Origin: Escherichia phage vB_EcoM_G2133
Reading direction: 5' to 3' (one strand)
Sequence record: MK327928.1
DNA: 64,000 bases
Part shown: one piece after another, positions 1 through 64,000 of the stretch
How positions within the stretch are numbered: the stretch's first letter is position 1
Layout: each line of letters begins with the position of its first letter
The notes under the pieces: model-generated
The model's database searches: none
What the model was told of the DNA's origin: nothing
Seen by the model: the letters and a program-made list of their open reading frames with translations, nothing else
Translations under genes and position numbers: made by a program

Positions 1-69
1 TACCGCCAGAAATAATTCCGAAGTTGTTAAAATCATATCCAATATCGTCAACATCTACTTTAGGACTTG

Positions 70-252
70 CTACAACATAAGCAATTTCACTACGTTTGCA
101 TAGGTGTTGATTTCTTTACCATCGCCACCTAAGAAAGAATACCCATTACGTTTTAATGAGCCAAAGTCTTCCACATCACCAATGAAAGCTTTAACTTTAA
201 ATTTAGAACCTTTGGCATCTGCTTCAACGATAAATTCTTGATACATTTTCAT
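70..252 (-). CDS. small internal-protein-like protein with capsid-targeting-type N-terminus
   Basis: 60-aa ORF; N-terminus MKMYQEFIVEA resembles the T4 internal-protein capsid targeting sequence (MKTYQEFIAE) with an IxE protease-type site; directly downstream of denV. Confidence 0.5.
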   Translation of the reverse strand: MKMYQEFIVEADAKGSKFKVKAFIGDVEDFGSLKRNGYSFLGGDGKEINTYANVVKLLML

Positions 253-258
253 TTTTCC

Positions 259-672
259 TTAGTAAATTGATTTACCAAAGTATTTGTACCAAGTCGGACG
301 TTGAGCAATTTTTTCATCTAAGCGTGCTTGACTTATCGCAATGGACGCTTCGGACGGGACATAATTATTACGAAATTCTACAGGAATGTCGGAAATATCC
401 TGGACTGTCGTGTCCTTGATTTTGAAACCACGTTTCAAACATTCAGCGATTAGCTCGATTTGACGTAAACGTAAAAATTCGAGTTTGTCGTAAAAGAATG
501 TTACGTGACCTGTGCCTAAGATAAATGTTGGAGAGATTTTAAAATCCTTTACACGTTTACCGTTTTGAACATGTTTACGGACTGCACCAAATACGCGTGG
601 TAATTCACGATACTCAGCCATAAGATGTTGGTCGGTCAATTCAAAAACAAGTGTTAAATTGATACGGGTCAT
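259..672 (-). CDS. denV: endonuclease V, pyrimidine-dimer DNA glycosylase/AP lyase
   Basis: Translation from [34 protein letters not shown] matches T4 endonuclease V along its length; start placed at the internal Met (ORF track begins 4 codons earlier). Confidence 0.9.
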
Positions 673-731
673 AATTTCCTCCAAGTAGTTGATGAATGTA
701 TAGTATCAAAACCCTTGGAGGAAGTAAACAA

Positions 732-1972
<1,241 letters not shown>

Positions 1973-1991
<19 letters not shown>

Positions 1992-2335
1992 TCACTCACA
2001 AACTCTTTCATTGATTCATTTTCAATATAAGACATGTAGCTATTATATTCTTTTAATTGTATTTTGTAATCCTTTTTTCTTTGCCAATTTATTTTAAAAT
2101 TATCATAATGAAAATATAACATGGTACCAAAGAATGAAAATAATGAAATCGCTATAGTATAACGAAGTTCACTCCAAACCTCTGTTATAATTACTGTGCC
2201 GTCGATGTTTAAAATAAGATAGTCAATTAACAATCCAAAAAGACTACCTGCAAGAGCTGCAGCCAACGCCACAGCAAAAATTAAAAATGACTCAGGAAAC
2301 GAATATTTGACTTTATTTAGTTTTGGTTTTTGCAT
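1973..2335 (-). CDS. small hydrophobic (membrane) protein, unknown function
   Basis: ORF with a long hydrophobic segment (FLIFAVALAAALAGSLFGLLIDYLIL); overlaps neighbours in an operon-like array. Confidence 0.5.
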
Positions 2336-2730
2336 CGTGATTCCTTAACAAATTTCATAATTTCATCAAATTCATACATATCTAGCTTAAGCTGGTGTTC
2401 CTTTTTGATCTTTTTACACTGAGCTTTCCATTCACGTACACGTTTACGATAATGCCTTCCTTGATACCAATATCCTACCCAATTTACAGGTACTAATAAA
2501 AATGGAACTACTAATGGAAGAATTAATACTAACAGAAATATTACGTCAGATTCAATATCAGTCATAAAGTCTATAACCATTCCAACAATCAATAGAATTA
2601 CAAATGATATAAGTATAACAGGACCTATTAATACATCAGTAGAAATTATCTGGTGCTTTGGCTCATACTTCAAAGGTTTACTTGGAAGGTATAGTGATGG
2701 TTTTGACATATTCTCTGCATTCCTTAACAA
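2317..2730 (-). CDS. membrane protein with two predicted TM helices, unknown function
   Basis: Hydrophobic stretches VLIGPVILISFVILLIVGMVI and VIFLLVLILPLVVPFLLVPV followed by a basic tail; true start may be the internal Met at 2709. Confidence 0.5.
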   Translation of the reverse strand: MLRNAENMSKPSLYLPSKPLKYEPKHQIISTDVLIGPVILISFVILLIVGMVIDFMTDIESDVIFLLVLILPLVVPFLLVPVNWVGYWYQGRHYRKRVREWKAQCKKIKKEHQLKLDMYEFDEIMKFVKESRCKNQN

Positions 2731-3292
2731 ATTTTTCTAGTAATAAATCACTTTCAAAATTAGGATTTTCCACGAATTTATCAAAAAGATCATCAACAAT
2801 AGTCAAGATATTTCTTTTACTAAGAATACGTTTATTTTCATGTTTCGTTTCAGAATCAACTATAAGAGTAAAGAAATATTTCTTTCCCTGAAATTTTACT
2901 GTAGTATCAATATAAAATAAATTTGACTTTTGTAAATTACGTTTAAACCATGCGTCACTTAAACTATAAACACCGAGATAATCAAAATCGTCGTTTAAAT
3001 AACAAACTGTCCATTCAGGAGAAATGAAATCAGTAAATTCAACATCAAAATCACACGTCAATGAATGAATTGATTCAATACTGTTAATGAGTATTCCAGG
3101 ACGTATTAAAGACTTTTTACCTCTAGAAAATCTTCCGGAAAGGCTTTCATCAGTTTCATATGAAGACCCCCAATAGTAATTACGTCCTTCTGCCATGCGT
3201 TTAAGAGCATTTAGTAATTGGTCTGGAACATCAACCTGTCTTTGGAACTCTTCAAACATTGAATTGAAATCACTTTGCATTTTCATTTTCAT
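2678..3292 (-). CDS. hypothetical protein
   Basis: 204-aa ORF with no recognisable motif; in the early accessory block between nudE and the tRNAs. Confidence 0.5.
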   Translation of the reverse strand: MKMKMQSDFNSMFEEFQRQVDVPDQLLNALKRMAEGRNYYWGSSYETDESLSGRFSRGKKSLIRPGILINSIESIHSLTCDFDVEFTDFISPEWTVCYLNDDFDYLGVYSLSDAWFKRNLQKSNLFYIDTTVKFQGKKYFFTLIVDSETKHENKRILSKRNILTIVDDLFDKFVENPNFESDLLLEKFVKECREYVKTITIPSK

Positions 3293-3333
3293 TCCTATTT
3301 ACTCCAAGTAATAGGGGCCGAAGCCCCTTATCA

Positions 3334-3927
3334 TTATTTCAGAGAATTAATGTATTCCTGAACATCGGCAGAGGTAGTTTCAACCCCAGAAATATTACCG
3401 TTAAAGGTTTCAACTCGAGCAAGGGTATCTTCAATATCAACCTTAGTCAGTGCTGCAATTTCAACTACATCATCGGCAGTACTAATTCCAAGGGCATTTG
3501 CTGCACGAGTTTCACGGATATATTCCAATTTAACCGCAAGTTCTTGACGAGCATCATCTAACTCAACTACTTTCTTGGCGATTTCAATTCGCATTTCAGC
3601 ATAACCGTCAGCCTTAGTAGTCAACTGCTCAGCTGTTCGACGATATAGTAAACCGAGTTTAGCATGCATTGTTACATCTTGACCTTCGGAAAGAAGTTTA
3701 CGAATTTCACGCTCTTTTGATTCGGCTTGTCGATTCTTTTCGACAATAAGTTCACGAATACGTTTTTCTTCATTAATAGATTTAACAGAAGCAGTTTTTA
3801 GATCTTTAATTTTATCAAGTAGTTTTGCTGCTGCAGCAGTATACTGTTCTTCGACAGATAGATTTTTAGCCATAGCAGAACCAAGTTTAGTGCGAATAAA
3901 CTCAACAATTTTCTTCAGTGTGTTCAT
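3334..3927 (-). CDS. predicted coiled-coil protein (possibly PspA/IM30-like), unknown function
   Basis: 197-aa K/E/R-rich sequence with heptad-like periodicity; own early-type promoter and AAGGAAA RBS upstream. Confidence 0.5.
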
Positions 3928-3969
3928 AGTATTTCCTTAGGTTGATTAAGATTTAAAATCTGTGGAAGA

Positions 3970-3999
3970 ATTATATCATGCTATTTAAGAGGTGTAAAC
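3970..3999 (-). promoter_or_regulatory. early (sigma70-type) promoter, GTTTACA-N17-TATAAT
   Basis: Minus strand reads GTTTACA, a 17-nt spacer, then TATAAT about 40 nt upstream of the 3334..3927 start. Confidence 0.45.
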
Positions 4000-4501
4000 T
4001 ATTTTTAATTTTACAAATTCGTTCAGCTTCTTCAACAGCGGCGGCGATAATGCTTTTAGCTATAGGAGTACTAATACTAGTAGCTTTTACACTTAACACG
4101 ATTTCTTTATCTTTACCAGGCCAACCCCACGTTTTTTCACCGTGAGTGCCTTTAATTACAGCAAACACCTCAAGTGAGCATCCATTATCACATGTTTTTA
4201 CATTAACAACCCAAGGGTCACTTTTCTCAACCGGTTTATCAATCGGTTTATCCCAGTAAATATTAAGAATACGTGGGACATCAAATTTAGCAGGGCAAAT
4301 CTTAACCGTAAGACCTTCGCTTTCTAGCCAATTAATAAGAGGGCGTTCATACATGCGACGATGTGGGCTTTGGACTCGACAAGCCTTGTGCCCATTGCTT
4401 GCGGCTTCACTAAGTTGTTCTAATACCTGCTTTTGCATTATTGATAAGATACCATCAAAAGATTTTTCGGAAGTTTCATTTAGTTCGGTATAAAGAGACA
4501 T
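3971..4501 (-). CDS. hypothetical protein
   Basis: ORF with GAGGAAA RBS before the Met at 4501 (ORF track begins 5 codons earlier); no recognisable motif. Confidence 0.5.
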   Translation of the reverse strand: MSLYTELNETSEKSFDGILSIMQKQVLEQLSEAASNGHKACRVQSPHRRMYERPLINWLESEGLTVKICPAKFDVPRILNIYWDKPIDKPVEKSDPWVVNVKTCDNGCSLEVFAVIKGTHGEKTWGWPGKDKEIVLSVKATSISTPIAKSIIAAAVEEAERICKIKNSLHLLNSMI

Positions 4502-4557
4502 AACAGTTTTCCTCAAGTTACAGGCTCATAATATCTCAATCATGAGCCTGTGTAAAC

Positions 4558-4833
4558 TTATTTCATATTATTGAAATATTCTTCTGCGATTTCGTCGTTA
4601 TCATGGTAAACTTTAGAAGACAGTTTAACATAACCTTCAGCAGTGAACATATTAATCACAACCTTTACAGTATACCACTGACCATCTTCATTACCCATTA
4701 CTGCGTAAGTTTCAAACATCGGATGGTCAGGACCGATAACTTTAATATCATTCACTGTACGACCGAAATCTTCTGAAACGCATTTCATAAAGAAGTTGAA
4801 CAGTTCACCGTAATTATCCATTTCATTCTCCAA
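4558..4833 (-). CDS. hypothetical protein
   Basis: 91-aa ORF preceded by an early-type promoter repeat. Confidence 0.5.
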   Translation of the reverse strand: MENEMDNYGELFNFFMKCVSEDFGRTVNDIKVIGPDHPMFETYAVMGNEDGQWYTVKVVINMFTAEGYVKLSSKVYHDNDEIAEEYFNNMK

Positions 4834-4864
4834 GTTGTTTTCTGTATCAGTAGTTGATAGTTAT

Positions 4865-4894
4865 ATAGTACCATGGAAGAACAGGGATGTAAAC
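4865..4894 (-). promoter_or_regulatory. early-type promoter repeat, GTTTACA-N17-TACTAT
   Basis: Minus strand GTTTACA, 17-nt spacer, TACTAT; same architecture as the elements at 7882, 8178 and 8508. Confidence 0.4.
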
Positions 4895-5025
4895 CGTTTT
4901 GTGAAAAAATTTTTAAAAAGTTTTAGGGAATTCTAGGGTCAGGAGGGGCAATTAAAAGATAGGATAATATATTATAAAGGGTATAAACTAAATGATGCCT
5001 AGAGAGGCTCGGAAAGGCCTAGATA

Positions 5026-5053
5026 CCAAAAAGCCCCAACCTTTCGGTCGGGG
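5026..5053 (-). terminator. rho-independent terminator ending the tRNA/stable-RNA transcription unit
   Basis: Minus strand GCCCCGACC-GAAA-GGTTGGGGC hairpin followed by TTTTTGG. Confidence 0.6.
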
Positions 5054-5104
5054 CTAAGCCTTGCGGCAACCTTGTCGGGGTTCCACCTGCTAAGGCAAGT
5101 GTTT

Positions 5105-5197
5105 GTACGAAACGCCGGGATTCGAACCCGGTTATTAAGCAGTTGACGCTACTCAATATTTTAAAAGGCCATATCTCGACCATATCCGAACGTTCCG
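5105..5197 (-). ncRNA. tRNA-like structured RNA (candidate counterpart of a T4 stable RNA species, or a degenerate tRNA)
   Basis: Minus strand has a canonical T-arm (CCGGG-TTCGAAT-CCCGG) and a 7-bp acceptor-like pairing (CGGAACG / CGTTTCG), but is about 91 nt and I could not fold a standard anticodon arm by eye; sits between tRNA-Arg and the terminator. Confidence 0.35.
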
Positions 5198-5371
5198 TCA
5201 AAAACGCTACTCGGCTTATGGCAAAGATATTTCCTCGAATCGATAATTCGGTGCGCCGTTTCTGCTGTGATATAAGGGGGGCATTAACAAAACATAAAGA
5301 TTTATTAATGCCAGTCCTTAAACAGGGAACATCAGTCCGACGACTTACCGGTAGCGACCCGGTTTCTTGTC

Positions 5372-5447
5372 TGGTCGAGGCAGTAGGGATCGAACCTACG
5401 ACCCAGGACTTAGAAGGTCCTTGCTCTTCCTTCTGAGCTATGCCCCG
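5372..5447 (-). tRNA. tRNA-Arg (anticodon UCU)
   Basis: Minus strand CGGGGCATAGCTCAG...GGACC-TTCTAAG-GTCCT...GTAGG-TTCGATC-CCTAC-TGCCTCG-ACCA folds as a cloverleaf with anticodon TCT. Confidence 0.8.
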
Positions 5448-5450
5448 TAA

Positions 5451-6116
5451 TTAAAATTTCATTTTTCGACCTTTAAACCATCCTTCTGGAATTGGGTCAG
5501 TTTTCTTAATACGTTTAGAAACTTTTTCATCTAATGAATGAATCCACATCATGCCAAATTGGGAATTCTTTTCACCTTGTTGGTGTTTATTTCTGGCGTG
5601 AGATTCTTTCATTTTATTAATAGTTTCAGGAGTATGGGTCTTACCCAAGAAAGATTTAGTATTTAAAAATTTCTCTCTATACTTAGGATTATCCCAAAGC
5701 TGTTTAAACCTTTCTGAACCCATTTTACGATATTTTTCTTTAAGGTCTGGGTCGTTCTCAAATCTGGTTTTAAAAGCGGCAGCTCCTTTTAAGGAAGCTT
5801 CTTTCTTTTTATCCAAATATTCTTTAGTGTTTAAATGGTCCCAACCACCTTCACCACCTAATTTCAAATTATAAACATCAGGGCGCTTTAAAAACTCTTC
5901 AGTCACAATATTCTTTTCTGACTCAAACATAGAGGTTTTATCGTCAAAGAACTCTAATATTTCTTTAGAAAAATTTTCTATACCATACTTATCTTGGGCT
6001 CTTTTTAATAATTTACCAGAACCCATATATCCATCATCTAAATTTTCGGTAGAATGAGCGCCTATATAGATTTTATTATTAATTTTATTTGTTATTTTAT
6101 AAATGTAATGGAACAT
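5451..6116 (-). CDS. segB: GIY-YIG homing endonuclease
   Basis: N-terminal GIY-YIG module (HYIYKITNKINNKIYIGAHS...GYMGSG); lies between the two tRNA subclusters, as segB does in T4. Confidence 0.85.
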   Translation of the reverse strand: MFHYIYKITNKINNKIYIGAHSTENLDDGYMGSGKLLKRAQDKYGIENFSKEILEFFDDKTSMFESEKNIVTEEFLKRPDVYNLKLGGEGGWDHLNTKEYLDKKKEASLKGAAAFKTRFENDPDLKEKYRKMGSERFKQLWDNPKYREKFLNTKSFLGKTHTPETINKMKESHARNKHQQGEKNSQFGMMWIHSLDEKVSKRIKKTDPIPEGWFKGRKMKF

Positions 6117-6157
6117 AAATATCTCCTATTTCTAAGAGTATTTATGTTCTCAAAATA

Positions 6158-6229
6158 TGGCCCTGGGTGGAATTGAACCACCATCTGGCGATTATGAGTC
6201 GCTTGCTTGAACCTTCCAGCTACAGGGCC
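6158..6229 (-). tRNA. tRNA-Ile (anticodon CAU, lysidine-type; software may call it Met)
   Basis: Minus strand GGCCCTG...AGCGA-CTCATAA-TCGCC...GGTGG-TTCAATT-CCACC-CAGGGCC-A; anticodon CAT, as in the T4 tRNA-Ile. Confidence 0.7.
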
Positions 6230-6235
6230 TTGATA

Positions 6236-6308
6236 TGCTGATTGACGGAATCGAACCGCCGACGTCCTCATTACAAGTGAGGTGCTCTACCTACTGAGCT
6301 AAATCAGC
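6236..6308 (-). tRNA. tRNA-Thr (anticodon UGU)
   Basis: Minus strand GCTGATTTAGCTCAGTAGG...CCTCA-CTTGTAA-TGAGG...GGTTCGATTCC...AATCAGC-A. Confidence 0.8.
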
Positions 6309-6315
6309 GAAATTA

Positions 6316-6402
6316 CGGAGGCGATAGGATTTGAACCTATGAGTCGCCGGAGCGACTGCCGGTTTTCAAGACCGGTGCATTAAACCACTCTGCCACGCCT
6401 CC
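6316..6402 (-). tRNA. tRNA-Ser (anticodon UGA), long variable arm
   Basis: Minus strand GGAGGCGTGGCAGAGTGG...CCGGT-CTTGAAA-ACCGG, long variable arm, AGGTTCAAATCCT, CGCCTCC-G. Confidence 0.8.
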
Positions 6403-6404
6403 AG

Positions 6405-6478
6405 TCTCCATACAAGGATTTGAACCTTGGACCTCCTGATCCCAAATCAGGCGCTCTACCAAACTGAGCTACACGGAG
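6405..6478 (-). tRNA. tRNA-Pro (anticodon UGG)
   Basis: Minus strand CTCCGTGTAGCTCAGTTTGG...CCTGA-TTTGGGA-TCAGG...AGGTTCAAATCCT...TATGGAG-A. Confidence 0.8.
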
Positions 6479-6490
6479 TAAATTAAATTT

Positions 6491-6562
<72 letters not shown>

Positions 6563-6568
6563 AAACTT

Positions 6569-6655
6569 TGGTACGAGAAGTGGGACTCGAACCCACAAGG
6601 AAATCATTCCGCAGCATTTTAAGTGCTGTGCCTTTACCAATTTGACTATTCTCGC
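6569..6655 (-). tRNA. tRNA-Leu (anticodon UAA), long variable arm, encoded CCA
   Basis: Minus strand GCGAGAATAGTCAAATTGG...CAGCA-CTTAAAA-TGCTG, long variable arm, GGGTTCGAGTCCC, TTCTCGT-A-CCA. Confidence 0.8.
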
Positions 6656-6661
6656 TCTATA

Positions 6662-7294
6662 TTATTTATTACGTGAAAAAGATTGTTCTATCAATTCTGG
6701 ACACTTTCGTTCTATCCATTTTCTAGCTTTTTGTGGGCTTATACCTATTATTTTAGCAGCTTTACTAACCCATCCAAATTTAGAATAATCGATTTTAACT
6801 AATTCTTCGTAAATTTCATCAGTTAAAATCTTTTCATTAATATTTACCAGTAAATGATATAATTTATTATCATTAGCAATTTTAATGAATCTTTTATAGT
6901 TTCCGCCTTTACTTAAACCTAATGAAGTAATTGCAGATGATATAGTAGCCGAATTTAATAATGCGTTTAAAATTTCTTCATCACTAACATTATAACGCTT
7001 TTTATTATTTTTAATATTTTTACCAGCAAAAGTATCAGTTTGCGAATGGCAATTTGGACATAATAATCTTAAATTTGATTTAAGATGATTTTTATTATTT
7101 CCATCAATATGGTCTAATTGCAGAACAATATGCTTATTTTGCCATTTTGAAATTTTACAAATTGCACACTCATATGGAAAAATATTTTCTTTTATTATTT
7201 TGTCTTTCAGCTTTCCTGTACTAAAATTTGGATGTTTTCCTTCAAAAATTTCAGCTAATTTAGTATCCATAATATAATTCCCAATTATTAACAA
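6662..7294 (-). CDS. HNH homing endonuclease
   Basis: HNH core CAICKISKWQNKHIVLQLDHIDGNNKNHLKSNLRLLCPNCH with zinc-binding Cys pairs; stop codon 6 nt from the 5' end of tRNA-Leu; true start may be the internal Met at 7270. Confidence 0.75.
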   Translation of the reverse strand: MLIIGNYIMDTKLAEIFEGKHPNFSTGKLKDKIIKENIFPYECAICKISKWQNKHIVLQLDHIDGNNKNHLKSNLRLLCPNCHSQTDTFAGKNIKNNKKRYNVSDEEILNALLNSATISSAITSLGLSKGGNYKRFIKIANDNKLYHLLVNINEKILTDEIYEELVKIDYSKFGWVSKAAKIIGISPQKARKWIERKCPELIEQSFSRNK

Positions 7295-7380
7295 AGGCTC
7301 TCTAACAAGAACCCTTGATGATAGAGGGTATTAATCGGTGCGGTATGAGTTAATAATAACAAATAATTCTTAAAGCATAT

Positions 7381-7668
7381 TTACCATTTATGATGATACA
7401 TATTTACGATGCATTCAAGACCCAAAGGATTCTTGAAAATATCATATTCAAGAGGACCTTTTTCTGTTTCAATAAAGAAATCAAAGTTAACTGTGTTAAA
7501 TTTACGGTCTTCCTTTACTAATTTAACCTGAGAAGATGAACGGTCAATGTAAACCTTTTCGACTTCAAAACATGTTAAAATGCCATAATCATCAATCAAG
7601 GCTTTAGCTGCTTCTTGATCATATTTATATCCATTTTCAATGGACGATACTTTCGCATAAAGAATCAT
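7381..7668 (-). CDS. hypothetical protein
   Basis: 95-aa ORF, no recognisable motif. Confidence 0.45.
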   Translation of the reverse strand: MILYAKVSSIENGYKYDQEAAKALIDDYGILTCFEVEKVYIDRSSSQVKLVKEDRKFNTVNFDFFIETEKGPLEYDIFKNPLGLECIVNMYHHKW

Positions 7669-7670
7669 TA

Positions 7671-7853
7671 TTAACCTTTAGAAATTTTATCCATAGCAAT
7701 AGCGATTAAACCAATTAAAAATGCTACTACAAGTGAAAAAACATTTTCTGCCGTAGTCAATAATCCGCATATAAATCCAACAAACATTGAAAAACTGAAA
7801 GCAGAAGCAGAAATTGCAATAGCAACATTTCGAATTAATTCACAGCGTTTCAT
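7671..7853 (-). CDS. small membrane protein, unknown function
   Basis: About 60 aa from MKRCELIRNV with GAGGAG RBS; one hydrophobic helix (FSFSMFVGFICGLL...VVAFLIGLIAIA); the longer ORF-track version overlaps the upstream gene. Confidence 0.5.
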   Translation of the reverse strand: MKRCELIRNVAIAISASAFSFSMFVGFICGLLTTAENVFSLVVAFLIGLIAIAMDKISKG

Positions 7854-7881
7854 TTTATTCTCCTCAGTAGTTGATAGGGTA

Positions 7882-7911
7882 ATAGTATCACTACCCCATC
7901 TAAAAGTAAAT
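7882..7911 (-). promoter_or_regulatory. early-type promoter repeat
   Basis: Minus strand ATTTACT, 17-nt spacer, TACTAT; shares the ttgatagggtaatagtatcac core with 8168..8188. Confidence 0.4.
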
Positions 7912-8145
7912 TTATTTTTTACGAAAAATTGATTTATTTTCTGCTGCCCATTTTTCAATAACTGCAGCAGGACCAGTAACAACAATTTTATCACCGTAAT
8001 CTTCTGCGGCGAGTTGACCGAAATTATCTAATGCATCACGAAGAACTCCATGAGGCATTTCACCCATTTTATCTTTCTTGCCAGTGTAAATAAACTCAAC
8101 TTTTACATCAGCAGTTTCAGCAATAAATTCTTGGTAAGTTTTCAT
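7912..8145 (-). CDS. internal protein (ipI-locus type) with capsid targeting sequence
   Basis: From the internal Met the protein begins MKTYQEFIAE, the T4 internal-protein capsid targeting sequence; located between the tRNA cluster and 57B, the T4 ipI position. Confidence 0.65.
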   Translation of the reverse strand: MKTYQEFIAETADVKVEFIYTGKKDKMGEMPHGVLRDALDNFGQLAAEDYGDKIVVTGPAAVIEKWAAENKSIFRKK

Positions 8146-8177
8146 TTTAGTTTCCATTCGATTGTTTTGATAGGGTA

Positions 8178-8207
8178 ATAGTATCACAACTAAAACCCTA
8201 TGTAAAC
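8178..8207 (-). promoter_or_regulatory. early-type promoter repeat, GTTTACA-N17-TACTAT
   Basis: Identical 30-nt block tgtaaacaactttgtgaaattattttaaat at 8201..8230 and 8531..8560. Confidence 0.45.
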
Positions 8208-8219
8208 AACTTTGTGAAA

Positions 8220-8477
8220 TTATTTTAAATCTTCTAATCGTTTTTTCATCTTAGAACCATTTTTAGCAATTTCTCCTGCATCGGAGCATAATGCTAAAAG
8301 TGCTTTAACTTTCGTTTGGTCTCCTTTAAAAGATGAAGGATCTACTGCAGCAGCAAGTTCTTTAATACGAGAGAAAAGACGCTCAGCTTCAGCTAAAGCC
8401 ATTCCAAGCTTTACTTCCATACCGTGGGAAGATTCAGTGATAGTAGTTTTTGTAGCAAACTCTTTGAAAGTTTTCAT
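8220..8477 (-). CDS. internal-protein-like protein, paralogue of the 732..1013 product
   Basis: N-terminus MKTFKEFATK is capsid-targeting-like; shares KLG.AL.EAE.L..RI.ELA...EIAKNGS.MK.RLE with the ORF at 732..1013. Confidence 0.5.
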   Translation of the reverse strand: MKTFKEFATKTTITESSHGMEVKLGMALAEAERLFSRIKELAAAVDPSSFKGDQTKVKALLALCSDAGEIAKNGSKMKKRLEDLK

Positions 8478-8507
8478 TTTATTTTCCTAATTAATTTTGA
8501 TGAGATA

Positions 8508-8537
8508 ATAGTATCACTACCTCATCAGCATGTAAAC
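8508..8537 (-). promoter_or_regulatory. early-type promoter repeat, GTTTACA-N17-TACTAT
   Basis: Same element as at 8178..8207; precedes the 8220..8477 gene. Confidence 0.45.
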
Positions 8538-8549
8538 AACTTTGTGAAA

Positions 8550-9246
<697 letters not shown>

Positions 9247-9247
<1 letters not shown>

Positions 9248-9972
9248 TATAGTACCTTTAGTGTATTTTTAATTTTAGAAAAAAGTTCTTCAAGAGAACC
9301 ATCGTTTGTAATTACTAAATCGCCATCACGAATTGGCAATCCAGCTTCTGTAATATGTGTATCATTGGATTTTTGACCAGGACGAACTACATGAATTACT
9401 GTAGCACCCATCGCCCTAGCCGCATCCATTTCATGATCTTGACGGGTATCAGGAACGATATAATAATCATAACCTGAGTTAAATTTATCAAGATAATCTA
9501 AAGCAAATAATTTTACCCAGTACATGCGGTCGAAGTTATTAACAATCAAATCCGTACCTAGGGCTTGCATCAGACGACGGACTGACCATTGATCTTCAAT
9601 ATTATTTATAACGTCAGTAATTTTGTTAAATGCTACGAAATTAACTGATTCTTTTCCTTCGTCGTCAAAAACAAACACGCCTTTAATCGGGCTTTTACTA
9701 TTAAGATAGCAAAATGCTTGTTCCATAATCATAATTACTTCTAATTTAGTCAAATTCAAATTAGTCTCACGATCATAGTCAATTCCTTCAAACTCTTTAC
9801 GAGTTAAGCAAGGATAATCATTGTTTGCAGCAAATACACCCCATGCATAAGCCAATGCATCCTTAATAGGACCAGCAAGTTGATATTTAACTGCAGAATA
9901 ATTATTCATGATAAAATCTGCAGTAGTATCTTTTCCACTACGCTTTACACCACTTAAAAAGATTAGTTTCAT
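9247..9972 (-). CDS. 1: deoxynucleoside monophosphate kinase
   Basis: P-loop GVKRSGKDT; length and synteny match T4 gp1. Confidence 0.9.
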
Positions 9973-10021
9973 GTGTTTCTCCTCAAATTTAGTTAAGATT
10001 ATAACACATGAAACTGAAGCA

Positions 10022-10552
10022 TTAAACTTCTGCTATAATTTTGCCATCTTTTTCTACTTGAAAATACGTATAAGGAATCGTTGCTGTGCATACTAAAGCC
10101 GGGTCTGAATCTTCCGTGTAGCTAAATTCTACTTCAGACAGGTCAGAAACCCAGGGCTTATAAAAATTTATTGACATCACGATTTCAGTTTTACTATTAT
10201 CTAAAATGTAAAGCGTAATGTATTCAGGACCTGTTTTTTGGGCAGTATTTTCGCCTGTAAGATAGTTACTAGTTCCTAACATCCATTCATACATTCCTAT
10301 CCACGACTTAAGTTCTTCATCAACTATAAATCTCACAATGAGTGGATCATACTCAAATGTAACACCTGGACGTTGTGCTCGACCCAGGCCAAATGGCCCA
10401 GTCACGGTATCAGTAACAGGTATCCTAATTCCTGGAATAGGAACTGACTGAGCATTTAAAGTAAAAGCAGATGTAGTATTACTATGCGGTATTGATACTA
10501 CAAAGTTAGTTGTATTTGCTTGGTTAAAAATTTGTTGCAGTGCTTGCGACAT
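10022..10552 (-). CDS. 3: tail tube terminator / sheath stabiliser
   Basis: Synteny (1-3-2-4); start placed at the internal Met (MSQALQQIF...), dropping a 27-codon N-terminal extension in the ORF track. Confidence 0.75.
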   Translation of the reverse strand: MSQALQQIFNQANTTNFVVSIPHSNTTSAFTLNAQSVPIPGIRIPVTDTVTGPFGLGRAQRPGVTFEYDPLIVRFIVDEELKSWIGMYEWMLGTSNYLTGENTAQKTGPEYITLYILDNSKTEIVMSINFYKPWVSDLSEVEFSYTEDSDPALVCTATIPYTYFQVEKDGKIIAEV

Positions 10553-10658
10553 ATATTCCTCATAATGCTTTATAAATGTTGGTGGTATAATGGGTCTAAG
10601 TCCCTTCCATTCAATTCCAATTAGAACAAACAACAGAAAAGAATGGAAGATAATAGAA

Positions 10659-11333
10659 TTAATTTATTAGACTTCTTAAACGAACAGAAGTCATAAATGG
10701 AAATTTTTCTAAAGTTGGCTTTCGCCAATATCTTGGATGACAAGTTGATTTAAAATCAAGAACAATTTTCTTTGCTTCATCAATAGTGTTAACTCCAAAG
10801 TTATCTAACATTATTTTCTTTTCTTTTTCCCACCGTTTATTAGCTAAAGCAGATTGAAGCTTTTTGTTTTTAAATGTGTCATTTTTTCTAGAATGAGTTG
10901 TTCCTTGTGTCGGACTCCATCCTCTTCCTAAAATAAATCCCTCAGGAATTATATCTCCATCATGCAATTTTATACATCTTTTACCATTATTATAATATTT
11001 TCGTCCAGTTTGTGTATTTGAAATATTATTTGCATGTTTTCTTTTTAACCAACCATAAACTTTATTATTTCTCCTAACATATTTAGTTGAAACCGTCATT
11101 TTTATGGCTGCATAAGATAATTTTAAAGAATTTGGGTGTATTTTTACTAATAGCTGATGTGCAACATAATGCTCTTCTGGAGTTAAATCAACCAAGTTAG
11201 AAGCATCATTACTACCGCCTAAACATTTCGGAATAATATGATGTCTTTCTTTATATCCAGTAAGGGCTCTATTGCGAGCCCTATCAATTAGTGAATTATA
11301 AATTTTTTCATAATTCATCGTACATTGCTCCAA
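10659..11333 (-). CDS. HNH homing endonuclease inserted between genes 3 and 2
   Basis: HNH motif [29 protein letters not shown]; start region overlaps the 3' end of gene 2. Confidence 0.75.
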
Positions 11334-12142
11334 ACTTTGTTTGCAGAGAAACGTTTTCCTTTTGAGTAGAAGCTTTGGAGTGGCATCAACACAACGTTCG
11401 CCCAGTCTTTCGGGGCGATTTCAACAAGGCTACCCATAATATTACCAGGTATATATGCCTTAATCATTTGGTCTGCACCCCTAAATCCTTTCACTTGACT
11501 CCAATCAATTTTTAATTTCGTTTTATTAGTAATAGTAGGTGTATTTGCATATTGCTTTAAAAGCTCTTCTAGAAACTGTTGACGAGCTTTAGGTGGAATA
11601 TAGTGCAAGTTCAATCCGTACATTAAATTATGCTTACCTAAACCAAGGTAAATTATCAAAGGAAATTTATCCCAGTAAGGAAGAGTTTCCTTGTGTTTAG
11701 CATCATAAGCAAAAGCATATATTCGTCCCGGCTGCGGGCGAACAACTTTATGTCCTTTTACTTGCTTAATAGTTTCAGCAAACCACTTTCTGGTTTTATT
11801 ATTAATTGCTGCGCCTTCATTACGAATTTTATCGCGCAATGTTTGTCTGAATGAATTTATCATAAGCAGTTGTCTTTCTTGCTTATTGAGCTTATTCATT
11901 GGTTTTGATTCAAGCTTTTGAATCTTTTCAGCCGTTTTAATTCCTGAAGCATATTTTGACATTGCTGAAGTAAACGTAGAGTATTTGATTCCTCTTTCTT
12001 CGGCAAATTGCTTTCCTGTCATTCCTTTTGCTTTGGCCTTTTTATATTCAAGACCTATCTGAATCCATTTCTTTTCGTTTAATGATTGCTTAACCTTTGG
12101 AACTTGGGGAGTGCTTTCATTAATTATTTGAAAAATAGCCAT
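11315..12142 (-). CDS. 2: DNA end-protector protein
   Basis: Synteny between genes 3 and 4; basic 275-aa protein. Confidence 0.8.
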
Positions 12143-12594
12143 TATGCCCCCTTAAAGCCAAGAGCTCGTAATCCATCTTCTGTTAGAATTCTAAATTTTA
12201 TTCCACGCTTTTCAGCTAAAGCTTGCGCTGCTTTCCATTTGTCGGTATTAACGGAATATGTATAAATTTCATTCATAAATCTTTTCTTCGCTGCAGTTGT
12301 TAGATGTGCTGGTTTAACTGGTGGTTGTGTTTCTTTTTTAGGTTTTATTTCAATAAAAAATTCTTGTCCAGAAGAATCTTTCATCCAAATATCCATGAAG
12401 TATCTACGTTTTTTCCCTTCGGCATTACAAAAATAAGGAATTACTGCTGTTTCACTACCCCATGCAATAATTTCTGGATTTTTATCTAACCATTCAAAAA
12501 AGAATTTTTCCCAATTTGATCTATACGTAATTTTTTTAGGGTCACCTCTATATTTTGATATATTTTTAGGAACCCATTTTCCAGAATATGCCAT
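12142..12594 (-). CDS. 4: head completion protein
   Basis: Synteny; AAGGAGAA RBS and a late promoter upstream. Confidence 0.8.
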
Positions 12595-12605
12595 TGGATT
12601 CTCCT

Positions 12606-12628
12606 TATAAATAGATAATATATTTATA
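12606..12628. promoter_or_regulatory. divergent late promoters (TATAAATA on both strands) for genes 4 and 53
   Basis: Plus-strand TATAAATA at 12606..12613 and minus-strand TATAAATA at 12621..12628, each followed by an RBS and start codon. Confidence 0.6.
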
Positions 12629-12641
12629 AACAGGAGGGCCC

Positions 12642-13232
12642 ATGCTCTTTACATTTTTTGATCCGATTGAATATGCGGCCAAAACGGTGGATAAAAACGC
12701 GCCGACTATTCCTATGACAGATATTTTTAGAAACTATAAAGACTATTTTAAACGCGCTCTTGCGGGATACCGCTTACGTACTTATTATATTAAAGGTTCA
12801 CCACGCCCGGAAGAATTAGCAAATACTATATATGGAAATCCGCAGTTGTATTGGGTTTTATTGATGTGTAATGATAATTATGATCCATATTATGGATGGA
12901 TTACTTCGCAAGAAGCTGCTTATCAAGCATCTATACAAAAATACAAAAATGTAGGTGGAGACCAAATAGTATATCATGTGAATGAGAACGGTGAAAAATT
13001 TTATAATTTAGTATCATACGATGATAATCCATATGTTTGGTATGACAAAGGTGATAAAGCTAGAAAATATCCTCAATATGAAGGAGCACTTGCTGCTGTT
13101 AATACGTATGAAGCTGCTGTTCTTGAAAATGAAAAACTTCGTCAAATAAAAATAATAGCAAAATCAGACATCAATTCATTTATGAACGACCTTATACGTA
13201 TAATGGAGAAATCTTATGGAAATGATAAGTAA
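12642..13232 (+). CDS. 53: baseplate wedge protein
   Basis: Synteny immediately upstream of gene 5. Confidence 0.8.
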   Translation: MLFTFFDPIEYAAKTVDKNAPTIPMTDIFRNYKDYFKRALAGYRLRTYYIKGSPRPEELANTIYGNPQLYWVLLMCNDNYDPYYGWITSQEAAYQASIQKYKNVGGDQIVYHVNENGEKFYNLVSYDDNPYVWYDKGDKARKYPQYEGALAAVNTYEAAVLENEKLRQIKIIAKSDINSFMNDLIRIMEKSYGNDK

Positions 13233-14943
13233 TAACCTCAATTGGTTTGTTGGTGTTGTTGAAGATAGAATGGACCCATTGAAATTAGGTCGTGTTCGTG
13301 TTCGTGTGGTTGGTCTGCATCCACCCCAAAGAGCGCAAGGCGATGTAATGGGTATTCCAACCGATAAATTACCATGGATGTCAGTTATTCAACCTATAAC
13401 TTCTGCAGCAATGTCTGGAATTGGAGGTTCTGTTACAGGACCAGTAGAAGGAACTAGAGTTTATGGTCATTTTTTAGACAAATGGAAAACTAACGGAATT
13501 GTCCTTGGCACGTATGGTGGGATAGTTCGCGAAAAACCTAATAGACTTGAAGGATTTTCTGACCCAACTGGGCAGTATCCTAGACGTTTAGGAAATGATA
13601 CTAACGTATTAAACCAAGGCGGAGAAGTAGGATATGATTCGTCTTCTAATATTATCCAAGATAGCAATCTAGACACTGCGATAAATCCTGATGATAGACC
13701 GCTATCAGAGATTCCAACCGATGATAATCCAAATATGTCAATGGCTGAAATGCTTCGCCGTGATGAAGGATTAAGACTAAAAGTTTATTGGGATACCGAA
13801 GGATATCCGACAATTGGTATTGGTCATCTTATCATGAAGCAGCCAGTTCGTGATATGACCCAAATTAATAAAGTTTTATCAAAACAAGTTGGTCGTGAAA
13901 TTACAGGAAATCCAGGTTCTATTACAATGGAAGAGGCGACGACTTTATTTGAGCGTGATTTGGCTGATATGCAACGTGACATTAAATCACATTCTAAAGT
14001 TGGCCCAGTTTGGCAAGCAGTTAATCGTTCTCGTCAAATGGCGTTAGAAAATATGGCATTCCAAATGGGCGTTGGTGGCGTAGCTAAATTTAACACAATG
14101 TTAACTGCTATGTTAGCAGGAGATTGGGAAAAAGCATATAAAGCCGGTCGTGATTCATTGTGGTATCAACAAACAAAAGGCCGTGCATCCCGTGTTACCA
14201 TGATTATTCTTACGGGGAATTTGGAATCATATGGTGTTGAAGTGAAAACTCCAGCTAGGTCTTTGTCGGCAATGGCTGCTACTGTGGCGAAGTCTTCTGA
14301 TCCAGCTGACCCTCCTATTCCAAATGACTCAAGAATTTTATTCAAAGAACCAGTTTCTTCATATAAAGGCGAATATCCTTATGTGCATACAATGGAAACT
14401 GAAAGTGGACATATTCAGGAATTTGATGATACCCCTGGGCAAGAACGATATAGATTAGTTCATCCAACTGGAACTTATGAAGAAGTATCACCGTCAGGGA
14501 GAAGAACAAGAAAAACAGTTGATAATTTATATGATATAACAAACGCCGACGGTAATTTTTTGGTTGCTGGAGATAAAAAGACCAATGTTGGCGGATCTGA
14601 AATTTATTACAACATGGATAATCGTCTCCACCAAATAGATGGAAGCAATACGATATTTGTTCGAGGCGATGAAACTAAGACGGTTGAAGGTAATGGAACT
14701 ATCCTAGTCAAAGGTAATGTTACTATTGTAGTTGAAGGTAATGCTGACATTACAGTTAAAGGAGATGCTACCACTTTAGTTGAAGGAAATCAAACTAATA
14801 CAGTAAATGGAAATCTTTCTTGGAAAGTTGCTGGGACAGTTGATTGGGACGTTGGCGGTGATTGGACAGAAAAAATGGCATCTATGAGTTCTATTTCATC
14901 TGGTCAATACACAATTGATGGATCGAGGATTGACATTGGCTAA
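13216..14943 (+). CDS. 5: baseplate central spike with lysozyme domain
   Basis: Internal lysozyme domain DEGLRLKVYWDTEGYPTIGIGHL parallels e; C-terminal VxGxxxxx beta-helix repeats (VEGNGTILVKGNVTIVVEGNADITVKGDATTLVEGN). Confidence 0.95.
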   Translation: MEMISNNLNWFVGVVEDRMDPLKLGRVRVRVVGLHPPQRAQGDVMGIPTDKLPWMSVIQPITSAAMSGIGGSVTGPVEGTRVYGHFLDKWKTNGIVLGTYGGIVREKPNRLEGFSDPTGQYPRRLGNDTNVLNQGGEVGYDSSSNIIQDSNLDTAINPDDRPLSEIPTDDNPNMSMAEMLRRDEGLRLKVYWDTEGYPTIGIGHLIMKQPVRDMTQINKVLSKQVGREITGNPGSITMEEATTLFERDLADMQRDIKSHSKVGPVWQAVNRSRQMALENMAFQMGVGGVAKFNTMLTAMLAGDWEKAYKAGRDSLWYQQTKGRASRVTMIILTGNLESYGVEVKTPARSLSAMAATVAKSSDPADPPIPNDSRILFKEPVSSYKGEYPYVHTMETESGHIQEFDDTPGQERYRLVHPTGTYEEVSPSGRRTRKTVDNLYDITNADGNFLVAGDKKTNVGGSEIYYNMDNRLHQIDGSNTIFVRGDETKTVEGNGTILVKGNVTIVVEGNADITVKGDATTLVEGNQTNTVNGNLSWKVAGTVDWDVGGDWTEKMASMSSISSGQYTIDGSRIDIG

Positions 14944-15472
14944 TATACTTCCAATGAGCGCTGATTTAGGAGAATCCCTGGAAGGTTCTTCTATCGACGT
15001 CACCTTTACCGCTCAATTAGAAACAGGTGAAACGTTAGTATCTATAAATATAACTAGTTACGAAGAAACTCCTGGGGTTTTAGTAGAAGAAAGTCGCTTA
15101 TACGGAACATATGAATCTGTGTTTGGATTTGGAAATGACGCGTTGAAATATCGTTTAGGTGATGAATTTAAAACTGCTGCTTCATGGGAAGAACTTCCTA
15201 CTGATTCTGACACTCAGTTGTATTTGTGGAAAGCTCCTCAGAATCTCCAGAAGACATTCACTTACGAAGTAACATTAATATATGACTACCAAGAACAAAG
15301 TGAATCTGGAGGTTCTGGCAGTAATTCTAGGTCATCTTCTGATACTACTGAACCGACAGATCCTCCTGCTCCAATAAGAAAAACTCTCGTTAAAAATTAT
15401 ACTAAAACTATAGTTGGAAATTGGAGTCGTTGGGCTAATAAATTAAGAAGCTATGTGTATGAGAGGTCATAG
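14915..15472 (+). CDS. hypothetical protein (T4 5.1 position)
   Basis: 185-aa acidic ORF directly after gene 5. Confidence 0.5.
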
Positions 15473-15766
15473 ATGTCAGGATTAAGTTATGATAAATGTG
15501 TTACTGCTGGTCATGAAGCATGGCCTCCAACAGTTGTGAATGCTACACAAAGTAAAGTATTCACTGGAGGAATTGCTGTTCTCGTAGCAGGTGATCCAAT
15601 TACAGAACATACAGAAATTAAAAAGCCATATGAAACACATGGCGGAGTGACACAACCTAGAACTTCTAAGGTATATGTCACAGGAAAGAAAGCTGTCCAA
15701 ATGGCTGATCCAATATCATGCGGTGATACTGTGGCTCAGGCATCATCTAAAGTATTCATTAAATAG
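15473..15766 (+). CDS. 5.4: spike-tip protein (T4 5.4 position, PAAR-repeat-like)
   Basis: 97-aa ORF between the gene 5 region and gene 6. Confidence 0.6.
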
Positions 15767-15774
15767 GATTTAAA

Positions 15775-17757
15775 ATGGCAAATACCCCTGTAAATTATCA
15801 ATTAACAAGAACAGCAAATGCTATTCCCGAGATATTCGTCGGGGGTACGTTTGCTGAAATAAAACAAAACCTCATTGAATGGCTTAATGGCCAAAATGAA
15901 TTTTTGGATTATGATTTTGAAGGCTCAAGATTAAACGTTCTGTGCGACCTTTTAGCTTATAATACATTGTACATTCAGCAGTTTGGTAATGCTGCCGTGT
16001 ATGAAAGCTTTATGCGTACTGCTAACTTACGAAGTTCAGTTGTTCAGGCTGCACAAGATAATGGATATTTACCTACTTCAAAATCCGCTGCACAGACCGA
16101 AATTATGTTAACGTGTACAGATGCATTGAATAGAAATTACATTACTATTCCTCGCGGTACTCGCTTTTTAGCATATGCAAAGGATACTTCTGTTAATCCA
16201 TATAACTTCGTTTCTACCGAAGACGTTATTGCTATTCGTGATAAAAATAACCAATATTTTCCACGATTAAAATTAGCCCAGGGACGTATAGTAAGAACTG
16301 AAATCATTTATGATAAATTAACACCTATTATCATTTATGACAAAAACATAGATAGAAACCAAGTTAAACTATACGTTGATGGAGCAGAATGGATTAACTG
16401 GACAAGAAAGTCAATGGTTCATGCTGGTTCTACATCAACAATTTACTACATGCGTGAAACTATTGATGGAAACACTGAATTCTATTTTGGCGAAGGTGAA
16501 ATTTCTGTTAATGCGGCAGAAGGAGCTCTAACTGCTAACTATATTGGAGGTCTTAAACCTACCCAGAACTCTACTATTGTTATTGAGTACATCAGTACTA
16601 ACGGTGCAGATGCGAATGGTGCAGTCGGATTTTCATACGCAGATACATTAACAAATATAACTGTCATCAATATTAACGAAAATCCAAATGATGACCCAGA
16701 TTTTGTTGGGGCAGATGGCGGTGGCGATCCAGAAGATATTGAGCGTATCCGCGAATTGGGTACTATTAAACGCGAAACCCAGCAACGCTGCGTAACTGCG
16801 ACTGACTATGATACATTCGTTTCAGAGAGATTTGGTTCTATTATTCAAGCTGTGCAGACTTTCACTGATTCTACTAAACCTGGGTATGCATTTATTGCTG
16901 CTAAACCTAAATCAGGATTGTATTTAACTACTGTGCAACGTGAAGATATTAAAAATTATCTCAAAGACTATAATTTAGCGCCTATTACACCGTCAATTAT
17001 TTCTCCTAATTATCTTTTTATTAAGACTAATTTAAAAGTCACATATGCTTTAAATAAACTACAAGAATCCGAACAGTGGCTTGAAGGTCAAATAATTGAT
17101 AAAATTGATCGCTATTATACCGAAGATGTAGAAATTTTTAACTCATCTTTTGCCAAGTCTAAGATGTTAACTTACGTAGATGATGCAGATCATTCTATCA
17201 TTGGTTCATCAGCGACTATTCAAATTGTTCGTGAAGTACAAAACTTCTATAAAACGCCTGAAGCAGGTATTAAATACAATAATCAAATAAAAGATCGTTC
17301 TATGGAATCTAATACGTTTTCATTTAATTCTGGACGAAAGGTTGTAAATCCTGATACCGGTTTAGAAGAAGATGTATTATATGACGTTCGTATAGTATCA
17401 ACAGACCGAGATTCTAAAGGAATTGGTAAAGTTATTATTGGTCCATTTGCTTCTGGCGATGTTACAGAAAATGAAAACATTCAGCCGTATACAGGCAACG
17501 ATTTTAACAAATTAGCAAATTCTGATGGACGCGACAAATACTATGTTATCGGTGAAATAAATTATCCAGCTGACATGATTTATTGGAATATCGCTAAAAT
17601 TAATTTAACATCTGAAAAATTTGAAGTTCAGACTATTGAATTATATTCTGACCCAACCGATGATGTTATCTTTACTCGCGATGGTTCACTGATTGTATTT
17701 GAAAATGACTTACGTCCACAATACTTAACTATCGATTTGGAGCCTATATCACAATGA
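15775..17757 (+). CDS. 6: baseplate wedge protein
   Basis: 660 aa; synteny. Confidence 0.9.
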   Translation: MANTPVNYQLTRTANAIPEIFVGGTFAEIKQNLIEWLNGQNEFLDYDFEGSRLNVLCDLLAYNTLYIQQFGNAAVYESFMRTANLRSSVVQAAQDNGYLPTSKSAAQTEIMLTCTDALNRNYITIPRGTRFLAYAKDTSVNPYNFVSTEDVIAIRDKNNQYFPRLKLAQGRIVRTEIIYDKLTPIIIYDKNIDRNQVKLYVDGAEWINWTRKSMVHAGSTSTIYYMRETIDGNTEFYFGEGEISVNAAEGALTANYIGGLKPTQNSTIVIEYISTNGADANGAVGFSYADTLTNITVININENPNDDPDFVGADGGGDPEDIERIRELGTIKRETQQRCVTATDYDTFVSERFGSIIQAVQTFTDSTKPGYAFIAAKPKSGLYLTTVQREDIKNYLKDYNLAPITPSIISPNYLFIKTNLKVTYALNKLQESEQWLEGQIIDKIDRYYTEDVEIFNSSFAKSKMLTYVDDADHSIIGSSATIQIVREVQNFYKTPEAGIKYNNQIKDRSMESNTFSFNSGRKVVNPDTGLEEDVLYDVRIVSTDRDSKGIGKVIIGPFASGDVTENENIQPYTGNDFNKLANSDGRDKYYVIGEINYPADMIYWNIAKINLTSEKFEVQTIELYSDPTDDVIFTRDGSLIVFENDLRPQYLTIDLEPISQ

Positions 17758-20700
17758 CAGTAAAAGCACCTTCAGTCACTAGTCTCAGAATTTCCAAGTT
17801 ATCCGCTAATCAGGTGCAAGTACGCTGGGATGACGTTGGTGCTAATTTCTACTATTTTGTAGAAATCGCTGAGACAAAATCAAACTCGGGAAAAAATCTC
17901 CCGAGTAATCAATATCGTTGGATTAATTTAGGATATACAGCAAATAATAGTTTCTTTTTTGATGATGCTGATCCATTGACATCATATGTTATTAGAGTAG
18001 CTACAGCTGCGCAAGATTTTGAGCAGTCTGATTGGATTTATACCGAAGAGTTTGAAACTTTTGCTACAAATGCTTATACATTTCAAAACATGATTGAAAT
18101 GCAATTAGCCAATAAATTCATTCAGGAAAAATTTACTCTTAATAATTCTGATTATGTTAATTTCAATAATGACACAATAATGGCTGCGTTGATGAATGAA
18201 TCATTTCAGTTCAGCCCATCGTATGCTGATGTCTCATCAATCAGTAATTTTATTATTGGTGAAAACGAGTATCATGAAATACAAGGTTCTATCCAGCAAG
18301 TATGTAAGGATATTAACCGAGTTTATTTGATGGAATCAGAAGGGATTCTATATCTTTTTGAGCGTTATCAACCCGTAGTTAAAGTATCAAATGATAAAGG
18401 ACAAACTTGGAAAGCTGTAAAGCTCTTCAATGACCGTGTAGGATATCCTTTATCTAAGACTGTATATTACCAATCTGCAAACACAACATACGTTCTAGGA
18501 TACGATAAGATTTTCTATGGCCGTAAATCGACTGACGTTAGATGGTCAGCAGATGATGTCAGATTCAGTTCACAGGATATAACATTTGCTAAATTAGGAG
18601 ACCAACTTCATTTGGGATTCGATGTTGAAATCTTCGCTACTTATGCGACTTTACCAGCGAATGTATATCGTATAGCTGAAGCCATTACTTGTACGGATGA
18701 TTATATCTATGTTGTTGCCAGAGATAAAGTTAGATATATAAAAACGAGTAATGCACCTATAGATTCTGACCCGTTATCACCAACATACTCGGAAAGACTT
18801 TTTGAACCTGATACAATGACTATAACTGGAAATCCTAAAGCTGTATGCTATAAAATGGATTCTATTGGTGATAAAGTTTTTGCTCTTATTATTGGTGAAG
18901 TTGAAACATTAAATGCCAATCCGAGAACTTCAAAAATAATTGATTCCGCTGATAAAGGAATATATGTTTTGAATCAAGACACGAAAACATGGAAAAGAGT
19001 TTTTGGCAACACTGAAGAAGAAAGAAGACGTATTCAACCTGGGTATGCGAATATGTCAACTGATGGTAAATTAGTTTCTCTATCTTCGAGTAATTTTAAA
19101 TTTTTAAATGATAACGTTGTTAATGACCCTGAAACTGTAGCAAAATATCAGTTAATCGGTGCCGTTAAATATGAATTTCCTCGTGAATGGTTAGCTGATA
19201 AGCATTATCATATGATGGCATTTATAGCAGATGAAAAGTCTGATTGGGAAACTTTTACGCCTCAGCCAATGAAATACTACGCAGAACCGTTCTTTAATTG
19301 GTCTAAAAAATCTAACACTCGTTGTTGGATAAACAACTCTAATAGAGCTGTAGTAGTTTATGCTGATTTAAAATACACTAAAGTTATAGAAAATATTCCA
19401 GAAACGTCACCAGATAGATTAGTGCATGAATACTGGGATGATGGCGATTGCACTATAGTAATGCCAAATGTTAAATTCACCGGATTTAAAAAATACGCAT
19501 CAGGAATGCTTTTTTATAAATCTTCTGGTGAAATAATTTCTTATTATGATTTTAACTATCGTGTGAGAGATACAGTAGAAATTATTTGGAAGCCGACTGG
19601 AGTATTTTTAAAAGCATTTTTACAAAACCAAGAGCATGAGACTCCTTGGTCGCCAGAAGAAGAGCATGGATTAGCTGACCCTGATTTAAGACCATTAATT
19701 GGCACAATGATGCCTGATTCTTATTTGTTGCAGGATTCGAATTTTGAGGCATTTTGTGAAGCATATATTCAATATCTTTCTGACGGATACGGAACTCAGT
19801 ATAATAATTTACGAAATTTAATTCGTAATCAGTATCCACGAGAAGAGCATGCGTGGGAATATTTGTGGTCAGAGATATATAAAAGAAACATTTATTTAAA
19901 TGCTGACAAACGTGATGCTGTTGCAAGATTTTTTGAATCACGTAGTTATGATTTTTATTCTACTAAAGGAATTGAAGCATCATACAAATTTCTTTTTAAA
20001 GTTCTTTATAATGAAGAAGTTGAAATTGAAATTGAATCTGGAGCTGGTACTGAATATGATATAATCGTTCAATCTGATTCTTTGACTGAGGATTTAGTAG
20101 GACAAACGATTTATACAGCTACAGGAAGATGTAATGTTACTTATATAGAAAGAAGTTATTCTAATGGTAAATTGCAATGGACCGTGACTATACATAATCT
20201 TTTGGGGCGTTTAATAGCAGGGCAAGAAGTTAAAGCAGAAAGACTTCCTAGTTTTGAAGGCGAAATTATTCGTGGGGTTAAAGGAAAGGATTTGCTTCAA
20301 AATAATATAGACTATATTAATAGAAGTCGATCATATTATGTAATGAAAATTAAATCCAATTTACCTTCTTCTCGTTGGAAATCTGACGTTATTCGTTTTG
20401 TTCATCCAGTAGGATTTGGATTTATAGCAATCACGCTTTTAACTATGTTTATTAATGTCGGTTTAACTCTTAAACACACAGAGACAATAATTAATAAATA
20501 TAAAAACTACAAATGGGATTCTGGATTGCCTACTGAATATGCTGATAGAGTAGCTAAATTAACTCCAACTGGCGAAATTGAACATGATTCAGTAACAGGA
20601 GAAGCAATTTATGAACCTGGCCCAATGGCTGGTGTAAAATATCCTCTTCCTGATGACTATAATGCTGAAAATAATAATTCAATATTTCAAGGTCAATTGC

Positions 20701-20852
20701 CTTCTGAACGACGCAAGTTAATGAGTCCTCTATTTGACGCATCTGGAACAACATTTGCACAGTTTAGGGATTTAGTTAATAAACGTCTAAAAGATAATAT
20801 AGGAAATCCAAGAGACCCTGAAAATCCAACACAGGTTAAAATAGATGAATGA
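17754..20852 (+). CDS. 7: baseplate wedge protein
   Basis: 1032 aa; synteny. Confidence 0.9.
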   Translation: MTVKAPSVTSLRISKLSANQVQVRWDDVGANFYYFVEIAETKSNSGKNLPSNQYRWINLGYTANNSFFFDDADPLTSYVIRVATAAQDFEQSDWIYTEEFETFATNAYTFQNMIEMQLANKFIQEKFTLNNSDYVNFNNDTIMAALMNESFQFSPSYADVSSISNFIIGENEYHEIQGSIQQVCKDINRVYLMESEGILYLFERYQPVVKVSNDKGQTWKAVKLFNDRVGYPLSKTVYYQSANTTYVLGYDKIFYGRKSTDVRWSADDVRFSSQDITFAKLGDQLHLGFDVEIFATYATLPANVYRIAEAITCTDDYIYVVARDKVRYIKTSNAPIDSDPLSPTYSERLFEPDTMTITGNPKAVCYKMDSIGDKVFALIIGEVETLNANPRTSKIIDSADKGIYVLNQDTKTWKRVFGNTEEERRRIQPGYANMSTDGKLVSLSSSNFKFLNDNVVNDPETVAKYQLIGAVKYEFPREWLADKHYHMMAFIADEKSDWETFTPQPMKYYAEPFFNWSKKSNTRCWINNSNRAVVVYADLKYTKVIENIPETSPDRLVHEYWDDGDCTIVMPNVKFTGFKKYASGMLFYKSSGEIISYYDFNYRVRDTVEIIWKPTGVFLKAFLQNQEHETPWSPEEEHGLADPDLRPLIGTMMPDSYLLQDSNFEAFCEAYIQYLSDGYGTQYNNLRNLIRNQYPREEHAWEYLWSEIYKRNIYLNADKRDAVARFFESRSYDFYSTKGIEASYKFLFKVLYNEEVEIEIESGAGTEYDIIVQSDSLTEDLVGQTIYTATGRCNVTYIERSYSNGKLQWTVTIHNLLGRLIAGQEVKAERLPSFEGEIIRGVKGKDLLQNNIDYINRSRSYYVMKIKSNLPSSRWKSDVIRFVHPVGFGFIAITLLTMFINVGLTLKHTETIINKYKNYKWDSGLPTEYADRVAKLTPTGEIEHDSVTGEAIYEPGPMAGVKYPLPDDYNAENNNSIFQGQLPSERRKLMSPLFDASGTTFAQFRDLVNKRLKDNIGNPRDPENPTQVKIDE

Positions 20853-21849
20853 TTCAAGTGTTATCTATCGTGCGATAGTTACTTCAAAATTTAGAACAGA
20901 AAAAATGTTGAATTTTTATAATTCAATTGGAAGTGGTCCGGATAAAAACACTATCTTTATCACATTTGGAAGATCAGAACCGTGGTCATCAAATGAAAAT
21001 GAGGTGGGATTTGCCCCACCTTATCCAACCGATTCTGTATTAGGTGTAACTGATATGTGGACACATATGATGGGAACCGTAAAAGTTCTTCCATCTATGC
21101 TTGATGCAGTTATTCCTCGTCGAGATTGGGGAGATACTAGATATCCGGATCCATACACATTTAGAATTAATGATATTGTAGTGTGCAACTCAGCTCCTTA
21201 CAACGCTACTGAATCAGGCGCGGGATGGTTAGTGTATCGCTGTTTAGATGTTCCTGATACTGGAATGTGCTCAATAGCATCTTTAACTAATAAGGATGAA
21301 TGTCTTAAATTAGGTGGAAAATGGACTCCTTCTGCTAGGTCAATGACTCCTCCTGAAGGCCGAGGAGATGCTGAAGGAACAATTGAACCTGGCGATGGAT
21401 ATGTATGGGAATATCTTTTTGAGATTCCGCCTGATGTATCTATAAATAGATGCACGAATGAATACATCGTGGTTCCTTGGCCTGAGGAATTAAAAGAAGA
21501 CCCGACTAGATGGGGGTATGAAGATAATCTCACTTGGCAGCAAGATGATTTTGGATTAATTTACCGTGTTAAGGCAAATACTATCCGTTTTAAAGCATAT
21601 TTAGATTCAGTTTATTTTCCTGAAGCTGCATTGCCGGGAAATAAAGGATTTAGACAAATATCAATAATTACGAATCCTCTTGAAGCTAAAGCTCATCCAA
21701 ATGACCCAAATGTTAAAGCTGAAAAGGATTATTATGATCCGGAAGATTTAATGAGGCATTCGGGCGAAATGATTTATATGGAAAATAGGCCACCTATTAT
21801 TATGGCAATGGATCAGACAGAAGAAATCAATATTCTGTTTACATTTTAA
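20845..21849 (+). CDS. 8: baseplate wedge protein
   Basis: 334 aa; synteny. Confidence 0.9.
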   Translation: MNDSSVIYRAIVTSKFRTEKMLNFYNSIGSGPDKNTIFITFGRSEPWSSNENEVGFAPPYPTDSVLGVTDMWTHMMGTVKVLPSMLDAVIPRRDWGDTRYPDPYTFRINDIVVCNSAPYNATESGAGWLVYRCLDVPDTGMCSIASLTNKDECLKLGGKWTPSARSMTPPEGRGDAEGTIEPGDGYVWEYLFEIPPDVSINRCTNEYIVVPWPEELKEDPTRWGYEDNLTWQQDDFGLIYRVKANTIRFKAYLDSVYFPEAALPGNKGFRQISIITNPLEAKAHPNDPNVKAEKDYYDPEDLMRHSGEMIYMENRPPIIMAMDQTEEINILFTF

Positions 21850-21854
21850 ATTAA

Positions 21855-21878
21855 GGGAGCCCATGGGCTCCCTTTTTC
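21855..21878 (+). terminator. rho-independent terminator after gene 8
   Basis: Hairpin gggagcccatgggctccc followed by TTTTTC. Confidence 0.6.
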
Positions 21879-21880
21879 TT

Positions 21881-21888
21881 TATAAATA
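21881..21888 (+). promoter_or_regulatory. late promoter (TATAAATA) for gene 9
   Basis: Exact TATAAATA about 25 nt upstream of the gene 9 ATG. Confidence 0.6.
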
Positions 21889-21912
21889 CTATAAACTCAT
21901 AAGGAAACCGCT

Positions 21913-22779
21913 ATGTTCATTCAAGAACCAAAGAAATTGATTGATACCGGCGAAATTGGTAACGCTTCTACTGGTGATATCTTATTCGACGGTGGTAATA
22001 AAATTAATAGTGATTTTAACGCAATTTATAACGCGTTTGGCGATCAACGTAAAATGGCAGTAGCAAATGGCACTGGAGCAGATGGTCAAATTATCCATGC
22101 TACTGGATATTATCAAAAACACTCTATTGCAGAGTATGCAACTCCAGTAAAAGTTGGCACTAGGCATGATATTGATACCTCTACTGTAGGTGTTAAAGTT
22201 ATCATTGAAAGAGGCGAACTTGGCGACTGCGTTGAATTTATTAACTCAAATGGATCAATATCAGTTACTAATCCTTTAACGATTCAAGCTATTGATTCAA
22301 TTAAAGGCGTTTCAGGTAATTTAGTAGTAACTAGTCCATATAGTAAAGTTACCTTACGTTGTATTTCATCTGATAATTCTACGTCGGTTTGGAATTATTC
22401 TATTGAAAGTATGTTTGGTCAAAAGGAATCACCTGCTGAAGGTACATGGAATATTTCTACATCTGGATCAGTTGACATTCCACTATTTCATCGCACTGAA
22501 TACAATATGGCTAAATTGCTAGTTACGTGCCAATCAGTAGATGGAAGAAAAATTAAAACAGCAGAAATAAATATTCTTGTGGATACTGTTAATTCAGAAG
22601 TTATTTCTTCTGAGTATGCTGTCATGCGAGTTGGAAATGAAACAGAAGAAGACGAAATCGCTAATATTGCATTTAGTATTAAAGAAAATTACGTAACGGC
22701 GACTATAAGTTCTTCAACTGTCGGTATGAGAGCAGCAGTTAAAGTTATCGCTACGCAGAAAATCGGGGTGGCTCAATAA
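21913..22779 (+). CDS. 9: baseplate wedge protein, long-tail-fibre socket
   Basis: 288 aa; synteny. Confidence 0.9.
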   Translation: MFIQEPKKLIDTGEIGNASTGDILFDGGNKINSDFNAIYNAFGDQRKMAVANGTGADGQIIHATGYYQKHSIAEYATPVKVGTRHDIDTSTVGVKVIIERGELGDCVEFINSNGSISVTNPLTIQAIDSIKGVSGNLVVTSPYSKVTLRCISSDNSTSVWNYSIESMFGQKESPAEGTWNISTSGSVDIPLFHRTEYNMAKLLVTCQSVDGRKIKTAEINILVDTVNSEVISSEYAVMRVGNETEEDEIANIAFSIKENYVTATISSSTVGMRAAVKVIATQKIGVAQ

Positions 22780-24584
22780 TGAAACAAAATATTAATATCG
22801 GTAATGTTGTAGATGATGGTACCGGTGACTACCTGCGTAAAGGTGGTATAAAAATAAATGAAAACTTTGATGAGCTTTATTATGAACTCGGTGATGGTAA
22901 TGTTCCATATTCAGCCGGTGCCTGGAAAACTTATAATGCTTCATCTGGGCAAACATTAAAAGCTGAATGGGGAAAATCATACGCTATTAATACTTCGTCT
23001 GGAAGAGTAACACTGCAACTTCCTAAAGGAACTGTTAATGATTATAATAAAGTAATTAGAGCTAGGGATGTATTTGCAACATGGAATGTTAATCCAGTTA
23101 CTTTAGTAGCCGCTTCTGGTGATACTATCAAAGGATCATCGTCATCGGTTGAAATTAACGTTCAATTTAGTGATTTAGAGCTAGTTTATTGCGCTCCGGG
23201 TCGTTGGGAATATGTCAAAAATAAACAAATTGACAAAATTATTAGTTCAGACATTAGCAATGTAGCTCGTAAAGAATTTTTAGTCGAAGTTCAAGGACAA
23301 ACAGACTTTTTAGATATTTTCCGTGGAACTAGTTATAATGTTAATAACATCAGAGTAAAACACCGCGGTAACGAATTGTATTACGGCGATGTTTTTAGCG
23401 AAAACAGTGACTTTGGCTCTCCAGGGGAAAATGAAGGAGAATTGGTTCCTCTTGATGGATTTAATATTAGATTAAGACAGCCTTGTAATATTGGTGACAC
23501 TGTTCAAATTGAAACATTTATGGATGGTGTATCGCAGTGGAGAAGTTCATACACAAGACGTCAAATAAAAGTATTAGATTCAAAATTAACATCAAAAACT
23601 TCTTTGGAAGGAAGTATTTACGTTACTGATTTATCGACAATGAAATCAATTCCATTCTCCGCATTTGGATTAATTCCAGGAGAACCTATTAATCCTAATT
23701 CTCTTGAAGTTCGTTTTAATGGAATTTTACAACAACAAGCTGGAACAGCCGGATATCCTCTGTTTTTATGTGAAGGCGCTAATTCAGATACACAAGAAGG
23801 ATGTATATCTCTTGGTGGTGAATGGAAAGAATCAAACACAGATTATTCTATAGAATATGAAGATGGAAAACCGATCAGTCTTTTATTTGATAGAAAATTT
23901 GAATCAGGTGATATAATCGTTATAACATGGTTCAATAATGATTTAGGAACTCTTTTGGAAAAAGATGACATCATTGAATTAACTGATGAACGCTATGTTA
24001 GCAAAGGATCATCTACTGAAGTTACTGGTGACGTAGCCTTAACTGATTTTGATAAAATCGGTTGGCCAAATGTTGAAAAAGTTGATTCTTATACTAGAAC
24101 ATATAATTCAATATCATCTATTTTCGATAGCATTTATCCCATTGGTTCAATTTATGAAAATGCTATAAACCCAAATAATCCGGTGACTTATATGGGATTT
24201 GGTTCATGGAAATTATTTGGTAAAGGACAAGTTTTAGTAGGATGGAATGATGATGTTACGGATCCAAACTTTGCATTAAATAACAATGATTTAGATTCTA
24301 GCGGAAATCCTTCGCATACTGCCGGTGGAACAGTTGGAACAACATCAGTGACACTTGAGAACGCAAATCTTCCTGCGACTAAAACTGATGAAAAAGTTTT
24401 AATTGAAGATGAAAACGGATCAGTTATTATTGGAGGTTGCCAATATGACCCAGATGAAACTGGTCCTATATATACAAAATATCGTGAAGACTACGCAACA
24501 ACAAACTCTTCACATACTCCTCCTGCTAATATTAGTAATATTCAACCGTCTATTACTGTATACCGTTGGATAAGGATTGCATAA
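22779..24584 (+). CDS. 10: baseplate wedge protein
   Basis: 601 aa; synteny. Confidence 0.9.
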
Positions 24585-25243
24585 TGAGTTTACTTAATAA
24601 TAAAGCGGGAGTTATTTCCCGCTTAGCAGATTTTCTTGGTTTTAGAACTAAGAAAAATGATATTTCGGTTATGAATAATCAGCCGGTAGGTGCTGTAACA
24701 ATTTCACAAATAGCAAAAGGTTTTTATGACCCAAATGTAGAATCTGCTATCAATGATGTTAGAAATATGGCAGAGCAACAGGTTGGAGCTGTATTAGTTA
24801 ATATAAGTGGCGTATCTCCTACTGGCGTGCAACAAACCGACTATTGGTCATTTGAAGGAACTGTTACTGATACTTCAGCTAAACCAGGTGACCCAGTTAT
24901 TGTTAATATGTTTGGCATTCCTGTTAAAGCTACTAATGGAATGACTTCAATCGAATTTACCAGTGCCGTTAGAACAGCTCTGCAGGAAATGGTTGCAAAA
25001 TTTATCGCAATTGATTCATTTGAAGACCATCCTACCATAGGAAATAAAATACAAGTTAAGTATTTAGATAACCAAGAACATATCTTAGAACAATACTCTG
25101 ATAAAGGAATTACTTTCAAACAGGAAATAATTTCTCCTTCTAAACCTGGGTATGGAACTTGGCAATTATTAGGTGCGCAAACTGTTACGCTAGATAGTCA
25201 CACCCAACCTACAGTATTTTATTATTTTGAGAGAATAGCATGA
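24584..25243 (+). CDS. 11: baseplate wedge protein, short-tail-fibre attachment
   Basis: Start at [20 protein letters not shown] (T4 gp11 N-terminus), overlapping the gene 10 stop. Confidence 0.9.
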
Positions 25244-26790
25244 GTAACAATACATATCAGCACGTATCAAATGAATCAAAATACGTTAAATTCGATCCTG
25301 CAGGATCGAATTTTCCTGACACTGTCACGACAGTGCAGTCAGCATTATCAAAAATAAGTAATATCGGCGTAAATGGTATTCCTGATGCAACTATGGAAGT
25401 TAAAGGAATAGCAATGATTGCATCGGAGCAAGAGGTTTTAGATGGAACTAATAATTCTAAAATCGTTACACCAGCTACATTAGCAACAAGATTATTGTAT
25501 CCAAATGCTACTGAAACTAAATATGGATTAACGCGCTATTCAACAAATGAAGAAACTTTAGAAGGCTCAGATAATAATTCATCAATAACGCCGCAAAAAC
25601 TGAAATACCATACTGACGATGTATTCCAAAATAGGTATTCATCTGAATCATCAAATGGAGTTATTAAAATATCATCTACTCCTGCGGCTTTGGCTGGTAT
25701 AGATGATACTACGGCGATGACTCCGTTGAAAACCCAAAAACTCGCAATAAAATTAATTTCGCAAATAGCTCCTTCAGAAGACACAGCATCAGAATCTGTT
25801 AGAGGTGTAGTTCAGTTATCAACTGTCGCTCAAACTCGTCAAGGAACTCTCCGCGAAGGATATGCAATTTCTCCGTATACCTTTATGAATTCTGTTGCAA
25901 CACAAGAATATAAGGGTGTTATACGTTTAGGAACACAATCAGAAATTAACAGTAATTTGGGAGATGTTGCAGTAACAGGTGAAACATTAAATGGTCGAGG
26001 AGCTACCGGTTCTATGCGTGGGGTAGTAAAATTAACGACGCAAGCCGGTATTGCCCCTGAAGGTGATAGCTCTGGAGCATTAGCATGGAACGCAGATGTA
26101 ATTAATACTCGCGGTGGACAAACTATTAATGGTTCTTTAAATTTAGATCATTTAACAGCAAATGGAATTTGGTCGCGCGGCGGAATGTGGAAAAATGGCG
26201 ATCAACCTGTTGCCACTGAAAGATATGCGTCCGAAAGGGTTCCAGTTGGAACTATTATGATGTTTGCTGGAGATTCAGCTCCTCCTGGTTGGATTATGTG
26301 TCATGGTGGAACTGTGTCAGGAGATCAATATCCTGATTATAGAAACACAGTTGGAACAAGATTTGGTGGGGATTGGAATAATCCAGGGATTCCTGATATG
26401 CGAGGTCTTTTCGTCAGAGGAGCGGGCACAGGTGGTCATATTTTAAATCAACGAGGACAAGATGGTTATGGGAAGGATAGACTTGGTGTAGGATGTGATG
26501 GAATGCATGTTGGTGGTGTTCAAGCGCAACAAATGTCATACCATAAACACGCTGGTGGTTGGGGAGAACATAACAGAAGTGAAGGTCCATTTGGCGCGTC
26601 TGTTTATCAAGGATATCTTGGAACTAGAAAATATGCCGACTGGGATAACGCTTCATACTTCACCAATGATGGATTTGAATTAGGTGGACCGAGAGATGCC
26701 CTTGGTACACTTAATCGTGAAGGATTAATTGGTTATGAAACTAGACCATGGAATATATCATTAAACTATATTATTAAAATTCATTACTAA
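25240..26790 (+). CDS. 12: short tail fibre
   Basis: 516 aa; synteny. Confidence 0.9.
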
Positions 26791-26799
26791 GGATTACAA

Positions 26800-28257
26800 A
26801 TGATTGAATTAAAAGATTTACCTTTTGTTGATAGCGTTCCTGGCGAAGGTCAGGAACGTATTTCATGGATTAAAAATGGTGAAGAAATACTAGGAGCTAG
26901 TACTAAGTATGGAAACGATGGATCAATGAATAGACCAACTGTTTCCGTGTTTAAAAATGTCGAAGTTCTTGATGAAAATGTGGGAATTCTTAAAACTGCC
27001 GTTGAAACATCGCAGGAAGATATTAAAACAATTCAAGGCATTTTAGATGTATCAGGAGATATAGAAGCACTATCGCAGATCAGCGTTAATAAAAATGATA
27101 TATCAAATTTAAAGACACTCACAAATGAACACACTGATATATTAAATGGTACAAATACCACAGTTGACCGCATTCTTTCTGATATAGGTCCATTTAATGA
27201 GCAAGCAAATTCAGTTTATAGAACGATTAGAAATGATTTGCTGTGGATTAAAAGGGAATTAGGGCAATATGCTGGGCAAGATATTAATGGTCTTCCTGTT
27301 GTAGGAAATAACAGCACGGGAATGAAGCACCGCATCATTAATAATACAGATGCTATAACTTCCCAAGGAATACGTCTAAGTGATTTGGAAGAAAAATTTA
27401 TTGAATCTGATGTAGGTTCGCTTACAATCGAAGTAGGAAATCTTAGACAGGAATTAGGACAAAGACCATCTTCATTTAGTGAAAGCATATATTCACGTGT
27501 GCATAATTTAGATCAAGCACAAATTGATCTAAATTCTGAAATTAAATTTATAAAAACTTCTATTGGATATCCAGGAAATACTTCTATAATCACAGATGTC
27601 AATGTCAATAGTCAAGAAATTTCAGCTTTAAATGATGAACTAAATAAAAGCGGAGGTGTTAAACAACGATTAACTATTATCGAAACATCGATTGGTTCAG
27701 ATGATATTCCTTCTAGTATTAAAGGTCGAATTAAAGATAATACTACTTCTATTGAATCTTTAAATGGAATTGTAGGTGAAAACACCTCGTCTGGTTTAAG
27801 AGCCAATGTTTCATGGTTAAACCAAATTGTTGGAACTGATTCTAGCGGTGGACAACCTTCTCCTCCTGGGTCTCTTTTAAATAGAATTTCAACAGTTGAA
27901 ACTTCCGTTAATAGATTGAACAATGATGTTCAAAACTTACAAGTTGAAATTGGTAATAACAATTCCGGAATTAAAGGACAAGTTGTAGCATTAAATAAAT
28001 TAGTAAATGGAACAAATCCAAATGGTTCAACTGTCGAAGAACGCGGATTGACTAATTCAATAAAAGCTAATGAGACTAACATTGCTTCAATTAATCAAGA
28101 GATTCGTAGCATTAAAAGCGATGTATCTTCATTACAAAGGGATGTCCAGACTTTACAGGAAGCCGGTTATATTCCTGAAGCTCCAAGAGATGGGCAAGCT
28201 TACGTTCGTAAAGACGGCGAATGGGTATTGCTTTCTACCTTTTTATCACCAGCATAA
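26800..28257 (+). CDS. wac: fibritin (whisker) with C-terminal foldon
   Basis: Coiled-coil body and C-terminal [27 protein letters not shown], the T4 fibritin foldon. Confidence 0.97.
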
Positions 28258-28260
28258 CAT

Positions 28261-28276
28261 GGGGCCGCAAGGCCCC
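28261..28276 (+). terminator. hairpin after wac (possible terminator)
   Basis: ggggccgcaaggcccc stem-loop; weak U-tract. Confidence 0.35.
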
Positions 28277-28288
28277 AAAGGATTTTAA

Positions 28289-29990
<1,702 letters not shown>

Positions 29991-30031
29991 TAAATATTAT
30001 AAACTAATTAAAGCCCAGATTAGGAGAAATC

Positions 30032-33173
<3,142 letters not shown>

Positions 33174-33200
33174 ATTAAAGCATATTAAAGAGGATTAAAA

Positions 33201-35180
33201 ATGACTTTATTATCTCCGGGCATTGAGCTCAAAGAAACTACGGTTCAAAGCACCGTGGTTAATAACTCTACTGGTACAGCAGCTTTGGCCGGTAAATTCC
33301 AGTGGGGTCCTGCTTTTCAGATTAAACAGGTTACAAATGAAGTAGATTTAGTTAATACTTTTGGTCAACCAACCGCTGAAACTGCTGACTATTTTATGTC
33401 TGCGATGAATTTCTTGCAGTACGGAAATGACTTACGAGTAGTTCGTGCTGTTGATAGAGATACCGCTAAAAACTCATCGCCAATTGCTGGTAATATTGAA
33501 TACACAATTTCTACCCCAGGTAGTAACTACGCGGTTGGAGATAAAATCACGGTCAAATATGTTTCAGATGATATTGAAACTGAAGGTAAAATTACTGAAG
33601 TAGACGCAGATGGAAAAATTAAGAAAATTAATATTCCTACTGCAAAAATTATCGCTAAAGCGAAAGAAGTCGGTGAATATCCAGCACTAGGTTCTAACTG
33701 GACTGCGGAAATTTCTTCGTCTTCCTCTGGTTTAGCTGCAGTAATAACTCTTGGAAAAATTATTACTGATTCTGGTATTTTATTAGCTGAAATTGAAAAT
33801 GCTGAAGCTGCTATGACAGCGGTTGACTTTCAAGCAAGTCTCGAAAAATACGGAATTCCAGGAGTAGTAGCTCTTTATCCAGGCGAATTAGGCGATAAAA
33901 TTGAAATTGAAATCGTATCTAAAGCTGACTACGCAAAAGGGGCTTCTGCATTACTCCCAATTTATCCGGGCGGTGGTACTCGCGCATCTACTGCTAAAGC
34001 AGTGTTTGGATATGGACCACAAACTGATTCACAGTACGCTATTATAGTTCGTCGTAATGATGCTATTGTTCAAAGCGTTGTTCTTTCGACTAAGCGTGGT
34101 GAAAAAGATATTTACGATAGTAACATCTATATCGATGACTTTTTCGCAAAAGGCGGCTCAGAATATATTTTTGCAACTGCACAAAACTGGCCAGAAGGCT
34201 TCTCTGGAATTTTAACTCTGTCTGGTGGATTATCATCAAATGCTGAAGTAACAGCAGGAGATTTGATGGAAGCTTGGGACTTCTTTGCTGACCGTGAATC
34301 TGTTGACGTTCAACTGTTTATTGCGGGTTCTTGTGCCGGTGAATCTTTAGAAACAGCATCTACTGTCCAAAAACACGTCGTTTCAATTGGGGATGCTCGC
34401 CAAGATTGCTTAGTATTGTGCTCACCGCCGCGCGAAACTGTAGTTGGAATTCCTGTAACTCGCGCTGTTGATAACTTAGTCAATTGGAGAACTGCAGCAG
34501 GTTCATACACTGATAATAACTTTAATATCAGTTCAACCTATGCAGCAATTGATGGTAACTATAAGTATCAGTATGACAAATATAATGATGTGAATCGTTG
34601 GGTTCCATTAGCAGCTGATATTGCTGGTTTATGCGCAAGAACTGATAACGTATCTCAGACTTGGATGTCTCCAGCTGGTTATAATCGTGGTCAGATTCTT
34701 AACGTTATTAAACTGGCTATTGAAACTCGCCAGGCTCAGCGCGACCGTTTATACCAAGAAGCTATCAACCCAGTAACTGGTACAGGTGGTGATGGTTACG
34801 TATTGTATGGTGATAAAACAGCTACTTCTGTTCCTTCTCCATTTGATCGTATTAACGTTCGTCGTCTGTTTAATATGTTGAAAACTAATATCGGACGTAG
34901 TTCAAAATATCGTTTGTTCGAATTAAACAACGCGTTTACTCGTTCATCATTCCGCACAGAAACTGCCCAGTACTTGCAGGGAATTAAAGCTCTCGGTGGA
35001 ATTTATGAATATCGTGTAGTTTGCGATACAACAAATAATACTCCGTCAGTAATTGATAGAAATGAGTTTGTTGCAACATTCTACATCCAACCGGCTCGTA
35101 GTATAAATTATATCCAACTTAATTTCGTCGCAACTGCTACTGGTGCAGATTTTGATGAGTTAACTGGTCTTGCAGGTTAA
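33201..35180 (+). CDS. 18: tail sheath protein
   Basis: 659 aa; synteny. Confidence 0.95.
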   Translation: MTLLSPGIELKETTVQSTVVNNSTGTAALAGKFQWGPAFQIKQVTNEVDLVNTFGQPTAETADYFMSAMNFLQYGNDLRVVRAVDRDTAKNSSPIAGNIEYTISTPGSNYAVGDKITVKYVSDDIETEGKITEVDADGKIKKINIPTAKIIAKAKEVGEYPALGSNWTAEISSSSSGLAAVITLGKIITDSGILLAEIENAEAAMTAVDFQASLEKYGIPGVVALYPGELGDKIEIEIVSKADYAKGASALLPIYPGGGTRASTAKAVFGYGPQTDSQYAIIVRRNDAIVQSVVLSTKRGEKDIYDSNIYIDDFFAKGGSEYIFATAQNWPEGFSGILTLSGGLSSNAEVTAGDLMEAWDFFADRESVDVQLFIAGSCAGESLETASTVQKHVVSIGDARQDCLVLCSPPRETVVGIPVTRAVDNLVNWRTAAGSYTDNNFNISSTYAAIDGNYKYQYDKYNDVNRWVPLAADIAGLCARTDNVSQTWMSPAGYNRGQILNVIKLAIETRQAQRDRLYQEAINPVTGTGGDGYVLYGDKTATSVPSPFDRINVRRLFNMLKTNIGRSSKYRLFELNNAFTRSSFRTETAQYLQGIKALGGIYEYRVVCDTTNNTPSVIDRNEFVATFYIQPARSINYIQLNFVATATGADFDELTGLAG

Positions 35181-35825
35181 TTGATTATGGGGCTTCGGCC
35201 CCTATTCTCGAGGAAACAAGTGATTATTTCTAAGTTTGTTACAATAAAACCAAGAAATCATTCAAAAATGTGGTCGACAATTCTGGGATATAAAGTATCA
35301 TATCATGATACAGTATCTGTTCCAATAGAATTAATGCCAAAGAATAGTAATAAAATAGTTGACGCTAAATGTGATTTGTGTGGTATTAAATTTAGTAGAA
35401 GCATTCAGCTTTTAAATAGAACACCCACGCATGCATGTAGAAAATGTAGCATTAAACAAGTTGCTATTAAAAATTCGGAAGTTCAATCTGGAATAAGTAG
35501 ACCATGGCAAAGAGGTGATAAACATCCTCGATGGACTGGTAAAAGAAAAGAGTTTGCATTATATGCTAGTAGAGTTCATTCTATAACTAAGTCAGCTAAA
35601 ATAAGAAAAATCTGGTCAAAATGGCCAAATGCTGATAAAATAGGAGTGTGTGGTGTAGAAGGTGCTTACCAACTTGATCATAAGGTATCTATCAAATATG
35701 GATTTGATAATTTAATTCCGCCGGAAATTATAGCAAGCGTAAAAAATTTAGAAATAATCACTTGGGAATCTAACCGAGAAAAGTCAAAAAGAAATAGCGT
35801 AGATCTTTGGGATTTACTAGAATGA
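35181..35825 (+). CDS. HNH-like homing endonuclease inserted between genes 18 and 19
   Basis: C-terminal HNH-like motif (YQLDHKVSIKYGFDNL...NLEIITWESNREK) plus CxxC...CxxC pairs; true start is probably the ATG at 35268, after the hairpin. Confidence 0.5.
   Translation: MIMGLRPLFSRKQVIISKFVTIKPRNHSKMWSTILGYKVSYHDTVSVPIELMPKNSNKIVDAKCDLCGIKFSRSIQLLNRTPTHACRKCSIKQVAIKNSEVQSGISRPWQRGDKHPRWTGKRKEFALYASRVHSITKSAKIRKIWSKWPNADKIGVCGVEGAYQLDHKVSIKYGFDNLIPPEIIASVKNLEIITWESNREKSKRNSVDLWDLLE
35190..35203 (+). terminator. UUCG-tetraloop hairpin after gene 18
   Basis: ggggcttcggcccc directly after the gene 18 stop; weak U-tract. Confidence 0.4.
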
Positions 35826-35910
35826 TTCTAAAGGCCTGTTTCGGCAGGCCATATAAATACACTATATCCTTAATTCTTTAATTCTATATGCCCTAGGTTA
35901 AACATAGGGA

Positions 35911-35918
35911 TATAAATA
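35911..35918 (+). promoter_or_regulatory. late promoter (TATAAATA) for gene 19
   Basis: Exact TATAAATA about 15 nt upstream of the gene 19 ATG. Confidence 0.6.
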
Positions 35919-35932
35919 CTACAGAGGCTAAT

Positions 35933-36424
35933 ATGTTTGTAGATGATGTAACACGAGCGTTTGAATCTGGTGATTTTGCTCGACCTAACTTATTCCAAGT
36001 AGAAATTTCTTATCTTGGACAAAATTTTACGTTTCAATGTAAAGCCACTGCTTTACCAGCTGGTATTGTAGAAAAAATTCCAGTCGGATTTATGAACCGT
36101 AAAATTAACGTAGCAGGCGATCGTACATTCGATGACTGGACTGTTACAGTAATGAACGATGAAGCTCATGATGCTCGCCAGAAGTTCGTTGATTGGCAAA
36201 GCATTGCTGCGGGGCAAGGAAACGAAATTACTGGTGGAAAACCTGCAGAGTATAAAAAGAGCGCTATCGTTCGTCAATATGCTCGTGACGCTAAAACAGT
36301 AACAAAAGAAATTGAAATTAAAGGTCTGTGGCCTACTAACGTGGGTGAACTTCAATTAGATTGGGATTCAAACAATGAAATCCAAACATTTGAAGTAACT
36401 CTTGCTCTCGATTATTGGGAATAA
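35933..36424 (+). CDS. 19: tail tube protein
   Basis: 163 aa; synteny after the sheath gene. Confidence 0.9.
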   Translation: MFVDDVTRAFESGDFARPNLFQVEISYLGQNFTFQCKATALPAGIVEKIPVGFMNRKINVAGDRTFDDWTVTVMNDEAHDARQKFVDWQSIAAGQGNEITGGKPAEYKKSAIVRQYARDAKTVTKEIEIKGLWPTNVGELQLDWDSNNEIQTFEVTLALDYWE

Positions 36425-36431
36425 AATGAAT

Positions 36432-36445
36432 GGGGAGAAATCCCC
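36432..36445 (+). terminator. hairpin after gene 19 (possible terminator)
   Basis: ggggagaaatcccc stem-loop; weak U-tract. Confidence 0.3.
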
Positions 36446-36456
36446 ATCCTGCTTAA

Positions 36457-38081
<1,625 letters not shown>

Positions 38082-38082
<1 letters not shown>

Positions 38083-38327
38083 TGGAAGGTTTAATTGAAG
38101 CTATTAAATCAAACGACCTCGTAGCCGCTCGTAAATTATTTGCTGAAGCCATGGCTGCAAGAACGATTGATTTAATTAAAGAAGAAAAAATCGCTATCGC
38201 TCGTAATTTCTTAATCGAAGGTGAAGAACCTGAAGACGAGGATGAAGATGAAGATGATGACGAAGATAGCGATGATAAAGACGACAAAAAAGACAAAGAC
38301 TCTGACGAAGACGAGGATGATGAATAA
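38082..38327 (+). CDS. 67: prohead core protein with acidic C-terminal tail
   Basis: Small ORF ending in a D/E-rich tail ([31 protein letters not shown]); position between 20 and 68. Confidence 0.8.
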
Positions 38328-38752
38328 TGCTTCTGATCCCTGAAACTCATGAATTAGTTCTCGAGAATGTCGAAGCACTTATTCCTGAAGCACAGGGTCG
38401 CTTTGACGAATTGTCTTCTGCTTTAAATAAAGACGATATAAATACAATTGTCGAGAATATGCTTGATGATGAAACTGATTTAGCGGTTGCATTAGCTTCT
38501 ATTAATGAAAATATGCCGTTAAATGAATTCATCGTTAAACATGTTTCCGCCCGTGGTGAAATTACTCGCACTAAAGACCGCAAAACGCGTGAACGTAATG
38601 CATTTCAAACCACTGGACTGTCTAAAGCAAAACGTAGACAAATTGCTCGTAAAGCTACCAAAACGAAGATTGCCAATCCAGCAGGTCAATCTCGTGCTCA
38701 GCGTAAGCGTAAAAAAGCTCTTAAACGCCGTAAAGCATTAGGATTAAGCTAA
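38327..38752 (+). CDS. 68: prohead core protein
   Basis: Synteny; basic C-terminus. Confidence 0.8.
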
Positions 38753-39390
38753 TGAATGAACCCCAATTACTAATTGAAACTTGGGGTCAACCTGGCGAAA
38801 TTATTGATGGCGTACCAATGCTTGAATCTCATGATGGAAAAGACTTAGGTTTAAAACCGGGTTTATACATCGAAGGAATATTCATGCAAGCGGAAGTTGT
38901 CAATAGAAATAAACGTCTTTATCCAAAACGTATATTAGAAAAAGCGGTAAAAGACTATATTAATGAGCAAGTTTTAACTAAACAAGCTCTCGGAGAATTA
39001 AATCATCCTCCACGCGCTAATGTTGACCCAATGCAAGCCGCTATCATTATAGAAGATATGTGGTGGAAAGGAAATGACGTATACGGACGAGCTCGTGTTA
39101 TTGAAGGTGACCATGGTCCTGGAGATAAATTAGCAGCTAATATTCGTGCCGGATGGATTCCAGGAGTTTCTTCTCGTGGATTAGGTTCATTGACTGACAC
39201 AAATAAAGGTTATCGTATCGTAAACGAAGGATTCAAATTAACTGTAGGTGTTGATGCAGTATGGGGTCCAAGTGCTCCAGATGCATGGGTAACTCCTAAG
39301 GAAATTACCGAATCACAGACGGCGGAAGCCGATACAAGTGCCGATGACGCCTATATGGCTCTCGCAGAGGCCATGAAAAAAGCGTTATAA
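38752..39390 (+). CDS. 21: prohead core protease
   Basis: 212 aa; synteny upstream of 22 and 23. Confidence 0.9.
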   Translation: MNEPQLLIETWGQPGEIIDGVPMLESHDGKDLGLKPGLYIEGIFMQAEVVNRNKRLYPKRILEKAVKDYINEQVLTKQALGELNHPPRANVDPMQAAIIIEDMWWKGNDVYGRARVIEGDHGPGDKLAANIRAGWIPGVSSRGLGSLTDTNKGYRIVNEGFKLTVGVDAVWGPSAPDAWVTPKEITESQTAEADTSADDAYMALAEAMKKAL

Positions 39391-39420
39391 ATATTATTAT
39401 CTAAACAACAGGACTACAAA

Positions 39421-40230
39421 ATGCTTAAAGAACAACTGATTGCCGAAGCGCAGAAAATTGATGCTTCCGTTGCTCTTGATAGTATTTTCGAATCAGTTAA
39501 TATTTCTCCGGAAGCAAAAGAAACTTTCGGCACTGTATTCGAAGCTACCGTCAAGCAGCACGCCGTTAAATTAGCTGAATCTCATATCGCTAAAATTGCT
39601 GAAAAAGCAGAAGAAGAAGTAGAAAAAAATAAAGAAGAAGCCGAAGAAAAAGCTGAGAAGAAAATCGCTGAGCAAGCTTCTAAATTCATTGACCATCTTG
39701 CAAAAGAATGGCTCGCTGAAAATAAATTAGCAGTTGATAAAGGCATCAAAGCCGAACTGTTTGAATCCATGCTTGGTGGATTAAAAGAGCTCTTTGTTGA
39801 ACACAACGTTGTTGTTCCAGAAGAATCAGTTGATGTTGTAGCTGAAATGGAAGAAGAGCTGCAAGAACATAAAGAAGAATCAGCTCGTCTGTTCGAAGAA
39901 CTCAATAAGCGTGACGCATATATCAATTATGTGCAGCGTGAAGTGGCATTGAGCGAAAGTACTAAAGATCTGACTGAGTCTCAAAAAGAAAAAGTCTCTG
40001 CTCTGGTCGAAGGTATGGATTATTCAGATGCATTCTCAAGTAAATTGAGTGCAATCGTAGAAATGGTGAAGAAATCTAATAAAGATGAAAGCACTATTAC
40101 TGAGAGTATAAATACTCCTGATACTGAAGCAGCCGGACTGAATTTCGTCACTGAAGCTGTAGAAGATAAAGCTGCACAAGGTGCAGAAGATATTGTAAGT
40201 GTATATGCGAAAGTCGCATCTCGTTTCTAA
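39421..40230 (+). CDS. 22: prohead core scaffold protein
   Basis: Acidic coiled-coil 269-aa protein; synteny. Confidence 0.9.
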   Translation: MLKEQLIAEAQKIDASVALDSIFESVNISPEAKETFGTVFEATVKQHAVKLAESHIAKIAEKAEEEVEKNKEEAEEKAEKKIAEQASKFIDHLAKEWLAENKLAVDKGIKAELFESMLGGLKELFVEHNVVVPEESVDVVAEMEEELQEHKEESARLFEELNKRDAYINYVQREVALSESTKDLTESQKEKVSALVEGMDYSDAFSSKLSAIVEMVKKSNKDESTITESINTPDTEAAGLNFVTEAVEDKAAQGAEDIVSVYAKVASRF

Positions 40231-40248
40231 TTTTAAAGGTTAACACAA

Positions 40249-41814
40249 ATGACTATCAAAACTAAAGCTGAACTTTTGAACAAATGGAAGCCATTACTGG
40301 AAGGTGAAGGTTTACCGGAAATTGCTAATAGCAAACAAGCGATTATCGCTAAAATCTTTGAAAACCAGGAAAAAGATTTCCAGACAGCTCCGGAATATAA
40401 AGACGAAAAAATTGCTCAGGCATTTGGTTCTTTCTTAACAGAAGCTGAAATCGGCGGTGACCATGGTTACAATGCTACTAACATCGCTGCAGGTCAGACT
40501 TCTGGCGCAGTAACTCAGATTGGCCCAGCTGTTATGGGTATGGTACGTCGTGCTATTCCTAACCTGATTGCTTTCGATATTTGTGGTGTTCAGCCGATGA
40601 ACAGCCCGACTGGCCAGGTATTCGCATTGCGTGCAGTATATGGTAAAGACCCAGTGGCTGCCGGTGCTAAAGAAGCATTCCACCCAATGTATGGTCCAGA
40701 TGCAATGTTCTCTGGTCAGGGTGCTGCTAAGAAATTCCCAGCTCTGGCTGCTAGCACACAAACCGTTGTAGGTGATATCTATACTCACTTCTTCCAGGAA
40801 ACTGGTACCGTGTATCTGCAAGCTTCAGCTGTAGTAACAATCGATGCTGGTGCGACTGATGCTGCTAAATTAGATGCCGAAGTTAAGAAACAAATGGAAG
40901 CTGGTGTACTGGTAGAAATCGCTGAAGGTATGGCTACTTCTATCGCTGAACTTCAGGAAGGTTTCAACGGTTCTACCGATAACCCATGGAATGAAATGGG
41001 CTTCCGTATCGATAAACAAGTTATCGAAGCTAAATCTCGTCAGCTGAAAGCTGCTTACTCTATCGAATTAGCACAAGACCTCCGCGCTGTTCACGGTATG
41101 GATGCTGATGCTGAACTGTCTGGTATTCTGGCTACAGAAATTATGCTGGAAATCAACCGTGAAGTTGTTGATTGGATTAACTACTCAGCTCAGGTTGGTA
41201 AATCTGGTATGACCCTGACTCCGGGTTCTAAAGCTGGTGTATTTGACTTCCAAGACCCAATCGATATTCGTGGTGCTCGCTGGGCAGGTGAATCCTTTAA
41301 AGCTCTGTTGTTCCAGATTGACAAAGAAGCAGTTGAAATTGCTCGTCAGACTGGTCGTGGTGAAGGTAACTTCATTATCGCTTCCCGTAACGTAGTTAAC
41401 GTTCTGGCTTCAGTTGATACCGGCATTTCTTATGCTGCACAGGGTCTGGCTACCGGCTTCAACACTGATACTACCAAGTCAGTATTTGCTGGTGTTCTGG
41501 GTGGTAAATACCGTGTATATATCGACCAGTATGCTAAACAGGATTATTTCACTGTAGGTTATAAAGGTCCGAACGAAATGGATGCTGGTATTTACTATGC
41601 TCCATATGTAGCTCTGACTCCGCTGCGTGGTTCCGATCCGAAGAACTTCCAACCGGTAATGGGATTCAAAACTCGTTACGGTATCGGTATCAACCCATTT
41701 GCAGAATCCGCTGCTCAGGCTCCGGCTTCTCGCATCCAGAGCGGTATGCCTTCTATTCTGAATAGCCTTGGTAAAAACGCTTACTTCCGCCGTGTATATG
41801 TTAAAGGTATCTAA
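40249..41814 (+). CDS. 23: major capsid protein
   Basis: 521 aa; codon usage typical of a highly expressed gene; synteny. Confidence 0.97.
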   Translation: MTIKTKAELLNKWKPLLEGEGLPEIANSKQAIIAKIFENQEKDFQTAPEYKDEKIAQAFGSFLTEAEIGGDHGYNATNIAAGQTSGAVTQIGPAVMGMVRRAIPNLIAFDICGVQPMNSPTGQVFALRAVYGKDPVAAGAKEAFHPMYGPDAMFSGQGAAKKFPALAASTQTVVGDIYTHFFQETGTVYLQASAVVTIDAGATDAAKLDAEVKKQMEAGVLVEIAEGMATSIAELQEGFNGSTDNPWNEMGFRIDKQVIEAKSRQLKAAYSIELAQDLRAVHGMDADAELSGILATEIMLEINREVVDWINYSAQVGKSGMTLTPGSKAGVFDFQDPIDIRGARWAGESFKALLFQIDKEAVEIARQTGRGEGNFIIASRNVVNVLASVDTGISYAAQGLATGFNTDTTKSVFAGVLGGKYRVYIDQYAKQDYFTVGYKGPNEMDAGIYYAPYVALTPLRGSDPKNFQPVMGFKTRYGIGINPFAESAAQAPASRIQSGMPSILNSLGKNAYFRRVYVKGI

Positions 41815-41829
41815 TCTTTGACGATTTAA

Positions 41830-41858
41830 GGGACCTTCGGGTCCCTTTAGTTGTTTTT
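41830..41858 (+). terminator. rho-independent terminator after gene 23
   Basis: UUCG-tetraloop hairpin gggaccttcgggtccc followed by a T-rich run. Confidence 0.6.
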
Positions 41859-41862
41859 ATGG

Positions 41863-41870
41863 TATAAATA
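41863..41870 (+). promoter_or_regulatory. late promoter (TATAAATA) for gene 24
   Basis: Exact TATAAATA about 30 nt upstream of the gene 24 ATG. Confidence 0.6.
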
Positions 41871-41897
41871 AATCATATAAACCAAAAGGAAAGCGCA

Positions 41898-43181
41898 ATG
41901 GCTAAAATCAACGAACTTCTGCGCGAATCAACCACAACGAATAGCAACTCAATCGGTCGCCCAAATCTCGTTGCTTTGACTCGCGCTACCACTAAATTAA
42001 TATATTCTGACATTGTAGCAACGCAAAGAACTAATCAACCTGTTGCTGCTTTTTATGGTATCAAATACCTTAACCCAGACAACGAATTTACATTTAAAAC
42101 TGGTGCTACTTACGCTGGCGAAGCTGGATATGTAGACCGAGAACAAATCACAGAATTAACAGAAGAGTCTAAATTAACTCTCAATAAAGGCGATTTATTC
42201 AAATATAATAATATCGTTTATAAAGTATTAGAAGATACTCCATTCGCTGATATTGAAGAAAGCGACTTAGAGTTAGCTCTTCAGATTGCAATTGTTCTTT
42301 TAAAGGTTCGTCTATTTTCTGACGCAGCGTCAACAAGCAAATTTGAAAGCTCTGATAGTGAAATTGCGGATGCTAGATTTCAGATTAATAAATGGCAAAC
42401 CGCGGTTAAATCTCGTAAACTTAAAACTGGCATCACAGTTGAATTAGCGCAAGATTTAGAAGCAAATGGATTCGATGCTCCTAATTTCTTGGAAGATTTG
42501 CTTGCAACTGAAATGGCAGATGAAATCAATAAAGATATTCTGCAGTCTTTGATTACAGTGTCAAAACGCTATAAAGTTACAGGAATTACTGATAGTGGAT
42601 TCATCGATTTGAGTTATGCATCTGCACCTGAAGCGGGTCGTTCATTATATCGAATGGTATGTGAAATGGTTTCGCATATCCAAAAAGAATCAACTTATAC
42701 AGCAACGTTCTGTGTTGCTTCAGCTCGTGCCGCTGCGATTCTTGCTGCATCAGGTTGGTTAAAATATAAACCAGAAGATGATAAATATCTTTCACAAAAT
42801 GCCTACGGGTTCTTAGCTAATGGTTTACCGCTTTATTGCGATACTAACAGCCCATTAGATTATGTAATCGTTGGTGTAGTAGAAAATATCGGTGAAAAAG
42901 AAATTGTTGGATCAATTTTCTATGCTCCGTATACAGAAGGTCTTGACTTAGATGACCCTGAACATGTAGGTGCATTTAAAGTTGTTGTTGATCCAGAAAG
43001 CTTACAACCGTCTATCGGTTTATTAGTTAGATATGCTTTATCAGCAAATCCTTATACCGTAGCAAAAGATGAAAAAGAAGCAAGAATAATTGATGGTGGA
43101 GACATGGATAAAATGGCGGGTCGTTCAGATTTGTCTGTTTTATTAGGTGTTAAATTACCAAAAATTATTATTGATGAATAA
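41898..43181 (+). CDS. 24: capsid vertex protein
   Basis: 427 aa; synteny. Confidence 0.92.
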   Translation: MAKINELLRESTTTNSNSIGRPNLVALTRATTKLIYSDIVATQRTNQPVAAFYGIKYLNPDNEFTFKTGATYAGEAGYVDREQITELTEESKLTLNKGDLFKYNNIVYKVLEDTPFADIEESDLELALQIAIVLLKVRLFSDAASTSKFESSDSEIADARFQINKWQTAVKSRKLKTGITVELAQDLEANGFDAPNFLEDLLATEMADEINKDILQSLITVSKRYKVTGITDSGFIDLSYASAPEAGRSLYRMVCEMVSHIQKESTYTATFCVASARAAAILAASGWLKYKPEDDKYLSQNAYGFLANGLPLYCDTNSPLDYVIVGVVENIGEKEIVGSIFYAPYTEGLDLDDPEHVGAFKVVVDPESLQPSIGLLVRYALSANPYTVAKDEKEARIIDGGDMDKMAGRSDLSVLLGVKLPKIIIDE

Positions 43182-43186
43182 AACAA

Positions 43187-43209
43187 AGGGACCGAAAGGT
43201 CCCTTTTTA
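43187..43209. terminator. bidirectional terminator between gene 24 and rnlB
   Basis: Palindromic hairpin agggaccgaaaggtccct with T-runs on both sides, between convergent genes. Confidence 0.6.
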
Positions 43210-43210
43210 T

Positions 43211-44218
43211 TTAGCTCACCAACTCAATCCAAGCTGGACGAAGTACATCTTGTACCATTTTAACTAATTCCTTTTTAATCAAAGAAGGATTATCTGCTTG
43301 AGTTAGAGTAATACCTTCACGAGAAGTTTCTTCCAAAATATCTTGAACAGTTAGCCCCATCACCTTTCCAAAATCCTTTGGACCAATTTCGCCAATTTTA
43401 GAAATAACGTTATTTACGCGGTTTAGTGTAACGTAACAAGCTAAAATTCCAACCAATTTGTTATCAGCTTCTGATAGTTCAACTTTAGCTTTAATAGGCT
43501 TATCAGACTTTTTCTTTTCACTAAATTTAGAGTTCTTGCATTTAATCGCTACACGAGCACCGTTTGGCAGCCATTTAGGGAAACAAGGCTTCAGAACATA
43601 ACCTTCTGCAGTATTATCACCAATAACATTAGCATCAAATACACAATTATTTGCTTCGACAAGGTCTTCCGATGCCGTAACGTTATAAGCGGCTAAGACG
43701 GAATCAAGGTCGTTTGGAATCATGATAAGAGCATCAAATGTTCCACGTCCAAGCATTGGTGCCATTTTAAAACCAAACGTATTACAGAAATCTTGCATTT
43801 CGTAATCACTCATGTAATAAGTATCACCGCTTTCCGTGTTTATGATGATATCGAATACATAGAAATCTTTTTCACCGTAGTCAACACCTTTCTGAATTCC
43901 ACCACCAGCGAATTCACCAAAGACTTGATATGTCACCGGCACTGAAGTTGAAATACTGTCCATGACTTCTTGAACGCCTTTAATAGCTTTATCATACTTT
44001 TTGAGTACTATTTCATAGCCATAAAAATCTTCTGCTGGAAGAATAGGGCCAGTACGTTTAGCGCAAGTTACTTTATCACGCTCAATAATCAATGAGAAAT
44101 TTGTACCATGAATCTTTTCACGAGCTACCCACTCCCCACCAGTCAATCCCAAGCTATAAAGTTTTTCAATAAATTTAGAGTTGTAATGATTTTCAAGACT
44201 GCTATACTTTTTAAACAT
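43211..44218 (-). CDS. rnlB: RNA ligase 2
   Basis: Nucleotidyltransferase motif I KIHGTN; synteny downstream of gene 24. Confidence 0.9.
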
Positions 44219-44227
44219 AATTAATCC

Positions 44228-44506
44228 TCAAAATGTAATTTCTAACCAATCACCATCACGCTGATCACTATTGACTTTAAAGCTGAATCCTTCTTTTCTC
44301 AGCCAATCACCAATTTCTTCAGTAATCAATTTATCACGAGCAATACAATAATAATTAAAATGTGTTTTACCTTGTTCAGCTGCTTTATTAGCAAGTTCCG
44401 AAAAATCTTTAATAAAACATTCTAGCTTAAACTGTTTACTTTTGAATGCTTTTTCGCGTAATTGATTAGCAAAAGATTCATTTTCATAAAGATCATACTG
44501 TTCCAT
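44228..44506 (-). CDS. hypothetical protein (T4 24.2 position)
   Basis: 92-aa ORF between rnlB and hoc. Confidence 0.5.
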   Translation of the reverse strand: MEQYDLYENESFANQLREKAFKSKQFKLECFIKDFSELANKAAEQGKTHFNYYCIARDKLITEEIGDWLRKEGFSFKVNSDQRDGDWLEITF

Positions 44507-44708
44507 TTTTCACCTTTTTATTGATATGTCTTTTTCTATAGACAACTTTTTCTCGAGTTTCAAATTTATTCTTAGCAGTCATAGCTCGAGCCCATAATAC
44601 AGCCACTTCTTTTGCCTGTAAGTTTAATTCACGAGCAATTTCAATGAATGACTTTCCAGACTCATGAAGAGTAAACACCACAACCTCAGTTCTCATAATC
44701 AATCTCAT
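44493..44708 (-). CDS. small helix-turn-helix-like protein (T4 24.3 position)
   Basis: 71 aa; HTH-like segment SGKSFIEIARELNLQAKEVAVLWARA. Confidence 0.5.
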   Translation of the reverse strand: MRLIMRTEVVVFTLHESGKSFIEIARELNLQAKEVAVLWARAMTAKNKFETREKVVYRKRHINKKVKNGTV

Positions 44709-44777
44709 GTTATCGAGTTGGTGCCATTATATACATCATTTTCTGATTATGTTTTGTGTGCTTTCAAAATGAAGAAA

Positions 44778-44791
44778 GGGGCCGAAGCCCC
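44778..44791 (-). terminator. terminator hairpin downstream of hoc
   Basis: Minus strand GGGGCTTCGGCCCC (UUCG tetraloop) followed by TTTCTTCATTTT. Confidence 0.55.
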
Positions 44792-44797
44792 TTATGA

Positions 44798-46216
44798 TTA
44801 TGGATAGGTATAGATGATACCAGTTTCTAAAGCAGTTTTATGAATGATGTATCCATTACGCGATTCTTGAACATCAACTTCTGGATAGTCTTTCATCATC
44901 TTCTGAAGAGTGTAACGATGCAGGTAGTATTTACTATCTGGATCTTCAGTTTTCCAATCTTTACCTTCTTCAGTCATTTTTTGGATTTCATCCATAACCC
45001 ACCAACCGCACCAGATATAAGCTGAGCTACGATGTGGAAGAGGATGAACATAAGGTAATTCACCTTCTGGTTCCGGAGCAACTTTATCAGTCACTTGAAC
45101 TTGACCTGTGGCTTTAACTGTTTTACTATCATAGTCAGTTGCTGTAACGACAGCAGTAACTTCAATAGTTTGACTTCCAACAGATGAGGTATCAACAGTA
45201 TATACGTTAGTTGACCCTTCCACAGGAGAAGAATCTTTCTTCCATGAGTAAGTAATTTGTGCTGCTTCAGGTGCGCCATTAACATTAGCAGTAAATGTAG
45301 CCGAAGCATCTTGCTGAACATTAATAGAAGGAGGAGTCAATGTAACCTGTGGATTCATTGTCTTCTTATTAACTGTCAATGATACTTCATTGGAAGTAAC
45401 TTCCTTTTCATTATAATTTTCTGCAGTTACTTGGGCTACGCATTTAATTCTTTTTACTCCACTTGTAGTTGGAGTATAGTTAAATGTAGAGTTAGTTTCT
45501 CCACCAACTTGTGAATCATCTACATACCACTGATACGTAGCAGACGCTCCGTCAGGTTGAGAAGCTAATGCAGCAGTAAATTGAACCGGGGTTCCAATTA
45601 CTCCAGCAGCAGGACTAGCAGGAGTTACTGCCAAGGTAGTTGTCTGTGTCTTTTTATTAACTGTCAATGATACTTCATTGGAAGTAACGCTCAGTGCATC
45701 ATAATCTGTCGCAGTTACTTGAGCTACACACTTAATTTTTTTAACTCCGCTTGTAGTAGGAGTATAATTGAATGTAGCAGAAGTTGCTTCGCTCACAGGA
45801 GAACCGTCAACGTACCATTGATACGTAGCAGATGCGCCCGATGGCTGTGAAGCTAAGGCAGCAGTAAATTCAACGGCTGTTCCGATTACTCCTTCTGGAG
45901 GACTATTAGGAGTTACAGCTAAGGTAGTTGTTTGTGTCTTATTTTGAACTGTGATAGTTGTACTAATTTCAGCTGTTTCAGCTTCAGAATCAGGAATAGT
46001 ATTTGTTGCAACTACCTTAATAGTCTTTTGACCAGCAGGTCCTTTTAATACATAATCAAAAGTTGCTGCTGATCCTTCTTGGGGAGCATTATCTACGCTC
46101 CAAGCATAGGTAATAGTTCCACCTCCAGTTTCACCACTGGGTGTAGCAGTAAACTGCTTGGTTTCATCAATAACCCCTGTTGGTGTTTTAGGAGTTATAT
46201 CAACTGTAAAAGCCAT
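44798..46216 (-). CDS. hoc: highly immunogenic outer capsid protein, with an extra duplicated Ig-like domain
   Basis: N-terminus MAFTVDITPKTPTGVIDETKQF and C-terminal capsid-binding region (LPYVHPLPHRSSAYIWCGWW) match T4 Hoc; 472 aa with two ~96-aa Ig-like units in tandem. Confidence 0.92.
   Translation of the reverse strand: MAFTVDITPKTPTGVIDETKQFTATPSGETGGGTITYAWSVDNAPQEGSAATFDYVLKGPAGQKTIKVVATNTIPDSEAETAEISTTITVQNKTQTTTLAVTPNSPPEGVIGTAVEFTAALASQPSGASATYQWYVDGSPVSEATSATFNYTPTTSGVKKIKCVAQVTATDYDALSVTSNEVSLTVNKKTQTTTLAVTPASPAAGVIGTPVQFTAALASQPDGASATYQWYVDDSQVGGETNSTFNYTPTTSGVKRIKCVAQVTAENYNEKEVTSNEVSLTVNKKTMNPQVTLTPPSINVQQDASATFTANVNGAPEAAQITYSWKKDSSPVEGSTNVYTVDTSSVGSQTIEVTAVVTATDYDSKTVKATGQVQVTDKVAPEPEGELPYVHPLPHRSSAYIWCGWWVMDEIQKMTEEGKDWKTEDPDSKYYLHRYTLQKMMKDYPEVDVQESRNGYIIHKTALETGIIYTYP
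45365..45940. repeat. tandem direct repeat (2 x ~288 bp) inside hoc
   Basis: Near-identical blocks, e.g. ttattaactgtcaatgatacttcattggaagtaac at about 45368 and again at about 45655; encode two ~80%-identical Ig-like domains. Confidence 0.85.
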
Positions 46217-46225
46217 AAGTTATCC

Positions 46226-46906
46226 TTATTTTAATGTTACGAAAGAAGAATTGCGTGTTTCACGAATTAAAACTGATCCGTCACGGTTAATGTAATAAAT
46301 TAAGCTAAATAATGTTTGGTGTGCAGAAGCATGCTCAAAACTAGTTGGGTGAGATTTCCAATCCGGAGTTTCAGCGATCCATTGATAAATCCACCAAGGA
46401 ACAGTACAGAATCCTGGATTTTTTCCAATCAGCTGAAGATTCGGACTAAAGTTTTCCGGAAGAGTAAATACAGACGGCTTTTCAGATTCAATAATCTCAG
46501 CTACAGCCTGTTCGAATTTTTCTTCAACAAAAGGAGTATCTTCAATCAAAACGTCAGTATTTTCAGGAATTTTATCCGTTTCTACTACTTCAATTTTAAT
46601 GTCAGATTTAACCGGAGAATCAATCAGAAGTGCTGCTTCTGGATTGACTTCTTCATCGTCATATTTTAACCCTTCTGCGGCATCAGCAGCATTGATTAAG
46701 TCTTTAATAGATAACCCATCAGTCTCTGGCATAGGTTCATTAGCGAGCTTCTGGAGGGCTTCTTCAATATCAATAACGATATTATCAAAAGATTTATTCT
46801 TTTTGACCTTTATACCAAACTGTTCAGCATATTCAGCTAATTTAGCTTTAGCTTCTTTATTATCATCAAGAGCCTTCAGCTCTGCAATATAATCTTTATC
46901 TATCAT
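46226..46906 (-). CDS. inh: inhibitor of prohead protease
   Basis: Acidic 226-aa protein in the T4 inh position (between hoc and segE). Confidence 0.75.
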   Translation of the reverse strand: MIDKDYIAELKALDDNKEAKAKLAEYAEQFGIKVKKNKSFDNIVIDIEEALQKLANEPMPETDGLSIKDLINAADAAEGLKYDDEEVNPEAALLIDSPVKSDIKIEVVETDKIPENTDVLIEDTPFVEEKFEQAVAEIIESEKPSVFTLPENFSPNLQLIGKNPGFCTVPWWIYQWIAETPDWKSHPTSFEHASAHQTLFSLIYYINRDGSVLIRETRNSSFVTLK

Positions 46907-46955
46907 AATATTTCCTCAGTATAAATATAGATATATTTATTACTCGGAAAATAGT

Positions 46956-47573
46956 ATGTACCACTTTGTATATGAAACAACAAATCTAATAAATGGTAAA
47001 AAGTATATAGGAAAACACTCTACTGATGACTTGAATGATGGTTACCTTGGTTCCGGTAAGGCAATTCAGCAGGCTATAAAGAAATATGGTGAAAACAATT
47101 TCTCTAGAACAATACTAAAAGAGTTTAAAACTTCCGAAGAAGCGTACATGTATGAAGAAGAAATTATAACTCCTGAACTAATAAAAAGCAAAAATTATTA
47201 TAATATGAAACCTGGTGGAATTGGTGGAATTGTTATGACTACAGAGGTTATAGCAAAGATGAAAGAATCTTCCGCTAAGAGATTTGAAAACTCACCGGGC
47301 ACGGTATTAGGTACAACTTGTTACACTAATGGAACTAAAAATATTTTTATTAAGCCTGGAGAACTTGTTCCAGAAGGATTTGTAAAAGGGATGGTTCATC
47401 CTAATAGAAAGTCCAGAAAAGGATGTAAAGTCAAACCGACTACCACAGGAACTTTTTGGATCAATAATGGCACAATAAATAAATTAATACAACCAGACGG
47501 TATTATTCCCGACGGATTTATTAAAGGTCGTCTCATGAAAAGAGATTCTAAAGGCAAATTTAGTAAGGCATAA
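46956..47573 (+). CDS. segE: GIY-YIG homing endonuclease
   Basis: GIY-YIG module HFVYETTNLINGKKYIGKHS...GYLGSG; position between inh and uvsW as for T4 segE. Confidence 0.85.
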   Translation: MYHFVYETTNLINGKKYIGKHSTDDLNDGYLGSGKAIQQAIKKYGENNFSRTILKEFKTSEEAYMYEEEIITPELIKSKNYYNMKPGGIGGIVMTTEVIAKMKESSAKRFENSPGTVLGTTCYTNGTKNIFIKPGELVPEGFVKGMVHPNRKSRKGCKVKPTTTGTFWINNGTINKLIQPDGIIPDGFIKGRLMKRDSKGKFSKA

Positions 47574-47575
47574 TT

Positions 47576-49084
47576 ATGGATATTAAAGTACATTTTCACG
47601 ACTTCAGTCATGTACGCATCGATTGTGAAGAGAGCACGTTCCACGAATTAAGAGATTTCTTTTCGTTTGAGGCCGATGGATATAGATTTAACCCTCGCTT
47701 CAGATATGGCAACTGGGATGGACGAATCCGTCTTTTAGATTATAATCGTCTTCTTCCATTCGGCTTAGTCGGGCAAATTAAAAAGTTCTGTGATAACTTT
47801 GGCTATAAAGCCTGGATTGACCCGCAAATTAATGAAAAAGAAGAATTATCAAGAAAAGATTTTGATGAATGGCTTTCTAAATTAGAAATCTATTCAGGAA
47901 ATAAAAGAATTGAACCACACTGGTATCAAAAAGATGCAGTGTTCGAAGGATTAGTTAATCGTCGTAGAATTCTTAATCTTCCAACATCTGCGGGTAAATC
48001 TTTAATTCAAGCTTTGCTTGCGCGATATTATTTGGAAAATTATGAAGGTAAAATTCTTATCATTGTTCCAACAACTGCTCTGACAACTCAGATGGCTGAT
48101 GACTTTGTTGATTATCGTTTATTCAGTCATGCAATGATAAAGAAAATCGGTGGCGGAGCATCAAAAGATGATAAATATAAAAATGATGCACCAGTCGTCG
48201 TTGGTACATGGCAAACTGTAGTAAAACAACCGAAAGAATGGTTCTCACAGTTTGGAATGATGATGAATGATGAATGCCATCTTGCTACAGGAAAAAGTAT
48301 TTCATCTATCATATCAGGTTTAAATAACTGTATGTTTAAATTTGGTCTATCTGGTTCATTACGTGATGGCAAAGCCAATATCATGCAGTATGTTGGAATG
48401 TTTGGTGAAATATTTAAGCCAGTAACGACTTCTAAGTTAATGGAAGATGGACAAGTAACTGAGCTAAAAATTAATAGTATTTTTCTTCGCTATCCCGATG
48501 AGTTCACTACTAAATTAAAGGGAAAAACTTATCAAGAAGAAATAAAAATTATTACTGGGCTTAGTAAAAGAAATAAATGGATCGCTAAATTAGCTATTAA
48601 GCTTGCGCAAAAAGATGAAAACGCTTTTGTCATGTTTAAACATGTATCACATGGTAAAGCTATTTTCGATTTAATTAAAAATGAATACGATAAAGTTTAT
48701 TACGTATCAGGGGAAGTTGATACCGAAACCCGCAATATAATGAAAACCTTAGCTGAAAATGGTAAAGGAATAATTATAGTAGCTAGTTATGGTGTATTTT
48801 CTACTGGTATTTCAGTTAAAAATCTGCATCACGTTGTTTTAGCGCACGGTGTTAAATCAAAAATCATTGTATTACAAACAATAGGTCGCGTATTACGTAA
48901 ACATGGTTCTAAAACAATTGCAACAGTCTGGGATCTTATAGATGACGCAGGCGTCAAGCCAAAATCTGCTAATACGAAAAAGAAATACGTTCATTTGAAC
49001 TATCTTTTAAAACACGGCATTGATCGTATTCAGCGCTACGCAGATGAAAAATTTAATTACGTAATGAAAACAGTTAATTTATAA
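47576..49084 (+). CDS. uvsW: DNA/RNA helicase (recombination and replication)
   Basis: Walker A PTSAGKS and SF2 helicase motifs; synteny. Confidence 0.92.
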   Translation: MDIKVHFHDFSHVRIDCEESTFHELRDFFSFEADGYRFNPRFRYGNWDGRIRLLDYNRLLPFGLVGQIKKFCDNFGYKAWIDPQINEKEELSRKDFDEWLSKLEIYSGNKRIEPHWYQKDAVFEGLVNRRRILNLPTSAGKSLIQALLARYYLENYEGKILIIVPTTALTTQMADDFVDYRLFSHAMIKKIGGGASKDDKYKNDAPVVVGTWQTVVKQPKEWFSQFGMMMNDECHLATGKSISSIISGLNNCMFKFGLSGSLRDGKANIMQYVGMFGEIFKPVTTSKLMEDGQVTELKINSIFLRYPDEFTTKLKGKTYQEEIKIITGLSKRNKWIAKLAIKLAQKDENAFVMFKHVSHGKAIFDLIKNEYDKVYYVSGEVDTETRNIMKTLAENGKGIIIVASYGVFSTGISVKNLHHVVLAHGVKSKIIVLQTIGRVLRKHGSKTIATVWDLIDDAGVKPKSANTKKKYVHLNYLLKHGIDRIQRYADEKFNYVMKTVNL

Positions 49085-49096
49085 GGGCTTCGGCCC
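49085..49096 (+). terminator. hairpin after uvsW (possible terminator)
   Basis: gggcttcggccc UUCG-tetraloop hairpin; short U-tract. Confidence 0.35.
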
Positions 49097-49097
49097 T

Positions 49098-49340
49098 TTG
49101 GAGAAAAAGATGTTACTAGAATTTAAACAATTTCTTTATGAAGCTTCTATTGATGAATTTATGGGTAAAATTGCCTCTTGTCAAACATTAGAAGGTTTAG
49201 AAGAACTTGAAGCTTATTATAAGAAAAGAGTTAAAGAAACTGAATTAAAAGATACTGATGACATCTCTGTGAGAGATGCTTTGGCAGGAAAAAGAGCTGA
49301 ATTAGAAGATTCAGACGATGAAGTAGAAGAAAGCTTTTAA
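49098..49340 (+). CDS. small acidic protein (T4 uvsW.1 position)
   Basis: 80-aa ORF directly after uvsW. Confidence 0.6.
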   Translation: MEKKMLLEFKQFLYEASIDEFMGKIASCQTLEGLEELEAYYKKRVKETELKDTDDISVRDALAGKRAELEDSDDEVEESF

Positions 49341-49395
49341 ATTAAAAAAGGCCCAACCAAAAAGGAAGGGCCAAAACTATAGACTAAAGGTCACA

Positions 49396-49563
49396 CTATA
49401 GCAAAAGTTGTGTTTCATTTAATTGTTCTTCCGAACTTTCTGAAACTGGTAGTTCTTTAATGTAATTATAGCAAGGCCCAGGATGTACAGGACCTTTGTC
49501 TGTTTCAACAACCAATGCAGAATCGATTGGAGTTTTACAGACAACACAAATCTTATCTGACAT
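49396..49563 (-). CDS. small Cys-containing protein (not in the ORF track; T4 uvsY.-1 position)
   Basis: Hand-translated 55 codons from the ATG at 49563 to TAG at 49396: MSDKICVVCKTPIDSALVVETDKGPVHPGPCYNYIKELPV... Confidence 0.4.
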   Translation of the reverse strand: MSDKICVVCKTPIDSALVVETDKGPVHPGPCYNYIKELPVSESSEEQLNETQLLL

Positions 49564-49591
49564 GATTGTCTCCTCTAAATTATATATCTAT

Positions 49592-49816
49592 TTATATAAC
49601 TCTCATATGCATATCAATGCCCATATCTTTGGAATAAAAATATTCATCAAGATATCCAGCAAATTTTCCTTTAACATAAAGTACATCTTCACCGCATGGG
49701 TGGTCGGCCAGGATACGAATATCCTGACGCTTGAGATTATACTTTTTCATTAAGAATTGAATTTCCGTTTCGAATTCTTCTTCATAATTAAAAGCATCAT
49801 CAATGCTATATTTCAT
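49592..49816 (-). CDS. hypothetical protein (T4 uvsY.-2 position)
   Basis: 74-aa ORF immediately downstream of uvsY. Confidence 0.55.
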   Translation of the reverse strand: MKYSIDDAFNYEEEFETEIQFLMKKYNLKRQDIRILADHPCGEDVLYVKGKFAGYLDEYFYSKDMGIDMHMRVI

Positions 49817-50229
49817 TATTTTCCAGCCTCAAATGCTCGCATGTCTTGAATATGCTTAATAGCAAATCCGCGTGATTTAATAGCATCAAGAGCTCCGCTA
49901 CAGAAATCCAATAAAATTCCCCAATATTGTAATGAAGTATCAACTTTTAAAACATCCTTATCAGCTGATAGAACTGTCTTCATTTCTGATTTCTCATAAC
50001 GGTCCATACTAAATTCATCACCATCTCCTCGTCCCGAGTAGTAGTCTAATTTAGCTTTAAGAGCAACTTTTTTCTGTGCATCAATTCTAAGCATTTCCTT
50101 TTTAATACTTGAATGCTTATTGAGCCATTTACTATATAACATCACATTATTAGCTGCTTCATACTGTAATTTAGTCGAATCTATAAACACATCTTTCTTC
50201 AATTCTTCTTGAAGATCTTCTAATCTCAT
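49816..50229 (-). CDS. uvsY: recombination mediator protein
   Basis: MRLEDLQEELKKDVFIDSTKLQYEAANNVMLYSKWLNKH... matches T4 UvsY. Confidence 0.93.
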   Translation of the reverse strand: MRLEDLQEELKKDVFIDSTKLQYEAANNVMLYSKWLNKHSSIKKEMLRIDAQKKVALKAKLDYYSGRGDGDEFSMDRYEKSEMKTVLSADKDVLKVDTSLQYWGILLDFCSGALDAIKSRGFAIKHIQDMRAFEAGK

Positions 50230-50295
50230 ATTGTTCTCTATTCAATTGTTATTGGATGGACTTAGATTCATTATACCACGTTTTAACGTGAAGCA

Positions 50296-50694
50296 TTATA
50301 CTCTATTACTAGAAGCCAGTTGCAGTTTTATCTGCTCAATATCATCAGGGTTATCGATGACCGAAAAACGTATTTCTACTATCAGAGTATAATCATCATA
50401 AACGGGTATCACATTAACTGCTAATTTATCAATACGTGGCTCATAGTTTCTTACTGCGCTTTCGATATTACGCTCAACTGTGTCAGCAGTAAGAGGAGTC
50501 ATATTTTCAAAAAGCTGGTCTGATAAATCACATCCAAATTCAGGGTCAAACGGTCTTGAACCTTTTCTTGTTGTAATAATTCCCAAAAGACTGTTTTTAA
50601 TTGACCTTAATCCAAGTGATCTGGAAACGTCTTTGTTCCAATCCATTTTCATTTCCGGGTCAATGTCAGAATAAAGCTTATTAATATTTGACAT
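50296..50694 (-). CDS. 25: baseplate wedge protein (lysozyme-fold)
   Basis: 132 aa; synteny with gene 26. Confidence 0.9.
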   Translation of the reverse strand: MSNINKLYSDIDPEMKMDWNKDVSRSLGLRSIKNSLLGIITTRKGSRPFDPEFGCDLSDQLFENMTPLTADTVERNIESAVRNYEPRIDKLAVNVIPVYDDYTLIVEIRFSVIDNPDDIEQIKLQLASSNRV

Positions 50695-51320
50695 TATAGT
50701 AACTCAAAGAACTCTTTGAGGCCTCTTATTACGTGAGCATGGGTTTTTCCACACTCTGGACACTTAATTGGAACAGCCAAATAAACAGTAGGCTTTAAAA
50801 GCATATCTTTTATAGCTACAATATCTGACTCTGTGATGATAGAATATAAATCTTCCAGTTCTTTTTCATTTAAGTCTTCAACTGGAATGCTTTCCCCGTT
50901 AGCATGAATCGTTTCTATACATGATACTATCATGTGGGCTATATTTTTATCATCAAAAATTTTAGGGTATCGGAATTTAATTTTAATGTCACCCAGTGTA
51001 TACCAGAGGTCTTCTGGTGCATCTATTTGTGTATGTAATAGATTTATATGGGTTGGTATTTCAGTTCCACAGGTGCACTTCCAGGAGTTTTCGTGATTAA
51101 CTTCACCGAGAGAATGTGCCCATAAATGAATCAACAATAGTTCTGATTCTTGGCGGTTTAAATCTTTTGCATTTGTGCAGTCTTTGATTAGCTTTTTAAC
51201 AATTACTTCTACGGAACCATTATTTTTGGCAGTAATAAGTTCTAGATATTCTTTAAGCGTGAATGCGCGACAATTGATTATTTTAGAACCAACTCTCACA
51301 TCAAATTTGTATTCATACAT
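50694..51320 (-). CDS. 26: baseplate hub protein
   Basis: 208 aa; synteny. Confidence 0.85.
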
Positions 51321-51341
51321 ATTTAGCTCCTTTATTTATCA

Positions 51342-51353
51342 TATTTATAAATA
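51342..51353. promoter_or_regulatory. divergent late promoters for genes 26 and 51
   Basis: Overlapping TATAAATA on the minus strand (51342..51349) and plus strand (51346..51353), each followed by an RBS. Confidence 0.6.
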
Positions 51354-51370
51354 GAATAAAAGGAGCATCT

Positions 51371-52120
51371 ATGGCAAACATTATTCGTTGTAAATTACCA
51401 GATGGTGTTCATCGTTTTAAACCATTTACGGTAGAAGATTATCGAGATTTTTTGTTAGTTCGAAACGATATAGAACATCGGTCACCGCAAGAACAAAAAG
51501 AAATAATTACTGATTTAATTGATGATTATTTTGGAGACTATCCGAAGACTTGGCAACCATTTATATTTTTGCAGGTATTTGTAGGGTCGATAGGTAAAAC
51601 TAAAGTACCGGTCACATTTGTATGTCCAAAATGTAAAAAAGAAAAGACAGTTCCATTTGAAATATACCAAAAAGAATTAAAGGAACCTGTTTTTGATGTA
51701 GCTAATGTTAAAATTAAATTAAAGTTTCCTTCTGAGTTTTATGAAAATAAAGCAAAGATGATTACTGAAAATATTCATTCTGTCCAAGTAGATGAAATAT
51801 GGTATGATTGGAAGGAAATTAGTGAATCAAGCCAAATAGAACTTGTTGATGCCATCGAGATAGAAACATTAGAAAAAATTCTCGATGCAATGAATCCTAT
51901 TAATTTAACTCTACATATGTCATGCTGTAATAAGTACATTAAAAAATACACTGATATAGTAGACGTGTTTAAGCTATTAGTTAACCCAGATGAGATATTT
52001 ACTTTTTATCAAATTAATCACACACTCGTAAAAAGTAATTATAGCTTAAATTCAATAATGAAAATGATTCCTGCCGAGCGCGGATTCGTATTAAAACTGA
52101 TTGAGAAGGATAAACAATAA
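51371..52120 (+). CDS. 51: baseplate hub assembly catalyst
   Basis: 249 aa; synteny. Confidence 0.85.
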
Positions 52121-53295
52121 TGAGTATGTTGCAACGCCCCGGATATCCAAATCTCAGCGTTAAATTATTTGATAGCTACGACGCTTGGAGTAATAATAGA
52201 TTTGTTGAATTAGCTGCTACTATTACCACATTAACTATGCGGGATTCTCTTTATGGCCGAAATGAAGGAATGTTGCAGTTTTATGATTCTAAAAACATCC
52301 ATACAAAAATGGATGGAAATGAAATAATTCAGATTTCTGTAGCTAATGCAAATGATATTAATAATGTTAAAACACGAATTTATGGATGTAAGCATTTTTC
52401 CGTGTCAGTAGATTCAAAAGGTGATAACATCATTGCTATTGAATTGGGAACTATTCATTCTATAGAAAATCTTAAATTTGGTAGACCATTTTTCCCTGAT
52501 GCGGGTGAATCAATAAAAGAAATGCTTGGTGTCATTTATCAAGACCGTACACTATTAACTCCAGCAATAAATGCTATAAATGCTTATGTTCCTGATATTC
52601 CATGGACTAGCACATTTGAAAACTATTTGTCATATGTAAGAGAAGTTGCTCTAGCTGTAGGAAGTGACAAATTTGTATTTGTGTGGCAAGACATCATGGG
52701 AGTTAACATGATGGACTATGATATGATGATAAACCAAGAACCATATCCAATGATTGTCGGCGAGCCATCTTTAATAGGTCAATTCATCCAAGAATTAAAA
52801 TACCCATTAGCATATGATTTCGTTTGGTTGACTAAATCGAATCCTCACAAACGTGACCCAATGAAAAATGCTACTATCTATGCTCATTCATTTTTAGATT
52901 CTTCATTGCCAATGATTACTACGGGAAAGGGCGAAAACTCTATTGTAGTGTCAAGGTCAGGTGCTTATTCTGAAATGACTTATAGGAATGGTTATGAAGA
53001 AGCTATTCGTCTTCAAACTATGGCACAATATGACGGCTATGCTAAATGTTCTACTGTCGGTAATTTTAACTTGACTCCTGGTGTTAAAATTATTTTTAAT
53101 GATAGTAAAAACCAATTTAAAACAGAATTTTACGTTGATGAAGTTATCCATGAATTATCAAATAATAATTCAGTAACTCATCTTTATATGTTCACTAATG
53201 CAACGAAACTGGAAACAATAGACCCAGTTAAGGTTAAAAATGAATTTAAATCTGATACTACCACTGAAGAAAGTAGTTCTTCCAATAAGCAATAA
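52120..53295 (+). CDS. 27: baseplate hub protein
   Basis: 391 aa; synteny. Confidence 0.9.
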
Positions 53296-53773
53296 AGAAG
53301 TTTCTATTCCTAAAATGGGTCTTAAACATTATAACATTTTAAAGGATGTTAAAGGTCCTGATGAAAATTTAAAACTTCTTATTGATTCTATTTGTCCGAA
53401 TTTATCACCGGCAGAAGTTGATTTCGTTTCTATTCATTTATTGGAATTTAATGGAAAGATTAAATCTCGTAAAGAAATAGATGGCTATACTTATGACATT
53501 AATGATGTCTATGTATGCCAAAGATTGGAATTTCAATACCAAGGAAATACATTTTATTTTAGACCTCCTGGAAAATTTGAACAATTTTTAACGGTGAGCG
53601 ATATGTTATCTAAATGCTTGCTTAAGGTCAACGATGAAGTTAAAGAAATTAATTTTCTTGAGATGCCAGCATTCGTTTTAAAATGGGCAAATGATATTTT
53701 TACAACTTTAGCAATTCCTGGCCCTAATGGTCCAATAACTGGAATTGGCAATATTATTGGATTATTTGAATGA
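53240..53773 (+). CDS. 28: baseplate hub distal protein
   Basis: 177 aa; overlaps the gene 27 3' end. Confidence 0.8.
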
Positions 53774-55542
53774 AAAAGCCACAAGAAATGCAAACGATGC
53801 GTAGAAAAGTTATTTCAGATAATAAACCAACACAGGAAGCGGCTAAATCCGCTTCCAACACTTTATCTGGACTTAATGATATATCTACGAAATTGGATGA
53901 TGCTCAAGCTGCTTCTGAATTAATAGCTCAAACTGTCGAAGAAAAATCGAATGAAATAGTTGGAGCAATTGGTAACGTAGAAAGCGCAGTGAGTGATACT
54001 ACTGCCGGTTCTGAGTTAATTGCCGAGACTGTTGAAATTGGCAATAATATCAATAAAGAAATAGGCGAATCACTCGGAAGTAAATTAGATAAATTAACAA
54101 GTTTACTAGAGCAAAAAATTCAGACAGCTGGAATTCAACAGACTGGAACTAGTTTAGCCACAGTTGAAAGCGCTATTCCTGTTAAAGTCGTTGAGGATGA
54201 TACTGCTGAATCTGTGGGTCCTTTATTACCGGCCCCTGAAGCAGTTAATAATGATCCTGACGCTGATTTTTTCCCTACCCCTCAGCCAGTTGAACCCAAA
54301 CAAGAATCGCCAGAAGAAAAACAGAAAAAAGAAGCATTTAACTTAAAATTATCTCAAGCTTTAGATAAATTAACGAAGACTGTTGATTTTGGATTTAAAA
54401 AATCCATTTCAATTACTGATAAAATATCAAGCATGTTATTTAAGTACACCATCAGTGCTGCTATTGAAGCTGCTAAAATGACTGCAATGATATTGGCTGT
54501 TGTTGTTGGAATAGACCTGTTGATGGTTCATTTTAAATACTGGTCAGATAAATTTTCAAAAGCCTGGGATTTATTTAATACTGACTTTACTAAATTCTCT
54601 AGCGAAACCGGAACATGGGGTCCTTTATTACAGAGCATCTTTGATTCTATTGATAAAATTAAACAACTTTGGGAAGCGGGAGATTGGGGTGGATTGACAG
54701 CAGCTATTGTTGAAGGACTCGGAAGTGTTCTTTTTAATTTAGGTGAACTTATTCAATTAGGTATGGCTAAATTATCTGCAGCAATTCTTCGAGTCATTCC
54801 TGGTATGAAGGATACTGCTGATGAAGTAGAAGGAAGAGCATTAGAAAATTTCCAAAATTCTACTGGAGCATCTCTCAATAAAGAAGACCAGGAAAAAGTT
54901 GCAAATTATCAAGATAAACGAATGAACGGAGACCTTGGTCCGATAGCAAAAGGATTAGATAAAATTGCTAATTGGAAAACTCGTGCATCTAATTGGATTC
55001 GTGGGGTTGATAATAAAGAAGCACTAACTACCGACGAAGAACGTGCAGCAGAAGAAGAAAAATTAAAGCAACTTTCACCTGAAGAAAGAAAAAATGCTTT
55101 AATGAAGGCTAATGAAGCCCGTGCCGCAATGATTCGCTTTGAAAAATATGCTGATTCAGCTGATATGAGTAAAGACTCAACGGTTAAATCTGTTGAATCT
55201 GCCTATGAAGACCTTAAAAAACGGATGGATGACCCGGATTTAAATAATTCACCGGCAGTTAAAAAAGAACTTGCTGCTAGATTTTCTAAAATTGATGCTA
55301 CTTATCAAGAGCTCAAGAAAAATCAGCCTAATGCCAAACCTGAAACTTCTGCTAAATCGCCAGAAGCAAAACAAGTCCAGGTAATAGAAAAGAACAAAGC
55401 ACAGCAAGCTCCTGTTCAACAAGCATCTCCTTCAATCAATAATACTAATAATGTTATTAAGAAAAATACTGTCGTTCATAATATGACACCTGTCACAAGC
55501 ACAACTGCTCCTGGTGTATTTGATGCGACTGGGGTTAATTAA
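53770..55542 (+). CDS. 29: baseplate hub / tail length determinator
   Basis: 590 aa; synteny. Confidence 0.9.
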   Translation: MKKPQEMQTMRRKVISDNKPTQEAAKSASNTLSGLNDISTKLDDAQAASELIAQTVEEKSNEIVGAIGNVESAVSDTTAGSELIAETVEIGNNINKEIGESLGSKLDKLTSLLEQKIQTAGIQQTGTSLATVESAIPVKVVEDDTAESVGPLLPAPEAVNNDPDADFFPTPQPVEPKQESPEEKQKKEAFNLKLSQALDKLTKTVDFGFKKSISITDKISSMLFKYTISAAIEAAKMTAMILAVVVGIDLLMVHFKYWSDKFSKAWDLFNTDFTKFSSETGTWGPLLQSIFDSIDKIKQLWEAGDWGGLTAAIVEGLGSVLFNLGELIQLGMAKLSAAILRVIPGMKDTADEVEGRALENFQNSTGASLNKEDQEKVANYQDKRMNGDLGPIAKGLDKIANWKTRASNWIRGVDNKEALTTDEERAAEEEKLKQLSPEERKNALMKANEARAAMIRFEKYADSADMSKDSTVKSVESAYEDLKKRMDDPDLNNSPAVKKELAARFSKIDATYQELKKNQPNAKPETSAKSPEAKQVQVIEKNKAQQAPVQQASPSINNTNNVIKKNTVVHNMTPVTSTTAPGVFDATGVN

Positions 55543-55550
55543 GGAATAAT

Positions 55551-56645
55551 ATGGCAATTGTTAAAGAAATAACTGCTGATTTAATTAAAAAGTCCGGTGA
55601 GAAAATTTCAGCCGGACAGAGTACTAAATCAGAAGTAGGAACTAAAACATACACAGCCCAGTTTCCAACTGGGCGTGCTAGTGGTAATGACACTACAGGG
55701 GACTTCCAGGTAACAGATCTATATAAGAATGGATTATTATTTACTGCATACAATATGTCATCTAGGGATTCTGGAAGTCTTAGATCGATGAGATCTAACT
55801 ACTCTTCTTCATCTTCGAGTATTTTACGTACAGCCAGAAACACTATCAGTAATACAGTATCAAAACTGTCAAATGGATTAATATCAGATAATAATTCAGG
55901 AACAATAAGTAAAGCCCCTGTTGCAAATATTCTTTTACCAAGATCTAAATCCGATGTTGATACATCATCACATAGATTTAATGATGTTCAAGAAAGTCTT
56001 ATCAGCAGAGGCGGAGGTACTGCTACTGGTGTGCTAAGTAATATTGCTTCAACTGCAGTATTTGGAGCACTGGAAAGTATAACACAAGGTATAATGGCTG
56101 ATAATAATGAACAAATATACACTACGGCTCGAAGTATGTATGGTGGTGCTGAAAATAGAACTAAAGTGTTTACTTGGGATTTGACTCCACGTTCAACAGA
56201 AGATTTAATGGCTATTATTAATATCTATCAATATTTTAACTATTTTTCTTATGGTGAAACTGGTAAATCTCAATATGCTGCTGAAATAAAGGGGTATTTA
56301 GATGATTGGTATCGTTCTACGTTAATTGAACCTTTATCTCCGGAAGACGCAGCTAAAAATAAAACACTATTTGAGAAAATGACATCGAGTTTAACTAACG
56401 TTCTAGTAGTTTCAAACCCGACAATTTGGATGGTGAAAAACTTTGGTGCAACATCTAAGTTTGATGGAAAAACGGAAATATTTGGCCCATGCCAAATACA
56501 AAGCATCAGATTTGATAAAACACCTAATGGTAACTTTAACGGATTAGCTATTGCTCCAAACCTCCCTAGTACATTTACTCTTGAGATTACTATGAGAGAA
56601 ATTATCACGTTAAACCGTGCTTCTTTATATGCGGGGACTTTTTAA
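55551..56645 (+). CDS. 48: baseplate tail-tube cap protein
   Basis: 364 aa; synteny. Confidence 0.9.
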   Translation: MAIVKEITADLIKKSGEKISAGQSTKSEVGTKTYTAQFPTGRASGNDTTGDFQVTDLYKNGLLFTAYNMSSRDSGSLRSMRSNYSSSSSSILRTARNTISNTVSKLSNGLISDNNSGTISKAPVANILLPRSKSDVDTSSHRFNDVQESLISRGGGTATGVLSNIASTAVFGALESITQGIMADNNEQIYTTARSMYGGAENRTKVFTWDLTPRSTEDLMAIINIYQYFNYFSYGETGKSQYAAEIKGYLDDWYRSTLIEPLSPEDAAKNKTLFEKMTSSLTNVLVVSNPTIWMVKNFGATSKFDGKTEIFGPCQIQSIRFDKTPNGNFNGLAIAPNLPSTFTLEITMREIITLNRASLYAGTF

Positions 56646-57610
56646 TGTATTCTTTAGAGGAATTTAATAATCAAGCAATAAACGCAGATTTCCAACGTAA
56701 TAATATGTTTAGCTGCGTTTTTGCGACAACTCCATCAACTAAAAGCTCTTCGTTGATAAGTTCAATTAGCAACTTTTCTTATAATAACTTGGGCCTAAAT
56801 TCAGATTGGTTAGGATTGACTCAAGGTGATATTAATCAGGGAATTACCACGCTAATTACTGCTGGCACACAAAAACTGATAAGAAAATCAGGGGTTAGTA
56901 AATATCTTATTGGTGCCATGAGTCAACGTACAGTTCAAAGTTTATTAGGCTCATTTACAGTTGGTACATATTTAATTGACTTCTTTAACATGGCATATAA
57001 CTCATCTGGATTGATGATATACTCTGTAAAAATGCCAGAGAATAGATTATCCTATGAAACTGACTGGAACTACAATTCTCCTAATATTCGCATAACCGGG
57101 AGAGAATTAGACCCTTTGGTTATTTCATTTAGAATGGATTCAGAAGCTTGTAACTATCGTGCAATGCAAGACTGGGTTAACTCCGTTCAAGACCCAGTAA
57201 CTGGATTACGCGCTTTGCCACAGGATGTCGAGGCAGATATTCAGGTTAATCTTCATTCTCGTAATGGATTGCCTCATACTGCGGTGATGTTCACTGGATG
57301 CATTCCAATATCAGTGAGCGCTCCTGAGTTATCATATGATGGAGATAACCAAATAACTACATTTGACGTTACTTTTGCGTATAGAGTGATGCAGGCTGGA
57401 GCAGTTGATAGGCAAGCTGCGCTTGAATGGCTTGAATCTGCTGCTATAAATGGTATTCAAAGCGTTCTCGGAAATAGTGGAGGTGTTACTGGACTATCTA
57501 ATTCGCTTTCACGACTCAGTAGATTAGGGGGAACTGCAGGAAGCATTTCAAACATTAATACTATGACAGGAATTGTCAATTCGCAAAGTAAAATATTAGG
57601 AGCAATATAA
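56645..57610 (+). CDS. 54: baseplate tail-tube initiator
   Basis: 321 aa; synteny. Confidence 0.9.
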   Translation: MYSLEEFNNQAINADFQRNNMFSCVFATTPSTKSSSLISSISNFSYNNLGLNSDWLGLTQGDINQGITTLITAGTQKLIRKSGVSKYLIGAMSQRTVQSLLGSFTVGTYLIDFFNMAYNSSGLMIYSVKMPENRLSYETDWNYNSPNIRITGRELDPLVISFRMDSEACNYRAMQDWVNSVQDPVTGLRALPQDVEADIQVNLHSRNGLPHTAVMFTGCIPISVSAPELSYDGDNQITTFDVTFAYRVMQAGAVDRQAALEWLESAAINGIQSVLGNSGGVTGLSNSLSRLSRLGGTAGSISNINTMTGIVNSQSKILGAI

Positions 57611-57614
57611 CAAT

Positions 57615-57643
57615 GGGGACCTTTCGGTCCCCATATTTTTATT
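57615..57643. terminator. bidirectional terminator between gene 54 and the alt region
   Basis: Hairpin ggggacctttcggtcccc flanked by T-runs, between convergent genes. Confidence 0.6.
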
Positions 57644-57929
57644 TACGGAATGAAATAAAAGCAGCAACTGAAGCAACTAAACTGTCTTCAATATAAACCT
57701 CAATTTTTACCGGAGCTTCTGACTCAAATTTACCTGTTACTACACCTTGGAAAATACTTTCAGTCTGTTCTGGCTTTGAAAAATTTTCAGAAGGAAAAAT
57801 TCCGAACTTTTTATCTGTTCCAAAAATTTTGATAAATTCATCGTAAACTGCTTCATTAAAAGCATTATCAGCAGGAATAACGCCTTCAACTACAAGTTCT
57901 TGACCTAAAAAGCGCAAAGAAGATTTCAT
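57639..57929 (-). CDS. hypothetical protein downstream of alt
   Basis: 96-aa ORF; no recognisable motif. Confidence 0.5.
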   Translation of the reverse strand: MKSSLRFLGQELVVEGVIPADNAFNEAVYDEFIKIFGTDKKFGIFPSENFSKPEQTESIFQGVVTGKFESEAPVKIEVYIEDSLVASVAAFISFRK

Positions 57930-57989
57930 TTTGTGTTCCTCATGTTATGCCAGTAAGACTACTATAACACAACACGAGGGACTTGTAAA

Positions 57990-60047
57990 CTACATTTTGA
58001 ACTTTTTAGACATTCCGTTGATGTTAACCAAAGAAGCCAAGATTTGAGAAACTTCGTTTTCCTCTTCTTTTGATTCTTCTACAAGGAATTGATTAAATCC
58101 AGCCATTGGACGAACTTCACCAGTTTCCATTAGATGGTCGCCATCATATACCGATTCCTCTAATTGTTCAGAAGGAGGAACGATTGTACCTTCTATTAGA
58201 TACTTGTTATAAGCAGTTTCTTTCATAAAGTACGTACTTACTTTATTAATCTTCAGTAAAATTCCGCGCGGTAGAATAACTTCAGCTTCTGATGGAAATC
58301 CTGATAAATGACCTGGAACGATAACTTTGATTCGCTCAGCTCCTTTAATTACCATACCCACGCTAGTTTCAGCATCTTCATTAGCATATGTAGAATGACT
58401 ACCCATATGCATCAAATCTTCTGCATCAACGGAACCTTCTCCTTCACCAGAAAATACTGCGCCGGAATCATCTAGAGCCATATAGTTTTTACCATGCTCA
58501 CCGAAGATATTTGGTTTAAGCGATGTGGATACGAAGTTCTTGAAATAGAACATTTTATTTTCAATGTTATGACGCAAAGTTTTAAAGGTAACTTCTTGCC
58601 CACGATAAAGAGTAGTTCCTGGAGGAAGAACAGAACCTTTAGCAAATGCAGAATCCAACGTCTCGATGTGTTTAATAGCTCGTTCCATATATTCTTCACG
58701 GGTAGAATCAGGTTTACCTAAAAGGAACGAGTTCATTTCAACATATGAATCTGCACAATAATCTTCAATTACATCAGATTCAGCTTGAGTTAATCCTTTT
58801 GGAGTTACTTCGGTGCTTGCGTATTCATATGCCTGAGCGGCAGATTCATTAATCAATTTATAAATGCCATTCATTACAAATTGAATAATAGCTGTCTTTT
58901 CATCTGGCGTAGCTTTAGAACCTTTAACCAAATCATTGATAATTTTCTTAATAACATCAAAGCTATTAGAAATATTAATGTCAGCAAGATCGCTTAAAAT
59001 TTTATCAGTTTTATAATCAAAGAATTCTTTATTCTTTAAATATTCTTGAGAACCTTGATATGTTATATCGCTCTGCAACTTGATAGATGGATCACGTAAA
59101 CGTGCATGGGCTAATGCAATATGATTTCGGAAGTTTTCTAGTTCGTAATCGCTAGATTTAAAACGAGAAGCACTTCTCATACCACCAATAGCTCCTTTGC
59201 TGAAGTTTGAACCAATCTGAATAACGCCAGAGTTCATTGGTCCTTCTGCTTTATACACCGGAACTTTAAATTCAAACTCTTGATATTTCTTAGCAGCGAA
59301 GCTATCACCCTGAAGTGAAGCATCGACAGTAGAATATTGAGCTTGTGCTGCTAATCGACGACTAATTTTAGTTTTCTGAATAACAGCTTGATCAGTGCGC
59401 TTATCATTTTCTAAAGCAATAGAAGCAGCAACAGCGACAGCTTTAGGAACAGCATTACCTGTTTTAACGTCTACATAAACATCACCAACCTTTGATTCAA
59501 CTTTTGTGAATAACTCAGTTGAAATAGGAGGTACACCTGGAATGTCTTCTAAATTGGCATTTTTACGGTAAACCATAATATATGCATATTTCTTATCAAA
59601 GTCCCAGATTTCCTTTAAAAGAACATATCGACCTGCTCCTTTAGTACGTACTAAACGGTCAGCAATAACTTGCATTTGACGAGCAGCGCCATTTGTTTTA
59701 CTCTTTAGTACGCGAAATAAGCATGCATCAATTTTATACTGTTTCATTGTTTGAAGAGCAGTATCAAAAACAGCATTAATGACGCCAATTGGATTTCCAC
59801 CCAAGTTTTTAAGCTTAACTAACGATAATTTCTCGTTGACACCTATCATTACGATATGCATCATTTTATCGCCTGGCTTAACGTTTTTATTCGTATCACC
59901 GCCAGAGGTGTATGTACAAAATCTAAATCCAGGAAGCACGCTTTCTTCACCGGCTTGAATAGCAAAAATTTGTGGTATTTTATGCTTAGGATTTAAGTTA
60001 ACAACCGGCGCCGAAGCGCCGTCAAATAATTCTGTAATAAGTTCCAT
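57990..60047 (-). CDS. alt: ADP-ribosyltransferase Alt (packaged, injected)
   Basis: N-terminus MELITELFD...; C-terminal ADP-ribosyltransferase triad R (TLYRGQ), STS (FVSTSL), ExE (SEAEVILPRG); position next to gene 30 as in T4. Confidence 0.9.
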   Translation of the reverse strand: MELITELFDGASAPVVNLNPKHKIPQIFAIQAGEESVLPGFRFCTYTSGGDTNKNVKPGDKMMHIVMIGVNEKLSLVKLKNLGGNPIGVINAVFDTALQTMKQYKIDACLFRVLKSKTNGAARQMQVIADRLVRTKGAGRYVLLKEIWDFDKKYAYIMVYRKNANLEDIPGVPPISTELFTKVESKVGDVYVDVKTGNAVPKAVAVAASIALENDKRTDQAVIQKTKISRRLAAQAQYSTVDASLQGDSFAAKKYQEFEFKVPVYKAEGPMNSGVIQIGSNFSKGAIGGMRSASRFKSSDYELENFRNHIALAHARLRDPSIKLQSDITYQGSQEYLKNKEFFDYKTDKILSDLADINISNSFDVIKKIINDLVKGSKATPDEKTAIIQFVMNGIYKLINESAAQAYEYASTEVTPKGLTQAESDVIEDYCADSYVEMNSFLLGKPDSTREEYMERAIKHIETLDSAFAKGSVLPPGTTLYRGQEVTFKTLRHNIENKMFYFKNFVSTSLKPNIFGEHGKNYMALDDSGAVFSGEGEGSVDAEDLMHMGSHSTYANEDAETSVGMVIKGAERIKVIVPGHLSGFPSEAEVILPRGILLKINKVSTYFMKETAYNKYLIEGTIVPPSEQLEESVYDGDHLMETGEVRPMAGFNQFLVEESKEEENEVSQILASLVNINGMSKKFKM

Positions 60048-60050
60048 GAT

Positions 60051-62147
60051 TTATCCTTGAACGAACTTGTAAGGCATGTTTGTAATATCTATGCAAGACG
60101 CAATAATTCCAAGAGATGATTCTACTTTCTGTTTAACGTTTGATGAAACAAATGATGCAAAGTCAACTCTGTCTTCTATTTCAATATCACCTGTCATTGC
60201 AACCAATTCACCAGTTTCCATTAAATGGTCTCCATCATAGATTACCGATTCGGTGAGCTCTTCCGTGGTCATAACTTCAGCTTGAATGAGTTTTGTATTA
60301 TTAGATGTTGTTCCGTCATTATTAGAAGCATCAGTTATTTTATTAACTTTGACCATCAATCCACGCGGTAGAATAACTTCAGCTTCTGTTGCTATTCCGA
60401 GACTTCCTGGATATACAACATTAACTTTATGAGCTCCATCAATTGCCCATCCTATTTGAACTTTAACGTATTCAGGATTTTCTTTATACGCTCTTATTTC
60501 GTTTGGATTAATAGTTATTCCTTCTTCATTTTTATCAACTGTTAATTCATTGCGAGCTTCTGGTTCTAAAAGACCAATACCAGCATGTGTAATTCCAAAA
60601 CGTCCAAAAATGATAGGAGTTAAAGAAGTAGATACAAAATTTCTGAAGTAGAACACTTTATTTTTAACTAACGCTTCATATATAGGAGCAGTCATACTTT
60701 GAGCACGATAAACTGTAATGCCTTCTGGTATACGGTCACCATTTTCAAAAGCTGAATCTAAGTTATTTATAGCAGATTCAATTTCTTTTTCACTCATTAC
60801 ATCATATCGTTCTGGATTGTAACGACCTAAAAGAAGATTATTGATGTCAGTATATCCTGAACCGCAATATTCTCTAATGCCACGCTTTTGTGATGGAGTA
60901 TATTTAGAACCATCGCGGGCAATAGTAATATCAATCATTGGACCAGCACCAATTCCAGAAAAACTGTAAATCATTCGTTTGAGGAATTTAGTTTTTGCTG
61001 CGTTCCAGGAATTTTTAGTTATTTCTTCCCAGACTTCATCTGGTTGTCCTTTACGATTTTTATTATGATTAGCAAGCCATTTATCTTTATAATCTTCAAA
61101 GAATTGATTTACAGCTGCTGCGTATTTCTCTAAACATTTTATTGAAGTAGTTGGTTCATTTTTAATTGCATTAAAAATTACTTCTTTAATTTTTTCTGAA
61201 ACTTCACCGACTTGACTCATTGGAAAGAATTTATAATCATAGTGAAGTTCATCTGCCGTTCCTTCAGCAATAATTTTTGCTGCCTTTGTTTTAGAAGCTA
61301 ATGAATTAATTCCAATTTTCATTTCTTCTGCTTCGGGAATTAAAGGAGCGGTAGCAGGTTTATTGAAATTAGCTGCGGTAGATTCATACTTCTGGAATAA
61401 TTCACTTTCAAATCTAGAAGATTCCAACGACTGACTTTGCGCAATTGCTCTACGTGAAATTTTAACTTTAACGATTACCGCTTGGTCAGAACGTTTATCA
61501 TTTTCTTGCGCAATAGATGCTGCAATTGCCTCATTTTTAGTTACTTGGGCTCCAGTATCTTTATTGATATAAACATCACCGACTTTCGATTCAACTTTAG
61601 TAAAGAGCTCGGTACTAATTTCCGGAACTCCTGGAATGTCTTCTAATGATACATTTTTGCGATGTATAAGAATATATGCATACTTTTTATCATAATCCCA
61701 GAGTTCCTTAAGAAGGACGTATCTGCCACCTGAACGACTACGGATAAGTCTATCAGCAATAAGTTGAATTTGACGAGCTTGACCAGCAGTTTTAGACTTA
61801 AGAATACGGAGCATACATGCATCAATTTTATACTGACGCATCGTCTGCATCGCAACAGTAAAAACTGAATTGATGTAATTAATTGGGCTTGGACCGAGAC
61901 CCTTTAATTTAGCAATTGAACCTTTAGCAGTTAATGTAAAAGGAACAATATGCATCATTTTATCGCCCATTTTTAAATCGCGATTAGTATCACCTCCAGA
62001 TGTATAGGTACATAAACGAAAACCTGGTTGTTCAATTGCGTCATCAACATGAACTGAAAAAATTTGCGGTATTTTCTTCTTTGGATTTAAGTTTGTAATC
62101 GGAAGAGTAGTATCTTCGTCAAATAATTCTGTAATGAGTTCCATCAT
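60051..62147 (-). CDS. second Alt-like ADP-ribosyltransferase (tandem paralogue)
   Basis: 698 aa; N-terminal ~230 aa about 65-70% identical to the adjacent alt product; intact R (TVYRAQ), STS (FVSTSL), ExE (TEAEVILPRG); central region divergent. Confidence 0.85.
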   Translation of the reverse strand: MMELITELFDEDTTLPITNLNPKKKIPQIFSVHVDDAIEQPGFRLCTYTSGGDTNRDLKMGDKMMHIVPFTLTAKGSIAKLKGLGPSPINYINSVFTVAMQTMRQYKIDACMLRILKSKTAGQARQIQLIADRLIRSRSGGRYVLLKELWDYDKKYAYILIHRKNVSLEDIPGVPEISTELFTKVESKVGDVYINKDTGAQVTKNEAIAASIAQENDKRSDQAVIVKVKISRRAIAQSQSLESSRFESELFQKYESTAANFNKPATAPLIPEAEEMKIGINSLASKTKAAKIIAEGTADELHYDYKFFPMSQVGEVSEKIKEVIFNAIKNEPTTSIKCLEKYAAAVNQFFEDYKDKWLANHNKNRKGQPDEVWEEITKNSWNAAKTKFLKRMIYSFSGIGAGPMIDITIARDGSKYTPSQKRGIREYCGSGYTDINNLLLGRYNPERYDVMSEKEIESAINNLDSAFENGDRIPEGITVYRAQSMTAPIYEALVKNKVFYFRNFVSTSLTPIIFGRFGITHAGIGLLEPEARNELTVDKNEEGITINPNEIRAYKENPEYVKVQIGWAIDGAHKVNVVYPGSLGIATEAEVILPRGLMVKVNKITDASNNDGTTSNNTKLIQAEVMTTEELTESVIYDGDHLMETGELVAMTGDIEIEDRVDFASFVSSNVKQKVESSLGIIASCIDITNMPYKFVQG

Positions 62148-62167
62148 ATCCTCTCTAGTGTTTATTC

Positions 62168-62175
62168 TATTTATA
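62168..62175 (-). promoter_or_regulatory. late promoter (TATAAATA) upstream of the Alt paralogue
   Basis: Minus-strand TATAAATA followed by GAGAGGA RBS and the ATG at 62147. Confidence 0.5.
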
Positions 62176-62180
62176 AAATT

Positions 62181-62198
62181 AAAGGCCCGAAGGCCTTT
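62181..62198 (-). terminator. terminator hairpin overlapping the stop of the 62197..62385 ORF
   Basis: Minus strand AAAGGCCTTCGGGCCTTT (UUCG tetraloop) followed by a T-rich run. Confidence 0.5.
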
Positions 62199-62385
62199 AA
62201 TAATCTATTGGTAAGAGAGTACGATATATTTCAAACTTTGGACCTTTTTCATAGGTATCAAATGTTTCTGTGAATTTATTATAAGCATATGCATCTATAA
62301 ATTCAATCATAATTTGTGATACAGAAGTAGAAACATCTCCACCTTCTTTTTGAGCCACGACAATTGTTTCTAAGTAAGCTTTCAT
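62197..62385 (-). CDS. hypothetical small protein
   Basis: 62-aa ORF between gene 30 and the Alt paralogue. Confidence 0.5.
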   Translation of the reverse strand: MKAYLETIVVAQKEGGDVSTSVSQIMIEFIDAYAYNKFTETFDTYEKGPKFEIYRTLLPIDY

Positions 62386-63845
62386 AGACCAGTTACCTCA
62401 TGAAAATCACCAAATACATCCTCGAATGTATTAGCTTTAGTTTTATCTTCACGCAAACGAATCGCAATCGGAAGAAATAATTTAACGTAATCAGTGCGGC
62501 CATCAGATTTTAACCAACCGTTGCATTCGCACTCTAGAATTTTTCCAATATAATAATTTTGGTTTTCCATAATGCGAGTACGGTCAAGTTCATGCGATTT
62601 TACACCGGCTTTATCTTTTAAGCCTGAACCAGCATTTACTTTAATTTTTCCACACTCTGATTCAAGAATGAAACCACCTGCTTTAGTAGGGTCTTTACGG
62701 TGAGGATAAATTCCTACAATTTTTAAATCAACATCAATTACTTCTTTAAATTTATAAAGATTTTTTGAACGAGCATTTTCCCATAATCCATCGATATTTT
62801 TGAGAATAATACCTTCAAGACCTTGGTCAATATACTTTTTGTAAATTACCTTAGCTTCATCTAGGTTATTTACTACTTGGTTTTCAATTAAAATTACTTT
62901 ATCATAGCCTGATGTCATTTGTTCTAGTTTAGAAAAACGTACATCATATTTTAAACGAAATGCTGGAAGACCATATATTTCTACTAATGGAACATAATCC
63001 CAGACCTGAAACTTCATGCATTGTGCTTCTTTTTCAGAAATGGTTCCCTTTAAAGATTTATTGGCGATGCCATTAGATGCAGTACGTGATTCAGCTACTT
63101 CGGCGAATTCTTTAGCTTTACTAATTTCAGGATAAGCATCAAAAAGAAAATCTAGGCCTTCTGGTTCCTTTTCAACTTGCTCATGGTATACCAATTCGCC
63201 ATCAATTAACACACCTTCTGGATGAATCTGGCGGGCTTCAGCAGTCATTTTGATTAACTCTTCCTTAAGAAGATCTAATCCTAGATATTCATTGCCAGCT
63301 CGTGATAAAAGACGAACATCATCTAATTCATCACCTCTGACTTCGGCAAAGCACCGAGCTCCATCAGCTTTTAACTGGGCAAAGGCTGGAAATTTGATAT
63401 TCTTATTAATGCCTTTTTCATCATAAGAACTTGCAAGCATTTGAGGTTGTTCAGGAATTAAACCTGGCCAAACTTTGTTCGCAATAGATACTGAAGCGCC
63501 ACATTCAAGGTCTCGCATCATCACTCGACGCAAAACTTCAACATCATCTTTTTTACCATCGGTGATGTATCCAATTAATTCCTCAATCGCCGCATTTCCA
63601 GTCAATTTCCGAGTAGCTAACGTGAATTCAATGAAGTCAAGCATATCGGTAAGAGTCAACATTCCAAAACTCTGGGTAGCAATACCAGGTTTAGGCCATT
63701 TCTTGATATAATACTGTAACCCACGAGAATAAGTCAGACGATATACTCGTTTAAGCAATTCATTATCTTTATTCTTTTCAAGAATTGCTTGCTTCTGCTT
63801 AGTTGAACCAATAGATGCTATTTCGTTCAGAATTTTAAGAATCAT
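62382..63845 (-). CDS. 30: ATP-dependent DNA ligase
   Basis: MILKILNEIASIGSTKQKQAILEKNKDNELLKRVYRLTYSRG... with adenylation motif KADG (AQLKADGARCF); matches T4 DNA ligase along its length. Confidence 0.97.
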   Translation of the reverse strand: MILKILNEIASIGSTKQKQAILEKNKDNELLKRVYRLTYSRGLQYYIKKWPKPGIATQSFGMLTLTDMLDFIEFTLATRKLTGNAAIEELIGYITDGKKDDVEVLRRVMMRDLECGASVSIANKVWPGLIPEQPQMLASSYDEKGINKNIKFPAFAQLKADGARCFAEVRGDELDDVRLLSRAGNEYLGLDLLKEELIKMTAEARQIHPEGVLIDGELVYHEQVEKEPEGLDFLFDAYPEISKAKEFAEVAESRTASNGIANKSLKGTISEKEAQCMKFQVWDYVPLVEIYGLPAFRLKYDVRFSKLEQMTSGYDKVILIENQVVNNLDEAKVIYKKYIDQGLEGIILKNIDGLWENARSKNLYKFKEVIDVDLKIVGIYPHRKDPTKAGGFILESECGKIKVNAGSGLKDKAGVKSHELDRTRIMENQNYYIGKILECECNGWLKSDGRTDYVKLFLPIAIRLREDKTKANTFEDVFGDFHEVTGL

Positions 63846-64000
63846 TGTTCATCCTTTAGAGTTTGGTTTACAGCTCTATTATAAATCAATTCATCATTAA
63901 GCTCAGTCAAAGACCTGTGGTACGTTGTTCTAACTTTATTTCCTTGCATCCAGTGCTTGACGTAAATGAAACCTTGCTCTACACATTTTTTAAAAATTCG
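63842..64000 (-). CDS. hypothetical protein, 5'-truncated by the window edge
   Basis: Hand-translated open frame from the edge ending ...TELNDELIYNRAVNQTLKDEQ with TGA overlapping the gene 30 ATG (ATGA). Confidence 0.4.
   Translation of the reverse strand, partial: RIFKKCVEQGFIYVKHWMQGNKVRTTYHRSLTELNDELIYNRAVNQTLKDEQ

Follow-up and report, generated by a model that had tools for sequence, protein, structure and literature searches.

Profile-level relationship of phage T4 e.6 to PspA/IM30/Vipp1, and a C-terminal tail motif shared by its downstream neighbours

The PspA/IM30/Vipp1 proteins of bacteria have the ESCRT-III fold, polymerise on the cytoplasmic face of the membrane and limit proton leakage. 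Small inner-membrane proteins, namely PspB and PspC or LiaI, are the partners that recruit or regulate PspA and LiaH. Although T4 is the best-studied virulent phage, roughly half of its genes still lack a known function. Among the most widely conserved T4 genes of undefined role is e.6, for which the placement in the PspA/Vipp1/ESCRT-III group proposed here gives a concrete hypothesis. A full-text literature search, and the Psp and ESCRT-III papers that we checked, yielded no phage-encoded PspA linked to T4, and the main text of the CRISPRi-ART paper makes no mention of the e.x genes.

The e.6 block and its counterpart in T4

We analysed a window of 64,000 nucleotides from Escherichia phage vB_EcoM_G2133 (MK327928.1), in which six consecutive ORFs, all on the minus strand and all judged to be real genes, occupy positions 1973–4833. 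Five of them are orthologues, by BLASTP and in the same order, of T4 e.3, e.4, e.5, e.6 and e.8; synteny with the T4 genes between nudE and rnaC/tRNAs holds for these five of the six ORFs, and the flanking rnaC/rnaD region is 95% identical to that of T4. By homology and gene order, the block that a preliminary description of this DNA had regarded as unassignable is the known T4 e.3–e.8 region (NC_000866, T4p126–T4p131), with which it shares 85–99.5% protein identity, gene order and three early promoters, and the products of which are annotated in T4 as hypothetical proteins. The preliminary description had correctly given the run of six minus-strand ORFs, the location, which in T4 is that of the e.x genes and is flanked by nudE and the tRNA/rnaC–rnaD cluster, and the presence of two small membrane proteins, TM segments being predicted by the Kyte–Doolittle method only in e.3 and e.4 (two are resolved in e.4). 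In contrast to T4, which has e.2 and e.7, the window lacks e.2, the stop codon of e.3 overlapping the start of nudE (ATGA, about 1973–1976), and contains in the e.7 slot an unrelated 176-aa gene with no BLASTP match to any T4 e.x protein. The features of the block are the following.

1973–2335, minus strand: e.3 orthologue, 120 aa, membrane protein (87% identity to T4 e.3)
2317–2709, minus strand: e.4 orthologue, 130 aa, two-TM inner-membrane protein (85% identity to T4 e.4 over residues 8–137)
2678–3292, minus strand: e.5 orthologue, 202–204 aa, soluble alpha/beta protein (96.5% identity to T4 e.5)
3311–3331, minus strand: GGGGC-UUCG-GCCCC hairpin between e.6 and e.5, from a terminator-like scan, with no strong U-run after it
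3334–3927, minus strand: e.6 orthologue, 197 aa (99.5% identity to T4 e.6)
3970–3999, minus strand: early-type promoter of e.6, GTTTACA-N17-TATAAT, overlapping the stop of the upstream 176-aa ORF; T4 e.6 has an equivalent site
3971–4501, minus strand: 176-aa ORF, variable early cassette gene in the T4 e.7 slot, unrelated to e.7
4505–4560, minus strand: PeSL-type element, a strong stem-loop that holds an early promoter (fold −22.9 kcal/mol, z = −6.6)
4528–4557, minus strand: early-type promoter of the 176-aa ORF, GTTTACA-N17-TATTAT, inside the PeSL-type stem-loop
4558–4821, minus strand: e.8 orthologue, 87 aa, small soluble early protein (99% identity to T4 e.8)
4865–4894, minus strand: early-type promoter of e.8, GTTTACA-N17-TACTAT, conserved in T4

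Start codons were re-judged from T4 and other homologues, and the mechanical ORF calls differ from them for e.4, e.5 and e.8. The e.4 gene starts at ATG 2709 and encodes 130 aa, whereas the mechanical ORF (137 aa) runs to TTG 2730; e.8 starts at ATG 4821 and encodes 87 aa, not 91; e.5 has a probable start at 3286, giving 202 aa; and the start of the 176-aa ORF is probably ATG 4501, with 181 aa if it is read from TTG 4516. Of the sizes reported previously, that of e.6 (197 aa) stands, 91 becomes 87, and 204 and 181 probably become 202 and 176.

Direct scans of the six proteins against Pfam, NCBIfam and PADLOC gave nothing significant, and a PHROGs scan matched only families of 'unknown function'. 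Among PADLOC models, generic 4TM effectors are weakly matched by e.4 (E 0.005–0.05), and the other five ORFs match none; no ORF of the block qualifies as a member of the characterised anti-defence families or of a PADLOC defence model. No ORF was assigned a housekeeping function, so that on this point the earlier reading of the block is not refuted.

By shuffling, 0.31 occurrences of the early promoter pattern GTTTACA-N17-TAnnnT would be expected in the 64-kb window; there are six. Of these sites, three fall in the block, on the minus strand just upstream of e.6, the 176-aa ORF and e.8, and T4 has three equivalent sites at matching positions. At least two such promoters had been noted before, and the early expression proposed with them agrees both with the promoter motifs and with T4 transcriptomics and proteomics, in which the e.2–e.8 mRNAs are all classed as early and the proteins have all been detected (PMC9697503, supplementary files 4 and 6).

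The stem-loop that holds the promoter of the 176-aa ORF is near-identical in T4 despite the different downstream gene. It resembles the promoter-early stem-loops (PeSLs), known from T4-type phages as mobile cassettes with a regulatory role (Arbiol et al. 2010, PMC2839356; Comeau et al. 2014, PMC4122927). As in PeSL cassettes, an early promoter lies in a strong, stable hairpin bordering a gene that is not the same in closely related phages, and the element marks the upstream boundary of the e.7/176-aa cassette swap. However, downstream the swap ends at an ordinary early promoter that lacks any comparable hairpin, and the block supplied one clear PeSL-like element for examination. The other hairpin, between e.6 and e.5 (−15.1 kcal/mol and z = −2.0 for the fold of 3295–3345), could be an RNA-stabilising or attenuating structure.

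We interpret the block as comprising two kinds of genes, exchangeable early cassettes (e.8 and the 176-aa ORF) and a conserved early operon, e.6–e.5–e.4–e.3. In all 40 of the 40 related loci, the ORF immediately after e.6 belongs to the e.5 family (homology across about 150 aa), and two-TM genes of the e.3/e.4 type are found downstream of e.6 in 34 of them. Across T4-like phages, what usually follows e.6–e.5 is an assortment, differing from phage to phage, of two-TM inner-membrane proteins (e.3, e.4 and e.2-type) and small soluble proteins. Upstream of e.6, the 176-aa ORF family is present in 13 of the 40 loci, T4 e.7 in nine and e.8 in 12, and e.8 is upstream in every locus that has it. The region had been described as variable, which fits the swapped e.7, the missing e.2 and the patchy e.8, but not the invariable e.6–e.5 pair or the frequent e.3/e.4-type genes. 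On our interpretation, the e.8 gene and the 176-aa ORF are separate exchangeable early cassettes, each with its own T4 early promoter and one of them with a PeSL. The e.8 protein has no family match and no PDB sequence match, and the 176-aa ORF matched nothing in Pfam, NCBIfam, PADLOC or the PDB sequences; homologues of the latter, 167–176 aa long and in most cases 172, are confined to T4-like phages and phage-derived records.

The e.6 protein and the PspA family

The AF2 model of e.6 (pLDDT 74.7) has an amphipathic N-terminal helix (residues 3–22), a long helical hairpin (25–80 and 86–145) and short C-terminal helices. This predicted arrangement is that of the ESCRT-III-type fold, with alpha0, an alpha1–alpha2/3 hairpin and shorter helices, as in the PspA/IM30/Vipp1/LiaH proteins (PF04012). 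When the model was compared with PDB by Foldseek, the best eight matches were Vipp1 (E 3.7e-4 to 7e-3), followed by CdvB and PspA. The hydrophobic moment of the N-terminal helix is 0.45 in e.6, 0.42 in PspA and 0.57 in Vipp1, and across the e.6 family residue K5 of the alpha0 helix is invariant and M1, F10, I11 and K14 are nearly so.

A narrow first profile of the family (A1) matched Vipp1 only at E 1.4–3.4, and retrieved no cellular PspA from a library of 1.8 billion proteins. A profile of 38 family sequences including distant members (A2) matched Vipp1 sll0617 at E 9.5e-5, colinearly from residue 1 (residues 1–146 versus 1–147), and also eight further Vipp1/PspA sequences (six below E 1.2e-3, then E 0.0037); the link between e.6 and Vipp1 is thus significant only once the distant members have been added. 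Five of the 38 members match PF04012 (best E 8.9e-10), and two of the distant ones, P0096 (39.0 bits) and P0095 (35.1 bits), exceed the gathering score of PF04012 (PspA_IM30; 33.9 bits). These two match the e.6 profile over their full length (E 2.9e-20 and 1.5e-21, among 1.8 billion proteins), and e.6 of the window aligns by BLASTP with P0095, the PspA_IM30 protein of locus L005, at 24% identity over 200 aa (E 1e-15). Unlike the PF04012 family, T4-clade e.6 is too divergent for a direct Pfam match: e.6 of the window did not match PF04012 even at E 10. A single-sequence search of PDB with e.6 found nothing, and P0096 alone found no PspA among the PDB sequences.

At the level of profiles and of a predicted model, these comparisons show e.6 to be a divergent homologue of PspA/IM30/Vipp1 (ESCRT-III superfamily), the link being profile-level or transitive. 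With this placement, the range of ESCRT-III-like membrane-remodelling proteins comes to include virulent bacteriophages. It can be filed as a PspA-family protein, although it is shorter (about 197 aa, compared with about 220–270 for the PspA/IM30/LiaH family), and it is phage-encoded with a T4 early sigma-70-type promoter, whereas PspA and LiaH are stress-induced through the sigma-54/PspF or LiaRS circuit. The operon itself falls outside the canonical Psp and Lia systems: comparisons of e.3, e.4 and e.5 with PspB, PspC, LiaI and other Psp/Lia partners through Pfam, NCBIfam and PADLOC gave no homology, and in place of pspB/pspC/pspF or liaI/liaF homologues under stress-inducible regulation there are genes under T4 early promoters. 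Homologues of e.6 were found in 1099 phage records, in which they are annotated only as 'hypothetical' or 'host specificity protein'. We saw no evidence that supports the latter label.

Downstream neighbours and their C-terminal tail

Like pspA with pspBC and liaH with liaI, e.6 adjoins genes for small inner-membrane proteins. Both e.3 and e.4 have clusters of Lys and Arg in their N- and C-terminal segments, and an acidic loop, a distribution that indicates an N-in/C-in topology; because of this topology, their tails would be cytoplasmic, on the same side as e.6. The two are paralogous, since an iterative HMM search (jackhmmer) retrieves both in a family that typically has two TM segments; the BLASTP comparison of e.3 with e.4 was not significant (E 0.13). 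As small inner-membrane proteins with cytoplasmic C-terminal tails beside a PspA-family gene, e.3 and e.4 resemble PspB/PspC and LiaI by analogy only. Unlike PspB/PspC/PspD and LiaI/LiaF, to which neither they nor e.5 have sequence homology, they contain two TM segments, and the phage proteins have an FIxxCR tail of their own. Profile and structure comparisons, put forward earlier as a check on each ORF, led to Vipp1/PspA for e.6 and to no reliable fold match for e.5. The e.5 profile found nothing among PDB sequences, and a small alarmone synthetase as the best Foldseek candidate for e.5 (TM 0.13–0.21, probability <0.45, model pLDDT 61) was rejected as unreliable.

The C-terminal helix of e.5, whose 3' end overlaps the start of e.4, bears ...EKFVKECREYVK, an instance of the motif [FW][IVL]xxC[RK]. 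The cytoplasmic C-terminal tail of e.3 also ends in the strict motif, and the basic cytoplasmic tail of e.4 ends in ...IMKFVKESRCKNQN, a variant in which Ser replaces Cys. In the whole window there are three strict matches in 29,105 ORF residues, two of them being the e.3 and e.5 tails. Among related loci, the motif is present in 105 of 445 ORFs downstream of e.6, compared with 0 of 460 upstream, and the first ORF after e.6 bears it in 36 of the 40 loci. Its wider form is hydrophobic-x-x-[F/W]-[I/V/L]-x-x-[C, sometimes A or S]-[R/K]. Once the tail is trimmed off, the proteins that bear it group into 21 BLASTP clusters, about half of them membrane and half soluble. The same tail, or its Ala variant, occurs beside e.6 homologues of only 22–25% identity (loci L003, L005, L046 and L050); the most distant locus checked (L048) is without it. 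A tail motif at the C-terminus of the 176-aa ORF (…EEAERICKIKN) was rejected, because the register does not fit.

The motif links e.6 to at least four or five otherwise unrelated protein families, may be used for finding further components, and is a simple target for mutagenesis. The earlier statement that the block has no recognisable function or motif no longer applies to e.6, with its relationship to PspA/Vipp1, or to e.3, e.4 and e.5, with their tail motif; for e.8 and the 176-aa ORF, which have no assignment, it stands.

Proposed role at the inner membrane

T4 shuts off host transcription soon after infection. Because of this shutoff the host psp response would not be inducible, and the phage would therefore bring its own PspA early. 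We lean towards reading e.6–e.5–e.4–e.3 as an early phage Psp-like module with tail-bearing adaptors, the function of which, we infer, would be to stabilise the inner membrane. The tail would be a docking helix, which the adaptors would use to recruit or regulate an e.6 polymer on the inner membrane, in the way that PspB/PspC act on PspA and LiaI acts on LiaH. The tail might also bind a host protein rather than e.6, and the genes may lie side by side through shared ancestry in a single hyperplastic operon rather than through an interaction of their products. The phage PspA would keep the membrane sealed and energised after injection, during superinfection or lysis inhibition, or against pore-forming abortive-infection effectors, and the hypothesis thereby addresses an old problem, namely how a cell infected by T4, with its own stress responses shut off, can maintain a tight and energised inner membrane while it undergoes injection, superinfection and prolonged lysis inhibition. 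T4 tolerates deletions around gene e and the tRNA region under laboratory conditions, and any role of the block genes would therefore be conditional. Host takeover, superinfection exclusion and anti-defence, named in the preliminary description, are possible roles for the block.

A wider form of this proposal is tentative, and we would sooner expect it to fail than to hold. T4-like phages might possess their own ESCRT-III/PspA maintenance of the inner membrane, in which an e.6 polymer is recruited or tuned by a fast-evolving and previously unrecognised class of adaptors, whose sole defining feature is a C-terminal, cytoplasmic docking helix (hydrophobic-xx-F-[I/V]-xx-[C/A]-R) on e.5, on proteins of the e.3/e.4/e.2 type and on several small soluble families. 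Such maintenance could also protect in lysis from without.

It is improbable that e.6 is a true PspA homologue acting as an antagonist or decoy of host Psp, by sequestering PspF, PspB or PspC or by poisoning PspA polymers, while the tail-bearing proteins act independently, for example in superinfection exclusion or in inhibiting host membrane proteins. The homology does cover the N-terminal hairpin region, which in E. coli PspA carries the PspF- and PspBC-binding determinants, and early expression would suit a takeover function. However, the shutoff of host transcription leaves little for repression of the psp regulon to achieve, the conserved amphipathic alpha0 helix argues for membrane binding, and the strict e.6–e.5 pairing, together with a motif that travels with e.6, argues for a joint function.

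Another alternative places the tail motif at the nucleotide level, rather than in a protein interaction module. The genes of the operon overlap or abut, AAGGAA (Lys-Glu) or AGG/AGA (Arg) codons can act as Shine–Dalgarno sequences, and in about half of the 85 unique instances of the motif the next ATG follows 7–20 nt after the Cys codon, all of which would suit a nucleotide feature, either a signal for ribosome binding or translational coupling of the next gene, or a joint at which shuffled cassettes recombine. In the other half, however, the next start is at least 23 nt away or upstream (from the motif to the following start codon, the distances span −146 to +126 nt). Phe, Ile/Val and Cys are kept with free synonymous variation (TTT 58 and TTC 26; Cys TGT 43 and TGC 42), Arg is spread over six codons of the CGN and AGR families, and the replacement of Cys by Ala in distant phages is a protein-like exchange between small residues. 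The synonymous variation means that selection acts on the protein, and a nucleotide feature as the whole explanation is very unlikely, although the nucleotide level may account for part of the conservation. By its residues and codons, the tail is shown to be a previously unremarked motif, common to the downstream neighbours and kept at the protein level. The purine-rich x-x and R codons often double as the Shine–Dalgarno sequence of the next gene.

That coiled-coil composition alone makes e.6 look like PspA, e.6 being a generic coiled-coil early protein in a block of independent accessory genes, is just as hard to credit, given two family members above the Pfam PspA_IM30 threshold, Vipp1 as the best eight Foldseek matches, and hhalign probabilities of 87–91% for the e.6 family against Vipp1 and E. 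coli PspA, compared with 1.4% for a reversed template and at most 0.5% for 30 column-shuffled templates. The hhalign alignment runs start to start and colinearly over 135–168 columns, and takes in the 'LDEAMARFESFE' segment of PspA alpha4.

Gene content and early expression of the block

The phage is T4-like (Tequatrovirus), and hundreds of T4-type phages of Escherichia and Shigella share 95–96% DNA identity with it over 1500–5100. The six consecutive minus-strand ORFs that the preliminary description placed at 1973–4833 are present, and five of the six were matched to annotated T4 genes.

ORFs of the block
Start 4821, minus strand: e.8, 87 aa, 99% identity to T4 e.8
ATG at 4501, minus strand: ORF in the e.7 slot, 176 aa (181 aa from an upstream TTG)
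Minus strand: e.6, 197 aa, 99.5% identity to T4 e.6
Start 3286, minus strand: e.5, 202 aa, 96.5% identity to T4 e.5
ATG at 2709, minus strand: e.4, 130 aa, 85% identity to T4 e.4
Minus strand: e.3, 120 aa, 87% identity to T4 e.3

Comparison with the annotated T4 genome revealed no similarity of the 176-aa ORF to T4 e.7 or any other T4 e.x protein, and T4 e.2 is missing from the window. The T4 e.3–e.8 genes have long been known as ORFs. After a GGGGC-UUCG-GCCCC hairpin between e.6 and e.5, the genes e.5, e.4, e.3 and nudE abut or overlap (the nudE start overlaps the e.3 stop as ATGA), an arrangement typical of a single translationally coupled unit.

A search of the 64-kb window for the T4 early-promoter pattern, GTTTACA-N17-TAnnnT, gave six sites, compared with 0.31 expected from shuffles. 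Three of these sites lie inside the block, all on the coding strand, and the same three are found in T4.

Early promoters of the block
4865–4894, coding strand: just upstream of e.8
4528–4557, coding strand: just upstream of the 176-aa ORF
3970–3999, coding strand: just upstream of e.6

Early promoters had been claimed for at least two of the genes, and early expression for the block; the three sites bear out both claims, the second also agreeing with time-resolved transcriptomics and proteomics of T4, in which the e.2–e.8 RNAs were all classed as early and every protein was detected (PMC9697503, supplementary files 4 and 6). At the protein level, T4 e.4, e.5, e.7 and e.8 are early, e.6 belongs to the middle period and e.3 is late (PMC9697503). 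A strong hairpin (−22.9 kcal/mol, z = −6.6) encloses the promoter at 4528–4557 and is nearly identical in T4 despite the different gene downstream. Cassette boundaries formed by a promoter and stem-loop have been described as promoter-early stem-loops (PeSLs; PMC2839356, PMC4122927). The 4528–4557 promoter and its hairpin are the signature of a PeSL cassette boundary, which explains the exchange of e.7 for the 176-aa ORF.

Upstream of e.8, the stretch 4834–5380 matches the rnaC/rnaD region of T4 (species 1 and 2 stable RNA) at 95% identity. Within it, ARAGORN calls a 94-nt tRNA-Lys(ttt) at 5105–5198 on the minus strand, for which the Rfam tRNA model scores below threshold; the call probably reflects the tRNA-like part of the rnaC/rnaD small RNAs, not a genuine gene for tRNA-Lys. 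At 5032–5055 there is a strong terminator-like hairpin, towards the 3' (e.8-proximal) end of the same region.

Homology of e.6 to Vipp1 and PspA

Clustered at 50% identity, the e.6 family forms a compact set of 45 clusters; its full-length members have approximately 195–209 aa, the others being shorter partial sequences. Its homologues occur in 1099 phage records, with hosts including Escherichia, Klebsiella, Aeromonas, Enterobacter and Yersinia, and all are annotated as either 'hypothetical' or 'host specificity protein'. The latter label stands on many GenBank/UniRef records (e.g. H32–H34, H37 and H38). Sequence, predicted fold and genomic context gave no support for a role in host recognition, and the label seems to be an annotation error that has spread between records.

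Direct family scans and a PDB sequence search gave no match for e.6. The AlphaFold2 model (pLDDT 74.7) consists of an N-terminal helix (3–22), a long helical hairpin (25–80 and 86–145) and short C-terminal helices, and a Foldseek search of the PDB with it gave Vipp1 for each of the eight best matches (E 3.7e-4 to 7e-3), with PspA and archaeal CdvB behind them. A narrow e.6 profile reached Vipp1 only at E about 1–3; a broader profile of 38 sequences matched Vipp1 sll0617 at E 9.5e-5 (residues 1–146 against 1–147), together with eight further Vipp1/PspA sequences, six of them at E < 1.2e-3. Five of the 38 members match Pfam PspA_IM30, and the distant members P0096 (39.0 bits) and P0095 (35.1 bits) exceed its curated threshold of 33.9 bits. 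Both match the e.6 profile over their own full length (E about 1e-20), and their genes sit in T4-like contigs alongside uvsX, gp41, dsbA and ligase; P0095, encoded at locus L005, has 24% identity to the e.6 of the window over 200 aa (E 1e-15).

Alignment by hhalign of the e.6 family with a template of Vipp1 (the segment from the 38-sequence profile match) and E. coli PspA (its sequence entered by hand) gave 87–91% probability over 135–168 columns, start-to-start; the longer alignment takes in the PspA segment LDEAMARFESFE, which faces a 13-residue segment of e.6. A coiled-coil artefact is a less likely explanation of the likeness, since the reversed template gave 1.4% and 30 column-shuffled templates ≤0.5%, so that coiled-coil composition is not the cause of the match. 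The profile HMM and structure-prediction searches that had been proposed thus both lead, for e.6, to Vipp1/PspA, and the earlier statement that the block has no recognisable functions fails for this gene, given the 38-sequence profile, the members passing the Pfam threshold, hhalign and Foldseek. We are confident, short of certainty, in placing e.6 in the PspA/IM30/Vipp1 branch of the ESCRT-III superfamily. Judging by the literature open to search, this placement is new. Some distant phage homologues already bear the Pfam label PspA_IM30, assigned automatically, and the idea of a phage-encoded PspA was therefore latent in databases.

The e.6 neighbourhood and a shared C-terminal tail

We compared 40 viral loci encoding e.6 homologues of 49–100% identity, with an iterative HMM search confined to these loci. 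An e.5-family ORF, homologous over about 150 residues, is the next gene after e.6 in all 40. The genes e.3 and e.4 encode paralogous membrane proteins; their family, whose members typically have two TM segments, is found downstream of e.6 in 34 loci. The variability ascribed to the block among T4-like phages holds for the genes upstream of e.6, which are patchy (e.8 in 12 loci, the 176-aa ORF in 13 and T4 e.7 in nine), but not for the e.6–e.5 pair. The e.8 gene and the 176-aa ORF, for neither of which family scans (Pfam, NCBIfam, PADLOC) and PDB sequence searches gave a significant match, behave as exchangeable early cassettes, and e.6–e.5–e.3/e.4 is a conserved module not previously recognized in the literature that we could search. 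Split ORFs were seen for e.5 in L007 (145 and 92 aa, 5636–6250 region) and for e.6 in L029 and L045 (about 5001–5590); each may reflect a frameshift, a sequencing error or a true pseudogene.

The ORFs downstream of e.6 have in common a motif, [FW][IVL]xxC[RK], within their last 22 residues, usually with a hydrophobic residue three positions before it; it, too, appears to be new by the same literature search. In the window, e.5 ends in ...EKFVKECREYVK and e.4, a variant with Ser instead of Cys, in ...MKFVKESRCK, and e.3 has the tail as well; the whole 64-kb window contains three matches in 29,105 ORF residues, two of which are the e.3 and e.5 tails. The motif travels with e.6: it was found in 105 of 445 downstream ORFs versus none of 460 upstream, and the first ORF after e.6 bears it in 36 of the 40 loci. 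When the tails are removed, BLASTP sorts the proteins into 21 clusters, membrane and soluble proteins making up about half each. Beside very distant e.6 homologues (22–25% identity), neighbours carry at their C-termini the tail itself or a variant with Ala (FIDECK in L046; SILANAR, AIVHRAR, TIIARAK and SIIKHAR in L003 and L005; IVEQAR in L050); the tail is absent from the most distant locus, L048.

A nucleotide-level origin would accord with the purine-rich x-x and Arg codons of the tail, which often form the Shine-Dalgarno sequence of the next gene. However, the 85 unique DNA instances differ in their synonymous codons (Cys, TGT 43 and TGC 42; Phe, TTT 58 and TTC 26; Arg, AGA 25, CGT 21, AGG 16, CGC 9, CGA 6 and CGG 2), and the distance from the Cys codon to the next start codon ranges from −146 to +126 nt. 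Such an origin is therefore less likely than selection acting mainly on the protein. The positive-inside rule gives an N-in/C-in topology for e.3 and e.4, and their tails are therefore cytoplasmic, where a PspA-like protein would be expected.

In the Tequatroviruses L006 (4227–4715), L008 and L009 (6952–7440), the product of the gene in the e.2 position has 162 aa, predicted TM segments and, at its C-terminus, the tail motif (...NNFITECRKLK). T4 e.2 as annotated (L001, 2653–2961) has only 102 aa and no such tail; about 160 nt of non-coding DNA separate it from nudE, and it may thus be a truncated version of this protein. A second conserved motif, ...G(x)W(V/F)SSSxxC, whose Cys is the final residue, marks the C-termini of small ORFs (65–150 aa) that form tandem arrays in L011–L032, at about +1.5 to +3 kb on the downstream side of e.6 (e.g. 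L012 6980–8112 and L013 6522–7778). These genes are interleaved with FIxxCR-tail genes in other T4-like genera, and none is present in our window.

Possible role of the module and neighbouring features

We infer that e.6 would polymerise on the inner membrane via its amphipathic N-terminal helix and so stabilise the membrane. The tail-bearing proteins may be its adaptors or regulators, in a role analogous to that of PspB/PspC and LiaI, with which they share no homology. With host gene expression abolished by T4, the host psp response could not be induced, and the phage would for that reason produce a PspA of its own early in infection. This would let it withstand the injection puncture, superinfection or lysis from without, long lysis inhibition, or pore-forming abortive-infection effectors. 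That e.6 acts instead as an antagonist of host Psp seems to us less likely.

Further ORFs lie outside the block. Inside the tRNA cluster, on the minus strand at 5451–6116, a 221-aa ORF with a GIY-YIG-like N-terminus (by eye) occupies the position of the T4 homing endonuclease gene segB. At 6662–7294 (minus strand), a 210-aa ORF with an HNH-type Cys/His motif (...CAIC...LDHIDGNNKNH...CPNCH..., by eye) stands between tRNA-Leu and the trna.2 homologue, where T4 has tRNA-Gln. Because no tRNA-Gln was found in the tRNA cluster of the window, a homing endonuclease may have been inserted here or have replaced the tRNA gene. The capsid-targeting sequence of T4 internal proteins opens three small ORFs, which otherwise differ from T4 ipII, ipIII and ipI.

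Putative internal-protein ORFs
70–252, minus strand: N-terminus MKTYQEF
732–1013/1028, minus strand: N-terminus MKMYQEF
7912–8145/8187, minus strand: N-terminus MKTYSEF

They resemble variable internal (injected) proteins; anti-restriction factors are among the members of this class.

Follow-up and report, generated by a model that had tools for sequence, protein, structure and literature searches.

The hoc gene of Escherichia phage vB_EcoM_G2133 is a common two-unit allele whose tandem Ig-like units appear to be old paralogues

The hoc locus and its neighbours

The stretch of DNA that we analysed, hereafter the window, comprises 64,000 nucleotides of Escherichia phage vB_EcoM_G2133 (MK327928.1). 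At positions 44798 to 46216 it carries a gene on the minus strand whose parts, listed here in the direction of transcription, are referred to throughout.

44798..46216, minus strand: hoc coding sequence, 472 aa, four Ig-like domains and a C-terminal capsid-binding domain (ORF, PHROG and PDB matches)
45941..46216, minus strand: Ig-like domain 1 (D1), aa 1-92 (alignment to T4 Hoc; AlphaFold2 pLDDT 85-93)
45653..45940, minus strand: repeat unit A, aa 93-188, the N-proximal copy of domain 2 (AlphaFold2 pLDDT 93-96)
45654..45688, minus strand: stretch of 35 nt at the 3' end of unit A with an exact match at 45366-45400, encoding ...TSNEVSLTVN
45365..45652, minus strand: repeat unit B, aa 189-284, the second copy of domain 2 (Pfam PKD at aa 197-267)
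45366..45400, minus strand: the exact counterpart, at the 3' end of unit B, of the 35-nt stretch in unit A
45077..45364, minus strand: Ig-like domain 3 (D3), aa 285-380 (Pfam Ig_3 and I-set at aa 289-374; AlphaFold2 pLDDT 89-94)
44798..45076, minus strand: C-terminal capsid-binding domain with stop codon, aa 381-472 (alignment to T4)
44776..44793, minus strand: strong intrinsic terminator, a hairpin (AAGGGGCTTCGGCCCCTT) with a T run after it, shortly 3' of the hoc stop codon

The predicted protein matched PHROG 1149, 'Hoc-like head decoration' (E 1e-138), and T4 Hoc in the PDB (5vf3_Z; E 8e-218), the latter in two stretches with one unit skipped; phrog_21694 matched aa 408-472 (E 1e-41). The neighbouring products matched Inh, gp24.3, gp24.2 and RNA ligase 2, and the T4 gene order rnlB-24.2-24.3-hoc-inh-segE is kept around the gene. 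The position within rnlB-24.2-24.3-hoc-inh, the string of Ig-like domains and the capsid-contact residues described below are all those of the Hoc family; the ORF, the matches and the gene order establish the gene as hoc in the T4 arrangement. An earlier sequence-only reading of this DNA had called it a 472-aa Hoc, which the ORF, the PHROG 1149 and PDB matches and the synteny bear out. The hoc of vB_EcoM_G2540-3 is 99.5% identical over the full 1419 nt (7/1419 nt differ).

Terminators are annotated in G2540-3 and fPS-90 at the place equivalent to that of the hairpin downstream of hoc. The minus strand has no canonical late promoter, TATAAATA, directly upstream of either inh or hoc. This T4 late-promoter motif occurs 23 times in the window (9.9 expected), and one copy (46920..46927, plus strand) lies just upstream of segE. 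The segE-like ORF itself (46956..47573, plus strand), which encodes a GIY-YIG homing endonuclease, separates inh from uvsW in the window, T4, G2540-3 and T4_ev151 and is missing from SF2-1, PP01, UGKSEcP1 and fPS-90, in which uvsW abuts inh; it is a mobile-gene presence/absence polymorphism adjoining hoc. The gp24.3 homologue (44493..44708, minus strand) is a 71-aa ORF in the window and is annotated with 56 aa in T4 and 67 aa in G2540-3, indicating that the choice of start codon differs between annotations. Two ORFs that lie within hoc in another strand or frame (44840..45025, plus strand; 45091..45321, minus strand) had no supporting evidence and were taken as spurious.

The additional length of Hoc is a second copy of domain 2

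When aligned with T4 Hoc (376 aa), the window protein differed in length by a single block of 96 aa that repeats T4 domain 2. Unit A is the block opposite the gap in this alignment, and unit B shares 91% nucleotide identity with T4 domain 2 and 99.7% with the single unit of Shigella phage SF2-1. The sequence-only reading had put T4 Hoc at about 376 aa and proposed one extra Ig-like domain relative to it; the T4 record indeed holds 376 aa with one domain-2 unit, and the alignment, Pfam and the AlphaFold2 model all identify the added 96 aa as a second domain-2 copy. Pfam domains recognised in the protein were PKD, Ig_2, Ig_3 and I-set. D1, the two units and D3 are mutually 33-44% identical (E 1e-9 to 1e-12), indicating that all four Ig-like domains are paralogous; the A/B pair is the youngest layer of serial internal duplication in Hoc.

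A repeat search returned two direct 288-nt copies (45359-45646 and 45647-45934; 79% identical), and Tandem Repeats Finder reported a period of 288 with 2.1 copies, 79% matches and a score of 750. Identity at a 288-nt offset, computed in 30-nt bins, was 0.63-0.97 within the repeat and 0.17-0.53 elsewhere in hoc, a difference indicating that the repeat is real and far beyond chance. Comparison of unit A with unit B revealed 78.8% nucleotide identity, with 61/288 positions differing and a longest identical run of 35 nt, and 76 identical residues out of 96 (79.2%) in the protein. The blocks originally delimited, 45365..45652 and 45653..45940, are the detected repeat in codon and domain register, and the estimate of roughly 80% identity between two Ig-like units of about 96 aa was accurate (79%). 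The description of these two ~288-bp blocks as near-identical holds only in part: the repeat is confirmed by both searches, but copies that differ at 61 of 288 nucleotides are not near-identical. The suggestion that an assembly collapse or expansion had made two units out of a true one, in whose favour one can cite only that tandem repeats are in general risky for assemblers, is vanishingly improbable and was rejected on copy divergence and recurrence in independent genomes, since copies that are 21% diverged with no identical run above 35 nt let reads be placed unambiguously, G2540-3 carries the 99.5%-identical 1419-nt gene, and genes of equal length occur in a few hundred other records (extrapolated from two samples), including PP01, HP3, fPS-90 and BASEL phages.

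Predicted fold and capsid binding

We built an AlphaFold2 model of the window Hoc on 50 homologues (mean pLDDT 84). The model contains four beta-sandwich domains, at approximately aa 1-92, 93-188, 189-284 and 285-377, with pLDDT 85-96, and is poor at the C-terminal domain (pLDDT 37-61). The domain prediction that had been proposed as a check on the extra domain returned both Pfam Ig/PKD matches and four beta-sandwich domains. The top Foldseek matches in the PDB were likewise strings of four Ig domains, namely Dscam Ig1-4, Sidekick Ig1-4 and ICAM-5 D1-D4. When the residues that distinguish unit A from unit B were placed on the model, 16/20 fell outside predicted strands (Fisher p = 0.011), suggesting that the two units present different sets of loops.

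In T4 Hoc, the residues that contact gp23 are Y293, H295, H299, R300, Y304, W306, W309, W310, D313, Q354, E355-S-R-N-G359 and Y360 (PMC10385173). Every one of these is present in the window Hoc at T4 numbering +96, and in the alignment the C-terminal domain differs from that of T4 at one residue. Given this unchanged anchor, the window Hoc should bind at the centre of gp23 hexamers as T4 Hoc does. T4 Hoc is a linear fibre of ~180 Å with three Ig domains (PMC10385173); from the domain layout we infer that the fibre of the window phage would be one Ig domain longer, or roughly a quarter.

Hoc with two or three domain-2 units is common among relatives

Among the 120 best protein clusters (90% identity level), Hoc had 376 aa in 79, 472 aa in 29 and 567-570 aa in 9, corresponding to one, two and three domain-2 units, respectively. 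Nucleotide records were assessed by their span and by matches to a 60-nt query placed over the junction between two units, which can match contiguously only in multi-unit genes. With this junction query, 24/60 records sampled evenly down a ranking of 591 phage records were multi-unit. In an even sample obtained with the full gene as query (~52 Tequatrovirus-type rows), about 20 records spanned 1419 nt, 28 spanned ~1131 nt and 2-3 had three units; a three-unit protein query returned ~23 records with a contiguous match of ~1704 nt (568-aa Hoc). On the basis of these two 60-row systematic samples, we estimate that at least two units are present in roughly 40% of ~600 Tequatrovirus records. The 580 records with at least 80% query coverage are not a count of 472-aa alleles, because two overlapping BLAST pieces together bring one-unit genes to 100% coverage as well. 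IMG/VR yielded 21 loci, too few for a census.

Genes of equal length in many independent isolates are 88.9-98% identical to the window hoc at the nucleotide level. The window hoc is a common allele of a known modular protein and is already in the databases: a 99.5%-identical counterpart is on record, and nothing about the gene is unusual. The comparison of Hoc length among close relatives, which had been suggested as a test of a recent event, speaks against one: 472 aa is a common length and ~40% of the sampled relatives are multi-unit.

In several deposited genomes hoc appears to be split or frameshifted, as in MZ501066 (FriedrichMiescher), MZ234018 (101117BS1) and MH550421 (T6). One example has 'Hoc part 1 / part 2' over 1417 nt, another has two CDS within 1418 nt, and a third spans 1132 nt and has no CDS. 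These records fit either a non-essential gene or sequencing errors.

Units A and B appear to be old paralogues

Units A and B differ with a dS of 0.71 and a dN of 0.14 (dN/dS 0.20). Orthologous segments of hoc in the window and T4 have a dS of only 0.17-0.34. In six genomes with two or three units, paralogous dS within a genome was 0.63-1.2, whereas orthologous dS between the window and any of the six multi-unit genomes did not exceed 0.46 (dN/dS 0.07-0.32). Consistent with this, the first units of the window, PP01, fPS-90, UGKSEcP1 and T4_ev151 cluster together (85-97% nucleotide identity) but are only 75-82% identical to any other unit, and an A-like first unit followed by a B-like second unit was found in ~28/30 two-unit protein clusters. 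Since paralogous dS exceeds orthologous dS and the position of each unit is conserved, the A/B split is older than the diversification of the sampled multi-unit alleles. Judged by these sequence comparisons, the duplication is old and its copies have diverged, and both units are kept under purifying selection.

A recent tandem duplication in the window phage's own lineage, as the sequence-only reading had proposed, would account for a repeat that keeps the reading frame perfectly and spans exactly one domain. We nevertheless consider it highly improbable and rejected it on dS and on positional orthology across phages. The copies are not near-identical, synonymous sites included (61/288 nt; dS 0.71, against 0.17-0.34 between window and T4), and the pair is not restricted to this genome or its closest relatives; the A-then-B order recurs in diverged phages, where orthologous units are closer to each other than paralogous units are.

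Domain-2 units are mosaics, consistent with recombination between units

Twenty residues distinguish A from B, and among the units of other phages the A and B states are shuffled in three cassettes (unit aa 12-34, 46-55 and 78-84). One-unit alleles can be pure A (P0087, P0069), pure B (SF2-1, P0099) or clean A-to-B chimeras with differing switch points (P0092, P0064, P0091); B-to-A or multi-switch mosaics, T4 included, also occur among them. This mixture of A-to-B chimeras with B-to-A and multi-switch mosaics is equally open to ordinary allelic recombination, which could also explain the B-then-A unit of T4 and some mosaics that are not simple deletion products.

The single domain 2 encoded by T4 hoc (L001:2688-3818) has B-like states at the first 14 of the diagnostic residues and A-like states at the final 6 (the TDYDALS cassette), indicating that the textbook Hoc is itself a mosaic of both unit types. 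Of two phages whose names share a prefix, T4_ev151 (L026) has three units and T4_ev240 (LR597657) has one, with an A-to-B chimeric pattern.

The hoc of Shigella phage SF2-1 equals the window hoc minus unit A, with 99.0-99.7% nucleotide identity. In its single unit, the base at unit position 9 is that of A and the bases from position 21 onwards are those of B. This pattern, by which SF2-1 also counts as an A-to-B chimera, is consistent with deletion by unequal crossing-over, a signature that consists of a single nucleotide. Between the window and SF2-1, BLAST blocks that contain hoc and its flanks are only 91-94% identical while hoc itself is 99% identical, indicating that the hoc allele has moved by recombination. 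One-unit Hocs share their frames (D1, D3 and C-terminal domain) with two- and three-unit Hocs at 98-99.6% identity, so that copy number is decoupled from the rest of hoc. Variability is lowest at the ends of the domain-2 unit, and the 35-nt identical runs located there are a plausible substrate for unequal crossing-over. We infer that unequal crossing-over and conversion have probably recurred in a highly recombinogenic phage.

The two-unit allele could also have arisen by unequal recombination, during co-infection, between diverged one-unit alleles of A type and B type, in which case the A/B divergence would date the alleles and not the duplication. Both pure-A and pure-B one-unit alleles exist, and hoc alleles evidently move between genomes, as the window and SF2-1 illustrate. 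We consider this origin unlikely, however: several one-unit alleles switch from A to B in the direction that deletions from an A-B array would produce, and the A-then-B order is nearly fixed among multi-unit alleles whose orthologous dS reaches 0.46, so that any such founding event would itself have to be old.

Our preferred explanation, which we hold with high confidence, is that the hoc of the window is the common two-unit allele, in which A and B are old paralogues under purifying selection, that copy number has been changed by recombination between units, and that a longer capsid fibre is to be expected. Hoc is the non-essential capsid decoration fibre of T4-like (Tequatrovirus) phages, and its domain 2 is an Ig/PKD-like module of 96 aa, for which a unit of 288 bp codes; one, two or three tandem copies give 376, 472 or 568 aa. 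Unit A followed by unit B is no fresh duplication, and copy number and unit content would shift by homologous recombination between units, through unequal crossing-over or conversion, in co-infection or during replication, with the highly conserved unit boundaries probably favouring such exchange.

More tentatively, the domain-2 array may act as a recombination-driven diversity cassette that reshuffles three loop cassettes and changes fibre length over one to three units, selected by mucosal glycans or by anti-Hoc antibodies in the animal gut. The 376-aa Hoc of T4 would then be only one of the states of a phase-like polymorphism and may itself have originated by deletion or mosaic recombination. 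We regard this broader proposal as speculative and doubtful.

Possible consequences for adherence

The Hoc of PNJ-6 is reported to bind MUC2/fucose at D1 residues E29 and G33 (PMC11150434), both of which are present in domain 1 of the window Hoc. In PNJ-9, the reported MUC2-binding site consists of domain-2 residues S183-L184-T185 (PMC11853027), and an SLT motif is found at the equivalent position in both window units. With two units, the protein would present one further set of variable domain-2 loops to glycans or surfaces; a longer reach and extra glycan-binding valency of the 472-aa Hoc are plausible, as is an effect of the longer fibre on adherence.

Alternatively, the extra domain might be a neutral length polymorphism of a non-essential protein, leaving adherence and fitness unchanged. 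Phages can do without Hoc under laboratory conditions (PMC9958956), one, two and three units are found side by side on near-identical frames, and some records appear to carry a frameshifted or split gene. This alternative deserves to be taken seriously, yet it seems the less probable one, given that both units are under purifying selection (dN/dS 0.07-0.32), that the A/B differences concentrate in loops, and that the MUC2-binding residues of PNJ-9 lie in domain 2 with SLT in both window units.

Hoc serves as the model in work on how phages adhere to mucus, and it is in wide use as a scaffold for display and vaccines. The functional and structural studies of Hoc that we retrieved used the three-Ig form of T4 or PNJ-6, or a two-Ig variant, and none used a four-Ig form. 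Roughly four in ten sequenced T4-like coliphages naturally have a four-Ig Hoc and a few per cent a five-Ig Hoc. The natural copy-number series on near-identical frames could be used to test fibre length and domain-2 valency against mucin binding, persistence in the gut and immunogenicity; the sequences are already deposited, with an annotated Hoc in a few hundred records (extrapolated). In the searchable literature we found no experiment or virion structure for a 472-aa Hoc, and no description of one-to-three copy variation of domain 2 within Tequatrovirus.

Comparison with known Hoc proteins

T4 Hoc (highly immunogenic outer capsid protein; NP_049793; PDB 5VF3, 8T1X) is encoded at the same locus, between inh and 24.3, and has one domain-2 unit in 376 aa, compared with two in the 472 aa of the window Hoc. 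Its single unit is B-like over most of its length and ends in an A-like C-terminal cassette. The 472-aa Hocs of vB_EcoM_G2540-3, VEc20, NBG2, BF15, PP01, HP3, fPS-90 and the BASEL phage AdolfPortmann have the length and the A-then-B order of the window protein, and deposited 472-aa Hocs differ from it by point differences only (88.9-99.5% nucleotide identity). The 568-aa, three-unit Hocs (UGKSEcP1/2, YUEEL01, slur03/08/14, T4_ev151) share its frame and unit family, with an A-like first and a B-like second unit; their third unit is a distinct subtype, 98% identical between UGKSEcP1 and T4_ev151 and ~85% identical to B.

We also scanned more distant Hocs for internal repeats by offset identity. 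In IMG/VR, L009:2501-3907 encodes a 471-aa Hoc with D3-like tandem copies that are 80% identical at a 94-aa offset, and L008:2501-3910 has the same architecture with D3-like copies 51% identical (offset 94-95 aa). These two Hocs (471-472 aa) belong to more distant Tevenvirinae and are 47-50% identical, and their D3-like duplication is independent. Relatives with fewer domains were also seen (L010, 377 aa; L014 and L018, ~280 aa). An independent D3-like duplication together with shorter forms indicates that gain and loss of domains is a recurrent, ordinary mode of Hoc evolution.

Hoc homologues are known to combine a conserved C-terminal anchor with a variable number of Ig-like domains, from 1 to 10, the latter in phage Muldoon (Fokine et al., 2023; PMC10385173), and the Hoc of PNJ-9 lacks domain 3 (Fu et al.; PMC11853027). 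The copy-number-variable, mosaic domain-2 array, of which the T4 form is one state, is a modest, testable by-product of our analysis. Whereas Fokine et al. (2023) compared distant phages and PNJ-9 represents a domain loss, the window exemplifies variation in domain-2 copy number within a genus.

Follow-up and report, generated by a model that had tools for sequence, protein, structure and literature searches.

The alt-alt2 locus of a Tequatrovirus genome: an apparently ordinary and ancestral two-gene state, with a proposed mechanism for Alt2

Introduction

T4 Alt (gpAlt, NP_049811) is an NAD+:arginine mono-ADP-ribosyltransferase that is packaged in the phage head and injected into the host. 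ADP-ribosylation of Arg265 of the RNA polymerase alpha subunit is known for T4 Alt only. The genome of Escherichia phage vB_EcoM_G2133 (MK327928.1) has two adjacent, intact minus-strand open reading frames for Alt-type paralogues, here called alt and alt2, and two questions arise: whether the second gene sets this phage apart from its relatives, and whether its product is a second injected transferase with targets of its own. A first-pass annotation of the window, i.e., the whole 64,000-nt stretch of this genome that was analysed, had suggested an affirmative answer to the second question, placed alt2 under its own late promoter and, by implication, treated the pair as new. On balance, we favour the view that the pair is simply the usual alt-alt2 arrangement of Tequatrovirus, in its ancestral state, and we propose a mechanism for Alt2.

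Results

Organization and transcription of the locus

The window belongs to Tequatrovirus, with about 98% identity to published genomes, and the locus is 97-98% identical at the nucleotide level to many published Tequatrovirus genomes sharing both genes. The pair lies between gene 30/alt.1 and alt.-3/gene 54, and, just as in T4, alt has alt.1 and gene 30 beside it (Table 1). Both open reading frames, of 685 and 698 aa, fall exactly where the first-pass annotation had put them, except that Alt may be 697 aa long; the 698-aa frame opens with MMELITELFD, and the underlying ATGATGG is shared with T4, whose Alt annotation starts at the second of the two ATGs.

Table 1. Coordinates of features at the alt-alt2 locus (positions in the window)
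Feature	Position	Strand	Remarks
alt	60051..62147	-	T4 Alt orthologue; 698 aa from first ATG (ORF list)
alt, second ATG	62144	-	697 aa; start annotated in T4
alt catalytic codons	R481 60705-60707; STS506-508 60624-60632; E588-x-E590 60378-60386	-	
alt gp21 motifs	ITE near N-terminus; LTE631-633 60249-60257	-	698-aa numbering
alt2	57990..60047	-	second Alt paralogue; 685 aa, 2,058 nt (ORF list)
alt2 catalytic codons	R482 58602-58604; STS507-509 58521-58529; E587-x-E589 58281-58289	-	
alt2 predicted gp21 sites	ITE4-6 60030-60038; LEE629-631 58155-58163	-	
alt2 segment deleted in T4	58010..59708	-	1,699 bp, between 9-bp direct repeats
alt-alt2 junction	60048..60058	-	alt stop TAA 60051-60053; 3-nt spacer 60048-60050
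alt2 Shine-Dalgarno AAGGA	60054-60058		inside alt 3' end
Late promoter, T4-type TATAAATA	62168..62175	-	exact match; 20 nt upstream of first alt ATG; context same in T4
Internal TATAAATA	60764..60771	-	exact match inside alt coding sequence; 717 nt upstream of alt2 ATG
GC-rich hairpin AAAGGCC-TTCG-GGCCTTT and T-rich tail	62181..62198	-	overlaps alt.1 stop codon
alt.-3	57639..57929	-	96 aa, DUF5498; downstream neighbour of alt2; PF17602 E = 1e-64
alt.-3 promoter, sigma-70/early-type TTTACA-17-TATAGT	57961-57989	-	abuts alt2 stop codon (promoter scan, sequence)
Bidirectional hairpin terminator, alt.-3/gene 54	57613..57634	both	9-bp stem, 6 GC pairs (terminator scan)

Exact copies of the late promoter motif TATAAATA are enriched in the window (23 vs 9.9 expected), and one-mismatch matches occur at chance level (213 vs 206 expected). 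At the pair, the only exact copies on the minus strand are one upstream of alt and one inside it. The upstream copy is likely the promoter for alt and alt2 and possibly also serves alt.-3. The proposed late promoter for alt2 itself had to be rejected, as neither an exact nor a one-mismatch TATAAATA was seen within the ~430 nt upstream of that gene; the copy inside alt, the sole candidate for an internal late promoter, could have a separate promoter role. No hairpin or promoter is present at the alt-alt2 junction, the terminator scan gave no minus-strand terminator-like site between the genes, and no terminator is annotated between the two genes of phage DalCa. On account of the 3-nt gap, the lack of a terminator and the lack of a nearby late-promoter consensus, alt2 is probably co-transcribed with alt from the alt late promoter.

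The hairpin ahead of the late promoter was read straight from the sequence, having been missed by a simple terminator scan; it is identical in T4, and DalCa has a rho-independent terminator annotated at the equivalent place. This hairpin probably ends upstream early transcripts just ahead of the late promoter. At the other end, the bidirectional hairpin downstream of alt.-3, where DalCa also has an annotated terminator, is likely the end of the alt-alt2-alt.-3 transcription unit.

Relatedness of Alt and Alt2

Over their full length, Alt and Alt2 are 41% identical (BLASTP, E = 2e-161). In the MAFFT alignment, the N-terminal 240 residues form the best-conserved stretch (161/242 columns, 66.5%), which agrees with the 65-70% given for the first ~230 residues in the first-pass annotation. 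Identity drops to 12-28% in the helical centre (columns 251-450), correctly described there as strongly divergent; the catalytic core has 39-46%, and the stretch from STS to ExE has 16%. Both proteins match phrog_802 end to end (Alt, E = 1e-273; Alt2, E = 3e-256) and score well above the gathering score of 23.4 bits for PF03496 (ADPrib_exo_Tox), Alt with 129.9 and Alt2 with 71.8 bits. Close homologues of Alt2 carry precomputed matches to PF26846 (Tevenvirinae_ADPRT, N-terminal) and PF03496. NCBIfam has a family for neither protein, and a PDB sequence search with Alt2 gave no match at E = 0.01 or better.

The R / STS / ExE motif, reported as intact in both proteins, was located in each (Table 1), with the order and spacing found in R-S-E ADP-ribosyltransferases, and the ART fold of that group was recognised too. 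In a family alignment of 20 sequences, the motif positions R482, S507, S509, E587 and E589 (Alt2 numbering) are invariant. We infer that Alt2 would be an NAD+-dependent arginine transferase of the E-x-E type. Bacterial toxins of the R-S-E clade (Vis, C3, VIP2, iota, CPILE-a and Certhrax) are 13-26% identical to the phage proteins. Unlike these secreted toxins, Alt and Alt2 combine an N-terminal domain specific to Tevenvirinae (PF26846) with a helical middle part, and delivery is from the phage head, in the case of Alt2 by prediction.

Compared with T4 Alt, the Alt of the window has the same position, late promoter and hairpin and is 71% identical over its full length (BLASTP), rising to 96-100% in the modules at either end (N- and C-terminal). 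The two differ in their central allele, where identity falls to 27-63% over roughly residues 245-600. Alt2 is 41% identical to T4 Alt over its full length (BLASTP) and about 10-17% identical in the helical centre, while sharing its three-part architecture, its catalytic motif and both of its gp21 cleavage motifs.

The alt2 remnant of T4

Whether T4 itself carries a comparable paralogue had been left as a question, and genome comparison showed that it carries only a remnant. In pairwise alignment with the window, alt.-1 and alt.-2 of T4 (NP_049810, NP_049809) are a frameshifted and deleted alt2, with 163/168 and 169/179 identical bases (94-97% nucleotide identity), homologous to alt2 codons 1 to ~117 and to a few codons at its end. 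The segment missing from T4 is bounded by the 9-bp repeats CTAAAGAGT (59700-59708) and CTAAAAAGT (58001-58009), and the A5 run at ~59888 is one A shorter in T4, resulting in a -1 frameshift. The T4-type deletion junction was found in 90 records. Two protein families, identified as T4 alt.-1 and alt.-2 by size and position, follow the same pattern: phrog_23015 (61 aa) matches Alt2 residues 1-56 at 2e-40 and Alt only at 1e-21, and phrog_15247 (67 aa) matches Alt2 residues 62-117 at 3e-38 and Alt only at 2e-19. Contrary to the note in the T4 record, which treats alt.-1/alt.-2 as the product of an old duplication of the start of alt, our comparison shows a truncated full-length paralogue. It is solely because the T4 remnant derives from a full-length alt2 that the two-gene state is read here as ancestral.

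Distribution and natural chimeras

About 396 phage records, T2, T6, RB32 and RB18 among them, have a full-length Alt2 of at least 95% identity; T2 and T6 carry both genes. The Alt2 of the BASEL Tequatroviruses (Bas37, Bas39-44) is the same gene, of the same length and in the same position, and so is the unnamed 685-aa gene of T2, T6, RB32, RB3 and RB18, with 97-99.7% protein identity in either case. The window shows no difference of substance from these and is one more member. RefSeq labels both genes 'Alt-like RNA polymerase ADP-ribosyltransferase', and in the GenBank notes of the BASEL phages they appear as 'Alt' and 'Alt2'. The implied novelty of the pair does not stand: most Tequatrovirus genomes have this arrangement, which is already known and annotated. 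The first-pass annotation had itself named an outcome that would undo its reading, a second gene that is a standard, conserved T4-like component with a known identical function. The first half of this applies, at least in most close relatives of T4; the second half does not. In the literature, no paper text was found that pairs 'Alt2' with ADP-ribosyltransferase and phage, the name occurring only in GenBank notes and in the supplementary tables of the HIDEN-SEQ preprint.

In some phages, a single chimeric gene joins an Alt N-terminus to an Alt2 body. This state is found in three cultured-phage genomes (ECML-134, SCS4 and Yersinia phage PST) and in SRA contigs. ECML-134 and PST, both of which were inspected, have different crossover points, and the chimera is their sole Alt-type gene. 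An assembly artefact is an unlikely source of the SRA chimeras, as the longest exact repeat between alt and alt2 is 25 nt and the same state occurs in the cultured phages.

Maintenance, delivery and targets of Alt2

A reading of the second copy as a duplicate in decay or without function is scarcely credible. The T4 lineage shows that alt2 can be lost, and the gene is dispensable on laboratory hosts, given that Alt2 is missing from T4 and from about 90 related records. Against decay, the 685-aa reading frame is intact in 11/11 compared genomes, dN/dS has a median of 0.038 over the 55 genome pairs (range 0.015-0.078, with dS reaching 0.22), 772 sequences belong to the protein cluster, and the catalytic residues do not vary. 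By these measures, alt2 is under strong purifying selection and is a maintained gene, and the pseudogene reading was rejected on dN/dS and ORF integrity. Alt2 is nearly monomorphic, whereas Alt has sharply different central alleles. A maintained, active Alt2 might still act without being packaged, late in the producing cell, as ModA and ModB do after expression. This would agree with its expression from a late transcription unit, and a literature search found no virion proteomics covering Alt2 or other direct evidence of its presence in the virion; even so, we consider it improbable. T4 Alt is cleaved by the prohead protease gp21 at ITE-6 and LTE-619 (PMC5694885), and both motifs are present in Alt and Alt2. 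In the latter, MELITE is kept, as is L-E-E followed by SVYDGDHL, with E6 and E631 invariant in the family alignment, and the predicted Alt2 model is disordered around residues 629-674. Since both cleavage motifs are kept, head packaging and injection of Alt2 are likely. An unpackaged role is further opposed by the fact that the most conserved part of Alt2 is the N-terminal domain that it has in common with head-packaged Alt, and by the natural chimeras, which place that N-terminus on an Alt2 body as the only Alt-type gene of ECML-134 and PST.

If packaged and active, Alt2 could simply be redundant, modifying the same targets as Alt (e.g., RNA polymerase alpha Arg265) as an extra dose or backup. 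The common arginine-type motif and common terminal modules fit such a role, as does the viability of phages that have lost alt2 (T4) or the alt body (ECML-134 and PST). So does the breadth of T4 Alt, credited with many host proteins as substrates in a later article that draws on the original work (Depping 2005, as cited in PMC9503650). Redundancy nevertheless appears unlikely to us. Across the helical centre and ART domain, identity between the paralogues is only 12-35%. Strong purifying selection acts on each gene, which would be uncommon for purely redundant copies, and published work has already shown that different Alt alleles cannot replace one another against Mokosh type I. The two genes also differ in their tolerance of transposon insertions in Bas37, a phage with the same locus: alt was hit at 164/179 TA sites and classed as 'Non-essential', and alt2 at 116/164 and classed as 'Intermediate' (bioRxiv 10.1101/2025.11.20.689424, Extended Data Table 7), although the latter class could stem from toxic truncated products instead of loss of function. 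No Alt2 enzymology and no targeted Alt2 knockout phenotype were found in the literature.

The low identity in the helical centre and in the STS-ExE segment was counted in favour of targets that differ from those of Alt, as were the Bas37 insertion data. The first-pass proposal of a second injected transferase aimed at other targets is a reasonable reading, with the N-terminal domain and gp21 motifs kept and the substrate-facing regions strongly different (PMC5694885). A further reading, to which we give rather less than even odds, is that Alt2 is a second head-packaged, injected effector with host targets unlike those of Alt, possibly including a defence or stress-response protein. In the mechanism proposed, which we favour on balance, alt2 would be transcribed late together with alt from the upstream TATAAATA, and its translation would use a Shine-Dalgarno sequence of its own. 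Alt2 would enter the prohead core by way of the conserved N-terminal domain (PF26846) and would then be cut by gp21 behind ITE-6 and LEE-631. This would leave a mature protein of some 625 residues, which would be injected along with the DNA and would use NAD+ to mono-ADP-ribosylate arginines on a set of host proteins differing from that of Alt.

Discussion

As a genome feature, the alt-alt2 locus is ordinary and represents no new kind of system; rather, it marks a conserved candidate for an injected effector. T4, the textbook phage, is the atypical case here, its 'hypothetical proteins' alt.-1 and alt.-2 being the wreck of alt2. The natural single-gene states, in which T4 has Alt alone and ECML-134 and PST have just the Alt2 body, offer ready material for questions about targets. 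If the further reading of Alt2 given above is true, a standard part of the T-even take-over went unstudied because the model phage T4 had lost it, and the presence or absence of Alt2 would contribute to the differences in host range and defence sensitivity between T4 and T2, T6 and wild Tequatroviruses.

Organization of the Tandem Alt-Type Transferase Genes

The ORF list contains the two minus-strand genes of the tandem transferase pair described in the first-pass annotation, alt and its downstream paralogue alt2, at the coordinates claimed there and separated by 3 nt. Their neighbors are, in order, the T4 genes 29, 48, and 54, then alt.-3 (PF17602), both transferases, alt.1 (PF24647), and DNA ligase gene 30. 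The upstream gene lies beside alt.1 and gene 30, and its product is 71% identical to T4 Alt; it is the T4 alt orthologue. Alt2 is 41% identical to T4 Alt. The longer ORF begins with MMELITELFD, and its start comprises two tandem ATG codons (ATGATGG, 62142-62147, minus strand), as is likewise found in T4. The second of these is the annotated start of T4 Alt, and the six-residue propeptide reported for that protein (ITE-6) is numbered from it.

Over their full length, Alt and Alt2 share 41% identity (BLASTP, E = 2e-161). In a MAFFT alignment, identity is 66.5% across the first ~240 columns (161/242), 12-28% in columns 251-450, 39-46% in the catalytic core, 16% in the STS-to-ExE segment, and ~44% in the C-terminal part. 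Both proteins score well over the threshold for Pfam PF03496, and their catalytic residues (R481/S506-T507-S508/E588-x-E590 in Alt; R482/S507-T508-S509/E587-x-E589 in Alt2) are invariant in a family alignment of 20 sequences. Alignment and motifs thus bear out the earlier description of the pair, including its similar N-termini, divergent centers, and R/STS/ExE residues, with the exception of a promoter claim discussed below.

Coordinates of the alt-alt2 region and of single chimeric genes in other records
Feature	Coordinates	Strand	Description
Hairpin terminator	57613-57634		3' of alt.-3
alt.-3	57639-57929	-	96 aa, DUF5498
alt.-3 promoter	57961-57989 (57961-57992 with alt2 stop codon)	-	sigma-70/early-type, TTTACA-17-TATAGT with upstream TG; directly 3' of alt2 stop TAG
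alt2	57990..60047	-	685-aa ORF
alt	60051..62147	-	698-aa ORF
T4 late-promoter motif TATAAATA	62168-62175	-	exact; 20 nt upstream of alt
GC hairpin	62181-62198	-	directly before late promoter; overlaps alt.1 stop codon
alt.1	62197-62385	-	62 aa; Pfam PF24647 'Phage blade protein', E = 5e-29
Chimeric gene	L012 4001-6061		contig
Chimeric gene	L013 4001-6055		contig
Chimeric gene	L014 2501-4561		ECML-134
Chimeric gene	L015 2501-4561		Yersinia phage PST

Distribution of the Pair and Its Remnant in T4

Many complete Tequatrovirus genomes, among them PhiZZ23, QOTSP, RB18, Kha5h, slur02, and the BASEL phages, match the region 57600-62400 at 97-98% nucleotide identity, and 343 records contain 80% or more of it as a single stretch. 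Using tblastn, full-length Alt2 was found at ≥95% identity in 396 phage records (155 at ≥99% and 241 at 95-99%), with almost no matches at 60-95%; its 90% protein cluster holds 772 member sequences. The pair is present in both T2 and T6. In PhiZZ23 and many others, RefSeq names both genes 'Alt-like RNA polymerase ADP-ribosyltransferase', and in the BASEL GenBank records, the genes of the same length in the same position bear the notes 'ADP-ribosyltransferase Alt' and 'ADP-ribosyltransferase Alt2'. Paralogous alt duplications in several T4-like phages had also been noted previously (Nolan et al., 2006; PMC1524935). The second copy was accurately observed in the first-pass annotation, but the pair belongs to the regular, previously annotated gene complement of T2, T6, and most Tequatroviruses. 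Among 11 genomes compared (the window, PhiZZ23, six BASEL phages, T2, T6, and WL-3), alt2 is 2,058 nt long and uninterrupted in all 11, with a median dN/dS of 0.038 (range 0.015-0.078, dS up to 0.22); the median for alt is 0.065.

Whether T4 itself carries a comparable paralogue had been left uncertain; it retains a remnant. In T4, a pair of small ORFs, alt.-1 and alt.-2, comes after alt instead; the T4 record attributes them to an old duplication involving the first part of alt. This origin was rejected, as the T4 segment, aligned to the window, is alt2: 163/168 and 169/179 bases are identical, followed by a gap and then by 58/58 identical bases. Two lesions separate it from an intact gene, namely a -1 frameshift (loss of one A from a run of five, A5, at about position 59888 of the window) and a 1,699-bp deletion (window 58010-59708) ending at a 9-bp direct repeat (CTAAAGAGT, 59700-59708, and CTAAAAAGT, 58001-58009). 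The 58-base stretch extends into the alt.-3 promoter, which the deletion keeps exactly. Two PHROG families, one of 61 aa and one of 67 aa, are taken here for alt.-1 and alt.-2 by size and position; they match Alt2 at 2e-40 and 3e-38 vs. 1e-21 and 2e-19 for Alt. A 74-nt probe for the T4 junction is complete in 90 records, including T4 and its laboratory variants, RB55, RB59, and ACG-C40. These results identify the two-gene state as the majority and T4 as the derived exception.

Chimeric Genes and Alt Alleles

Two database proteins combine an Alt-type N-terminus (93-97% identity to Alt) with an Alt2 body (99-100% identity), and each of their contigs holds only one gene between alt.1 and alt.-3. 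A single chimeric gene of 686 aa also occurs in the cultured phages ECML-134, SCS4 (known from a search hit alone), and Yersinia phage PST. Each of the four chimeras examined has its own crossover point, within a range of approximately residues 100 to 230, which indicates that the chimeras arose by recurrent unequal recombination between the paralogues via the conserved N-terminal region. An artifact of assembly, in which the two genes collapse into one, is argued against by the longest exact alt/alt2 repeat in the window, at only 25 nt. Single-enzyme phages thus exist for each catalytic body.

At its two ends (the first ~245 and last ~75 residues), the Alt protein of the window shares 96-100% identity with T4 Alt, but for most of the ~350 residues in between (~codons 245-600), identity is only 27-63%. 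By tblastn, this center falls into discrete classes: it is found at ≥95% identity in 307 records, with smaller groups at ~81% (MX01) and ~72% (dhabil), and the T4-type allele at ~47%; it looks like a recombining cassette between conserved ends. DalCa combines a T4-type Alt allele with full alt2, and in SG1, judged from hit tables only, the window-type allele seems to occur together with the T4-type alt2 deletion; these combinations suggest independent assortment of the central cassette and the alt2 state. Alt2 is essentially a single allele; the exceptions are rare variants from metagenomes, 74% and 51% identical.

Expression of the Pair

The late promoter and hairpin ahead of alt are arranged in the same way in T4. 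The first-pass annotation had also assigned alt2 its own late promoter, a claim that was not supported. Its 5' side comprises the alt stop codon, the 3-nt spacer, a Shine-Dalgarno sequence (AAGGA) inside the end of alt, and nothing else; the closest exact TATAAATA lies 717 nt upstream, within alt, and one-mismatch matches occur at chance frequency. A scan for a terminator-like hairpin between alt and alt2 revealed none, and the DalCa annotation places terminators only ahead of alt and past alt.-3. The best reading of this arrangement is that the two genes would be co-transcribed from the alt late promoter. The T6 record mislabels alt.1 as a 'siderophore-interacting protein'; PF24647 is a recent Pfam family.

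Proposed Packaging and Specificity of Alt2, and Functional Data

Each T4 head contains ~40 copies of Alt, which are ejected along with the DNA (PMC9026906). By mass spectrometry, the prohead protease gp21 was shown to cut T4 Alt after ITE-6 and after LTE-619, which takes off six residues at the N-terminus and 63 at the C-terminus (PMC5694885). Alt2 begins with MELITE, and its L-E-E (629-631), followed by SVYDGDHLMETGE, aligns with LTE/SVIYDGDHLMETGE of Alt. In the family alignment, E6 and E631 do not vary, and the structural model of Alt2 is disordered around the predicted C-terminal site. The N-terminal ~240 residues, the best conserved part between the paralogues, correspond to Pfam PF26846 (Tevenvirinae_ADPRT). 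These features would fit entry of Alt2 into the prohead core and trimming as for Alt; no virion data covering Alt2 were found in the literature.

In R-S-E transferases, the E-x-E motif goes with arginine as the acceptor, and both proteins possess it. Their helical middles and long STS-ExE inserts differ strongly, as do the residues up to ExE (GFPSEAE in Alt2, GIATEAE in Alt, and APSNEME in T4 Alt). It is plausible that their substrate sets differ, and the earlier suggestion of a second injected transferase with a different target is reasonable.

Recently, a HIDEN-SEQ preprint reported that T4 Alt aids evasion of Mokosh type I, for which the Bas37 Alt allele is no substitute (10.1101/2025.11.20.689424). 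Bas37 carries the same alt (2,097 nt) and alt2 (2,058 nt). In the essentiality table of the preprint, bas37_0032 (alt2) was classed as 'Intermediate', with 116/164 TA sites hit, and bas37_0033 (alt) as 'Non-essential', with 164/179, at mean read counts of ~44 vs. ~204. In the two host comparisons covered here, alt2 showed no significant change; in one Bas37 host comparison, the alt.-3 homologue bas37_0031 was depleted (log2FC -2.70, q = 0.02). Alt2 is absent from the main text of the preprint (10.1101/2025.11.20.689424). C-terminal extensions of T4 Alt.-3 are escape mutations against CmdTAC, an mRNA ADP-ribosyltransferase defense system (PMC11618068).

The interest of alt2 lies in the lack of an intact copy in T4, the model phage.
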